Below, one piece after another: positions 1 through 64,000 of a stretch of DNA of 64,000 nucleotides. Origin of the DNA: Pocillopora damicornis (Eukaryota); the NCBI RefSeq assembly GCF_003704095.1, contig NW_020847478.1, positions 434,001 through 498,000 of the forward strand, given 5' to 3'. The translations under genes and the position numbers were made by a program. The notes beneath the pieces are model-generated. The model saw nothing but the letters and a program-made list of their open reading frames with translations, was not told the origin of the DNA and ran no database searches. Numbering within the stretch: the first letter of the stretch is position 1; each line of letters starts with the position of its first letter.

Positions 1-3000
1 ACCAATCTACACCAGGGTCCTCTGTTATCCCAACGCATCGGCTGCATTAAGAAATACAATAATATCAGTATTTCAATGTCCCCTCACTGGAAAGTGTAAT
101 GTGTTCGAGCCGGTACCGAGACGAGAGAAGTCTCGAAATGGACCCCTGAGTTGGTGTTCTGTAAGTGCTTTGAAGCGTTAACGGGTAAGGAGTGAAAACG
201 AGCGACGAATTGAGAAGGAAGTAAAAACGAAAATATTTTTTTCCTACTTGCGGCTTGGTGGCTCGTCGCTCTAAAGCGCACACAAAACCGCCAGCTACGT
301 AGGCAAGACTGCAGACAATGACTAGCTTTTCAATAACTTGAGTGGAAATCATCATCAGAGTCGAGTTCGTGAGCGCCGCTTGGGCATCTTTATCATGATT
401 TTACAACCTGTTGGGCTCCAGCGGCGGTTTTGATGAGCTGTTAGGATTAGGATCACCTTTTTCAAGGTCACTTAAATCAAGTTTGTTTGAATCTCATTTT
501 TTGCCCTTGAATGTCCCTTCTCGAGTTTTCGAGAAATCGGAGACTACATGGAAGAATACCATTCTACTCCCCGTCATCTGACAAACCACCAACAAACTCT
601 TCCCTTCGTTAATTTGTAACTCACCCATGAAACCATTCGTCACATCCATCACAGCCAATCATGAAAGTTCCATCGTCAGGCTCAGCACACACGGGACAAT
701 AGTACTCTTTAGCGTATCCCTAAAACACGAACACCAAGAATACCACTGTGTTATCGTTATTACTCAGAGCCGGGTTGTTCGAAAGGGATTTAACGTTAAT
801 CTTGGTTTAAAAGTTCACCTTGGCTTAAATTGCTCATGTAGAAGAACGTGTGCGAGAGCTACGGTTTTGTTGGGTTTCATCTCAATATGACTCGAAACTA
901 ACGGGCAGAAAATGCAAACGAAATATCCCTTTGCAGGGCTATAAAACTTAATTAAAAATTCACACTGACCCTGGGTTAGTTAAACCGTGTTTTGAAAAAC
1001 CAGTTTACTTACATGAACAAACGTGGTTGATAGTGTCTGTGACACGACTGTTCGTTCCAGTGGTTCACTTTTGATCGTTAACTTGGGTGCAGGTGAGGCG
1101 GTGACAACTGAGGCAGTGGTTGTAACAGTTTCCTGTTTGCTTGAGGCCTTTGAAGACCCCGCACTGTCAACGGCTTGACTGCTTACAGTAGAAGAGAAGA
1201 GTTTTTCTGAACTACCTTTTCCATAATCCCTGTTAAAAAAAAAAAAACCAAAGCAAAACAAAACAAAAAAACAACATTTAATATAAAGATGGTCACCAAT
1301 CCCTGTTTAAAAAAAACAAAACCAAAACAAAACAAACAAAAAAAGAAAACAACATTTAATATAAAGATGGCCACCAATGTCGCAAGCAACTACCCCGCTA
1401 CAATCAGAAAATGCAGGGGTATTACGCAGGAGTGATAGAATGTCAAGTAGTTTGATTGTCTGGGTAAGAGTAGTCCTGTAAAAGAAGCTATTGGTGTGTA
1501 GCGACTGACATTTCATTTGACTCTGAGATAGCTTCCACTAAGGTTGTTGAAATAACAGTCACTACTAGGTACCAACAACATTCTTCTTCAAGACCACTCT
1601 AATCCGAAAGGTCTGTCTACGCATTCCCAATTTCAACCCGATTATGTGGTCCCCTACGGCAAAAAAAACTGAACAATTTTCTACAACACCTTTTAGTGAT
1701 GATTTAAAATAGGGCTTAAACAGTGGTGTTCTTGAAGGAAAACAGGCTGTGTGGCTTTTCTTAATATAAAGTTAAGGATTGCCTACTAACTTACCGCAAG
1801 TTCTGAGTTAACAATTAGAGCACTGTCCCCCTCAACCAAGAACAGGCGCTTCACAATGAAATTTTGTATGCAATTTAATTTTACTTAACCTCATCCTTTA
1901 AGAATACTCTATTATACTGAAGCACAAGGCTACATACCATGGTAAAGGTTCTGTCTTACTAGCTCCTGTAGTTGTTAATGACGCGGAATTGGACGGAGTG
2001 TCTAGTTTCACAGTGATACGAGGGATGGGTGTGGGGAATGGCGATTCTGGAAAAGGTTCTGCATGATCTGTCTTCAGCTGAAACATAAAAATATGTGTGG
2101 GTGGAGATGAAAATGTATTTCGTTATGCCCTTGCTGTGTTTCAGTGCTTTGTGTAAGTGACATTATCCTCCTCCCTCTGATTCATCAACAGGTCATATCA
2201 AGCGAATCTACTGCTACTGCTCGTTAATCGATAAATTCGCAAAGCGTGTGTAACATGATAGTTTTTTTCAAAATGTAAAATTTCCGTAGTCGACTTATCG
2301 CTTTTTCAAACCCAAAAGTTCTTTGTGTTAGATAACCATGAAACAAAAAGGAAACTTATGGCACTGAATAACAGACTTAAAAGTCGCGCATGTCTTTCGT
2401 CCGTGCGCGCGTAAAAATCATATGTGCGCGCATAAAAATCATAAATGCGCGTCTGACTACAGTATTTACCCGGTACCCTGCGTCTGAGCATATGAAATCC
2501 GTCTGCACAGTTAGCATATATCTGAGGGTAATGCAATATATTGTTGGTACTTGACCCTTAACTCCCAAGATTCAAGTAGCAATTCTCCCCTCTGACCACT
2601 ACTCATTTCCTTGTAAATTACGGGTGAAAGTTTGGTACATGTATAATATCACAATCACATCATCCGGCTGATAAGCCTGTCCGTTCTCATAACCTTTTTG
2701 CAAGATAAAATATTGGAATCACAAGGAGAAGTTTCATATTGATCACATCTAGGAGTTACAGGGTTTAAAGGAACTAAAATTCAAAAGTAACTTCTTTCTA
2801 GAGAACAGTAGATTTAATTGATTTAAGAACGCACTAACCTTTTTACTCTTATCTTTTTTCTTTTCTTTTTCCCTATCCTTTTCTTTCCTCTTTTTCTTTT
2901 TCTTCTTGTGTTCCAGTGCTGGGTCTATTAAAACATTTCCTGGCAAATTTCTTTCTGCGGGTGCAACCGCAAAGTCTGCCATGGAAAATTTGAGTCCCTC

Positions 3001-5902
3001 ATGGGTAGAAGGAGTACTCCAATCTTTGGGTTCCTTTTTAATTGAGGGCTCTATAACTTTGTCTTTTCCTTTTTTGGCTTTTGTCTTTTTAGCAGGACCT
3101 GCCTTTGGTTTTGAATTCTTATTTTCTGATTTCTCTTTTACCACTGTGTCATTGGAAGGCAGGAATTCAGACACAGCAAACTGATGCCCTGCATCAGTCT
3201 CCTTCTTGATGGGTTTTATAATTAATTTTGGCATGCTTTCTTTCACTTCTATGTTTTCTTTGGCTGTTTCAGAGGCTGGCTGTGTCAAGGATTTCTTGGT
3301 AACAGGATTCTTGGTCTTGGTTGCTGGTTTTTTCTCTTTCTTTGCATTTGTTTTAGTTTTCTTTGAAGAGCTCCCTGTTATTGACTCAGTTTCCACTGGA
3401 GTCACACTTGTTGGTTTTGGCATGGGTGATTTCATTGGAGATGGTGACTTTTTCTTTGCTGGTTTCAGTTTTGGAGGTGTTTTTGGCGTAGCAGGTTTCT
3501 TTGCAGGGCTAGCTATGTTTTTAGCAGGCTTAGGCTTCTTTTTTGGGCTTGATTTCACCTTTGTACCTGGCTCCTTTCCTGCTTCTTTGCTCCCAACAGC
3601 TGTCTTTTTCTCCCCTTGTTTGGGTTTTGCAGTTGCCTTGGAAGTGGTGACTTTTTCTACAGACTGAGTAGCAGCTACAGGAGGAATACTTGATGTTGGT
3701 GGGATCTCAAATGTTTTTGCTGAACTCCAAATGTCAGGTGATGGAGTTGGTGATGGGGAGGATAGGTTTCCTTGCAGTGCTTCAAGAATGTCCATTTCAT
3801 TTCCCCTGTTTCCTTTCTGAATGAAAGGTAGATCAACACGTCTCTTTTTTGTGTCATTTTCAAGCGCTGGGGGCATATCAAGAGATCTCTTGACAGCTAC
3901 ATGTTCAATAGAAGTTTCTTCAGCAACTGTCTTGATTTCCTTCCTCACGTATCCTTCTCCACTTGTTGGTTCTTCTCCAGCATCAACTGTGTCTGCATCT
4001 TCTGCTGTTGTTGCTTTATCTTCATCTGAAGGAAAAAAAGAAAACGGATATTGCAACCATTTGCTGACACGGGGACATATATTTAAAATAAAACAAAATA
4101 ATGATAAGAAATGTCAATCTAAGAATATCTCAGCACACTGTCAGACACATGAAATGTTAATTGTCCTACATAATGCAGCACAGAATCTTCTCTAAGATTG
4201 AAACTCGACACAGAGAATAAGTTGGAAAGAAAAAAGAAAAAAGAGATTGCACTGGTACAGTGCAATTGGCCAAAAATACTCTCAATGCAGTGCCATGTAA
4301 ATTGTATGTGAGTTAGATCCTAAAGGCCTTGATTCTGGTTCTAACAATGCATTTTTAATTGATGATTGTAATCTATTGAGTGGCAATCTAATATATTCCT
4401 CTATCAAAAGTCATATATCTTGACTGATGGAGTAACAAAAACGCAAATGGAGATGTAGCCCAGTCTTGGTATATCAAAACTCAGCTTTAAAGAGAGGGAC
4501 ATTGGGGTCTGTTAGAAACTGCAAAACAACAGAAAAAATCATCCAAAACCACAAAACTGGCAGAAGAATTAGATCAAAACTAAAAACCCCATGCAAAACT
4601 GATAAATTTTCACATCTCTGTTTTAAAATCCTAATCTATCCAATACAGTCACTGACAAGTGGAGTATATAGAGGTTTCACGGCTATTCAAGATCAGTGGA
4701 GGTGTATAATTGCTGCTCAGATTGACAAGAAACTGGAACCCAAATAGGAAAAACTGAAAACCACATCAGATACCAAATCCAAAAACCCATTAGTGATATT
4801 TACAAAAACCAACAACCAAAGGCTGAAAAAAACAGAAAATCCATAAACCACAATGAATACCGAAACCAAAACACTCAAATTATTTGGCACAAAAACCAAA
4901 CCCAATCTAAAAAATATCCAAAACCTCAAAACAAAAAAACTCAATGCCCCTCTTTAAATGATAGACATCACCTCAGAGCACAGGGGACCAATTAATTCCT
5001 ACAAAGTCTGAAGTTTTCCACTCAGCACCTTGCTCTTACAGTAAGTTCTATTGTTCAGGCTGAATTTCAAATCAGTGAGACTGGTGGGCTTTATCAGAGT
5101 TAAAGAAATGAATGTGTTAAACAAAAAAGCCTTTGGCACTACAAGGGAAAGAAGACTGCAGCAACAGTCATACAAAACCTTCATTTTGAAGAAGCTTAGA
5201 GACCAAGGGAGGCAAGTAGTCATAGTACTGCTCCAGTCTCTCTGCAATCTCTCCATTACGTGGATGATGGAGCACATTAGGTTTTGGCTTGGGATACTGT
5301 GGCAACTGATGAATAAATGGAACTTGGTCTACCTGGGTTACAAAGTCTTCTAGTTCGCCGAGGTAAACGCCAATATCTCGAAAGGCAAGGTCTAGGTCAT
5401 CTAAGTTTGGCTCAGTTCTTGAGTCTATGAAATTTTAAACAAAAAATTATTCATCTCTCTTCCAATTACTCTAAATAACACCAATTCATTTTTGTTTTAG
5501 GATTGTAAATTAATGAAACCACTCAGCTTGTCTAGATATATTTTTTCTCGGTAGCTTATTTTTCTGCAATTAAGTAACAGCACAAAATAAACTAACGTGA
5601 AAAAATAATAAAAATTCTGTACTAGCTGTTCGTTTGTAAACGTTAATTTCTACGTGTACACATTGCATCAATCAGCATCCTATAAATTGTATGCACTTTG
5701 TTATGAAATATAACTGAACACTTCGTCCAAACTCACATATCTGGGAGTATCCATGCGCTGACTTCGCGATCTCCTCAAGATATTTCTGTAACACGTCGGT
5801 CAACAAGTCGTGGCTCGACTTTTGTAAGGCATCCCAACCCATGGACTGGCAGATCTGAGCCACCGCTATCTGAAGAGCACCGTGGTTAAATCCGTCACAC
5901 AT
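1..5902 (-). CDS. TAF3: TFIID subunit 3 (histone-fold/BTP N-terminus, Lys/Pro-rich linker, C-terminal PHD finger); spliced, 3' end runs off the window
   Basis: Exons 5902-5737 (MCDGFNHGALQIAVAQICQSMGWD..), 5424-5179 (YSRTEPNLDDLDLAFRDIG..), 4025-2839, 2077-1938, 1229-1013, 719-625 (YYCPVCAEPDDGTFMIGCDGCDEWFHG) and 41-<1 (RCVGITEDPGVDW), joined by GT-AG introns in consistent phase. BTP domain plus PHD finger is the TAF3 architecture. Confidence 0.93.
4493..4953. mobile_element. Probable MITE with A/C-rich internal subrepeats
   Basis: Imperfect TIRs AGAGGGACATTGGG and CTCAATGCCCCTCT, with internal AAACC-type repeats. Confidence 0.5.
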
Positions 5903-6203
5903 GGCGAATAAGGCCAAAAAAATTATCAATTCAATTTCTAAAAAGTAAGCATTTGCTATTTGTTTCACTTTAAAGAGATTACCGAGGAAAAATAGACTAT
6001 TTTAAGCTAAATTTCTGTAGAGCTTTAGTTAGTTCTCGCCAAGTGAAGGTCTTAAGAGGGACGATAGAGTACGCATGCTCATCATTATGCCTACCGCTAT
6101 ACTCGAATACTCTTAGCTCATAAACAATTTTCTCGGCGGAAACTTTGGAATTTTCTGATTTTGACAGCGGGAAGGGACGGAGGAACTCTGATGTGCTCCT
6201 GCT
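5903..6203. promoter_or_regulatory. Bidirectional promoter shared by TAF3 and PORCN
   Basis: Start codons at 5902 (-) and 6204 (+) are ~300 bp apart, head-to-head. Confidence 0.7.
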
Positions 6204-9200
6204 ATGGATGAATTAGAAGTGCCATATTACGTCGATGGCGACCTAGATGAGTACTATGATGATCCTGATGAAGCCTTGTTGTACGAACATTTGGAAAAAA
6301 TGTCCAAGTATGGGCGATTTTTCTACATGTTCCAGTCTTGTGTGGGACCGACGACTGTTCAGACATTTGACTTGGTCGGTCCTCTCTTGGTAATGTGCTT
6401 TATTCTACGGGTTGTCTCGGCACTTAAACTTCCAAGACTTGTAGTTCATTTCGTTTCATTTATCTGTGGACTAGGAGCTTTATTTTTGTTCCTGAAAAAA
6501 AACTTGGTATATCCACTGGCCATGAGCGCGCTTGGGTATCTAATTCTGTTCGTGAAGCACGGAAATAGAGGGATGGTAATGGCTTCGACTTCAGTCATGT
6601 TTTTAATCATATGGTGCGTCTTGTTGTTTATAATCTCTTTCATTTAGTTCTTTGACCCTGCTGAAAAGGAATTTGCTGTAGATGACAGAGGCACATCCAG
6701 AAATTATGGAAGGGGGGAGCCAAACTTTTATTTAGAAAATATAATTTTGTATTGGTATTATTATCTTTTTTCCACTTGAGCCTAAATGAGGTTGGAGTAT
6801 TTAAAGGAAATTTTTAACATGCCTAGTTTAGTAATGATATGCCATCCTCTGCTATAAGAATTTTGGTCCCTGTCAAATAATTAAAAAATCACTTATGTCT
6901 GATGAGTGGGGTGGGGTGGGAGGTTGGGGCTGAATCCCCCACGCCCTTCCACCTGGCTCCCCAATTGGATAAGAGCCAAAAGCATCTGAATAGTGCATAG
7001 GAGATCGTAGCCTGTTTAGGTTCTTTGTTAATGAGTTTAATAAAAGGCAGATGAGTTGAGAGAAAATTGCTGGGAACCTGAGAGAGAGTTCTCCTTGTCT
7101 TTGTATTGTATTTTGCAATACATATACTTACAATACAATATGGACATTGCTTACAAGAAAAAAAGGGGTAAAAAGTATACTAATACATGGCTTTTAATTT
7201 TAACCTACTGTAGGCTGTTTTCTCCTTGTTGCCTCAATGCATCTATTTTGCTTGCATACCCCTGCTGACATAGAAGCCTGGCCATGTTAGTTGAAAAGCA
7301 TTTTTCCATTTTTCCTAGGTACACACAGTGAACCTTTTTCCCTGCATTCTCTGTTGCCTCTTTAGTGCGTGAAGCAATAAAGAGTCTGGCTAATTATGTA
7401 CAACTTAGTTCTTTGTTTTAATTATTCACAGTGAACTGTTTATTGTTACACCTGAAAACTGGCACCAGGTTCGAGGTATTTGCTAAAAAATCATTTTGTT
7501 CATATCAGAAATACTTAGTCCTTGTTATTCTATGATATGACCTCTCAATCAAAACATTGATCATACTAGTTGGTAGAAAGAAATTCTTACAGCAGAACCT
7601 GACAAAGAATGTTTTGATTTAAGTATAATACTTTTTATTTTTATATTGTCCCTAATTAATTGTTAAAGTATTTCTTTGTTTTAAATAGAACATGCTGAGA
7701 CAATTAAGTCTGTTATTTTTGTTAATGTTTCATAAATTGTGTATATCACATGAGATGATTGGAAAGAAATAACTTAATGATTATTGGAATCTGATTTTTC
7801 AGGCTCTCAGATGGTACTAGTAATGAAGCTTATTTCATTGGGTTTTGATATGGATAAAGGTACAACTCCACGGCCTAACATCGTGGAGTATCTTGGGTAC
7901 TCTGTGTCAGTCAGTTCTGTCATCTTTGGACCTTTTCTGACATATTCAGATTATTGCCAGCTTTTGGATGGAAAAAAGTTGGTAAGATAAAGGATAAATT
8001 TTTAGCCTTACTTTGCACATATAATCTTTGTGCCTACAAGTGGTGAATAGCATTGCCAGGAATGGCTATCAGTTGTAATTGGTATCAGCATTCTCATTAT
8101 CATATCCTAATCGTCACTGTGGTTAGGGTTATTAGTATTATATCTGTTGCTTGTCACTGTCATCCACATCATCATTATTAGTTTTTACACAATCATCATC
8201 GTTGCTGGCATCATTCTTACTCCAGTTTTGTTTGTACACTCTCTTTGTGCTGAGTTAAAATTAATGTCTGTGAATATATGAAAATCATGTATACATGAAC
8301 TGGGGTTTAAGAAAGGAATTTGAAAGCAATCTTCACAGTAATGAACACTACTTAAGCAGTAGTGTAAATATTAGGCCTGAAAAAAATTCAGGCCTGGTCT
8401 GGATATGAACCCATGACTTCTGGGATACCAGTGCAGTGCTCTACTAAACAAGCCAACTGGGAGCTGGTCATTATGTTGGTTCGTAGTAAACTGGTGAAGT
8501 GATGAATCAATGTCTATGAATATTTGAAAATCTTTTGTGTGAACTGCAGTTTAAGAAAAGAATTTGAAAGCAATCTTAGCAGTAACAAATGCTACTTAAG
8601 CAGGGGTGAAAATAAGACCTGAATAAGATCCTGGCCTGTCTATGATTTGAACCGATGACCTGCAATATCAGCACAGATATGTTCACTTAATGATAAAATC
8701 TAATTAACCCTTTAACTCCCAAGATTTTATTAATAATTCTCCTTACTGTCTGCCATACAATTCAATTAATGTTAGTTTAGAGAATTTGGAATTGGATCAA
8801 CCAATAATCCCCTAATTGATATTTTTCTTTATTCTTATTACTTGTCTGTTTGATATTGTACTGATAGTGTAAGGAGAAATTCTGTCTTGGTCACTAGTGG
8901 GACTTAAAGGGTTAAACTAAGTAAAATGTATCACTATTTCTCTCTCCTCTTTTTCAGAGCTTTGCCTGGTTTTTAGGAGTAGTAAGGAGTTGTTTTCTGT
9001 CCTATTGTTGTTTAATAGTTTCAGCTTGTGTTGCACCATGGATGTTTCCAGAGGACTCTTTTAAGTAAGTGAGATTTCAAATAATAATTGATAGAAATAA
9101 TTCGCTAGTAAATTAATGGCTTGTGTATTTGACATTTGGGTGGATAATCTTATGGTGTTGAGAGATCAAAAGAAATTTAATGATTTTTTTCCACTTATTT

Positions 9201-12115
9201 TTATCAACATCATTCCGTAAATAGAATAAGGGAGATGGTAAGTGTTAGAGCCCAGTAAAGAAACAGAGAAAGATGTTTTTTTGTCAGTCTTGTAACGAGC
9301 ATGGGACTAAGAAAAAAAATACTGAGTTCCCATGAGGAATCAAACCTCAGACCTTCAGATTCTGTGCTCCCATGTTAAGTATCACTGAACCACAGAGACT
9401 CTACAGTGAGCAAGGTCTATGAGGAAGTTCATATGACATGCATACTGCCAGGATCAGCAATGTCTATAGCATCATGTTTGTAAATAGTGATTAAAAATTA
9501 CATTAACCCTTTAACTCCCAAGAGTGACCAGGACAGAATTTCTCCTTACAATACCAATACAATATCAACCAGACAAGTGATGAGNNNNNNNNNNNNNNNN
9601 NNNNNNNNNNNNNNNNNNNNNNNNNNNNNNNNNNNNNNNNNNNNNNNNNNNNNNNNNNNNNNNNNNNNNNNNNNNNNNNNNNNNTCCATACTGTTCTCTA
9701 TGTATTTCCTAAGGTGCTGACAAGGAGAATTTGTTTAATAATCAAGAGCTTCAGTCTTTAGTTGGTGATCATTTTCTTTAGTCTTGTAAACATAATGTGT
9801 GATTCAGGGGTGATATTGTAAGGAGAAATTAGATGCTGGTCACTGTAGGGATTGAAGGGTTAACTGTTAGCATGCTGAACTCCAGGCTATGTGTAATTTA
9901 GTATTATCAACTGAGTTGGTATTGTAAATAAGCCACCATAAAGAGTTTCAAAGCTGACCTTTTGGGCATAAGCCCTTCATCATTCGCTCTGATGAAGGGC
10001 TATATGACAAAGGGCCAACGCTCAAAATATCAGCTTTGAAACTCTTTATGGTGGCCAATTTACGATAACAACTCAGTTGATAAATAAATACTAAATTACC
10101 TTGTTATAATCTCCCACTGATGCAGCATTACAGTTTCTTTAGAAATTAAACTTAGCCCCTTCATTCAGGCCAAGCAGCCTATATAGTTTCCTGGCTTGTG
10201 CATGTATGTGTCAAGCACAGGTCAACTGTAATTGAAAATGACGTGTGCATGTTTTCTTTTTCCAATCACCAGATGTGTTTAAGAAAGCTATACCTCTTGG
10301 AAGATTTTTTGCTGTTTTTTCAACATTTGCATTGAGTTCATTACTTCATGTAAGTATATCTTGGAATGCTTGAGTTTATAATGGTGTTGAAAATCTGACA
10401 GATGATGAAGCTTGGTGCAATATCAGATGACTTCTAAAGGTATTGAAAATCTCTCTGGATAATGAACTGATCCAGTTTCAAATAATGAATCATAAGTTTG
10501 CTTGACTCCTCTGTAAACTTTAAAACAACTCTTTTTCATGCATTACACTCATTATTTATGTTATCTTGAAGGGTATCAATTTTCAACTTGCAGCAGTGTT
10601 GATTTCTGTAGGAACATATGCTTACATTGAACATGGTAGGTGAACACCCAACATCATTGTTTTTGGATCTTAGGAAAAAGCTTGAATCTGTAACCATTTC
10701 ATGTTGTATTTAGCATAAGAACACATTTTTGTGGGGCATTGTACAAAAATGGATATTTTTCTTCTAGAATTCTACATCTTACTAACACTTAATCTTCTCA
10801 GTGGTATTTACTGAGCAAGATTTTATTAATGATAGAAGTAGTTGTCTAGGGTGACTGCATGTGCAGGAGCACCTCTTGAACTCTTTGTTTTTTGGAAACC
10901 AAAATACTATTTTGAAGGAAATTTTTTCACTCACAGCAATTTATGTATCCAAGTTGATCATAATTTCTTGTCTTAACAGTTTTTCGTCACAAGTTGGGGA
11001 AAATTTTCAATGCTTGTATTCTAGCAAGAAAATGCAGACCAGAGTGTGGACATGTTTACAAAGATGTGAGTAGTCTACTTAAATATCTTTTAATCCTTCA
11101 TTAGGATTCTGGAGCCTGTTTTTTTGACAGGCAGTTAGTGATAATTCAGGATAAAAAGTTTACCTTGTTCTCGATTTCTATTGATTGCAATATAGGGTAT
11201 ATTTTGGCTTATGTTTTTAGGAGACGTTTTACAATTTCATCTTACAAAACTGGAGGAAAAAAATATGTGAAATAATTCAACTGTCTGTGAAGCTATGCAA
11301 CTAAAAAACAAAATTGCAGAATAACCCAGTCTGTAACCTTATTCCTTTAAATATCAGAGGTGATTAACTAGTAAATTCTCTCTGCAATATCCATACATTA
11401 TCCAACAAAACAGCAATGAGAATACTCAAACTAATCAGATAAAAGTATTTATCTTGATCTAACACCAAATTCATGTCACTAATTTACAAAGAGATGTGTA
11501 GCAGCTTGAGGGGAGAATTTACAATCAGATCTTCAGGGAGTTAAAGGGTTAATCTTCCTTTGATTAACTTGGCCCTTGGCGATTTGTTACACTGCATTCT
11601 TTTCGATCTTTAAGGTACATGTTGTGTAAAATGAAACAGCTGTTTGATCAGCACTGTTTGCGAATTTTAAAAAGTTTTTTTTATGCTCCATCTTCTTTTC
11701 TATATTCTATCTTCTTTCAGGGTAACTTTTGGGTGATTGCTGCTAATCTTGGCCTAAGCTTCCTTGCGGTCTTTCACCTGGCTTATTTAGGCATCATGTT
11801 TGGGGGAGACTCAGAAATCCAAGAAAAGGTCATTGTGAACAAAAACGATTTTATCACAGTAAAAATCTTCCTTGCTAGGTTCATTATCTGTTTTCCTGTG
11901 AAACTCTGAGCACTGGTGCTCTCTGTTTTGTGAGTTTCACAATGAAAATTGACTTTAATTGTGTAGAATTTTGATGAATGCATTCGTAATTTTGTGGTTT
12001 TAATTTGTTTCAGGGTTATGGCATGAATCACACTTTAGGCAAATGGTCCGATTTGGATTTTGCCAGTCATTGGGTGGCCCTGGCAACTTTTCTTTTGAGT
12101 AGAATTATTGGCTGA
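6204..12115 (+). CDS. PORCN: Porcupine, Wnt O-palmitoleoyltransferase (MBOAT family); central exon(s) missing in the gap at 9585-9683
   Basis: Exons 6204-6613, 7432-7475 (ELFIVTPENWHQVRG), 7803-7981 (SQMVLVMKLISLGFD..VIFGP), 8958-9064, [gap], 10273-10349 (..FALSSLLH), 10572-10635 (GINFQLAAVLISVG), 10980-11064, 11721-11828 and 12014-12115 (HTLGKWSDLDFASHW). LLHG carries the MBOAT catalytic His. Confidence 0.93.
8263..8680 (-). repeat. tRNA-derived (SINE-like) repeat, two tandem ~245-bp units
   Basis: Unit AATGTCT.TGAATAT.TGAAAATC..TTTAAGAAAG..TTTGAAAGCAATCTT occurs twice. GAACCCATGAC..CAGTGCTCTAC is the reverse complement of tRNA A/B-box-like sequence. Confidence 0.55.
8708..8911. mobile_element. 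piggyBac-type MITE (~200 bp, TTAA target site); dispersed family
   Basis: TTAA|CCCTTTAACTCCCA...TGGGACTTAAAGGG|TTAA. Related, variably decayed copies near 2555-2765, 9503-9863, 11335-11553, 20560-20764, 21854-22058, 25510-25704, 28372-28582, 30182-30392 and 55228-55400. Confidence 0.8.
9230..9490 (-). repeat. Decayed tRNA-derived SINE-like repeat
   Basis: GAGGAATCAAACC..CACTGAACCAC is the reverse complement of B/A-box-like motifs; intronic. Confidence 0.4.
9893..10099. repeat. Palindromic repeat, probably a Penelope-type terminal relic
   Basis: Long imperfect inverted repeat (GTAATTTAGTATTATCAACTGAGTTG.. / ..CAACTCAGTTGATAA..TACTAAATTAC) centred on CTGATGAAGGGCT; a half copy lies at 37735-37825. 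Confidence 0.6.
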
Positions 12116-13852
12116 GCAAGTTTAAGCAAATGCAAAATACACAAGTCAACTATGGTGAATATTTTATAGGGGGCCACTGTTTCCATTGCCTCTATAGACT
12201 GAGCAAAGTGACGTAGCCTTAATTTGCAAATGGTGCTTGCAAAGATCACCTGAGAAGACTGGACTGGGAATCTACCAACTTTCTCCAATACTTTATTCCA
12301 ACCAAATATTGGTGTAAAATAACACTGTAGTAGTTAACTGTCAAAAAAGGACTTGGCAAAATTATACAAATGCTAATATTAATAAAAATGAAACCTTATG
12401 ACATTCAGTTCTCAGCCGAAAAAAGAAAGAAAGCTTTCAATTCTGTAAGGCGTTATTCCTGAGTCATAAGATTTTCCCTTGTATTTTAGTAAAGAAAACG
12501 TTTCTGACAATAAACAATGGCAGCTGAGTAAGAGTGTTTTTCCTTCTTCTCATACCCAGTCTCTTGGTATCTGCTAGCTATGATTGACTTACTGAATAAA
12601 GGGGGATGAGGATTCCCATGCTAATTTGAAGTAACTTCATATCTAAGGAATTTGGAACAAGACTGACCTATAAAATCACAAGTGACAACAAATGCAATGC
12701 ATAGGCAGCTCAAGTCAAGCACAGCATGTGAACTTTTTCAAATGGGTTACTCAAAACCAAAAATTTTTCTCAACACATAAGATCATGATCTATAGATTTT
12801 GTTTTGTGAATAACCTTAAACTTGACAAAGCCTTGTGCAACAAAAGACGGCAATTTTTACAGCTTTATTTGTTGCAGCATTGGGCCTTGTAGTTGACTTT
12901 CACAACTAATTATTGTGTCTCAATTTTTACAAATTAAAGTTAAAGCCACTTACAGACTGTATTGTGACTAAGAGGTTATCAATTAAAGATACAGAACCAT
13001 AATTATACAGTTTTGCACTTTTTTGGTTATTATGCAGTACAGGGCTTAAGTACATAATTTACAGTGTGTGCCTAAAGTGTTAATCTAACAATAATTGTAT
13101 CAAAATGAAGGCCATATTGTTTCAAAACCTTCACAACAGAAATTAAAAAGGTGACATGAAACTTCCTTTCCCCTTAAAACCTGGACCCAGCTGTGTGAAC
13201 ACTTACTTAAAAACGCAGGGTTTTTATCCTAGAAAATGAGAAGTGTTCCTTTTTCTTTTTTTACCTTGTTTTTTTCCTAATTTTAGCGTCAAAAGCATGC
13301 ATTTTAACAAGTACCATCATTTAGTTGTCTTGCACAAAATTTTACCAGCTCTATTTGCTTGCAAGAAATACATGCATATATACAACGATGTAGAAAGGCT
13401 TCTAAAGTTAGGTCAACATTCTACAAGCCATTGATATATCTTTAGTTGTCTACATGGCCAAAAAATTTAATTTTTATACTTACAACCTATACCTATCTAG
13501 TAAACTATGGTTTGTAGGGTTAGAAAGATATCTGTTGCTAGGCAGATTATATTTCCACTATAATTTTTAAGGAGCTTGGGTTTTTTAATGCAAGATAGTC
13601 AACTAATTGTTATGTGCATTAAGCTGTGAGTAAAATATGACTATTTTATAAGGTGTCCATTTGCCACCAGTAAATATATCAGATATTTACATGGCATCAT
13701 GTATCAGTAATGTACATTGGATATTTTGTTACATTTTACCACAAAAAGTGTCAAGTTTCTTTTTCTACTCAATTAGATCTGTAATGTTAGTTGAATTTTC
13801 ATGAAAATTCAACCATGATCATGAGTAGGACTGCAATGTCTTCAGAAGTTTG

Positions 13853-15436
13853 TTAGTTGAGGTCGACATGCACAAACAGCAGATGTATGGCTGTTGTAAG
13901 GAAAGGCATCAACAGTGTCAACAGAACAGCCTTGACACCTGTCAAATCAATGCCTAGGATCCGAATACCTCTTCCATTTTCCAAGTATCCTTTCACCTTA
14001 TTCAGGATTTCATCATCATCAAACAGGTAATCCCCCTCTCGCTGCTCACTGTACTTGAGATCTTGGACAACCTCAGGTAGACTGGTCATTATCTTGTGCA
14101 GCTTGGCCAGGAAAACTATTGGGAGGCTGTATAATACCAGCATTTCCAGGAAATCTGCCAATGCACCACAGATGATTTTGGTGATCATCCATCCGTCTGT
14201 CTTTGAAACAGTGTGCTTCTTAAAGGCCTGGGATTGTGTGGTATTTTTATTAACTTTGGAATCTGCTAGCCTCAGGTATATAGCCAGTTGCTGTGGCTGG
14301 GAGTAGTTTTGCTTGCCAATATCAACAATACTGTTTGGATCTCGTGGAGTTTCCCTTGCTCTTGCTAGTTCTGCTTGGTCAGTGTAGGTCTGTTTGTAGT
14401 AGCTTTCCGTTTGAATACGTTCCGCAAATGAAAAAATTGACGGAATGAGGAGAATCAGCAACAACAGTAGATGTATCAATAAGAATGGTTGGAAAGCCCT
14501 CTCTGCTCTGCGGATCGTAATTTTGATGTCGATAAACCGATTTCTTATTTTTTCTTTACCTTCGCGCCACTTTTGTACCTGCTCCTTGAAGAAACGAACT
14601 CGACTAAAGATAATGTATACCTCGAAAATGAACACTATGAATATCGGCAGAGCCACAAGTCGCGCCAGAACCGAAAGTAGAAGAGAGAGAACGATTTCTT
14701 TCAGATCGAACGATTCCACTTTCTCAGTGGTTATGTTCATCTGAGTGACTCTGGAAAAAACTGGCACAACGAAAACACCAATCAACACAGCTGCGCCTGT
14801 CTTGAAGATCGTACGTCGAACTTTCTTCCAGTATCGCCTGGTTAGAATCACCTCAGACAGCATTCTTTCAAGGTGGCGCTTTCTAAAGTAATATAACCCA
14901 AGAATGTATATCTCGAGGTACCTGAGAGACCAGACGATGTTTTTAGCGGCTGTCACTGTTTCTTTTAATTCTTCCTCAATCAACGATCTGTTGTGAAATG
15001 CGCCCATATCGTAGGCATAACAGATACAAAAGAAAATTACTATCAAACACTGCATCATAGACCAAAACGCCTTGCGTTTGATTGACGCGTTTTGAGGGTA
15101 CCACTGGAATGTGATGAACTCAAGGTAGAACCGCAGCCACTTCAGACGGGAAGAACTCAAGCTTAGATTTATGAAAGCGTCGTCTCTGGTCACAGGCTTG
15201 CTATCGTCGATCCAGGCTGTTTCTATATCACTGTCACTGTCTCCATAAGCTGTTTCTTCTTCACATTGTTGCGACACGCTAGAGGTCATAGACGAAGTGC
15301 GATCTCTGACACCTTGGAAGTCACTGTCGATCTTCCCTGTCGCGTGTGCTGTTTCTTCGTAGTTGTTCTCTGTTTGTATAGTAATAGATCCTCTGTCGTC
15401 ACCAAAATGATAAACGGGTCTATGTCCAGAGGCCAT
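13853..15436 (-). CDS. Intronless 527-aa multi-pass membrane protein with 7TM ion-channel (Grl/DUF3537-like) topology
   Basis: Single long ORF with seven hydrophobic segments, a long basic helical loop after TM4, and a C-terminal YLENGRGIRILGIDLT + hydrophobic helix resembling the TM7a/b region of Gr-like/DUF3537 proteins. No class A GPCR motifs. Confidence 0.7.
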   Translation of the reverse strand: MASGHRPVYHFGDDRGSITIQTENNYEETAHATGKIDSDFQGVRDRTSSMTSSVSQQCEEETAYGDSDSDIETAWIDDSKPVTRDDAFINLSLSSSRLKWLRFYLEFITFQWYPQNASIKRKAFWSMMQCLIVIFFCICYAYDMGAFHNRSLIEEELKETVTAAKNIVWSLRYLEIYILGLYYFRKRHLERMLSEVILTRRYWKKVRRTIFKTGAAVLIGVFVVPVFSRVTQMNITTEKVESFDLKEIVLSLLLSVLARLVALPIFIVFIFEVYIIFSRVRFFKEQVQKWREGKEKIRNRFIDIKITIRRAERAFQPFLLIHLLLLLILLIPSIFSFAERIQTESYYKQTYTDQAELARARETPRDPNSIVDIGKQNYSQPQQLAIYLRLADSKVNKNTTQSQAFKKHTVSKTDGWMITKIICGALADFLEMLVLYSLPIVFLAKLHKIMTSLPEVVQDLKYSEQREGDYLFDDDEILNKVKGYLENGRGIRILGIDLTGVKAVLLTLLMPFLTTAIHLLFVHVDLN

Positions 15437-16101
15437 GATTCAACGAACAAGGACTGAACAATCTGCTATAGTCAAGCTATAGTTTACGTCAATATAGGTT
15501 ACTCTTAGGCGTGATTTAGGGGATTCCCCTCTATCGCTTTCCATTTGATTCTGGCGCTTTGCCACTTCAAGAAAACAAGAAAAGCGCCCTTTTCAATTGC
15601 ATAACAAAGCACACTAAGTAAGAAATGCTTAAATCATGAATGTATCATAGATTTCTCTGGTATATCATGCGATAATAAAGCTTTTGTAAGTTGTAGGCCG
15701 TCAAATACAATGCGTGTTTGGAATACAGTCCTACTGCTATTTTCTTCTAGATGTGTCTCGACTTATCTCTGGACTTTGAAGTGTAAATTTTTAAAATAGT
15801 CGGTTTTAGTTTCCGTTGAAACCCGAAAGGAAATATATCACCTGCTTCAAAGAGTAGCAGTCATTAATGCACAAAAGTCTGTTGTATCGTAAATAAAGTT
15901 TTCCACGAAAAACGCTCGCGCATCATTTACTTTTTTGAGAGGTACGCAATACTATCTACGCATACTCCCATTTCCGGGAAAGCAAAAGCAAAGCGGTTCG
16001 GAAATAGTGGTTCGCAGCATTCACTCGCTTTGAATTTAGCGAGTTATCCTCGTTTGAAAATTGTACAGACAAACCGAAAGCTGCCTTTGTCTTTCTTCAA
16101 A
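15437..16101. promoter_or_regulatory. Divergent promoter with NF-kB, STAT (GAS) and IRF/ISRE-like motifs
   Basis: GGGGATTCCCC at 15519-15529; TTCCACGAA at 15901-15909; TTCCGGGAA at 15972-15980; TTCCGTTGAA at 15811-15820; TTTTAGTTTC at 15804-15813; AAACCGAAAG at 16071-16080. Confidence 0.6.
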
Positions 16102-16545
16102 ATGCCATGGTCAGCAACTCAACAAAAAAGGCTTGGATTCGAGAAAAATATTCTCGAGAAGTACTTCGGTAACAGAGTTTCATGGATCAATCCAACTAGC
16201 GATACGAAGGTTGAAGTAAGGGTAACAACCACCAATGATAAACAGTATACTCTCAGAGTGTACATTCCAAGAGATTTTCCGAATTCATGCCCGGATATGA
16301 TTGTCAGTAACCCTTCGTCCTGTCTGAGAATGAGAGACGGTTCTGTGATGAGCGCTTTGAGTGGGCTAAACCATACAATGGGCGGCAGAGATGGCTGTAC
16401 TCAGATCTGCCATTTTAAGCCGAACTTGTGGAAAGATGACAACACTCTGTACCAAGTGGTTATGAAAGGGCTGATATGGCTGGAGGGATACGAAGCACAT
16501 CTTCGCACTGGGCAACCTTTGAGTAATTACTTGCAAGAGATGTAA
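16102..16545 (+). CDS. Intronless 147-aa atypical ubiquitin-conjugating (E2/UBC-fold) protein, prokaryotic-E2-like
   Basis: ATG at 16102 in aaaATG context. Helix 1 QQKRLGFEKNIL, YTLRVYIPRDFPNSCP (UBC 'YP..PP' region), NHT in place of HPN, ICH with a Cys at the catalytic position, then W..DNTLYQVVMKGLIWLEGYE. Confidence 0.72.
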   Translation: MPWSATQQKRLGFEKNILEKYFGNRVSWINPTSDTKVEVRVTTTNDKQYTLRVYIPRDFPNSCPDMIVSNPSSCLRMRDGSVMSALSGLNHTMGGRDGCTQICHFKPNLWKDDNTLYQVVMKGLIWLEGYEAHLRTGQPLSNYLQEM

Positions 16546-17668
16546 ACAAATCGGCTGAGGACAGGAAAATAATTGTGGATCGAGACAAACACTTCTGTGA
16601 CAATAACATAAGTTCGTACATTTCTACTTGAGCCTGAACCTTGATCCTTCCGTTTGGGTAAATTTTTTTTATTGTTTAGATTTAGCGCTGGATGAAGTTT
16701 ATTTTTTCAAATCCCGGCTCTTATAGGATATCTGACCAAATAATTCACATGGCTAAACCTTCACTTCCGCGCTTTGAAGTCCATATTGTAATTATTATTA
16801 CCATTTTTATTTGTGTCGCTTTCCTGTATTATCCGATTTCTGCAAACTCTCTTGGAGTCAGGCGAAGGATCTTATTCTCCAAAGTGCTAGCAATATTGTG
16901 GGGGACTCGATCACATCCAATGACCTCCAAAATACATTTGTGCGATCCCGAAGGCGTCTGAAGGGTTGCTTGAAAGATGTTTATTTCGATCGCTTTCGCC
17001 GGTTTCTACAATCGAATGATTTGCGATTAGAATAGGATCTTACGTATGAACCTCTTATATCTTGATCTCGTATTGATTCTTTTTCATTTCAGTTGGTACA
17101 TTTTTTCGATAAGTCGGCTCCTTACCAGGCATTCCAATACTTAGTCAAAATACAAGTGACCATTACCCTCTCTTTCTCCTCGTCTCTATAACAAATGTTC
17201 AGTTTTGAGTGTCACGCGAGGCACAGAGGAGGAAATGAAAAACCATTCCGTTTTAGTGAACAATCACTTCTCGTCAAGTCAAGAAAGGCCTTCTCCACGT
17301 TCAGAGCAAATGAAAGTTAACATCGAACCTCTTTTTCTACATGAGGCTCAAAACTGCCTTTATTTAAAAGACAAGTTCAAATGAGAGAGAAAGATCGAGC
17401 AGGGGTGAGAGGAACGACTAACCNNNNNNNNNNGGAGGCTAACTAACTAAGAAGGTCAGGCCGTTTTAAAACACAACATATTCTGCTTCTTTTTTTTCAT
17501 CTGAATTGATTAATGTTAATTGGCCTCGTAAAGGATTTCTAATGCTGAGGTTTTGAGGTTAGCCCTTCGTCATCTCAGTTTCGGTGACTAGTGATGGATT
17601 TTAACTAGCCACCCCACTTCAGTGAATATTTGTTGGTTATACTACCTCCCGACATGCAGAAGAAGTAC

Positions 17669-18270
17669 CCAGTTACTTCGCCGACACATTTGGTCAACTC
17701 GCCGACAGTCGTAGTCAACCCTCTTTTCGAGTTTTAAGCTTAAAGATCTCAATCCCAGATTGATAGTCAGAGTTCAGTTAATGACTTCTTTAAACAAACA
17801 GCACATGCAAACCTAACTCAACCACTTCAGCAAGTGCATTGTTAAAAAAAAAAAATGACGCCCGTTATCTTGAATAAACATAATGAAGGTTTTTTCTTCA
17901 ACTTAATTGCCATTTGGCGCAAAGTGAGATATTTTGGCGTTTGATTTATTCAAAACATGAAAAAGTACTCGTGTTAATGTCAGTGAGAGAGGTGAAGGGT
18001 AAAAAAAGTCTACTATTTTCGGTACTGGTTTCGCTATACCCTCGAAACCGCTGACCTTCGATGATGATGCGGATACGACTAAGTTATACAACTAAATTGT
18101 TTTCAAGATCTCTTACAAGAAACTTCTAACGATACATCTACTACCATGCACTAAAAGATCGATTTAAATTTTATTTTCAGAGGGGACATAATCAGTCCTT
18201 TGAGCGTGACAAAACGTGTAACAAAAACAATTGTCGGCGAGTTGACCAAATGTGTCGGCGAAGTGACCGG
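17669..18270. mobile_element. ~600-bp MITE / non-autonomous DNA transposon
   Basis: ~39-bp terminal inverted repeats: CCAGTTACTTCGCCGACACATTTGGTCAACTCGCCGACA (17669-) and TGTCGGCGAGTTGACCAAATGTGTCGGCGAAGTGACCGG (-18270). TA lies at or next to both ends. No coding capacity. Confidence 0.85.
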
Positions 18271-19508
18271 TATCAACCCGCAAAGGAAAGGCCCGCAGAG
18301 TGTAACGCATAGGCGAGATTTCTAAATTCCGAGAAGGGATTGAGGAAGTTTGCTATGCAAAGTGTTTTTAATTTTCGCCCTTAAGGTTTTCCAAGTGATA
18401 TTTCTTCATCGATTTTTCTCAATTGATGCTGGTAATCATAGATAAATTTTGATGGGTCCAGTCTAAAGCCAATATACCTGCAACGGTTAGATCTGCTATT
18501 TAGTGAATGAACGCCCGTCCACAAGAACACGCTTTTCAAGTCCATCTGTGTCTTCTGTTTGGACTTGACCAACCTTTAATTTGAATCACAGGCCATTAAG
18601 TGAGACGGCGTTTTTGGGAAGAAGAAGACGTGAGAATTACAGAACTATTGAAGTCGGGTATCAAACCTTCTCCTATTTAGATAAAAGTAATCTTTCCTGG
18701 AAAAATAATCATACCAACTCCCTACTTAAAGTTGACAGGAATCGCGGTGAGGGTTTCAAAGAGATTAAAAAAAACTACCAGAGGAGACTCTGTCACCAAA
18801 ACTTTGAATATTAAGTACATTATCACGTTACAATACATAGTTGTGCTCGCGTGCTACAACAGCAAAAACAATAATCTCAATTCAAAAATATACCAATTAT
18901 TCGCACGCTACACTACAAAGATGGTCTTGAAAAAAACGAACGCTCCAATTTAAATTGAATTAATCACCATTTATCAGAGGATTTAAATATTGCTAGCAAG
19001 CACTGCTGTCAATTCACTATAAAATTGTGCTTATGGTAAAAGAACCTTCCCTTAAAGAATACCGATTTTTTTTTGTGTATTTGACCATCCGTGGCTGTCT
19101 CAGAGACGCACTGCGCTAGTAATGGAGAAATATTTCCTTTCAATACAACTTCTACGATAGAGAAACTCGTACACCTAAATAAAGATTTTCCCGCAGAACC
19201 GCAGATTGTACGGTTTTTCTTATTCAGGTGAGCAGAAATAAACGCAAAGCGAGCGCTGGCCAAGCGTAACAGAAGGAGCTCGAGAAAATGACTCCTTCCG
19301 ATCACGCATGCCTCGCCCTTCAAGTTTGCCTCCGCGCGCCTGAACAAGGAAAGACAATTTCGCCCGTTCTGCAGGTTATATCAAGAGGTGCAACGACTAG
19401 TATCACTTTTCTTTTCATTTGTATCCGTTCCCAATCAAGATGGGAACGGTCAATTTAAGCGACCGATTTTACCAGAGTAAATTGACGAGGGTGGCAGGAA
19501 ACTAAAGT

Positions 19509-21244
19509 TCAGTATGCTTCGATATCTGAATCATTAATATCTTCTTCATCTTCAGCTTCGTCAGGATCAAACGTTACCAGAGAGGAAGGAGAAGATCCAG
19601 AGGGGTTCAGTCGTTCGGTGGCTTCCAGAGCCACGGGGAAACGCTGATGGTAGCGCTTCAAAGTGAGATACTTGACGGCAACAAGACGACCTGCAAATCA
19701 AAGATTAAACCCACCGTTAGCGGGAAAATAATTAACTCTCAGTAAATGTCGCGTTTTCTTTATTCGGAATTCCAGTGACAAATGAGAAAGTTCATCCAAC
19801 CGATCCGTTTACAACCTCTCGATAAGGACTAATTTGATCAAAAGTAAATCCTTCTGATTCCTATGGTATAGGCACCAAAAAGAGACTGAACTAAATTCTA
19901 AAATTAAACTCTGCAAAACCTTACCATCAAACCAACATCCGTGGAGACTTCGAAAGGCTAGGCCTGCTGAACTGTGTGTGTCACACTTAACATACACACA
20001 TCCCTGAAAGAAATATACCGGTACAAACCATAACCATGTATTTCACGAGTCAAGATGGGTGTTGCGGCTGGTCGACGCCCAGCCGTCGCTTGGTTACCCA
20101 TACGGGACATTTAAGTTTTTGTGCATGCGCGGTACCGAGTTTAAACGTCTTTATCACGTTTATTTTTTCGATTTTCTTGGTCTCGATGTTAGGTTAAACA
20201 ATGTAAAATTTTTTGAGAGTCTCAAAGCCTTCGTGACGGATTTTGGATTAAAGGTTCATATTTCAAATGTTAGTCACAGTTCGCGGCAATAATAGGAAAC
20301 ATTCGAAGAAGAGCAACACATTAATTACAAAGGTAAAAAAATGTATCGTACCTCGCTGGAACTCTTATCCACTGCTATGTGAACAACACCTGCTCCATTC
20401 TCAATGCACTTCTCTAATATGGCATCTTCAATCATCACATGCCAGCCATCTTCAGTTTCGCTACAACAGTCAACATGCGATCAGAACAGGTAAAAGATGA
20501 GAACAGGGAGAAATTTGGGGAGGGTAGTGTGGAGCGTCCAGCCCCTCGTTTTATTCAAGTTAACTCTCAACACCCTAACATCAGTATCCATATTCTCCAT
20601 ACTATTCCTTACACATTTCCTTTGGTATTGAAGAGGAGAATTCGTTTGACAATCAAAGGTTGTTGGGTTGGTGATCATTTCCTTTATTCTCATGATCCTA
20701 CTGAATGATTCAGCAGTATTATGGTTGGGAGAAATTAGATGCCGGTCACTCTTACAAGGGTTAATAGGGTAAGGGACCAGTCCCCTTGTAATATATCTAC
20801 TGAAATTTCTAGGCACAAATGAGAAGTGAGAAATTGGAATTTTGAAATCTAACTCTACCAATTCTTCTTCGTTGGTGAAAACTCTTGTTGATTATGCATC
20901 ACTTTTTACATGCAGCATGGGAAATGGTTTATTGAAGATGCTTGTATTGAACATAAAATCTTAATAGAGAAATTTCATTACTGAACAACTTCAAATAGAA
21001 AATATGAAATTTGGTTGCCATGAAATGAAAGAAAAACATGATCTTGTGACGAAATGACAACCTAATGCAGTAATAACACAAAAAAGAAAGATCCTACTCT
21101 ACACAACCACAACGTATAATTATAACACAACTGTAATTGTTAATGTTGTACTTACACATCTGGATCAAACATGTTCCTTATTTTCAAACAGGGTGTTGGA
21201 CTGATCACAGGAGGATTAACAGCAGACTGGAAGTTTTCAAATGC
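19509..21244 (-). CDS. LEMD3: MAN1/LEMD3 3' exons (RRM/UHM domain), intact copy
   Basis: Exons >21244-21156 ([15 protein letters not shown]), 20460-20352 ([21 protein letters not shown]), 20003-19925 ([19 protein letters not shown]) and 19690-19509 ([21 protein letters not shown]) match the MAN1 C-terminal domain. Confidence 0.92.
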
Positions 21245-21379
21245 NNNNNNNNNNNNNNNNNNNNNNNNNNNNNNNNNNNNNNNNNNNNNNNNNNNNNNNN
21301 NNNNNNNNNNNNNNNNNNNNNNNNNNNNNNNNNNNNNNNNNNNNGGATCCTTTTTTAGTTATTTAACATCATTTTGCAG

Positions 21380-22768
21380 CATTTGAAAACTTCCAGCCTG
21401 CTGTTAATCCTCCTGTGATCAGTCCAACACCCTGTTTGAAAATAGGGAAAATGTTTGATCAAGATGTGAAAGTACAACATTAACAATTACAGTTGTGTTA
21501 TAATTATATGTTTTGGTTGTGTAGAGTAGGATCTTTCTTTTTTATGTTATTACTGCATTAGGTTGTCATTTCATCACAAGATCATGTTTTTCTTCCATTT
21601 CATGGTAACCAAATATTTTCTATTTGAAGTTGTTCAGTTATGAAATTTCTCTATTAAGATTTTATGTTCAATACAAGTATCTTCAGTAACTCATTTCCCA
21701 TGCTGCATGTAAAAAGTGATGTGTAATCAACAAGAGTTTTCACCAACGAAGAAGAATTGGTGGAGTTAGGTTTCAAAATTCCAATTTCTCACTTCTCATT
21801 TGTACCTAGAAATTTCAGTAGATATATTACAAGGGGACTGGTCCCTTACCCTATTAACCCTTGTAAGAGTGACCGGCGTCTAATTTCTCCTTACCGTTAT
21901 ACTGCTGAATCATTCATTATGATCATGAGAATAAAGGAAATGATCGCCAAACCAACAACCTTTGATTGTCAAACGAATTCTCCTCTTCAATACCAAAGGA
22001 AATGTGTAAGGAATAGTATGGAGAATATGGATACTGATGTTAGGGTGTTGAGAGTTAATTTGAATAAAACGAGGGGCTAGACGCTCCACACTACCCTCCC
22101 CAAATTTCTCCCTGTTCTCATCTTTTACCTGTTCTGATCGCATGTTGACTGTTGTAGCGAAACTGAAGATGGCCGGCATGTGATGATTGAAGATGCCATA
22201 TTAGAGAAGTGCATTGAGAATGGAGCAGGTGTTGTTCACATAGCAGTGGAAAAGAGTTCCAGCGAGGTACGATACATTTTTTTACCTTCGTAATTTTTGT
22301 GTTGTTCTTCTTCCTATGTTCCTATTATTGCCGCGAACTGTGACTAACATTTGAAATATGAACCTTTAATCCAAAATCCGTCACGAAGGCTTTGAGAAAA
22401 CTCTCAAAAAATTTTTCATTGTTTAACCTAACATTGAGACCAAGAAAATCGAAAAGATGAACGTGATAAAGAGGTTTAAACTCGGTGCCCTCGTGGCACC
22501 GTTCCAGGATGCCCGCCACCGCGCATGCACAAAAATGTCCCGTATTGGTAACCAAGCGACGGCTGGGCGTCGACCAGCTGCAACACCCATCTTGACTCGT
22601 GAAATACATGGTTATGGTTTGTACTGGTATATTTCTTTCAGGGATGTGTTTAATTATTTTCCCGCTAACGGTGGGTTTAATCTTTGATTTGTAGGTCGTC
22701 TTGTTACGGTCAAATATCTCACTTTGAAGCGCTACCATCAGCGTTTCCCTGTGGCTCTGGAAGCCACC
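21380..22768 (+). pseudogene. LEMD3: Degenerate second copy of the MAN1/LEMD3 3' exons
   Basis: Same exons as 19509-21244, but the donor is GT->GA at 21468, KIRNMFDP->KIGKMFDQ, W->R (DGWH->DGRH), and a ~260-bp deletion near 22650 removes most of the GCVYVKC..WFDG exon and its donor. Confidence 0.85.
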
Positions 22769-23816
22769 NNNNNNNNNNNNNNNNNNNNNNNNNNNNNNNN
22801 NNNNNNNNNNNNNNNNNNNNNNNNNNNNNNNNNNNNNNNNNNNNNNNNNNNNNNNNNNNNNNNNNNNNAGCGCTCGCTTTGCGTTTATTTCTGCTCACCT
22901 GAATAAGAAAAACCGTACAATCCGCGGTTCTGCGGGCAAATCTTTATTTAGGTGTACGAGTTTCTCTATCGTAGAGGTTGTATTGAAAGGAAATATTTCT
23001 CCATTACTAGCGCAGTGCGTCTCTGAGACAGCCACGGATGGTCAAATACACAAAAAAAATCGGTATTCTTTAAGGGAAGGTTCTTTTACCATTAGCACAA
23101 TTTTATAGTGAATTGACAGCAGTGCTTGCTAGCAATATTTAAATCCTCTGATAAATGGTGATTAATTCAATTTAAATTGGAGCGTTCGTTTTTTTCAAGA
23201 CCATCTTTGCAGTGTAGCGTGCGAATAATTCGTATATTTTTGAATTGAGATCATTGTTTTTGCTGTTGTAGCACGCGAGCACAACTATGTATTGTGGCGT
23301 GAAAATGTACTTAATATTCAAAGTTTTGGCGACAGAGTCTTCTCTAGTAGTTTTTTTTTTTAATCTTTTTGAAACCCTCACCGCGATTCCTGTTAACTTA
23401 AAGAAGGGAGTTGGTATAATTATTTTTTCAGGAAAGATTACTTTTATCTAAATAGGAGAAGGTTTGATACCGACTTCAATAGTTCTGTAATCCTCACGTC
23501 TTCTTCTCAAAAACGCCGTCTCACTTAATGGCCTGTGATTCAAATTAAAGGTTGGTCAAGTCCAAACAGAAGACACCCATAGACTTGAAAAGCGTGTTCT
23601 TGTGGAAGGGCGTTCATTCACTAAATAGCAGATCTAACCGTTGCAGGTATATTGGCTTTAGACTGGACCCATCAAAATTTATCTATGATTACCAGCATCA
23701 ATTGAGAAATCGATGAAGAAATATCGCTTGGAAAACCTTAAGGGCGAAAATTAAAAACACTATGCAAAGCAAACTTCATCAATCCCTTCTCGGAATTTAG
23801 AAACCTCGCCTATGCG

Positions 23817-24278
23817 AAATTAAATATTCAGCGGAGATTCAAAGATCCGAAACTTTGGGCTCAAGAAGGGAGAATGGAAAATTTAAATGCTTGGAAAGAC
23901 GAAGAAAATAAAACAAAGCTTCTAGCTGCTTTTATACTAGGTACTCTTTTTTTCTGGGTCCCTGGTTACGTTTGCGACGTTGCCGACGCATTCACAAACG
24001 AAAAGTGTCTCCCGCGCTCAATCTATTTGTTGAGCACTTTTCTCTTCAACGTCTCACATTGCGTGAAACCGCTAATTATTGCGGCCATAGATGGAGACTT
24101 TGCCACGGAATTTAAAAGAATCCTCAAATTTCGCAAAATCAGGAGAGTTGTCGACGTAAATGTGCAAGGAAACAAGCTTGGAGGAGATCCAAAGTTTATG
24201 CCGGAAACCAGGAAGTATTATTGCCAAACGGAAGATGATGATGCAAATTTGACTAAGGCGAACGACTCTAATGTGTGA
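23817..24278 (+). pseudogene. 3' half (ICL3-TM6-TM7-tail) of a rhodopsin-class GPCR, 5'-truncated at the duplication junction
   Basis: KTKLLAAFILGTLFFWVPGYV (TM6 FxxxWxP) and STFLFNVSHCVKPLIIAAIDGDFATEFKRIL (TM7/helix 8). Upstream of 23817 the sequence switches without a gap to the MAN1 3' flank, so TM1-5 are absent. Confidence 0.75.
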
Positions 24279-26786
24279 TCACGTGATAAACCGAGCGTTC
24301 TGCCGTTCTGCCGAAGTGACGCAACAACTACATTTACTCCGGCTTTACTTACCCTGCAGAAATGATTAATATGCAACTTCTCCTTTCCCCTGCATTATTC
24401 ATTCATTATTCAGAAAACAAGAATTTGAGAATTGACCAAATAATCACTTATAGGGTTTGTCTTGACGTAATGAATCCTCTTAATCCTCTTAATGTGCGAG
24501 GAACTTTTTAGATGCTATAAGAGAGAATTGAAAATCATGTCAGAAGATTTAAAGAAGTTAACATATTAAATTCTTGGCAAGCAAAAAAAAAAAAACAGTT
24601 GATTTACATTTCAAAGGAAATTTTCCAAAGAGAGATAATCATTAGTTCTAGCAGTTTGTACAATGATGTAAAACAATCTGAGATGAATTGTTATACTAAT
24701 GATACGTGAGCTTGTTGTCTGTAAAAGCCTCAGTTTTAAACGGGATTAATTTCCCAATTTTTCTCTGACGCCTATTTATGCTTGAAGGGGAGTCAGTAAA
24801 GAAGGGAAAATCAAATGAACTGTCCTCGAAACCCATCAAATCACACAATGAAAACGGAAGCTAAAGAAACTTTATATATCTGACATCCAGTAAAAGGATT
24901 TTGAGATTAAAGGTCATCATTATGAGCTTTATTTTTTCGTCGTTCGCTTGAATCAAGTCGAGATCGACCGCAGCAAATTAATCACCTCTATCTGCGTTTC
25001 AAGAAACTGACGTCAAGCAGCCTCGATATGGGTTACTTGCCTGTGGTAAAACACTTGTAGTCAGATACATTAAAACAAGTTGACTTTCTACTTATTGGAC
25101 CGTAGGTTTTAATGTTCAATGTGAAGAAAATCGCTCCCCGCAGCTCACGTGAAAATACTGTGTCCAGCAAAAAAAAACACAAGAGAAAAACGCAGTTACA
25201 GAGCTATTGCTGTGCGGTATTAAAACTGGTTTTTTTCCCCACCAACGCTATTGCTCTCCGACGTCATAAATTCGTTTGTTCTTGACTCGATTAATTCTGT
25301 ATCTCATAAATATTTCAAAATTGAGTTAATTGATCGCCGCCTGTCCTCGGTGTGTTATTCTGCGTGGATTTTTGAAAACTCGTCTGAAGATTACTACGGA
25401 AAATAATAAAACAGAAAAAGAGAACACAAAACAATGCTTTCCACATTTGACCTTCTTCAACATAAATTGAAGTATTAATATCTCTCCATAATTTTCCCAC
25501 TCAACCCTTTCACTCTCGGAGGTGATTAACATGTTAATTTTCCCTATAATATCCACGAACCATCCATCAAATAGGTAATAATAATACGAAAACTTATGAA
25601 GTAGAAGTTGCTTTATTGATCTAACACTAAGTTCCCTTCACAAGGAAATGTGTAGCACCTCGAGGGGAGGATTAAAAACCAGATCTTAAGAGTTAAAGGG
25701 TTAAAACTGAACTTAATGCACTCACTGCATATCAGCTTTCATCAGGACATTATCACGAGTGCGAGAGATTAACAAGTGTTTGTTTTCATGACTTACGAAC
25801 CTCCTATGTTCCTGATTTTTATCTCTTACCACGAAGAGTCAGTGATAGCAACGAAAAGAAACCAAAGGCGTTTTATGAAACGTCTCTCAGAAGGTGGAGA
25901 TTATTTCGCTTTCCCCAACCCCTCCCCTACCGTCAATTCTAACTCCAAATCAAACATGGCCGGTTTAATCTCCCTGTCTGTACACACACGCGATGCAACA
26001 TGCGTGATCTAATCAATAGTCAATCGCGTTTTGAGACCTTGACTTTGACATTGGGTTTGACATGAACACTTTGGCGGACACTCAAGTTTTTTTTACCGAA
26101 TTCAATATGACAAATCAGTGTTGCCTGTTTTCCTTAGGCTTTTCAAAATATTTATTTACAGCAAAATATTTTATTTCATTTGATACGTTCATTAAATTTT
26201 AAGTTACGGACCTTGGATTTTAACCTCTTTATCGGAAAAGGATTTTTTATAGAATACTTTCTTGTCCTTACCGTGCCTAGGCAGGCATGATCTGAGACCT
26301 CTTGTTTATGGCGTGATGATAGTTGTTTTGAATAATGTCATTGAAATGTCGGGCGTCAATATGGTGGATGCAGTTAAGCGTTTACCCGATTTATTCTCGG
26401 TTAATCAGGAAAGTTGGCGTTGGAAACTTCACTCGTGGCACTGTCAACTGTCTCCAAATGACAGCTTTAAAGATAGTTCAAAAATAGCATTCTGTTATGA
26501 TATCATTTTACCAATACAATCCGCTAAGGAAGTCACTGTTTTCCCGGAGGATAAGAAAAATAAATAAGTGATCTAAAAATAAACTCTTCAACAAGAACGC
26601 TGTATCATCAATCTATAGAAGTTGCCTATTTCGGGGACTACTTGGGGACTATTCAGCCTTGCGGTAGATCAGGGGTAAAAATTGTAGGCGTGGCAATGGC
26701 GTGGCAAGAATGACAAATGCTCAGCGGTCCTGCCCAAAAATAGCTCTTTCCAGTGTAACCTGGCCTTCTGAACGAGTCTTTTGATA

Positions 26787-27621
26787 ATGGCGGCCTCAGA
26801 CGGTGATATTTCTGACGCCGAATTGCGCCGCCAACTTAAGGCTTTAGGTGAAGAACCAGGGCCTATTACACCCTCTACCAAGGGCTTGCTACTTCGTAAA
26901 TTAAAAAGGTTACAGAATACACGAGGAAGCAACGCTACGCCTCCGAAAAAGTCCTCTCCCAAACGATCGACTATCGCCCGCAGGTCGATACCCGCAACGA
27001 GAAATCAAAGTCCGTCGCGTAAGTTGATCGGCTTTTCTAGTGACGAGGAAGACGCAGGACCAATTCATTCAAGTAGTTTAGTTGATGATAGCAGGGCTAG
27101 GCGTGGAGAAGAAACGTCGTTTAGTAACGTTTCCCAGAGACGCAGCCGGTCGAGGTCGATTACTCCATCAAGGAGGAACAATTTGAGGTCGCGCGTAACG
27201 ACCGTCATCGATCAGAGTAGCATTGCTGTGAACACGTTAGATTCCACGGATGGTATTGATGGAGAATTTTCAGATTCCGATGCGCAAAGCTATCAAAGAC
27301 CAGGAGGTCGAGTTGTTGGTTCAACTGACTATTCTCGTCCACCCGTCTCGACAAAACGCGGAAGATCTCAAGACGAAAGTGAAGGATTAGAAACTACGCT
27401 TTCATCCACCAATGGCAGCAACAAACATTTCTCTTCTACCGAATCTAAACTAAGCTCTTCACTTCAAGAGAGACATACTGGAGCCAAACGTGCGAAGAAT
27501 AGCTCCTCTTGGTCATCAATTGCTAAGATCTTACTCCTAATAAGTGCTATTTGCATTCCTCTTTTGTTGTATGCGACCTTCAAGGGCCACTCAAGCGAAC
27601 AAATGATCCTTGCAGACTTAG
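26787..27621 (+). CDS. LEMD3: MAN1/LEMD3 exon 1 (LEM domain, Ser/Arg-rich region, TM1), copy A
   Basis: MAASDGDISDAELRRQLKALGEEPGPITPSTKGLLLRKL is a LEM motif; TM segment IAKILLLISAICIPLLLYATF; donor GTGAG at 27622. Confidence 0.9.
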
Positions 27622-29398
27622 GTGAGAATATCGTCGTAATATCGCCTTTTCGGTTTTGTTTTATCATCTAATCAACCAATCGTATCTTGTGCATTCAAGT
27701 ATTTTAGTAAGTTATCTACCACTCGTTAGAGATAAATGTATTTCATTTCGAAGTGTACACACTTCTTAATCGTTGAAAAAACGATGCTCTAATTTTAGAC
27801 CTTTTGCTGTAATTGTGGTATTTATTTATGAATTAGTTTAGTCACTGACTTATGTGATAAGACTTGCTGTCTTCATTTCTCTTCCGTAGTGAAACTCACA
27901 GTTTGCCAAGGGAATAATTCACTGGATAAATATGGGAATAAACCCAAGGTAACAACGATTATGTGATATACAAAATGATAATTGCTCGTGAGTTTGATCT
28001 GTTATCGACTTGTTAATTAATATAGCATAATATATTTGTCACTGCAGCTATTTTTACCCCAATGTTACCTACATTTGAATGTTGACAACATAATTTCTCA
28101 GTGGAATTCAAACTTAATTGAAGTGTTCAACTTCACACTTAGTTATTAATAGTCTCCATTATTTTAGGTAGGTCCCCAAGGGTGCACATAATTAAATGAT
28201 TATTTTGTTTGTGAAGTTTTAATGACTGGTGTTATGTGTTAAATATCTTGTCAGGGTTTTGAGGTAAAAGGAAAAAAATCACTATTTCGAACAGACTCTG
28301 CGCACAGTGTTTGTGATAAATGACAACATCTCTTTTTGGTTGATGAAAAAGCTCAAATTTACCTTCCTTTTTAACCTTTTAACTCTGAAGATCTGATTAA
28401 TGTTTCTCTCAGCTAGCTGCTACATATTTCCTTATAAATTAGTGATGAGAATTTGGTGTAAGGTGAAGAAAACAACTATCACTTGATAAATTTGAATGTT
28501 CTCATAACCTGTTTACTGGATAGTGTAATGAATGTTGTAGAGAGAAGTTCCATGTTAATCACTTTTGAGAGTTGAAGGTAAACCTGGTTATACTCTTAGT
28601 TTATGTTTTTAATTTTCATTATTCACTCCTATTTCATGTAATTGCTTTATAGCATCCTGATTGTATAACATTAACCAATATCAGCAAGGGATATGTAGAC
28701 TTTCTGTACAAAAGACTTATTATCAGAGCAGGTGAGAGGACTAAAGATATTTTAGAGATGAGTGATAGGGTATGCTGTACTTGCTGCTAGCAAGCTGGGC
28801 TCTGTGTTAAAAGTTTTAGCACTCAAGTTGTCCCAAGTGACTGTGTTTTGTTTTCAGGTTATTACTTAAGGCTCTTTGTTCTATTTTCAACCACGAGTAT
28901 GGATGGGTTCCAAAATCTTGGAAGGGAAACTACAGGAATTTCAGGGGATCGCCTATATCAGAGAGGATTAACGTTTTGGGCTCAGTTTTGCAAAGGGTGG
29001 ATAATGCTATCTAACACATAAATCCCTATCCAGCGGAGACATGTTAAAAAAAGGTTCTGGGGTATCCACTAGATAGAGTTTCAGGCAGTAAATAGCATTA
29101 TCCACCCTTGGAATAACCATGGCAAGGAGAGTATAGTACAGTATTCNNNNNNNNNNNNNNNNNNNNNNNNNNNNNNNNNNNNNNNNNNNNNNNNNNNNNN
29201 NNNNNNNNNNNNNNNNNNNNNNNNNNNNNNNNNNNNNNNNNNNNNNAACTGTTCTTTCAACTGTGGTAGAGGAAATTCCTTGAATAATGTGAAAAATTTT
29301 GATTATCAACACATCTATTTATTGCCTCACATAAAAAATATTAACTACCAGTCTAATGACTTGGCAAAAATATCTTGTAAAAATTGATATTTACTTAC

Positions 29399-31842
29399 AT
29401 TATCCTGTTTTATTTGTTTTTGTAACTCTCCCAAAGAGATATTTCTACTCTTCACCCTTGGATCTCCACATTCAAATAAACCTAAAAGGAAAAATAAAAT
29501 ACTATTTAAAACTTTCCTACAATTGACTTTCCTGAAATAAAATCAACAGTTTTTCTAGTTACATGGAAGGCTTTACTGGAGTGTACTCCCTGGAGCACCA
29601 GAATACTGGAATATACTCCCTGGAGCACTGGAATACTGTACTATACTCTCCTTGCCATGGTTATTCCAAGGGTGGATAATGCTACTTACTGCCTGAAATT
29701 CTATCTAGTGGATACCCCAGAACCTTTTTTTTAACATGTCTCCACTGGATAAGGAATTATGTGTTAGATAGCATATAGCATATAAAATTTTATTCTTCTC
29801 TGATATAGGCAATCTCCAGAACTTCCTTTAAGTTTCCCTTCCAAGATTTTGGAACCCATTCGTACTCTTGGGTAAAAAGAGAACCTAGAGCCTTAAGTAA
29901 TTAACCTAAAAACAAAACATAGTCACCCTGAGCACAACTTGAGCCTTAAAACCTCTAACACAGAGCCCAGCTTGCTAGCAGCAACTACAGCTTACCTATC
30001 ACTCATCTCTAAAATATCTTTAGTTCTCTCACCTGCTTTGATAATAAGTCTTTTGTACAGAAAGTCTACATATCCCTTTCTGATATTGGCTAATGTTATA
30101 CAATCAGGATGCTATAAAGCAATTACATGAAATAGGAGTGAATAATGAAAATTAAAAACATAAACTAAGAGTATAACCAGCTTTACCTTTAACTCTCAAA
30201 AGTGATTAACATGGAACTTCTCTCCACAACATTCATTACACTATCCAGTAAACAGGTTACAAGAACATTCAAATTTATCAAGTGATAGTTGTTTTCTTCA
30301 CCTTACACCAAATTCTCATCACTAATTTATAAGGAAATATGTAGCGGCTAGCTGAGAGAAACATTAATCAGATCTTCAGAGTTAAAAGGTTAAAAAGGAA
30401 GGTAATTATGAGCTTTTTCATCAACCAAAAAGAGATGTTGTCATTTATCACAAACACTGGACACAGAGTCTGTTTGAAATAATGATTTTTTTTCTTTTAC
30501 CTCAAAAGCCAGACAAGATATTTAACACATCACACCAGTCATTAAAACTTCACAAACAAAATAATCATTTAATTATGTGCACCCTTGGGGACCTACCTAA
30601 AATAATGGAGACTATTAATTAATAACTAAATGTGCAGTTGAACACTTCAATTAAGTTTGAATTCCACTGAGAAATTATGTTGTCAACATTCAAATGTAGG
30701 TAACATTGAGGTAAAAATAGCTGCAGTGACAAATACATTATGCTTTATTGATTAACAAGTCAATAAGAGGTCAAACTCACGAGCAATTATCATTTTGTAT
30801 ATCATATAATCATTGTTACCTTGGGTTTATTCCCAAATTCATCCAGTGGATTTTTCCCTTGGCAAACTGTGAGTTTTACAAAGGAAAAGAAATGAAGTCA
30901 GGAAGTCTTATCACAAAAAACAGTGACTAAACTAATTAATAAATAAAAACCACAATAGAGCAAAAGGTCTAAAATTGGAGCATCATTTTTTCAACGATTA
31001 AGAAGTGTGTACACTTCGAAATGAAATACATTTATCTCTAACGAGTGGTAGATAACTAGCTAAAATACTTGAATGCACAAGATACGATTGGCTGATCAGA
31101 TGATAAAACAAAACCGAAAAGGCGATATTACGACGATATTCTCACCTAAGTCTGCAAAGATCATTTGTTCGCTTGAGTGGCCCTTGAAGGTCGCATACAA
31201 CAAAAGAGGAATACAAATAGCACTTAATGCGAGTAAGATCTTAGCAATTGATGACCAAGAGGAGCTATTCTTCGCATGTTTGGCTCCAGTATGTCTCTCT
31301 TGAAGTGAAGAGCTTAGTTTAGATTCGGCAGTAGAGAAATGTTTGTTGCTGCCATTAGTGGATGAAAGCGTAGTTTCTAATCCTTCACTTTCGTCTTGAG
31401 ATCTTCCGCGTTTTGTCGAGACGGGTGGACGGGAATAGTCAATTGAACCAAAAACTCGACCTCCTGGTCTTTGATAGCTTTGCGCATCGGAATCTGAAAA
31501 TTCTCCATCAATACCATCCGTGGAATCTAACGTGTTCACAGCAATGCTACCCTGATCGATGACGGTCGTTACGCGCGACTTCAAATTGTTCCTCCTTGAT
31601 GGAGTAATCGACCTCGACCGGCTGCGTCTCTGGGAAACGTTACTAAACGACGTTTCTTCTCCACGCCTAGCCCAGCTATCATCAACTAAACTACTTGAAT
31701 GAATTGGTCCTGCGTCTTCCTCGTCACTAGAAAAGCCGATCAACTTACGCGATGGACTTTGATTTCTCGTTGTGGGTATCGACCGGCGGGCGATAGTCGA
31801 TCGTTTGGGAGAGGACTTTTTCGGAGGCGTCGCGTTGCTTCC
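29399..31842 (-). CDS. LEMD3: MAN1/LEMD3 exon 1 (5' part lost in gap) plus a downstream exon, copy B
   Basis: Reverse-complement copy of 26925-29146 with an open frame and about a dozen amino-acid changes; exon 29481-29399 encodes GLFECGDPRVKSRNISLGELQKQIKQDN. Confidence 0.85.
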
Positions 31843-32479
31843 NNNNNNNNNNNNNNNNNNNNNNNNNNNNNNNNNNNNNNNNNNNNNNNNNNNNNNNNNN
31901 NNNNNNNNNNNNNNNNNNNNNNNNNNNNNNNNNNNNNNNNNNTCATTTGTTATTTCCTTGGTTTATAGAGTATGCTGATTACTAGAAACAAAATTCAATG
32001 TAGTCATAAATCATTTGAACCTGAAATTCAATTTAAAGAAAAGTATTTACATCAAAAGGCTTTTGAAAGAGATATCAAATAAAGTTTGCCGTAAATTCTT
32101 GTAACTGTTACTGAACACTGGCATCTAATTTTTGAAGTCATTGCTGCAGCATGTCACTTTTACAAGGCTGGATTTCATAGTTCCCAAGAATTATATATTC
32201 TAATATTTTTAAATGTTCAATTGTGCTCCCGAAAGTGCTTGTTTATTGCTGTAATCAACTTAAGAACACTACTTAAGTGGTAGCAAAAAAAGCTGGAAAA
32301 AATTCATGCATTTACAGGTAGCTTTTTCTTTTCAGACTGTATTTTCACTACTGTCTAAAATAAGTATTGTTCTTAATGGCAATGATCACTCTTATCTTCT
32401 TTTATTAATCTGCAGGTCAAATATATATCATTCATGTATTCATGGTCATTAAGTATAATGTATTGTATGATTTCATTAG

Positions 32480-34094
32480 GTTGTTTAACAATATAAGTGA
32501 GAGAGCACCTGATGTCAAAAGTGTGGCCTGGATCGATACGTCAGTCTCTGCAAAACCTATATTTTGTCGCATCAAAAAAGCAGTATCGCGCTTGGCATAT
32601 CTTTCTTTCTTGATCAGTGTTGGTAAGTAAGTTTAAACTCACAGTAAAAGTTGGTAGATCCAGACATTTCAAATGCCACAGAGAGTATTTTCTTCTGAGA
32701 CCAATTTCTTGGGTCAGGTCTTAAAGTGTTATTACTATATTTTATGTTGATATTTGTTAAGATGGCAGTTGCTTTCAAATTTGATTAATACTCTGCTCAG
32801 TGAGTTAAAGAAAAGCTAATGGTAAGCCAAGAAGATGCAATGGCGTCTAGCATTAGATAAAGGAGCTTTGACAGTTTTCCTTTGGCCCCTATAGCATGGA
32901 TGTCTAGTTTACGCCACAAGTGATGGCCAGACACCCAATGCAGATGTTGAGTTTCTTTCTTTTTATGGTAAACAATCTTACAGGGTTATTGGCTCAATGA
33001 AATATGTTTGTGCCTTTTTAAGAGCAAGCATAATGACTTCAGACATTTCATTGCCATTCTCATGGAAATGGCCACATTAAACTAACTTTCATGCTGAGTT
33101 TTTCTTGTTAAAAGTCACCCTGTGCTTTGTTTTTGTCTCTAGCCATTGGAGGGTTGATGATTGCATATTTTATTGTGCAAGAAAGATGGAGAAGAGAGGA
33201 AGAAGAGACCAGACTGATGTACCAGTTTGTGGAAAAAATCATTGGTGGGTGCAAGGTTTTTAGTGTTAAGTTTTTATTTTCTGATAATTTAGGCTTTGAG
33301 GCTTTTTTATACACTTTCATTTCCCTGAAAGACAGTATTTTTGTAGTTTAAGGGATTTAGTTTCTTGAGTTGTTATTTTTCTTTGAAATATGGCACATGC
33401 TTACTAGCATGCCAGTTTGATGTTTAAAACATTTTAATGTATCTCCACAATGCTGGTAAAAGTGTTTGTGTTTCGAGTTTTGGGTAGTGTCTCAAAAATT
33501 CCACGAATACCTTTGTCATGTTCATGAAAATGGAGCTCAACTTAAAGGCATAGGAAAATAAATGTATTTAATTATATAGCTGGCAGTGCTCATGGGCAAT
33601 ATGAAATGAATACTGGGTTCTGATTGGCTACCTGAGCAAGCTAGACGGGCCCATCTGGCTCACTTACAATTGTCTACATTGATTCCACACAAAGAAAAAA
33701 AAATTGTGGAGCAGACCTAGAAAGTTCATAACTTTTGGACAATGTCTGAGATGGAGCAAAAGGGACTGAAGATGGGCAAAACAAATGAAGCATAGAGGAC
33801 TCTCGCAAATTTGGAGAGCTACAAATGCAGAAAAGAACTTGGCCAATATTCAGTCATCTCTACATCATGCTTGGTCAATAATGCTTATTTACAAGATTAA
33901 ATGAAACCACTTCTCACAGGTTTTTCCCCCAGATTTGCTGCATTCACATATAATTGTCTCTTGTTCAGCAAAGTTGAATCTTTCCTTTAACTGTTCACAA
34001 ATGAGCTCAATTTTTCCATTTTAAGACATTTTACGGGAGCACCACGAGGCAAGCAAAACTGAGAAGAATTTGCTGCCATATCTTCCAATTCCTC
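32480..34094 (+). CDS. LEMD3: MAN1/LEMD3 middle exons (lumenal end, TM2, start of MSC/winged-helix domain)
   Basis: Exons 32480-32622 (KPIFCRIKKAV), 33143-33244 (RWRREEEETRLMYQFVEKII) and 34026->34094 (ILREHHEASKTEKNLLPYLPIP) match MAN1 MSC-domain motifs. Confidence 0.88.
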
Positions 34095-34193
34095 NNNNNN
34101 NNNNNNNNNNNNNNNNNNNNNNNNNNNNNNNNNNNNNNNNNNNNNNNNNNNNNNNNNNNNNNNNNNNNNNNNNNNNNNNNNNNNNNNNNNNNN

Positions 34194-34732
34194 NTTTTGG
34201 CTTCGGTTCTACAAACGCCATAACCGGGGTGAAAAACAAAGTCGTTGCGATCCAAGGTAGAGGATAATGGAATTGCGGAGGAAAAAAGCCAGAAAACGGC
34301 AAGGACAAAACAGATGTGCCTTTGTTTGAAGAATGTCCAATATCGACTTAGGCGTGAACTGGCCATATATCTGTCAAAAGCGGTCAGAGTCATGGTAAGG
34401 ACAGTGAAAATGCCTAGTACCGAGATAGCATAGCCTTGAAACTGGCAAGCGGACTCGGAAGAGACCCATTCGCCTTTGATAAGAGCGCCGAGTGTGAATG
34501 GCATAACGAGAAGCGATGTCACCAAATCGATAATTGCATACGATAAAATATATATGTGAATGGTGTACCGCAATCTTACATTTCTGTAGATCGCTGAGCA
34601 CACAATTAAACCGGATAGAAATCCCGCTATAATCAAGCAGCCGGTGATTGAACTCTCCGTTACTACAGTCTCTGTGCATCTGTTGCGTAGTGCCGTGTGA
34701 AGATCGCTGGAAGCTTCTTGATGTGCACACAT
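34194..34732 (-). CDS. Rhodopsin-class (class A) GPCR, TM1-TM4, cut off by a gap
   Basis: From ATG 34732: YILSYAIIDL (TM2), W..SESACQFQG (ECL1/TM3 Cys), TAFDRY (DRY motif), W in TM4; intronless as far as visible. Confidence 0.88.
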
Positions 34733-36286
34733 GTTAAAGATGTCCGACTCTTTTTCAATTTGAGTAAAAAGCTGAAATAGCAACAAAGAAGGCGATTCCC
34801 ACGTCGAAAAGCGAAGACACGCGTTTTCTTTTAAATCCTTATGACTTTTGGCGCTGTTTAATTCGGTGTTTGACGACTTGAAAGTTTTCAGTCGATCGAA
34901 AGTTTCCAACTTTGAGTGCGTATGACTCAACAGCTGTGTCGTAAAATACGACACCGCATAACTATATCCACTACCAATGCGTTTTATCCAAAAACAAGAT
35001 TTTCACTCTTAGCTCAGGATTTTACAGGCTTTCAGGCTTGATTCTTTCTGCATAGTTTCGATAGATATCAATAATTTGATCGTGTTTATCACGAATATGA
35101 GTAAACGAATAATTTATTAGTTTGACGCACAAAGATGACTTTCACCTGCTCAAAAGTAATCTACACTAAGTTGTTTTAAAAAGTTGACCAATAGTCAACA
35201 ATTATGTTTAAGTTGCAGTTTGAATCTCTGCCGTTATGATAATTAAGCATGTTAGACTATTCCTGAAATAAACTCAGTGCTTAGCAACCTTTGTTCTGTC
35301 TAAAAGAAGAGGAAACAAAATATTGTCGTTATCGCTGGAACCCTGCCAAGTTGCCTTGTGAATTTTATTTCGCAATATCCTTTTCGAGAATGAAAATCCT
35401 TTGTAGCATCATGCAAAAAAATCCAACTCAGTGGAAGAACAACTGTCTGTAGGATCCAAACTTCTCACGTGATCGCACAATTAAAATGACGACACTTAAT
35501 GCAACGAGAAATCAGCACTTATAATTTCAATATGGTGTTGGAGGTTCGAGGCGTCGTGTAAGTATACTGCGCAAGCGCGAGACACATGATATTCTTACAG
35601 ACGTACCGTCTGTCTCGGTAAAAATCGTGGAATCGCTTCATATGTGATCATTGAATTATTGTCACAACGATCAAATATCGTTTCAGTTCTAATTGAAAAG
35701 GGTAATAAGACAAGAGACAATTTTCCTCCTGATATGTTTTAGAGAACCGAGAGGCAAAAAAACCGTAACCTCCTAAAGAATGAAACGCACCTCAGGGCGA
35801 AGAAATATTTACTCATTACTCTTCGGGTTATTTCGGGCACAGTTCGAGATTCTAAAAGAAAAATCTTTCAGCCAAGGGCCTTATGCAGAAGGGTTGTATA
35901 GAGCCAAGAAAAAAAGATAAGCTATTAATAAAATGCGAATGTTTCAAAATATGAGAAAAATGTTGTAAACATTTCAAAACATAAAAATGATTCAAATTCT
36001 TGTTTCATTAGACATATGAGACAAATTGAAGCAATTCAATTAGTGCTGTGGGGAAAAAAAGTTCGAAAATCGTAGGAGCCTGATTTTGTTCAGGGTTTGT
36101 TATCTGTTTCTTTATTTGAACTTAAGCTGTTTGCATAATTTCCTTATTTGTAACATCCACTGGTCAAAATAACATTTATTTTTATCTAATTATGAAAAAA
36201 AATGAAGCTGCTAAGTCTCTCTCAAGTTAGTATCTGAAATCCGTCTTCCGAACTAAAGTGCATCTCATTATGGATATCATGAATAG

Positions 36287-36700
36287 AGATTCGGCTTATT
36301 TATATACGAAGAGATCTAGCCGTAAGTTATAAAAGATGATCCTTAGGAGAGGTGAGCTTTTCATCGGAATTACTCCTAATTTCCTGTTCTTTTTTCACCC
36401 GCAGAAAACTGGTAGCTTCTATTCGGGTCACCTGTTCACATGTGGAGAAGCTAGTGCTCTGCGAAAACGCTTTTGCTATTATCATTTCATGCTTAGATTC
36501 GGCTTATTCATATACAAAGAGATCCAGCCGTGAGTTGTAAAAGATGATCCTTTGGAGAGTTGAGCTTTTCATGCTAATCACTCCTTATTTCGTGTTCTTT
36601 TTTCACCCGCAGAAAACTGGTAGCTTCTTGTAGGGTCACCTGTTTACATGTGGAGCAGCTGGTGCTCTGCAAAAAAACTTTTGTTATTATTCTTTCTTGC
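36287..36700. repeat. Two-copy tandem repeat, ~208-bp unit
   Basis: AGATTCGGCTTATT..AAAAGATGATCC..CACCCGCAGAAAACTGGTAGCTTC starts near 36287 and again near 36495. Confidence 0.85.
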
Positions 36701-37560
36701 AAATAAATGATTCAGGATAATTTTTAAAATTTTAAGAGGAATATTGTTTTGTAAGGTTTTAAAAAAGTGGTGGCGTCACCATGAGTTTTGTGAGTGTAAG
36801 GATATCGTGCACCAGGGAATAATCAATTTAGCTGATAAACTCCTGAAACTTATTCAAGGAGAATTCTTCTATGACAAGTTGTGATATACAGGATGTTATT
36901 GTAAAATAACATAGAACTAAATAAGTAAAGATATGAGAGTTAGCGAGTGCGAAAAATCTTTCATAAAGTGAATTGAAAATTGTACTGGAATTCTGATCTC
37001 AATTCTCTTTATTTGCTATCATCTCGTCTAGTATCCATTACAAAATGCAGAGGGCTTCCGCCATGATTGCTTATTGAAAGATTAAAAACACTAAATAGGA
37101 AGATCTTCTCTGATACATAACAGCACTGCATGGCACTGTTTATGCATGTGTTTTGATGTCTATACCTCTTAAGATCTGATTGTTAGATCTCCTCTCCAAC
37201 TTCCCTAAATTTCTTTTTTGTAAGCTAGGAGAATTTGTTTTATTATCGAAATTACTATATCAAGCTTATAATTCGCCTGACCTGTTCTCCAGATGAGGTC
37301 TTGAAACTGTGACGAGAAGTTGCATTGTAATCACTTTAGAGAAAAAAGGCTCAACAGCTTAATAGCAGCTTTAAAATAAGAACTGACACTGCAAGAATTG
37401 ACCAATGAGATTGCGCTCCTAATTACCCGCGCACGTGGTCTGCCGACTATCCTACCGTGCAGTGCAGCTTTTTGTTTTCTTTGTTATAATATCATATTGT
37501 TTTTTTTTACGCTTAAAAGAAAAGAGGCTTTTCACGATCAGTTAAAACAGCAGCATTAAA

Positions 37561-38223
37561 ATGTCATCGACAGATGAACTCCGCGAGGTTCAAGTTGAAA
37601 TTCGCGGGACCGAACACACAGCACAGCGTGGACATCAGATGAACATTGAAGACAGAGATCCGGCAGCCATGAACGACCACGTGAAGGTAAGACGCGACTT
37701 GCCAGTGGCGATCCAACCAATTATTCGTTCTCTCCAAAGAAGGGCTAACGCTCGAAACTTCAGCTTTGAAACTCTTAACGGTGGCCGATTTAAGTTATCA
37801 ACTTAGTTGATAGTACTAAATTACCCGACCAATTATTAACCGAACCTTCTAATATCTGCATTCTCGTCTCTCTTTTCCATTTAGGTATTCTTCCAAGATG
37901 TTTTCGCGGAACCCGGAGGCTCCCACAGCATCGATGGAGTTTGGCGCACGAGCTTCAAAGCGTTTGTCAACACCAAATACTGGTGCTATCGAATCATTAC
38001 AGCCATCCTTGGTGTTCCAACTGCGGTACTTTGTGGTATATACTTCGCCTGCCTCAGTTTTGACTACATATGGTGCATAATGCCTTGTCTGAGAGCGTAC
38101 ATTATTGAGTTACAATGTCTGGGCAAGATCTTTGGGCTTTGTGTCAGGACATTTTTCGATCCGTTCTTCGAATCGGTTGGGAAAGTATTCGGGGGAATCA
38201 AGGTTTCAACTCAAAAAGGATAA
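37561..38223 (+). CDS. Caveolin (154 aa, two exons)
   Basis: Exon 37561-37686 (..DRDPAAMNDHVK) and exon 37885-38223 (VFFQDVFAEPGGSHSIDGVWRTSFKAFVNTKYWCYR..): caveolin signature and scaffolding domain. Confidence 0.95.
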
Positions 38224-41154
38224 AACTGACTTATTAAGGTCCATAGTGATTATATCCACGACAGGAAATTTTTTGCCATCTAAAGAAAGAGTTGGTATGA
38301 TACTTATTGGAGTGAATTACGGCTATATATTTTAGGAAACTGTTGTCAATTAACACATAAACTGAGGGGTGCATCATGTACTCGCTCAAAATAACCTTTT
38401 CTGGATTAAACTCAGTTTCACTTTCACTTTTTGAAGACTTCAACCCTCAGGGCTTACTAAGCACAGCGAACCCAATTTCTACCTTGAGGCCATTCTAAGT
38501 CGGAATGTGCCATGTTTGATATCCCTCTCATGTACCTTAAAGTAAAAACACCTCACGAGTAATCTCGTACCCAGACTCTACCGTGTAGCAGTAACTGAAA
38601 TGAAGGATCCTTATAACTGCTTTGCCGTGGAGGGTCTGGGCACGTGACTACCTAGTGATAGGTTGGGCTTTTCGAAGGGAGCAAGACAGCATAAAACTCA
38701 AAAAAGGACGTAAGTGTGGATATTTTCCCGAACACACAGGCAATAAAGAGAAATTTCAAACATTATCACGCAGGTAGTTTTATATATAATCTTTTATCGC
38801 CTGTACGAGATTCTAGTCCAGAGCAGTGCGTTTCCGTGATGTTTCACGGTTACCAATTTATACTCCTGTGTGGAGAGTAGCTCAGTGAAATAAACTTTCT
38901 TCTTAAAAGACAGCACATTGACCTGGGCAGGGTATGAATATGGGCCTCTTAATGAAAACCCAGCACGTCAATAAGTCCAGGGCCATTGTATCTCCCGAGC
39001 TTTGATTGGTAAAACTTGTAAGATCTTGCATGATCATCAAAACGGGCAAAAAAGGGCAATTAAGGCTTACAAAATTTTTCCAGTAGTAACAAAAATGCTA
39101 TAAATATCGATACCAAAATCTAGTGGGGAATTTTGCGATAGTCACCGGAATCCTGAATCCACCCCACATAAAAGGAAATTTAAGAGGATTGAGCCGGCCA
39201 TTTTAAAAATCGTACCACTACCAAGAACTTATTTTAAACTTGAAAATTTGACAGCAATTCCGAAGAAACTGGACGTGCCCATTCCATATGATCTTTGAAA
39301 TCGTAAGATTGTGGACATAAAGGATTTGTTGATGAGTGTTATCAAATTTGGGAGTTTTCTTTGGCAATATAACGAGAGTAATGGAAGACAAGATTTCAGC
39401 TATTGATACCGCTTGTAATCAATTTAGAAAAGCGTTAACTTAAGGTCGTCTGGGCCATGGCTTCAACAAGCCGACACAGTTTTAGAAAATATAATTACTT
39501 TCATTGAAACAATGTGAAATGAACGAAAATGTAAAAAAATTGATCCATATAGTAAATCGAAAGACGTGTAATGTTATGTGTCTAATGAGGAAACGTTTTG
39601 CGTTCTGGCATTCGAGATCATATAACTGACTTAAAACAATTGAAGTGTATATAGAAGTCGGCATAAAAGAAGTTGGCCAAAAAAGCTGGGAATGAAAATT
39701 TGTTAAAACGACTCAAAAATGACAGAGTGATTGAGATTTCAAAACCGAGAATAAGTAACGAATAAGAATATCAAAGGTGTACCTATAGACAAAAAGGGAG
39801 CGTTCTTGTCATAGAAGATTTGTCGATGAGTGATATACACTAGAAAAAAGATAACCCTTTCGATGAACCGCAATTAACGAAATTGCAGAAAAAACCCTGA
39901 AAAAAATTCAAGCCTCAAAGACACCTGTACTTGTAGATCATCCGTAGGTCAGAAAATACCTGTTTCGTTGTAGCGATTTGCACTTATGAAGTAGGGACGT
40001 TGCCTGATTCTTGTTTGAACGTGAATCAAACCCCTGACCAATGCAGCACTCAAGACGCCCAGAACTTCTATTGATATTTTTAACCCGCTTTTTGAATACA
40101 TCGATTTTATACATTCCTTTCAAAATGGAAAATATTGTTTTAAGAGTTGAAAGTTACAAAACTATGAAGAGCTAAGTTTTGATATTTTATCAAGAATGAT
40201 TTGGAAGCAAACTTACTGCCACAAGAGTCTTGTGGATGAGACGGTATATAAACTTTAACTGACATGCTCACAGAATCAGTCCGATGGTATTCAAGTTTAG
40301 ATATTTCAGATAGTTAGCTTTAGTCTGGAAAAACAAATATATCTAGGGTGTTCTAGATGATATTATCTCGCGGCTAAATGACCACAAAGCAGTTTTGGTT
40401 AGAAGAGTGAATTAAGCGGGTGTATATCATCCGTAAGATACTGATTGCTTTCGCAGGATACTGGGTTAAAAGGAAGAAAGTGTCGAATGGTTCAGAGGGA
40501 CTTGTAGTGTTCAAAATCATTTCAAGGAAAACATTCTATAGTTAGACGGTAGAGTTTATGAGTGATTTAGAAAGCATATGGAAATCATATAAACTGCGCG
40601 TGTTCCTGTGTCCTTTGACAATCAGCAAAGGAAAGTCGGCGAACGCAGATCCTAATTAATCTAAACATTCGGGGTGTTCCTAATTACTGAAGTTCAAAGT
40701 TTAAATATACTGACACATTTCTAGTAAAACTGAAAAACATAAGCGCATAGGAGGATGTTTTTCTACGCAATCTGGTTTTCTGAAGTACCAGAAACTGCAA
40801 AAGCATTTTTATATTAAAAACCGAGAACTATATATTAGTAATGGATGATTTGGAGCTGGAATCGATATAAGTATCGATAATTTTGTCGGTCTTGTCATGT
40901 CAAAATGATTTGGAAGAAACATTTCTGGACGTGAGAAGGTTTTTTGATCAGGGATATAAACAGCCTACGTTTTTCATCTTGCAATCACAACGAAAAAATA
41001 TTAAATTAATGCAAATATATTTTAAAATAAAATCGGCACAATCAAAGATATAAAAACATCATGGGTGTTCCAAATAATCTGATATCAAATTCAATTAAGG
41101 TTTAAATAAGACGAGGCATTTCTGTGTTGAGTCACTTGTGAGAGGTTGTTCACA

Positions 41155-44100
41155 ATGTCGAGCGTTGGGGGATCTTCCCGTCTTCTCGTGGTTTGCTGTT
41201 GTGTGTCGTTTATCAGTATTTTGCTGTACTGTGTTGGTTTTGTGATACTTGAGTTACAACTAGAAGCTTATAGAGAAAGACTCGAGACCTTTGAGATCAA
41301 AGAAAAAGGTCTTGAGGAAACACGAGCTCAGGAGAATGCAACAAAGGGTGAGTACACTGTATAGTGAGGAAAACTTCTTGCCAAAGTCTCGTGAACGAGG
41401 ACAGTTCGACTTGTTTTTAAACTTTCAGTCCAGACTGAGGCTAGAACAAAATTGGACTGAGAACTAATAAATAAACAAAAAGGGACAATCATTTCTCCTA
41501 TTTAAGAAGGGAGAAATGATTTAATGACAGTGAGAGGGTAAACAGTCCCATTTTAGAACTTTTACCACATTTTTAAATTTGCAGTTACCCTCCGACAGCT
41601 TTGCGTCCGTCCGTAAGTCCGAAAAGTTGTGGGTGTGTGACATATTGTTTTCCATTTTTTTTTAATGTTTGAGAAGCTCTTAGTGAGTTTTTCAGTGCAA
41701 TAATCGACAAAAAGGCAATGTTGTGTAATGTCGTAAATTGCTGTTAAAATTTGGTTTCATTTCATAGCTTTAAACTGAAACCCCACTTAGACAGAAAACC
41801 TCCAAAGAGGCACCTTCATCGTGCGGCAAATATACTAACTTTGAGCTCTCCCTGCCTTCCTCTTTCAAATACCCAACCATTCAAAAACTTTACTCATGGA
41901 TTAATTTCACAGAACTTCGCCCCCCGAATGTTCAGTCTCTCCGCTCTTCAGGAAAAGAGAGGAGCCCGAGAGCTGCTGAGACTCCTCCAAAAGGAGACAA
42001 CGACGTTTTAACTCCAGAAATACAGCAACAAATCAACAGATCAGTTTACTCCGTAACGAAAAAGATCTGTACCGGCAGAAGTCAAATCTGTGTACAAGGA
42101 CCCCCTGGAAAGGTTGGACCCCGAGGGCCTCATGGTCCCCCTGGGTATCCGGGGCTTCCCGGACCCCCTGGGATAAAGGGACAGAAGGGTGATCCCGGAG
42201 AGCCCACCTCGCTGACTCCGACCTCCCTCCAGCCATTCAGGGGACAGGCAGCGGATGTTATTTCTGCCCCTGGGATTGTGGTGACACCAGCTGTCAGCAC
42301 TGTTGCCTTGGGTCAGTCGGCTTCATTCCAGTGTTTGGCGAAGAAAAACATGGATGTGACAGTTTCCTGGTTCAAGGAAGTTGGCTCCCTTCCAAGTGAA
42401 AGATACTCCATCATCAAAGGATCTCTTCACATCAAGAATGCTACAGTGGGTGACAATGGGATGTATGTTTGCACAATTCGTACTGACCAGGGGACCGCTC
42501 AGGCTTCTGTTACACTCAACGTGAAAGGTAACCGATAAACGTTGCTGTTACCAGGCCAGTTACGTATATGTTTACTTTTGTATAGCCGAAAATGGCAAGT
42601 AGCAATCTCAATGATTTAATAATTACCGTAGCTATTTCTGTTTTTGGCAATTTCTTTCTTCACTTAAGGGAAAAAAACAGCCTCTTAATTTCATCATTGA
42701 TCAATACCTCAGTCAATTTTGAGACATCACCATCAAGAGAGTATGTATAATGTACCCCAGGCCAGTTACGTATATGTTTACTTTTGTATAGCCGAAAATG
42801 GCAATTAGCAATCTCAATGATTTAATAATTACCGTAGCTATTTCTGTTTTTGGCAATTTCTTTGAGACATCACCATCTGAAACAATTTTTAAGAGAAATT
42901 TGTCAGGTTTTGGCATTAATGATTTCACATGTTAAACACGGAGACGACATGTTTAACAACTTTCATCTATAAGGGGCCTTTATTACGTTGATAGCAATGT
43001 TATGACAAAAGTCAATTTAAAGCAAAGCTGTAGTAACGTACAATCCTATGGGACAAACAGAGTCCGGTGTGACTGGGGTACATTATACATACTCTCTTGA
43101 AGTTATAGCTGCACAGGTCAAGATCATTTTCTTCATTATTTTTCCAACTTTATCATCATAGCTCGCCCACTCATTTCCCTTTCTGCTGGACCGATCTACT
43201 CCGAGAGTGGAAAGGAGGTCAAACTCCCTCTATGCCAAGTCATAGGATATCCCCCTCCTGTGGTTTCATGGACAAAACTGTTTGGTGATCTACCTGCTGG
43301 AAGGGCCACTGTACATGGCCACACCCTGACCATCGCAAAGGCAGACAAGAAAGATTCAGGAACCTATATATGCACAGCTTCGAACGCCATGGGTACAACA
43401 CATTCCATGACATCTCTGATAGTCAATGTGGTGCCTCAGTTTACTGTCAAGCCACCAGAGAAGATTGAGCTTTACCATGGACAGTCAGTGACGCTTAACT
43501 GCTCTGCAGAGGGACATCCAGTACCCAGCATCACCTGGACACGGTGTAAAGGAGACATAGCAGCAGACCGGTCTGAAATGGAAGAAGAACAGTTGAAGAT
43601 AAATAGTTTGACGGCAAAGGACAGTGGGACATACATCTGCTCTGCACAGAGCGAGTTTGTTCACGTGGAGACTGAGGTGCAACTGATTGTGAAAACAGGT
43701 GAGCAATATTTGCTGTAATAATCTTGCAGAATAGTGGAATGGTTTAATAGGTAGATGAACATGCAGATCTTCTGGTCCTTTCCTCGCCTACTCGTTGTTC
43801 CTTTCTTGGTCGAATTATTTGATGTTGTTGTTGTTGTTTTTTTTTTTTGCACGTGTGTATATTTTGAACAATCCTAAGAGGATGCCAATTTACGATAATC
43901 ATATCATAACTTTGAACCGCTTCTCAAGAGTATGAATATAGACTGAACGAAAAGACGACCAGTTTCGCAAAATTAATTTCCATTTCCCGAAAAAATTGAA
44001 AGAATAAGAAAATTACTTGTCAGAGATAAAGCTGAACAGAAAAATAGTCTGCCATTTTGTAACAAATTGAATGAGGCTAGAATCCCTTGACCCTAAAAAA

Positions 44101-44903
44101 ATAATATTCAAGGAAATCATATTTGTTGTCAATAACGTAAAAATACTAAAGTTACTGGCAATAAAATATATTCTTTCAAGTTTTGAAACGGCAAGAAATC
44201 GGTGGTCAATCACTTCATCCTTTTTTCGAACTTTTTACAAGTCCTGATGTCGAATAGCTCAGGGAATTTATTCTTGCTGAAACTTTCTTATTTTGATTCT
44301 TCAGCCCGAGATTGCGCAGAGCTCTTCGCTGCCGGCTTCAAGGATAGCGGAGTGTATACAGTCAACCCAGCAAACAAAACCAGTTTTGAAGTGTACTGTG
44401 ACATGACGACGGATGGTGGTGGATGGACCGTCTTTCACAAACGCTTTGATGGGTTTGTTGGATTCTACAGGGACTGGGACGAGTACAAGAATGGATTTGG
44501 TGACGTCAGAGGGGAGTTTTGGCTTGGAAACGAAAAGATTCATCAACTGACTGAGATCCCGAGTCAGCTGAGGGTGGAAGTCCACAGCACTTCTCAAGGA
44601 AATAAATTTGCTAAATATAATAATTTTACGGTCACAAACGAAGCTTCTAACTATACACTGTTCGTTGGTTTCTATTCTGGTGATTCATTAGACCAGCTTA
44701 CATACCACAATAGTATGGCTTTTTCCACGAAGGACAGGGATAATGACAAAGGCGACTGGGACTGTGCTAAGTATTACAAGGGAGGTTGGTGGTATAACAA
44801 TTGTCAATACTCTAATCTCAACAGTAACTATGGAGATGGCTATTACCAATGGACCTGGGACCTCAACGGAAGCCAGATGAAACTGAAACCCAAATCTCCC
44901 TAA
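41155..44903 (+). CDS. Cnidarian ficolin-like protein, copy 1 (type II TM - stalk/RSPR - collagen - 3 Ig - fibrinogen C-domain), 647 aa
   Basis: Exons 41155-41347, 41913-42527, 43162-43698 and 44305-44903 total 1944 nt in frame. N-terminal TM, 12 Gly-X-Y triplets, three Ig domains (D.G.Y.C), and an FBG domain ([33 protein letters not shown]). Confidence 0.92.
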
Positions 44904-46826
44904 TAAATAAACTAAGGCTGGAAACTTGCGCAAAACGATACCATACAAAAAATCGAATTTGGGAGTTGCTTTTGTAATGGTATAAAATATGAATTAAGGG
45001 AAATTTGTAACATCAAAACTTTGGTAAAACTCGGTGTATGTAAATCAGAAGTTAAAACTTGTCTAGTTAATTCAAAGCAGTTTGATAACTTAGGCCTCAC
45101 TTGGAGCATTTCTTTTTTCTCAGGCTTGTTAATCAGTTAAGGGATATCTATCGGCTGCAAAATCTTAAGGTCGTAATTTAGCACAGATATTGACGGGTTG
45201 AAAGTAGCCAGTATATTGTTTAGATGTCTTGATGTAACACACGATAACAAACAACGTCAAAAGCATGTCTTTTAAGAAATGTTGAATGTGGCCAAAACTT
45301 TCGTTGTATGATTTTTAGCCATCAACAGCATTTTTTGCCGTATAATTACTGAATAATCTTTTATATGTTACGAAAATATATTCAATGTGTCTAATTCGTT
45401 GGAAACAGTCTTTAGTCTCAGAATACCATTCATCTTTTGATCGTAATATTACTTCTCTAATAATATACAAGAAAAACTTTATTCGCTTCGAATTACCTAA
45501 AAACGAATGCATTTTTCATGTAACACGGGTGCAAATTACATACAGCACGCGCGCGCTGTCAAAATTTCGTCTGTTTTGACTGTCCATGACGTTCTTTTCA
45601 TATTAACTATTAACAAGTAACAACATGATTTCTCGCACAGTTTGGTGTAATTAAGCACTTATAATTTTTTCAAAGGTTACATGTTGCACTCGGCTTACGT
45701 GCTCGTGCAATTTTGTTGTCTTTTAAAAATTTACTCGCGCGTATTAACACCAAATTGTACTTAAAATGACCTTATTTCATATGCAAATTTTCAAGGGAAG
45801 CCTGTGTTGGGTTGTGAAGTGCGTTTGGGGATTTTGTTACTGCTCTTTACCCCACTCAGTTGGGGAGTATTGCTCCCCGACGTTATAGTAACTTTTGTTC
45901 TTGACTTGATTAAGGCTGTAATGTAACTTAGAACTATTTCAAAGTTGCGCCCTTTGATCACCGGCTGTACTCATTGTGTTTTCCTGTGTCTCACATTCAT
46001 TTGATTTTTGAAAAATAATCTGAGGGTTACGACGGACAACAATGAAACAGATGCATACAAAGAATGCAAAACGATACTTTCCACAGTTGACCTTCTTTGA
46101 CATAAAGTGAGATAGCAAAATTTATCCATACTTTTCTCTCTTAACCCTTCGACTCCATGAGGTGATGAGTTTCTCTGGGAGTCAATTTAGAAAAGCATTA
46201 ACTTAAGGTCATCTAGGCCATGGCCTCAACAAGCCGACACAGTTTTAGAAAATATAATTACTTTCATTGAATACATGGTGAAAGGAGTGAAAACGTAAAA
46301 AAATTGATCCATATAATAGATGGAAAGACTTGTAATGTTTCACGTTATGGCTATCGGAATCAGATAACTGATTAGAAAACAAAGAGTATATTAAAGTCGG
46401 CATAAGAGAAGTTGGCCAAAAAAAGCGGGGAATGAAAACAAGTTAAAATGATTCAAAAATGAAATAGTGATTGAGATTTCAAAACCGAGAATCTGCCAAA
46501 GAATAAGTAACGACTTGCAATATTAAAGGTGTTCCTATGGACAAAAAGAAAGCGTTCGTCATAAAAGTTTCGTCGATGATTGATATACACTAGAAAAAAA
46601 AGATAATCCTTTCAGATGAACCGCAATAAACGAAATTGCAGGAAAAACCCTGAAAAAACTAAAGCCTCAAAGACACATGCGGGGATCGCCTCTGTACTTG
46701 TAGATCATCCGTACGCCAGAAATCACCTCTTTCGGTGTAACGATTAGCACTCATGAAGTAGGGACATTGCCAAAAAATTCTGGCTCGAACGCGAGTCAAA
46801 ACCCTGACAGATGCAGCATTCAAGAC

Positions 46827-47045
46827 TGTAAAGAAGAAAGTACCGGACTGGCGCGTCGTGCAATTAGCGCGTGCGCTGAGACATTTTACGCTAATCAGTT
46901 CGTAAGCAAGTTACGCGTACGATTTCTCGCGTGTGTGTTTTCGCAGTTTTAGTCGCATTTAGTCGCATTTGGGAGATTTTCGTTACCGCTTGTGTTTTTT
47001 TAGTTTTAGTCGCATTTAGGAGATTTTCGTTATCGCTTCCGAACA
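46827..47045. mobile_element. Solo LTR (219 bp) with 5-bp target-site duplication
   Basis: TGTA...AACA termini flanked by AAGAC (46822-46826 and 47046-47050); the paralogous site near 40052 has a single AAGAC and no insert. Confidence 0.8.
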
Positions 47046-48154
47046 AAGACGCTTAGGGCCTCTATTGAAATTTTCATCCCTCTTTTTAAATATACAGATT
47101 TTATACATTCCTTTTAAAAGAAAACTATTGTTTTAAGAGTTGAAAGTTACAAAACTATGAAGAGCTAAGTTTTGATATTTTATTAAGAATGATTAGGAAG
47201 CAAACTCACTGCCACAAGAGCCTTGTGGATGAAACGGTATATAAACTGCAAATGTTTTTACTGACAGGCGCACTGAATCAGTCCGATGGTAAAACACTTT
47301 AGTTATTTCAGATTGTTAGCTTAAGTCTGGGAAAACAAAATATATCCAGGGTGTTCTAGATGATATTATCTCGCGGCTAAATGACCACAAAGCAGTTTTG
47401 GTTAGAAGAGTGAATTAAGTGGGTGTATATCATCCGTAAGATACTGATTGCTTTCGCAGGATACTGGGTTAAAAGGAAGAAAGTGTAAAATGGTTTAGTG
47501 GGACTTGTAGTGTTCAAAATTATTTCAAGGAAAACATTCTATAGTTAGACAGTAGAGTTTATGAGTGATTTTAGAAAACATATGGCAATCATACAAACTG
47601 CGCGTGTTCATGTGTCCTTTGACAATCAGCAAAGGAAAGTCGGCGAACACAGATTTTAATTAATCTAAACATTCGGGGTGTTCCTAATTACTGAAGTTCA
47701 AAGTTTAAATATACTGACACATTTCTAGTGAAACTGAAAAACATACGCGCATAGGAGGATGTTTTTTCTACGCAATCTGGCTTCTAGAGTACCAGAAACT
47801 GCAAAAGTATTTTTATATTAAAAGCGAGAACCATATATTAGTGATTGATGATTTGGAGCCGGAATCGACATAAGTATCAATAATTTTGTTGGTCTTGTTA
47901 TATCAAAATGATTTGGAAGAAACCTTTCTAGACGTGAGAAGGTTTTTTGATGAGTGATATAAACAGCCTGTGTTTTTCATCTTGCACACAACGAAAAATG
48001 TTAAATTAATGCAAATATATTTTAAAATAAAATCGGCACAATCAAAGATATAAAAACATCATGGGTGTTCCAAACAATCTGATATCAAATGCAATTAAGG
48101 TTTAAATAAGACGAGGCATATCAGTGTTGAGTCACTTGTGAGAGGTTGTTCACA

Positions 48155-51100
48155 ATGTCGAGCGTTGGAGGATCTTCCCGTCTTCTCGTGGTTTGCTGTT
48201 GTGTGTCGTTTATCAGTATTTTGCTGTACTGTGTTGGTTTTGTGATACTTGAGTTACAACTAGAAGCTTATAGAGAAAGACTCGAGACCTTTGAGATCAA
48301 AGAAAAAGATCTTGAGGAAACACGAGCTCAGGAGAATGCAACAAAGGGTGAATACACTTCATAGTGAGGAAAGCTTCTTGCCAAAGTCTCGTGAACGAGG
48401 ACAGTTCGACTTGTTTTTAAACTTTCAGTCCAGACTGAGGCTAGAACAAAATTGGACTGAGAACTAATAAATGAACAAAAAGGGACAACTAAATTTAAAC
48501 ATATTAAGCGCACAAAAGAACCACTAAAATTATCATTGAGCAGTGTTGGTATTCCACAGGCAGTGTCTCATAAACTCACGTAAGCCCTATTTAAGAAGGG
48601 AGAAACTATTTAATGACAGTGAGAGGGTAAACAGTCCCATTTTAGAACTTTTACCACATTTTTAAATTTGCAGTTACCCTCCGACAGCTTTGCGTCCGTC
48701 CGTAAGTCCGAAAAGTTGTGGGTGTGCGACATATTGTTTCCATTTTTTATTTAATGTTTGAGAAGCTCTTGGCGAGTTTTTCAATGCAATGATCGACGAA
48801 AAATGCAATGTTGTGTAATCTCGTAAATTGCTGTTAATCTTTGGTTTCATCTCATAGCTTTAAACCCCACGTAGACAGAAAACCTCCAAAGAGGCACCTT
48901 CATCGTGCGGAAAATGTACTAACTTTGAGCCCTCACTACCTTTCTCTTTCAAATACCCAACCATTCAAAAACTTTACGCATGGATTAATTTCACAGAACT
49001 TCGCCCCCCGAATGTTCAGTCTCTCAGCTCTTCAGGAAAAGAGAGGAGCCCGAGAGCTGCTGAGACTCCTCCAAAAGGAGACAACGACGTTTTAACTCCA
49101 GAAATACAGCAACAAATCAACAGATCAATTTACTCCGTAACGAAAAAGATCTGCACCAGCAGAAGTCAGATCTGTGTACAAGGACCCCCCGGAAAGGTTG
49201 GACCCCGAGGGCCTCATGGTCCCCCTGGATATCCGGGGCTTCCCGGACCCCCTGGGATTAAGGGACAGAAGGGCGAGCCCGGAAAGCCCACCTCACTGAC
49301 TCCGACCTCCCTCCAGCCATTCAGGGGACAGGCAGCGGATGTTATTTCTACCCCTGGGATTGTGGTGACACCAGCTGTCAGCACTGTTGCCTTGGGTCAG
49401 TCGGCTTCATTCCAGTGTTTGGCGAAGAAAAACATGGATGTGACAGTTTCCTGGTTCAAGGAAGCTGGCTCCCTTCCAAGCGGAAGATACTCCATCATCA
49501 AAGGATCTCTTCACATCAAGAATGCTACAGTGGGTGACAATGGGATGTATGTTTGCACAATTCGTACTGACCAGGGGACCGCTCAGGCTTCTGTTACACT
49601 CAACGTGAAAGGTAACCTTGCTGTTACTAGGCCAGTTACGTTTATTTTTGCTTTTATTTAACCGATAATGGGGAGTAGCAATCCCAATGGTTTAATAATT
49701 ACCGTAACTAATTCTGTTTATGGCAAATGCTTTCTTTACTTTAGGGAAAAATGCCTCTTAATTTCATCATACCCTGTAGATCAATACCTCGGTCAATTTT
49801 GAGACATCACTATCTTGAACAGTTTTTCAGAGAAATTTGTCAGGTTTTTGGCATTAATGATTTCCCATGTTAAACACGGAGATGACATGTTCAACAACTT
49901 TCATCAATAAGGGGCCTTGATTACTGTGATATCAATGTTATGAAAAAAGTCAATTTAAAGAAAATCTGTAGTAACAGACTATCTTTTGGGACAAACAGAA
50001 TCCCGTGTGACTGGAGTACATTATTATACATACTCTCTTGAAGTTATAATTGCACAGGTCAAGATCATTTTCTTCATTATTTTTTCCAACTATATCACCT
50101 TAGCTCGTCCACTCATCTCTCTTCCTACTGGACCGATCTACACCGAGAGTGGAAAGGAAGTAAAACTCCCTCTATGCCAGGTCATAGGATATCCCCCTCC
50201 CGTGGTTTCATGGACAAAACTGTTTGGTGATCTACCGGGTGGAAGGGCCACTGTACATGGCCACACCCTGACCATCGCAAAGGCAGACAAGAAAGATTCA
50301 GGAACCTACATCTGCACAGCTTCGAACGCCATGGGTACAACACATTCCATGACATCTCTGATAGTCAATGTAGTACCTCAGTTTACTGTCAAGCCACCAG
50401 AGAAGATTGAGCTTTACCATGGACAGTCAGTGACACTCAACTGCTCTGCAGAGGGACATCCAGAACCCAGCATCACCTGGACACGATGTAAGGGAGACAT
50501 AGCAGCAGACCGGTCTGAAATGGAAGGAGGACAACTGAAGATAAACAGTTTAACAGCAAAGGACAGTGGGACGTACATCTGCTCAGCACAGAGCGAGTTT
50601 GTTCACGTGGAGACTGAGGTGCAACTGATTGTGAAAACAGGTGAACAATATTTGCTGTAATAACCTTGCAGAATAGTGAAATTTTTTAGTAGGTAGATGA
50701 ACATGCAGATCTTTTGTTCCTTTCCTCGCCTACGTGTTGTTTCTTTCCTGGTCGAATTATTTGATGTTTCTGTTTCAAGGTCTAATTTAGAATGGCTCAG
50801 AAATTATTTCTTATTAAAACATTTCTGTTTTTTTTCTTTAGCCCGAGATTGCACAGAGCTCTTTGCTACTGGCTTCAAGGAAAGTGGAGTGTACACAGTC
50901 AACCCAGCAAACAAAACCAGTTTTGAAGTGTACTGTGACATGACGACGGATGGTGGTGGATGGACCGTCTTTCACAAGCGCTATAATGGGTTCGTTGGAT
51001 TCTACAGGGACTGGGACGAGTACAAGAATGGATTTGGTGACGTCAGAGGAGAGTTTTGGCTTGGAAACGAAAAGATTCATCAACTGACTGAGATCCCGAG

Positions 51101-51440
51101 TCAGCTGAGGGTGGAAATCAACACCACATCGGCTGGAAATAAATATGCTAGATATGATAATTTTACAGTCACAAACGAAGCTTCTAACTACACATTGTTC
51201 GTTGGTTTTTATTCTGGTGATGCAAACGACCAGCTCACCTACCATAGTAGTATGGCTTTTACCACAAAGGACAGGGATAATGACAAGAATGGTGGGAACT
51301 GTGCTATATCTCAAAAAGGAGCATGGTGGTATAACAGCTGTTATCACTCTAACCTTAACAGTAACTATGGAGGTAGCGACTATAATTGGAACTGGGGCCT
51401 CAAGGGAAGCCAGATGAAACTGAAACCCAAATCCCCCTGA
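48155..51440 (+). CDS. Cnidarian ficolin-like protein, copy 2, 647 aa
   Basis: Exons 48155-48347, 48997-49611, 50104-50640 and 50842-51440, with the same lengths and domains as copy 1 and an intact frame. Confidence 0.92.
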
Positions 51441-52901
51441 TAAATAAACTTAGGTTGGCAAATTGCGCAAAACAATACTACAACAAAATCGAATTTGAGG
51501 GTTGCTTTCGTAACATTATAGACAGAGGGAAATTTGCAACATCAATGCATCAGTAAAGCTCGGTGCATGTAAATCTGAAGTTAAAACTTGTCTAGTTTAT
51601 TCAAAGCAGTTCGTTAAGTCTCTTATGGAACACTTGTTTCTCAAGCTCGGTATTCTTTAATCTGTTAAGGAATATCTATCGGCTGCAAACTTTTAGGATC
51701 GTATTTTAGTACAGATCTTGACGAGTTGAAAAGAAACAGGTATATTGTTTAAATTTCTTGATGTAACACAAAATAACAAACAACGTAAAAAGCATGTCTT
51801 TTAAGAAATGTTAAATATGGCCAAAACCTTCGTTGTGTAATTTTCAGCCATCTACAGCATGATTAGCCGTAGAAATATTAAATAATCTTTTATATGCTAC
51901 GAAAAATACATTCAATGCTTCTAATTCGTTGAAAACAGTTTTCTATCCCAGAATGCCATTCATCTTTTGATCGTAATATTACTTCTCTAATAATATACAA
52001 GAAAAACTTGATTCGCTTCAGATTAGCTAAGAACGAATGAATTTTTCATGTAACGCGAGTACAGTGTTGAAAAACGAGTGCAAATAACATACGACAGCGC
52101 GCACTGTCAAAATTTCGTCTCACTTGACTTTCTGTGACGCTCTTTACATATTAACTATTAACAAGTAACATCACGATTTAAAATTTTTTTAAAAGATTAC
52201 AAGTTGCACTCCCCCAACGGGCTCGTTAAATTTGTTGCCTTTTCAAGATTTACCCGTGCTTATTAACTCAAAGTTACACTCGAAATCACGTTATTACCTA
52301 GGCAAATTTTCAAGGAAGTTTTTGTTGGGTTCTGAAGTGTGTTTGGTGATTTTGTTCCGATGCGATTGGGTTTAGTGCATTTTTGTGAACTCAAAGATGA
52401 GCTGGAGCACCATCTACTCTTTACCCCAGTTTTTGGGTTGTATGTTCATTAGGAAAGTGTTCAATGTTGGATAGCATCGATGATGTATCTTTCGAGAGCC
52501 TGGTACGCTTTGTGCAGATGGTACTTAGGTGTTACGTAGACAGCAAAAAGGCTCTACTTTGGGGTTTGTCCACTATTAGAGGGCTTCTTATTGGATCGGA
52601 TCGATAATGTTTGTGATTCAATCTCTTCCAATAATGTTCAAACATTGACATCTCTCAGTGATATTGATTAAAAAAAAATAAGATTCAAACGAGACACACT
52701 GTAGTTTTCATATTAATTACTTTTGCTGCCAAAGTCCGAACTTCCTGGACTGACCAAAGTTCATTCACTCCGTGTATCTGGGTGAGTCCCTGAGCGACGC
52801 GACTTCCATCCATATTGGTCTCTCGCAAAGTATAATTCGGTAAACATGCAGGAAAATAGGTGTACCACCTTCTACTTGCTAGTTTTCATTTCTGTTTAGT
52901 G

Positions 52902-55900
52902 TTAGCCATCTGTGTTTCCTTTTCGAGTTTTCAGCAAGTTTGTCAGGAAGAATTCACCTGTTTGAAATAAAACAAGGCAATTTCTGATTTTATCATTCAT
53001 CGGACCAAAAATGTTTGGTCCCGAGGAATGATCTCGTTATCGCTAATAAAATATTCAGAATGTCTCCCGTTTTCTTTACATTAATAACTAACTGCATTTT
53101 TAGTTAGTTTGTGGTGTTAAAAGTTTCCTCCATGTTGCTTCCTCTAAAGTCCGTCCATTGAGTCAAACTTACGTCAGAAATTTAGCCTCTATGTCTATTT
53201 ATTTGTGCTTTACCTGCTCTGTATGAGGATCGTACAAGCGGTCCACTGGCAGTGTACGCAAACCCCAGCTCATTACCAACCAACTCCCAATGCTTAAACT
53301 TCTCAGGAGTGATGTACTCCGTGACCTACGAAGAGAATACTGTCAGCTCTAGCTCTAGTCAAAGAAACACCAGAGCACAAAAGTACCCCATCGGTATATG
53401 CGAGCCCTTGGTAACGCATGCGTGCAATTATAGACGGACATTAAACGACTTGTATAGATTTCACAAGGTTTGTAAACTTCTCAAAATCAACTTCTCGTAT
53501 TCCAACTTCTTCAAAATACCCCGTATTTGCGTCAACCTTACTCGTCACCGCACTTCTCTTTTTCACTGAGGGAGGGGTGGGAGGTTTAGGGATTATAACA
53601 TCGGCAATTTTTCTTCGAACAAGCAGTTTAAGAGCTTCGTACCGGATATTTCTCGCAACCCATCTTTCATCTTACTGGTGACATTTCTGCATCCCCTCCC
53701 TCTTCGAAGCTTGCATACCTTGTTACACAGCTTAACAATATTATGAACGTTCAAACTTCTCTCCATGGCGTTACCTTTAGATGAAGCCTCGTTGGTTGCA
53801 TGTACTGTCCTAGTGTCACGCAATCTACTTTAGCTTCACGGAGATCTGATGAATTAAAGGTAAACTAAGTTATTTAATCGACTACCATGGTTCTTGGACG
53901 TTAGTTGGGTTAGAACTGTAAGGCGAACAAAAGCTGCAGACATGACTGTTTTAGCAAATCCCGAAAAAGTAATTCGTTTTCCTGGTTGAAAGGTGGATCG
54001 CCTTGTGCACAGAGAGATAAAGTTACAATATAACTGGTATTAGCCTCATTGTACATTGTGGCTGACCCTCCTTAGTTTTTACCTTTCAAGGCTTGTAGAA
54101 CTTCTTCATCAGTTTCACCGAGACCCAGCATCAAAGAGCTTTTAGTCACCATGCGTGGCTCAATTCTCTTAACATGTCTTAGTACCTCAAGGGACTGTTT
54201 GTAGTTTGCTCTTGGGTCACGCACAAGTCTATAACCAAACAGCAAAATTTTTACTTACCAGTAACAAGAACTCTGAGTTCCATGGAGTACAATGGAGCAG
54301 ACTGATGTGCTATTACTACCAATACTACTACTACTACTAATAATAATAATGGTAATGATAACTATTATTACGATTATCAGTGATTAGTAATAAACTTTAT
54401 GCAGAGTAGATTATCCTTAAGTTATCATGTAAAGCATATCATGTTGAACAAAACCTAAAAGTAATTAACAGACAAGCTTAAGAACGGCAAAATAAGTGAG
54501 TCTCAAAGTTATCCCTTGTAAAGGCAAGTCCTCTGCAAGTCTCAAATGATCAGCAGGTTAAACAGAAATACTGGGTGCACAGATGGAAATGGATCTGTTG
54601 CCAAACTTTGAATTGGAAAACTAATCATTATCTTAGACAACACTTTGAAAACACTCCTCTTTAAAATGTCTTTAAAATAAACTCTCAGCTGGACAATTAG
54701 AAAACAAGATCAAATGAATGTGTTATTTAATGACTTTAACTCACAACTGTAGCCTATCCACTGTCTCCACATTGTGAGCATAAACATCCAGTCCTGATTT
54801 TACCACAGCTTCTACACCTTTTAGATCACCTCGGAAATCACCAGTCAAGCATTCTACAAGTATGCCTGGATTTCTACAAAGAAAGTCAGTACACAACAAA
54901 AAGAAGGTAAGACAAATTTGCCTTGACAGTCCTTGCAGTCAAAGGAATAGGGGTTACTGAAATAAAGCTCTCTCCCATTCGCACTAAATTTAACAATGTT
55001 TAACTTTGTTTCTTACCTTTTCTTGATTTCTGTTACTGTCTCTGAAAAATGGGCAGCTCCACCATCTGGCAAATCTAAATCAACACAGAAGCAATAAAAT
55101 TCATTTACCAAACAAATCATATATTTTAAAAGGCAGAGAAAGGAAGTGGGGAAAGGGAGGCATTACAGCCTTGATAAAGAACAGAAAACAATAAACCAGA
55201 TAAAGTTTTTATCTGCTGGTTAATTCTTCCCTCTAGCTTCTACACATTCCCTTGTAACTTAGTTGCAAGAATTTGGTTTTAGATCAAGATAACAACTTCT
55301 ACCTGATACATTTGAGTATTCTCAATACCAGTTTGCTGGATAGTAATGGGTATTATAGGGAGAAGTTACATGTGAATCACCTTTGGGAGTTAAAGGGTTA
55401 TTAATCTGGAGTTCTGTCCTCTAACCATATGGCTACCGTGGGGGCTGTGCCTAAACTTATATAACCACAGTGGTTCTGTTACACTTCAACATACCATCTC
55501 TGTCTACAGAGGTGATGACTATGTAGTCTAAACCCCAGCGACTGATTGCCTCTGCTGTATTAGCAGGCTCCATAGGATCTGGCGAAGGAGGTTTCTTGTT
55601 GGTTTTCACAGAGCAGAATCTACAACCTCTTGTGCACTGGTCACCAAGTATCTGAAAGGTTATGAATTCATTTTGAATTTCTAGACAACCAACTATCAAG
55701 TTTGTGTATAATACAGTGGCATACAATGTAAAAGGAGTTTGTGTTACTCAAATTATAACTTAAATTTGTTTTTTTTGAAGTGTCATTGTACAACTCAACC
55801 CTTCTGGTGGCAATTCATAAATGTTTGCTCTATCTAACTAAATTCTATATTTTGATATGTCAAGTTTTGTGGCTTAAATCCAAATGAATCAAAGTATGTG

Positions 55901-57481
55901 CACCATAAAAGTGTATGCTACAGACATCAATAGACCATTAATGTTTGTTACATGCTATCTTAGAATATTCTAAATAGCCAAAAAACACTAACGGCAATTT
56001 ACAAGCCTCTTTCATGTCACTAAAATATTTATAATTTTAATCTATTGTTTGTTCCCAGTTTGAGTAGCATATACCATAATAGTTGCAGTAGCTGTCTCAC
56101 TCTCTCCTCCATCCCAGCATTCACCAATATTTGGGCATTTAGCCTCTTCACACACCTACAAATGAATGCAAAACAACAAACCACTTTAAACAGATCAACT
56201 TAGCATATGATATGATGTTCAATATTTTGACCAAAGAGTCCAGCCTTTGAGCATACTAAAGGTTTTGAATGGTTATATGACAAATTTACAGTACAAAGCA
56301 TTTTGGTCAACAAAAAAAAATTTTGTGGCTGTGAAGGACAAAATGATCTAAAGTTAGTGTCTTTTATGTCAACAGAGTTAAAATTCAAAATGTAACAACT
56401 TTTTTTTTCTCTTGAAAAATTTACTCTTTTTTTTTTTTTGCAAGGCTTAAAGAGCCCAATCATCTATGATAATTTTGCAAACTGAGTGACACTTTGCAAA
56501 GAAACTTTGTTTTCGAAAATCATGTCCAAACTCAATTCTAGCATGATCGATAAAATTAAATAAAGAATTGACAATTGTGTCAACTACAAGTACTTAAATG
56601 AATAGACTCACAGTAGATAAGTTCAGCTCTCTAAGTGTTTCTTTGAGTTTATGGTAATTTTTACCAGTGGGTATTTCCCTTTTGAGCCATGGTGGTAGAC
56701 GTAGTCTGGAAAGAAAACAGAGTCCTCGTGACAACTGATAAGCTAGTGATCTGGGCAAGAATTACTTTATCTCTATACTTTGCAACCATCACTTCCACAT
56801 ATATTCTGAGATCTACGAAACAAGCTTATTTATTTATTTATGTGCGAATGTTTACAGAGCCTGAAAACACAGAGTAGTTTCACTAGCTTTGCACACAATA
56901 CATAAACATCACAATGACGGCCGAGTCGCGATAAAGCTTTAGCTGAATAATTTGGCGAATATCTTTGAAAGAAACGATGTGATAGCGCTCGACGTCCGTC
57001 TGTCGCTGAAGAGTCCAATTTAAGTTTAACTAAGGACATATGATTACTGTAGCGATATAATACTGCTTCCAAAGTAACCCTGCAGCTGTACTCTAAATGC
57101 TAAAGTTGCTCCGTAACTTCTCTTGCTATAAACTATTATACCGTTGTCCTTTCTTTCTCTTGTAGGGATTTTCCTGTGGAATAACCTCTCCTGATATAAA
57201 TTCTCCCAGACTTGGTCCCTCGGCTATGAGGGATTTCTTATCTGCAGACAGAGAACTAGAGGTTCTTCTTAATAGGAAACAACTGCATGACGAAGCATAG
57301 ACTCCTGGCTGCAAAGTGCGTGAAAATCAAGGAGAAAATTCAATAATGAGCATAAAGGGAGTAAACAATATCCATATATATCAATTCATTTAGCCTGAAA
57401 ATAAGTAAAACGCACCGTTATCTTGAGGAAAGTTCTTGAATTCGAAGGCATCAAAGCTAGGACTCTGTTAATGGTCGCCAT
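52902..57481 (-). CDS. LIAS: Mitochondrial lipoyl synthase (radical SAM), ~11 exons
   Basis: [21 protein letters not shown] (auxiliary cluster), [11 protein letters not shown] (CxxxCxxC), [42 protein letters not shown]; N-terminal transit-peptide-like sequence. Confidence 0.96.
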
Positions 57482-59711
57482 TTTGAATTGCGTAATTACC
57501 AGTCTCTTTCTCGCGCTCGTCTCATGATTTGATTTTCGTTCCCAGGAGCTCTCGCTTTGCAACTGAAGCTCCGCAAAATCCATTGATTAACTACCGTTAA
57601 AGGGGGTTTTGACAAAATGCAACCCCCTCCCTACTCTGACAAGGCAATATCAATGGCAAAAACAAATTTCAAGGCCTACAATCCTAATTTAAGCTCTATT
57701 CTTGCAAATTGGTCTCTGCAGGGGAATCTACAAGGAAATCCAAGACTTAATAATTGGATATTTTAGCAATGTTCACATTCTTTTGATAAAAGATTTCAGC
57801 AACAAAGGTTTGAGACAAATAGAGTATCAAGAAACATTAAACAATGCTCTCTTATCTGTAGCATTCCAAAGAATACTACTGCATTTGAAAGAGATTAATC
57901 AGCTAGAGAGGAGGATTACCCACGTAACTACTTCCATGTACTTCAAGCTGTTCCAATTCCACCACAATCCTAATAATCATGAAGGAGGGTCTTGGAATCG
58001 GAATTATGGTGGAATGTGAATGATTGGAGGCACAAATACTTGTTCTCTAGAGAACAAAAATAAAACTTATCCAAGTCTCCAACATGGCCTCACCTGGGTG
58101 CAGGATAATTTCACATAAGCCATCAGGTTGATTAAATGAACTGGTAAAGAGTTTAATTTCTATATCCACCATACAGTTAAACACAAAACCATAATGAAAA
58201 ATGATTCAATTATTGCATAAAATATCCCCAGTAAATAACATAGCACTCTCTCCCAGTGAACCTCAGACACATAAAAGAAAACTCACACAACTATTTGTTC
58301 TTTTTTAATGCACACCAGATGAACAAGTCAGAATGCGAAAAGCATACAGTGTATGGTGAAGTAAAAAACTAAATATGCTATTCAATCTGAATGACAGCAG
58401 GGTCCGTCTACTTGACCCTTTTACCCCTCAGAGTGACTAACATCTAATTTCTCCTTACAATATCTTCCTCAAATCAAACATTAAGGTCATGAAAAAAAGG
58501 GAATGACCAAACTAATTTTACCTGCATTTCCCTTTGACTTTCACTTCCTAATAAATACTAGCTATCAATGGGGAAAATCACACACAAAAAAAAAACACTG
58601 TTGTCTAGTTTATTCTGCCAAACATTGTTAAAATATGTTTTTGATGATTGTGACTAGGCCAAGCAATCTTAAAATTTCAATTTAAAATAAAATATCTAAT
58701 TCTGTGAAAGACTATCCCAAACAAATCAATGTAAAGTTAGGAATGCCACATATTAAGTAACTGCGGTCTGAAAAACCTATGCTAAGATCTGGCTTCCCTG
58801 GTCTGAAAAAAAAAAAAACAAACAAAAAAAAACAACAACAACAAAAACACATTTCTGATGTAAAAAATAAATCAAGAATGGTGACTAAACACAGGGCAAA
58901 TAAAGAGTGTAAACAACATGAACATACATGATGTTAAAGCACAGCCTTACCAGACCTGCATTGTAGCATTAGAGTCAACAATTTACATATTGGCTATATA
59001 ATCAATTCACTGATAAGCTGATACTGACATGTTTGTTTTTACAAAATGTAGTCAACAACCTTTAATTGATTATTCAGCTTTCTGCCAACAAAAAATCAAT
59101 GCAGTTTCCTACTGTTTCTAACTTATCACAATCTTATCAACACCACAGCAACATTATACATCACCTCCTATCTAAGTGTAAAGAGGGATAAAAAAAAATT
59201 TAGCATTGTTCTTTGTTTCATTTCTCTTTGTTTCAACTCTTTTTCCGAATTCTATCATTATTTACTATAATATTTTGCCCCATGCCCTTTTTTGGTAAAA
59301 AGAATGTTCCAAAACATTTTCAGAAACATTCCGTTTTCAATAAAATACCAAACAAAAAAATCACAATGAGTTAGATGTGAAAATAAAGGCGTTAACAAGT
59401 GTAATATAACATAATGTGGAATTTCCTCTACAAAGTTTGTTTCAAAGGTAGTATCAAAATAAATAAAAATATTTTATATGGTTTTGACATCAACCAGGAA
59501 ATTTGCCAGTTGGCACAATCCCACATACAAAATAAACAAAAAACTAACAAAAAAATTGTTATTAAGAATCACTTCAGATAGAGTGAATTGCATCTAATGG
59601 AATGCTTAAATAAAATTTCACTAATTTTAGCCAAAATATTGGCCTTTTCATGCAAGGTACAAATGTATCCCCTTCTCAAAACCAACAACTTGACAACAAA
59701 TACCTTAGTGT

Positions 59712-62560
59712 TTAAACATCTACTTTTAACCTACGATTAATTGCATCCTGTGAATTACGTAACACTTCAACATCGCAAAAGCTTCCAACAACCCCAGAAC
59801 CTGCACGAAACACATGCATTGGTGCACCTTCCTCCCAGAGATCAGCCAAAGGGTTGTATGACTCAACTGAGTTCAAATATTGTTCACCATTATGGCCTCC
59901 CACTGCCCACAAGCGTCCTCCCATAGCACCAGCGCCCACCCCTCCCCTGCATGTTGTCATGCTGGCCACATAGGTCCACTGGTTGGTACGTGGGTCATAC
60001 TTCTCAACTGAATCCAAAGGAGAAGAGTCATCAAATCCACCAATTGCATACAAGAACTCACCCACAACAGCAACACCAACACCTGTGGAGTGACAATTTT
60101 GAGCTTCAGTGCCATTTTCAACAAACAAACAAAACAAAATAAACCAACAATTCCACCATCTAAAATTTTTTCCAAAATTCATAAAGGCAGTTAGATTTGC
60201 TTGTCATAGCTACAAAAACAAAGTAAAAATTTTTGTCATTTATGGTTGTTATAACTGACAGAAATTAATATATTTCCAATGATAGCTATAAATATTCTTG
60301 ACACTGTTCAAAAAACCCCAATCTCTTAAAAATCCATTTACCCTAACCCTAATCTTAATTTACCAAACTTGACCAGCCACAAGGAAGTTATATGCGTAAT
60401 GATCCAGAGAAGGTCAGTCAGTTAAGATGTGAATGAGTATGTGCCTCATCATAAACCCACAATGGTCCATACAATGTACTCCCTAGCATACACGATTAGG
60501 TTGACTTTGAATTTCTGAAGGAATGGTTTACCAGATGATGAGCTCTTATTTGAGAAGGTGTGAGAAGGGTTGGTGATTAAAGGACTTTGAGAAAATGAAA
60601 CTAAGCAGAGTAAGTCCTTAAGCATAGACAGATATAAAAATGTCATCTATACTTTTTTCAACCACATTCTGAAATGGTAGAAGCTCAATGCTTATATGAG
60701 TGAAAGTAGTTAAGAGTGAGTCCCACCTGCTCTTCTGCGGTTCATGGATGCAACTCGGCTCCATTTGTTGGTGTGAGGGTTGTACCTTTCCACACTCTGA
60801 AGAGATGCAGCACCATCATTACCACCAACAGCATAGAGGTAACCACCTAGCCCCGCTACACCCACTCCCCCTCGAGGCATCAGCATAGGTGCCACCATGC
60901 TCCAAGTATCATTTTCAGGATCATATCTTTAGGAAGATCAGAAGACATGCAATGTTGTTGATTGTATTACACACAACAATAGGTCTAAAACAACTCAGCT
61001 ACCCACTCAGTCAGTCAGCCAAGTCAACCAAAACTAACCCTCACTTGCTTATTTTCATTGAGAAATTTTCTTCTGTTCAGATCATTCATGAAGACTACCT
61101 TGGTTTTGCAAAATGCAGTTGACATGTGCCTCACTATAGATCTCCGCTTGCATTTAAAGGGCCAATAGTTATAGAGACAGAATTTTGGGGTACAACAGAC
61201 TTTTTGCTGCAACTATAGGTTGAGCAGTCTATGTTCTCAATAATTTGGTATCCACAATGCAATATGAGAACTGCATTTAAATTCTGGAGAAGTAATCTGG
61301 TTCTCACTGTATTTAAAATGATTTTTTAGAGCCCAGATATGCACATCTTAAAAACATTTTGTGGATAATTTCTATTTACCTTTCTACAGCATCAAAGCAG
61401 GTTGTTTCGTCCAGACCTCCAGCGACATAAATCACTCCTTCCAGGACACCAGCAGACATTCCTCGTCGTGAAATTTCCATGGACGCAACTATCTTCCATT
61501 GGTTAATTTCAGGGTTAAAACACTCCACAGTATTAAGGTGTTGACTGCCATCATGTCCTCCAATTGCATAGACCTTGCCTGCTACAGAAGCTACTGCCAC
61601 GTGCCTTCGAGGTGTAGAAACTTCTGCTACCTGGAACCAACAGTTGTGGAACCAATCATAGCACTCAATACACTGAAGAGGATCGCCTGACTTTCCACGA
61701 CCACCAATTGAAAATAAGGCTCCGGAAGTGGACTTGCGTGGTTGAGCTCTGATATTTACTTTCACCAAAGAAGGATAAAGTTTCACATTCTTTGCCTCGT
61801 CTATTAAATCTCGACAAGCGACATTGTTTCTGATGATCATGTCTCTTTCCACACGCTGTATAAGGTAATCGGTGGCAATCAAAGGAAGCCGCACATGACT
61901 TAACAAGTCTGACAGAAACTGTTCTCGTGAAACCAAGTCAAAGCGTACCCAGGCACTAATAGCCTCAAAAACCTGCTCTTCGCGTTTTACGTAAAGGTCT
62001 TCCCCAGAGATAATGGCGAGAAAATGTCTAAAAGAGGTTTTAAGAAGGGCCTCTGTGTTCATAAGACTCAAGAAACAACTTCTTGAGTAAGCATCTGCCG
62101 CTTCAATAAAGTCTCTACATCCATGAAGCTCTGCATACGCTCTCATTTCCAAACAATTTGACGGGTGAAGATGCCGCTTCATAAACTCACAACAAGCATG
62201 AACAACGAGATCCAGTTGAAACACGGCAGCTGCAGTCAGTAAAGCTTCAATATTGTCAATACTGATCGTAATTTTTCGTGTGTAAATGAAGTTAATCAAT
62301 TGAATGACCGCTTCTTCGGATAATCCCTGAATAACAACAGTGTCTTTGGAGGATTCTATCATGTCATTCGTAAACATTCCGCGGAAATATGGACTGCACG
62401 AAGACAAAACTACACGATGGCACTTGACTTTTCGCTCTCCAGCTTGAATGATTACATCACATAGCTTCTTCTCCCTAAAAAACTGAACTAACACTTCAAA
62501 AGCCTCGTTCGACAGACTGTGTGCTTCGTAGTGGAAAGTGTCAACTATTATGTCTCCCAT
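59712..62560 (-). CDS. KLHL8: Kelch-like protein 8 (BTB-BACK-6 Kelch), three coding exons
   Basis: Exons 62560-61379, ~60927-60726 and 60081-59712. BTB ([12 protein letters not shown]), BACK, six GG Kelch repeats; [21 protein letters not shown] resembles KLHL8. Confidence 0.85.
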
Positions 62561-64000
62561 AATTTGCAATATGCTAGCAAGGCAAATTTTAAGTCTGAAG
62601 TTCCGAAGCTCCGAAGTTTCGACGATCACAAGACCGTCATCGACTTAGCAGCCTTAATTCGATCACAGCAGCTGGTAGACACGAAATTCAGGAACAGGAA
62701 ACGGTGGAGAAGTTTCAAATTAGCCTCAAGGATGCCGCGTATACCACAATGAAATGGCGGCCATATGACTGTAGTGCGGTTTTCCGGCTATTGTTGCTCT
62801 CCCATCTCCCCAGTTTCCCTCAGATCATGTGATTACGCGGCCTCGAGGTGTACGCGCGGTATAAGCCAATGGCCATCGTCATGAAACGTTTTGAACTCAC
62901 CTAAGAAACTTTGCAGTAATGCTACAGATAAATTCTCAAACTTATAATCATTGCATAGTTAAATTCTCTGAGAATGCGAGCCAGACAGAAGGCACAAATT
63001 CCCCAGCCGGCTGTAGATCTTAAAACATAATAAATATAATAGTCTTAATCTCATGAGTTGGTTTTTTTTAGTAACAGGAATAAACTGTTATGTGAACATT
63101 TTCTAATATGTCATATCTTAAGTTATGCAGTAGGTAAGCTGAACGAGCTAGCGAGTCAGAAAGGAGCGAACGCGCGCGGTATGAAATCGCTGCGTGACAT
63201 CTCGCTGATGCGTGGGAATTCTTCACGTTCAATTTGCGCAAATAATCGAACAACTGACTGACTTCTATTTCAATTGTCCACTAAGCGGATAAAACTAAGA
63301 AACGAAAAGGAAAGTCGGATGTCGTGTTTCTTAAAAAAGTATTTCGAGAAATGGAATGTTCATTTCGTTTTTACAGTGCAGTAGAAAACTGAAATACGAA
63401 AATAAAATCTGAATGTCCTCTCCCAACACAAATGAGGTACGGTTGACGATAATATCTGATAACATAAAAGGATTTTAAGGACTTTTTCACCACCACCTCA
63501 AGATATATGAACTCACCACTCTGAAAAATATAGTAAAAAAAAAAGAATACTGAACCATGCTGTTTTATTTATTCACCTTAATAATAATTGGATTAGTTAC
63601 TAAGCTCTAAGTCATACGATGAAAATTTAACACTTTAAGCGCTCTCGTAAGTCCAGACTGACATATCCAGCATATAAATAATTTATTTAAATATCCTATG
63701 TTAAAAACAATTAAGGAAGCTGTCTATTTATGAAATATAATGAGACTAAAAAGATTGTCAAATTATATCAAATACAAATTTCTCTCGTCTGATAAAAAAA
63801 GCTGAAATCACAAAGCTGCTCCTTCATGATATAAAATATTAATGTTTAGATTTTGTCTGATTTTTTCCTTACAACCACATTCCCTTGCTGTAAATTCTAA
63901 CAAGACTTAACACCATATTTCTCGCCGCAATTATTCTGTAAAAAAAAAAAAAACACTACAAAAATTTAATCATTTCAGTACATCGATGCCTGAAATATTA

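What the first reader, a model, noticed from the sequence alone, without database searches (positions are those of the whole stretch)
13853..16545. Candidate innate-immune module: divergent, intronless 7TM-channel-like and bacterial-style E2 genes sharing an NF-kB/STAT/IRF promoter
Seen: two intronless genes lie head-to-head ~665 bp apart among mostly intron-rich neighbours. The spacer has GGGGATTCCCC (15519-15529), 83 bp from the channel ATG. Nearer the E2 gene are TTCCACGAA (15901), TTCCGGGAA (15972), TTCCGTTGAA (15811) and ISRE-like TTTTAGTTTC (15804), GAAAGCAAAAG (15978) and AAACCGAAAG (16071). Known: GGGGATTCCCC is a canonical high-affinity kB site, TTCN3GAA is the STAT GAS element, and anthozoans encode NF-kB, STAT, IRFs and cGAS-STING. 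Inference: a co-induced defence cassette coupling a Ub/Ubl-conjugating enzyme with a ligand-gated channel-like effector, echoing bacterial anti-phage systems built from E2 enzymes and membrane effectors. A single GAS occurs by chance about once per 4 kb under uniform composition, but the 11-bp kB match plus the cluster is much less likely.
Basis: partly seen in the sequence, partly recalled or inferred. Interest (0 to 1): 0.85.

Follow-up and report, generated by a model that had tools for sequence, protein, structure and literature searches.

The report
Two unrelated coral genes, recently juxtaposed
The two head-to-head coral genes are real and each is interesting, a taste-receptor-like ion channel with an NF-kB site conserved across stony corals and a bacterial-type ubiquitin-conjugating enzyme, but a recent gene insertion put them side by side, so they are not an ancient shared-promoter immune cassette.

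Summary

**Channel gene.** The 527-aa protein is a seven-transmembrane ion channel of the insect odorant/gustatory-receptor kind (VIA-align Z 22-24.6; the next unrelated fold scores 7.3). Its 11-bp kB site, 83 bp upstream, is conserved in every ortholog with enough upstream sequence, in about 16 contigs including Oculina, Orbicella and Porites.

**E2 gene.** The 147-aa protein has a UBC fold and an invariant Cys. Its relatives in bacteria lie in JAB-E2-small protein-E1 operons.

**No cassette.** The E2 sits in a 1.33-kb duplicated unit (about 15779-17105) that carries its own promoter and 3' end. This unit is one of six paralog copies in the genome. It is absent from a contig 91-94% identical to the window and from four other coral genera. 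The 665-bp spacer is therefore two promoters joined by an insertion.

**Motifs.** The GAS motifs belong to the E2 unit and recur upstream of its paralogs. They also recur upstream of a coral E2/JAB/E1/small-protein cluster on another contig: 31 observed against 3.7 expected. No canonical ISRE is present.

**Verdict.** The cassette reading is not supported; the NF-kB, STAT and bacterial-E2 leads are.

Earlier first-reader notes in this scan flagged the JAB/E2 cluster and its GAS motifs on other DNA of this genome.

The parts
13853..15436 (-). Single-exon gene for a 527-aa seven-transmembrane ion-channel-fold (gustatory-receptor-like, 7TMIC) protein. Residues 1-81 are disordered.
   Evidence: ORF. 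AF2 model mean pLDDT 62, TM core 70-90. VIA-align Z 22-24.6 to eight insect OR/Orco/GR chains, next hit 7.3. Foldseek top 23 hits are all OR/GR. 77 coral homologs, one named 'Gustatory receptor' in UniRef. No Pfam hit.
15437..15778 (-). Ancestral 5' flank (promoter and 5'UTR) of the channel gene
   Evidence: 88% identical to L014 up to the junction at 15778. Only the kB block stays alignable to other genera.
15519..15529 (.). 11-bp kB element (GGGGATTCCCC on +), 83 bp upstream of the channel ATG
   Evidence: Exact 11-mer at -83 to -170 in window, L016, L014, L015, Oculina L001, each Orbicella tandem copy (L020) and Porites lutea L021. Of 10 metagenome orthologs with at least 400 bp upstream, 8 have the exact 11-mer and 2 have GGGAAATCCC. 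Genome-wide count 124 versus 27 for the reversed control.
15779..17105 (+). 1.33-kb duplicated E2 gene unit: 323-bp 5' flank, ORF and about 560-bp 3' flank
   Evidence: 78-82% identical end to end to paralog units L007, L008 (contig C351) and L002-L005. Missing from L014, where window 15778 joins 17102.
15779..15802 (+). Left copy of an imperfect 24-bp direct repeat bounding the unit
   Evidence: Read. L014 holds a single copy at the empty site.
17094..17117 (+). Right copy of the imperfect direct repeat
15901..15909 (.). GAS-type palindrome TTCCACGAA (-201 from the E2 ATG)
   Evidence: TTC/GAA half-sites are kept in all nine units of about 80% identity while the middle bases vary among ACG, GTG and ATG.
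15972..15980 (.). GAS-type palindrome TTCCGGGAA (-130 from the E2 ATG)
   Evidence: A TTCYNNGAA element lies at -115 to -155 in 5 of 6 own-genome paralogs, including unalignable promoters L009 and L011.
16102..16545 (+). Single-exon gene for a 147-aa bacterial-type E2 (UBC-fold) protein. Predicted catalytic Cys103 in an I-C-H motif; His91 and Trp110 invariant.
   Evidence: AF2 pLDDT 92.9. UBC-fold hits. 491 clusters at 50% identity match the family profile, including bacteria. Cys invariant. dN/dS 0.27-0.35 against paralogs. Contigs from RNA libraries of four studies cover it.
16546..17006 (+). Probable 3'UTR of the E2 transcript
   Evidence: RNA-library contigs from X1 and X11 end at 17003-17006, and X5 ends at 16807. 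Contigs cannot fix a true 3' end.

Best explanation
The region holds two functionally unrelated, independently regulated single-exon genes. A lineage-specific insertion of a 1.33-kb E2 gene unit placed them head to head.

Gene 1 encodes a gustatory-receptor-like seven-transmembrane ion channel. Its own promoter carries an 11-bp p50-type kB element that has been kept across stony corals, so it is most likely a direct target of the single coral NF-kB.

Gene 2 is a dispersed, expressed paralog of the E2 from a bacterial-type conjugation system. That system (E1, E2, JAB peptidases and a small LVFDPxTG/GFF protein) survives as a gene cluster on contig C687. Most likely the bacterial-type E1 charges the E2 on Cys103, and the E2 passes a small modifier to targets, with the JAB proteins processing or removing it.

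Promoters across this system, including the window copy, are packed with TTCN3GAA palindromes, which points to STAT-type control.

Shown here: the folds, the homologies, the duplication and insertion anatomy, motif conservation and enrichment, and presence of both genes in RNA libraries. Inferred: transcription-factor binding, the enzyme cascade, and any immune role.
For: - Channel fold.
- kB conservation in every testable ortholog. An NF-kB Rel-homology domain gene is present in this genome. Cnidarian NF-kB binds DNA like human p50 (PMC5700166).
- E2 fold and invariant Cys.
- Bacterial relatives at 30-43% identity sit in JAB-E2-63/66 aa-ThiF E1 operons. The protein-atlas search links the family to PF26395 E2-CBASS.
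- Coral cluster on C687: E2 paralog, three JAB genes, an E1 51% identical to a bacterial E1, and an 80-aa homolog of the operon's small protein.
- E1 orthologs occur in anthozoans and a sponge, then in cyanobacteria. A 'thif family protein' is listed as a bacterial transfer into Anthozoa in PMC4878875.
- Insertion anatomy.
- No E2 within 10 kb of the channel gene in four other genera.
- GAS enrichment: 31 observed against 3.7 expected, and specific to the 3-nt spacer.
- Purifying selection on the E2. RNA-library coverage.
Against: - No binding or induction data exist for either motif.
- RNA evidence is contigs only. They also cover the spacer, so they give neither transcript starts nor expression levels, and genomic DNA carry-over is possible.
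- A STAT gene could not be detected in this genome by exon-wise domain search; this is inconclusive.
- The window E2 itself scores only weakly against curated E2 models: Prok-E2_E at E 0.007, PADLOC E1-E2 at E 0.025.
- The position of Cys103 at the canonical active site rests on motif spacing and invariance, not on a residue-level structural alignment.
- Young paralog promoters are not independent samples for the GAS statistic.
- Polarity at the L014 site is not settled (insertion in the window lineage versus deletion in L014). dS of about 0.3 to the nearest paralogs and a 120-bp E2 fragment in L014 favour an older insertion with later loss.
Confidence: 0.72

Rival explanations
1. One reading: the channel and the E2 form a co-induced innate-immune cassette driven from one shared bidirectional NF-kB/STAT/IRF promoter, with the channel as effector of the E2 pathway.
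For: The genes are head to head 665 bp apart with kB and GAS motifs between them. Both are present in polyA RNA libraries. In the window's lineage the two promoters could in principle cross-talk.
Against: - The adjacency is confined to one shallow lineage. It is absent or lost in a 91-94%-identical relative and in four other genera.
- The spacer is a composite with a junction at 15778/15779.
- kB conservation is independent of the E2.
- The same E2 unit with the same GAS sites sits at paralogous loci without any channel gene.
- The partner genes are elsewhere.
- No ISRE consensus is present.
Confidence: 0.06
2. The conserved kB element drives developmental or cell-type-specific expression of the channel (for example in cnidocytes or sensory cells, where cnidarian NF-kB is active). 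On this reading it is not a pathogen-inducible response, and the channel is a chemosensor or patterning factor rather than an immune effector.
For: PMC5700166 notes that Nematostella NF-kB controls cnidocyte formation. The only functionally studied cnidarian GR-like gene is reported to act in body patterning (my recollection, not checked here). The fold is that of chemoreceptor channels.
Against: Nothing here discriminates inducible from constitutive NF-kB control. Orbicella carries up to four kB-like sites per gene copy and a tandem expansion, which is more typical of inducible genes.
Confidence: 0.35
3. The window's E2 copy is a functionally redundant or decaying duplicate, and the palindromes are bound by factors other than NF-kB and STAT (for example zinc-finger kB-binding proteins, BCL6-like or ETS-type factors).
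For: There are six paralogs in the genome. The unit has been lost from L014 without obvious consequence. TTCCGG also contains an ETS core. STAT was not detected by domain search.
Against: The ORF is intact with all family-invariant residues. dN/dS is about 0.3. The copy is covered in RNA libraries of four studies. Enrichment is specific to the 3-nt spacer that defines GAS: N2 = 4, N4 = 6, N5 = 2, against N3 = 31. The 11-mer is the textbook p50-homodimer site.
Confidence: 0.15

Closest known systems
Insect odorant/gustatory receptors and animal GR-like proteins (7TMIC superfamily; Benton et al. eLife 2020, PMC7746228; Benton & Himmel eLife 2023, PMC9998090)
   Same: The whole seven-helix core (residues about 90-525) superposes on Orco, ORs, Gr43a, Gr64a and BmGr9 at Z 22-24.6 over 325-342 residues. 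Length and intracellular disordered N-terminus are typical of GR-like proteins.
   Different: 8-11% sequence identity and no Pfam 7tm match. No ligand or channel data. A kB element conserved in its promoter was not found reported for any member in my searches.
Bacterial E1/E2/JAB conjugation operons (classes 6a-6e of Iyer, Burroughs & Aravind 2006, PMC1779556; Bil and type II CBASS Cap2/Cap3; Pfam PF26395 E2-CBASS, PF14462 Prok-E2_E)
   Same: - Minimal UBC fold with one C-terminal helix.
- Invariant Cys followed by His in most members, as described for class 6d.
- Profile E of about 1e-23 to bacterial E2s that lie between a JAB gene and a ThiF-type E1.
- Structural neighbours include the Serratia CdnG-E2 complex and the Citrobacter Bub complex at Z about 10.
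- Homologs of all four operon proteins are clustered in the coral genome.
   Different: - Encoded in an animal genome as separate monocistronic genes with eukaryotic spacing, in six E2 copies.
- No CD-NTase was seen next to the bacterial relatives or in the coral cluster.
- The small partner protein (63-80 aa, LVFDPxTG and GFF motifs) shows no ubiquitin-like Pfam match and does not end in Gly-Gly.
- Bub systems use Ser oxyesters (10.1101/2024.11.21.623953), whereas this family keeps Cys.
Canonical eukaryotic E2 / UEV / RWD domains (PF00179, PF05743, PF05773)
   Same: Same fold. Family members give weak hits to RWD (31 of 40), UQ_con (21 of 40) and UEV. Foldseek hits are nearly all E2s.
   Different: TM-scores are only about 0.5. 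No HPN motif (H-T-x instead). A single C-terminal helix. All scores are below Pfam cut-offs.
Vertebrate kB- and GAS-driven immune promoters, such as the bidirectional TAP1/LMP2 promoter (PMC2191963)
   Same: An 11-bp p50-type kB site close to the start of one gene, and GAS palindromes close to the start of the other, in a short divergent spacer.
   Different: Here the two halves have separate evolutionary origins and the pairing is not conserved. No ISRE is present.

Membership tests
7TMIC / gustatory-receptor-like channels | Seven-helix fold superposable on solved OR/GR channels | tested here: met
   VIA-align Z 22-24.6, rmsd 3.9-4.5 A, 325-342 residues aligned, next fold Z 7.3. Foldseek probability 1.00 for 23 OR/GR chains.
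7TMIC / gustatory-receptor-like channels | Sequence match to a curated GR/OR family model | tested here: not met
   No Pfam family at E <= 1 other than chance-level hits. One ortholog carries the UniRef name 'Gustatory receptor'.
7TMIC / gustatory-receptor-like channels | Tetrameric ligand-gated cation channel activity | not testable with these tools
   Needs heterologous expression and electrophysiology.
E2 (UBC-fold) conjugating enzymes | UBC alpha/beta fold | tested here: met
   pLDDT 92.9 model. Z 8-10.6 to E2, UEV, UFC1 and bacterial E2 chains. Foldseek hits are nearly all E2s.
E2 (UBC-fold) conjugating enzymes | Catalytic Cys after the fourth strand, upstream of a conserved Trp | tested here: inconclusive
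   Cys103 is invariant across coral, anemone and bacterial members, with His91 12 residues before and Trp110 7 after. This mirrors the canonical H..C..W spacing. No residue-level structural alignment was available.
E2 (UBC-fold) conjugating enzymes | HPN motif | tested here: not met
   The motif reads H-T-x in corals and H-T/L-L in bacteria. Lack of the classical motif is described for prokaryotic E2 classes.
Bacterial operon-type E2 (E2-CBASS / Prok-E2 / Bil-like) | Significant sequence similarity to bacterial E2s of E1/JAB operons | tested here: met
   Coral profile hits the Cryosericum cluster P0304/P0342 at E 4.6e-23. P0222 is 43% identical. P0342, P0200 and P0235 hit PADLOC E2 models at 3e-7 to 1e-5. 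The window protein itself gives only Prok-E2_E at E 0.007.
Bacterial operon-type E2 (E2-CBASS / Prok-E2 / Bil-like) | Genomic association with a ThiF-type E1 and a JAB peptidase | tested here: met
   Bacterial loci L017 and L023. Coral contig C687 has E2, three JAB genes, E1 and the small protein within 12 kb. The window copy itself has no such neighbour.
Bacterial operon-type E2 (E2-CBASS / Prok-E2 / Bil-like) | Association with a CD-NTase (for CBASS proper) | tested here: not met
   No CD-NTase domain among the called genes of L017-L019 and L023 or the ORFs scanned on C687. Do not file as CBASS.
NF-kB target promoter | Match to GGGRNNYYCC near the start site | tested here: met
   Exact 11-mer at -83.
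NF-kB target promoter | Conservation of the site in orthologous promoters | tested here: met
   Present in all orthologs with enough upstream sequence, across robust and complex corals.
NF-kB target promoter | Occupancy and dependence on NF-kB | not testable with these tools
   A Rel-homology domain gene exists in the genome. Binding is untested.
STAT/GAS-regulated promoter | TTCN3GAA elements enriched and conserved | tested here: met
   2 in the 323-bp E2 flank (P 0.0125). 31 against 3.7 expected over 12 system promoters; spacer controls 4, 6 and 2. Half-sites are kept in paralogs.
STAT/GAS-regulated promoter | A STAT factor encoded in this genome | tested here: inconclusive
   Exon-wise searches with PF02864 and PF01017 found nothing. 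The tool warns this does not show absence.
ISRE/IRF-regulated promoter | GAAANNGAAA core | tested here: not met
   No occurrence in 15437-16101.
Conserved bidirectional gene pair | Pairing retained in related species | tested here: not met
   Absent in L014, L015, Oculina, Orbicella, Porites and 14 metagenome loci.

The most novel reading that the evidence does not exclude
Stony corals, and probably anthozoans generally, run a horizontally acquired bacterial E1-E2-JAB-small-modifier conjugation system as a STAT-controlled innate-immune module. The E2 has expanded and dispersed, and the window copy is one such paralog. Independently, a gustatory-receptor-like ion channel has been a direct NF-kB target since before the split of robust and complex corals.
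Probability: 0.3. Interest if true: 0.85.

Novelty: new variant of a known kind. Interest (0 to 1): 0.6.

Why it matters
1. NF-kB targets in cnidarians are almost unknown. A kB site held in place upstream of one gene across both major stony-coral clades is a ready-made, testable target. It also links NF-kB to a chemoreceptor-type ion channel.
2. Bacterial ubiquitin-like conjugation systems (CBASS Cap2/Cap3, Bil, Bub) are now known antiphage devices. Finding homologs of all four proteins of one such operon type clustered in an animal genome, expanded and with GAS-dense promoters, would extend the list of immune modules shared between bacteria and animals. So far that list holds cGAS-STING, viperin, gasdermin and TIR.
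3. The case is a caution. A tidy motif-rich divergent promoter can be a recent accident of gene duplication.

Tried and rejected
E1-E2 pairing therefore has no test here.
- **The search for related loci** on bacterial genomes with alignments A3 and A6 failed for lack of a conserved stretch. Bacterial context rests on three operon examples only. One of them (L025/L026) shows the E2 beside an integrase-like gene, with a JAB-like gene about 6 kb away rather than in a tight operon.
- **PDB sequence searches** found no close solved relative: artefactual designed Kelch-repeat hits, and only weak RWD/FANCL/UBE2T hits.
- **Fusion partners.** Pfam on longer family members (P0201, P0205 and others) showed no informative fusion domain.
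- **STAT domain searches** in the genome were negative but inconclusive.
- **Literature searches** found nothing on coral kB promoters, on GR-like genes in coral immunity, or on cnidarian homologs of Cap2/E2-CBASS. Absence from this library is not proof of novelty.
- **Bacterial contamination rejected.** Six copies lie on four contigs, one of them between intron-bearing LEM and MBOAT genes. Orthologs occur on chromosome-scale Oculina scaffolds and in Exaiptasia. GC is 0.34-0.44 with kilobase intergenic spacing.
- **Transposon rejected for the 1.33-kb unit.** There are only six copies and no terminal inverted repeats were looked for or seen; it behaves as a segmental or tandem duplicate.
- **Operator rules.** The N runs (for example 17424-17433) were left untouched. 
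Full report
**Observation.** The window is contig C4113:434001-498000 of a 234-Mb, 4393-contig coral assembly. Its closest public relatives are Tara Pacific coral metagenome contigs. Two uninterrupted ORFs face away from each other: 13853-15436 on the minus strand (527 aa) and 16102-16545 on the plus strand (147 aa from the ATG). The ATG-to-ATG spacer is 665 bp.

The kB 11-mer is unique in the 64-kb window. In the genome it occurs 124 times, against 27 for the reversed control string. Even so, three in 665 bp is reached by only 1% of windows. No GAAANNGAAA core is present, so the ISRE part fails.

**The membrane protein.** Pfam gives nothing. Seventy-seven coral homologs exist, one named 'Gustatory receptor' in UniRef. 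An AlphaFold model built on 31 homologs has a confident helical core.
- VIA-align matches eight insect odorant, Orco and gustatory receptor chains at Z 18.8-24.6, over 310-342 residues spanning model residues about 90-525. The next unrelated fold scores Z 7.3.
- Foldseek's first 23 hits are all such receptors.

It is therefore a 7TM ion-channel-fold (GR-like) protein. The genome has one copy plus one distant paralog.

**The kB site belongs to this gene and is old.** The exact 11-mer lies upstream of the start codon as follows:
- 83 to about 170 bp upstream in the window, in a 98.6%-identical contig (L016) and in a 91-94%-identical contig (L014);
- in a different genus at 66% protein identity (L015) and in Oculina patagonica (L001);
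- in each of four to five tandem copies in Orbicella faveolata (L020);
- in Porites lutea at 52% protein identity (L021).

Around the site, the promoters of different genera are otherwise barely alignable. Among 16 further metagenome orthologs, ten have at least 400 bp of upstream sequence. Eight of those carry the exact 11-mer at -145 to -159, and two carry GGGAAATCCC at -85 and -122.

At the genomic density of the motif, a chance hit in 300 bp has probability about 1.6e-4 per lineage. The genome encodes a Rel-homology domain protein. Published binding arrays show that cnidarian NF-kB behaves like human p50 (PMC5700166). From general knowledge, this 11-mer is the classic p50 homodimer site. 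I conclude that the channel gene is very probably a direct NF-kB target across Scleractinia. Binding itself is inferred.

**The small protein.** The AlphaFold model is confident (pLDDT 92.9) and has a UBC fold.
- Foldseek returns almost only E2 enzymes.
- VIA-align gives Z 8-10.6 to a Citrobacter Bub complex chain, Tsg101 UEV, the Serratia CdnG-E2 complex, UFC1 and many E2s.
- Family members score weakly on RWD, UQ_con, Prok-E2_E and UEV models.
- A profile of 40 coral sequences finds 491 clusters at 50% identity.
- Relatives include an Exaiptasia protein and a Caldisericota (Cryosericum) protein annotated as ubiquitin-protein ligase.
- Across all of them Cys103, His91 and Trp110 are invariant.
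- The protein-atlas search links the family to Pfam PF26395, E2-CBASS.

In bacteria the relatives sit in a JAB - E2 - 63/66-aa protein - ThiF-type E1 arrangement (L017-L019 and L023). This belongs among the operon classes catalogued by Iyer et al. 2006 (PMC1779556). 'Bacterial-style E2' is therefore supported. CBASS membership is not, because no CD-NTase neighbour was seen.

**The partners are elsewhere in the coral genome.** Searching the genome with the bacterial E1 and JAB proteins led to contig C687. Within 12 kb it holds:
- an E2 paralog, 55% identical to the window copy;
- three Prok-JAB genes;
- a 429-aa ThiF-type E1, 51% identical to the Cryosericum E1;
- an 80-aa ORF sharing the LVFDPxTG and GFF motifs of the bacterial small protein;
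- a 170-aa ORF with two LVFDPxTG repeats.

GC content and gene spacing are coral-like. E1 orthologs occur in scleractinians, an anemone, an octocoral and a sponge, and then in cyanobacteria at 42-49% identity. A 'thif family protein' was already listed as a bacterial transfer into Anthozoa (PMC4878875).

First-reader notes of this scan had flagged a JAB/E2 cluster and a GAS cluster on other DNA of this genome. I saw those notes only after my own.

**Why the two genes are neighbours.** The E2 family has six copies in this genome: three in tandem on C351, and one each on C2983, C687 and the window.

Window 15776-17105 is 78-82% identical, end to end, to the C351 units and to their Tara counterparts. 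The unit therefore carries its own 323-bp 5' flank and about 560-bp 3' flank.

In L014, flanking DNA is 91-94% identical, but window 15778 is joined directly to 17102. Imperfect 24-bp direct repeats bound the unit, and L014 has one copy of the repeat. L014 also has a 120-bp piece of the E2 ORF inserted 12 bp after the channel's stop codon, between 5-bp microhomologies. That piece is 95% identical to the window copy and 89-92% identical to the other paralogs.

The window copy differs from its nearest paralogs by dS of about 0.3, far more than the 6-9% flank divergence from L014. The likeliest history is insertion in an ancestor of this shallow lineage followed by loss in L014. The opposite polarity is not excluded.

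In Oculina and Porites the channel gene lies next to a LEM-domain gene. Oculina and L015 have an MBOAT gene on the other side, and L015 has two SOCS-box genes upstream. Orbicella has a tandem array of channel genes. None has an E2 within 10 kb. The 665-bp spacer is thus two promoters abutted at 15778/15779, not a shared ancestral promoter.

**The GAS motifs.** Both TTCN3GAA sites lie inside the E2 unit. In nine units of about 80% identity, the TTC and GAA half-sites are kept while the middle bases vary. Five of the six own-genome paralogs have at least two such sites within 340 bp of the start, including two whose promoters cannot be aligned to the window's.

The sites also crowd the intergenic regions of the C687 cluster. 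There are six between the divergent E2 and JAB genes, four upstream of the E1 and five upstream of the third JAB gene.

Over twelve promoters I count 31 sites, against 3.7 expected from first-order Markov simulations (maximum 11 in 2000). Spacer controls give 4 (N2), 6 (N4) and 2 (N5). The young paralogs are not independent samples, but the signal holds in the unalignable promoters. This supports STAT-type control of the whole system. A STAT gene could not be confirmed with the exon-wise search.

**Expression and constraint.** Contigs from polyA or cDNA libraries of four studies cover both genes. E2 coverage ends at 16807-17006, inside the unit. Contigs also cover the spacer, so they give neither transcript ends nor levels. 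The window E2 is under purifying selection relative to its paralogs (dN/dS 0.27-0.35) and keeps every invariant residue.

**Verdict.** The interpretation splits three ways.
- Supported: the channel fold, the bacterial-type E2, the kB site and the GAS sites.
- Failed: the ISRE calls.
- Contradicted by synteny and by the anatomy of the spacer: the central idea of a co-induced channel-plus-E2 cassette on a shared promoter.

What remains is two separate leads of real interest: a deeply conserved NF-kB element on a GR-like ion channel gene, and a dispersed paralog of a bacterial-derived E1-E2-JAB system whose promoters share a GAS signature. Immune function is inferred for both and tested for neither.

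Noticed in passing
G000 contig C687:94400-107582 (L027 6410-9943; L028 1106-9581): A coral gene cluster that mirrors a bacterial operon: E2 paralog, three Prok-JAB genes, a ThiF-type E1 (51% identical to a Caldisericota E1), an 80-aa homolog of the operon's small protein, and a 170-aa ORF with two LVFDPxTG repeats. The cluster runs off the contig end.
   Followed up: partly
L027 8270-9200; L028 3600-4110 and 7450-7977: GAS palindromes are packed into the intergenic regions of the C687 cluster: 6, 4 and 5 sites where about 0.3 per 500 bp is expected.
   Followed up: yes
G000 contig C1441:166000-175999 (L047 984-1427, 3657-4238, 8498-9355): Three tandem intronless bZIP_Maf genes. The same kB 11-mer lies about 170-200 bp upstream of two of them and inside the listed ORF of the third. 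This is a second candidate NF-kB-driven family in this genome.
   Followed up: partly
G000 contig C2088:3000-12999 (L046): A tandem repeat of about 7 kb that carries the kB 11-mer once per unit (five sites on the 27.5-kb contig). The 145-aa ORFs have no Pfam match.
   Followed up: partly
L020 (Orbicella faveolata MZGG01000199.1) 9100-29300: The channel gene is a tandem array of four to five copies spaced about 5.3 kb apart. Each unit has the 11-mer plus three further kB-like sites: one about 890 bp upstream, one just after the stop codon and one about 300 bp further on.
   Followed up: partly
L015 2104-3249 and 8277-9290: In this other coral genus, two single-exon SOCS-box genes lie just upstream of the channel gene, where the window has the E2 unit.
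   Followed up: no
L014 6149-6268: A 120-bp fragment of the E2 ORF (codons 3-42) is inserted 12 bp after the channel gene's stop codon, between 5-bp microhomologies, in the relative that lacks the E2 unit. It looks like templated filler DNA.
   Followed up: partly
window 12800-14676 and leftwards: In one RNA library a single high-depth contig runs from about 1.2 kb left of 12800 through the 3' half of the channel ORF, while the 5' half is only thinly covered. This suggests a long 3'UTR or overlap with the convergent MBOAT transcript.
   Followed up: no
L025 and L026 (JGI metagenome contigs): One bacterial E2 relative lies next to a phage-integrase-like gene rather than in a tight JAB/E1 operon, which hints that the family travels on mobile elements.
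   Followed up: no
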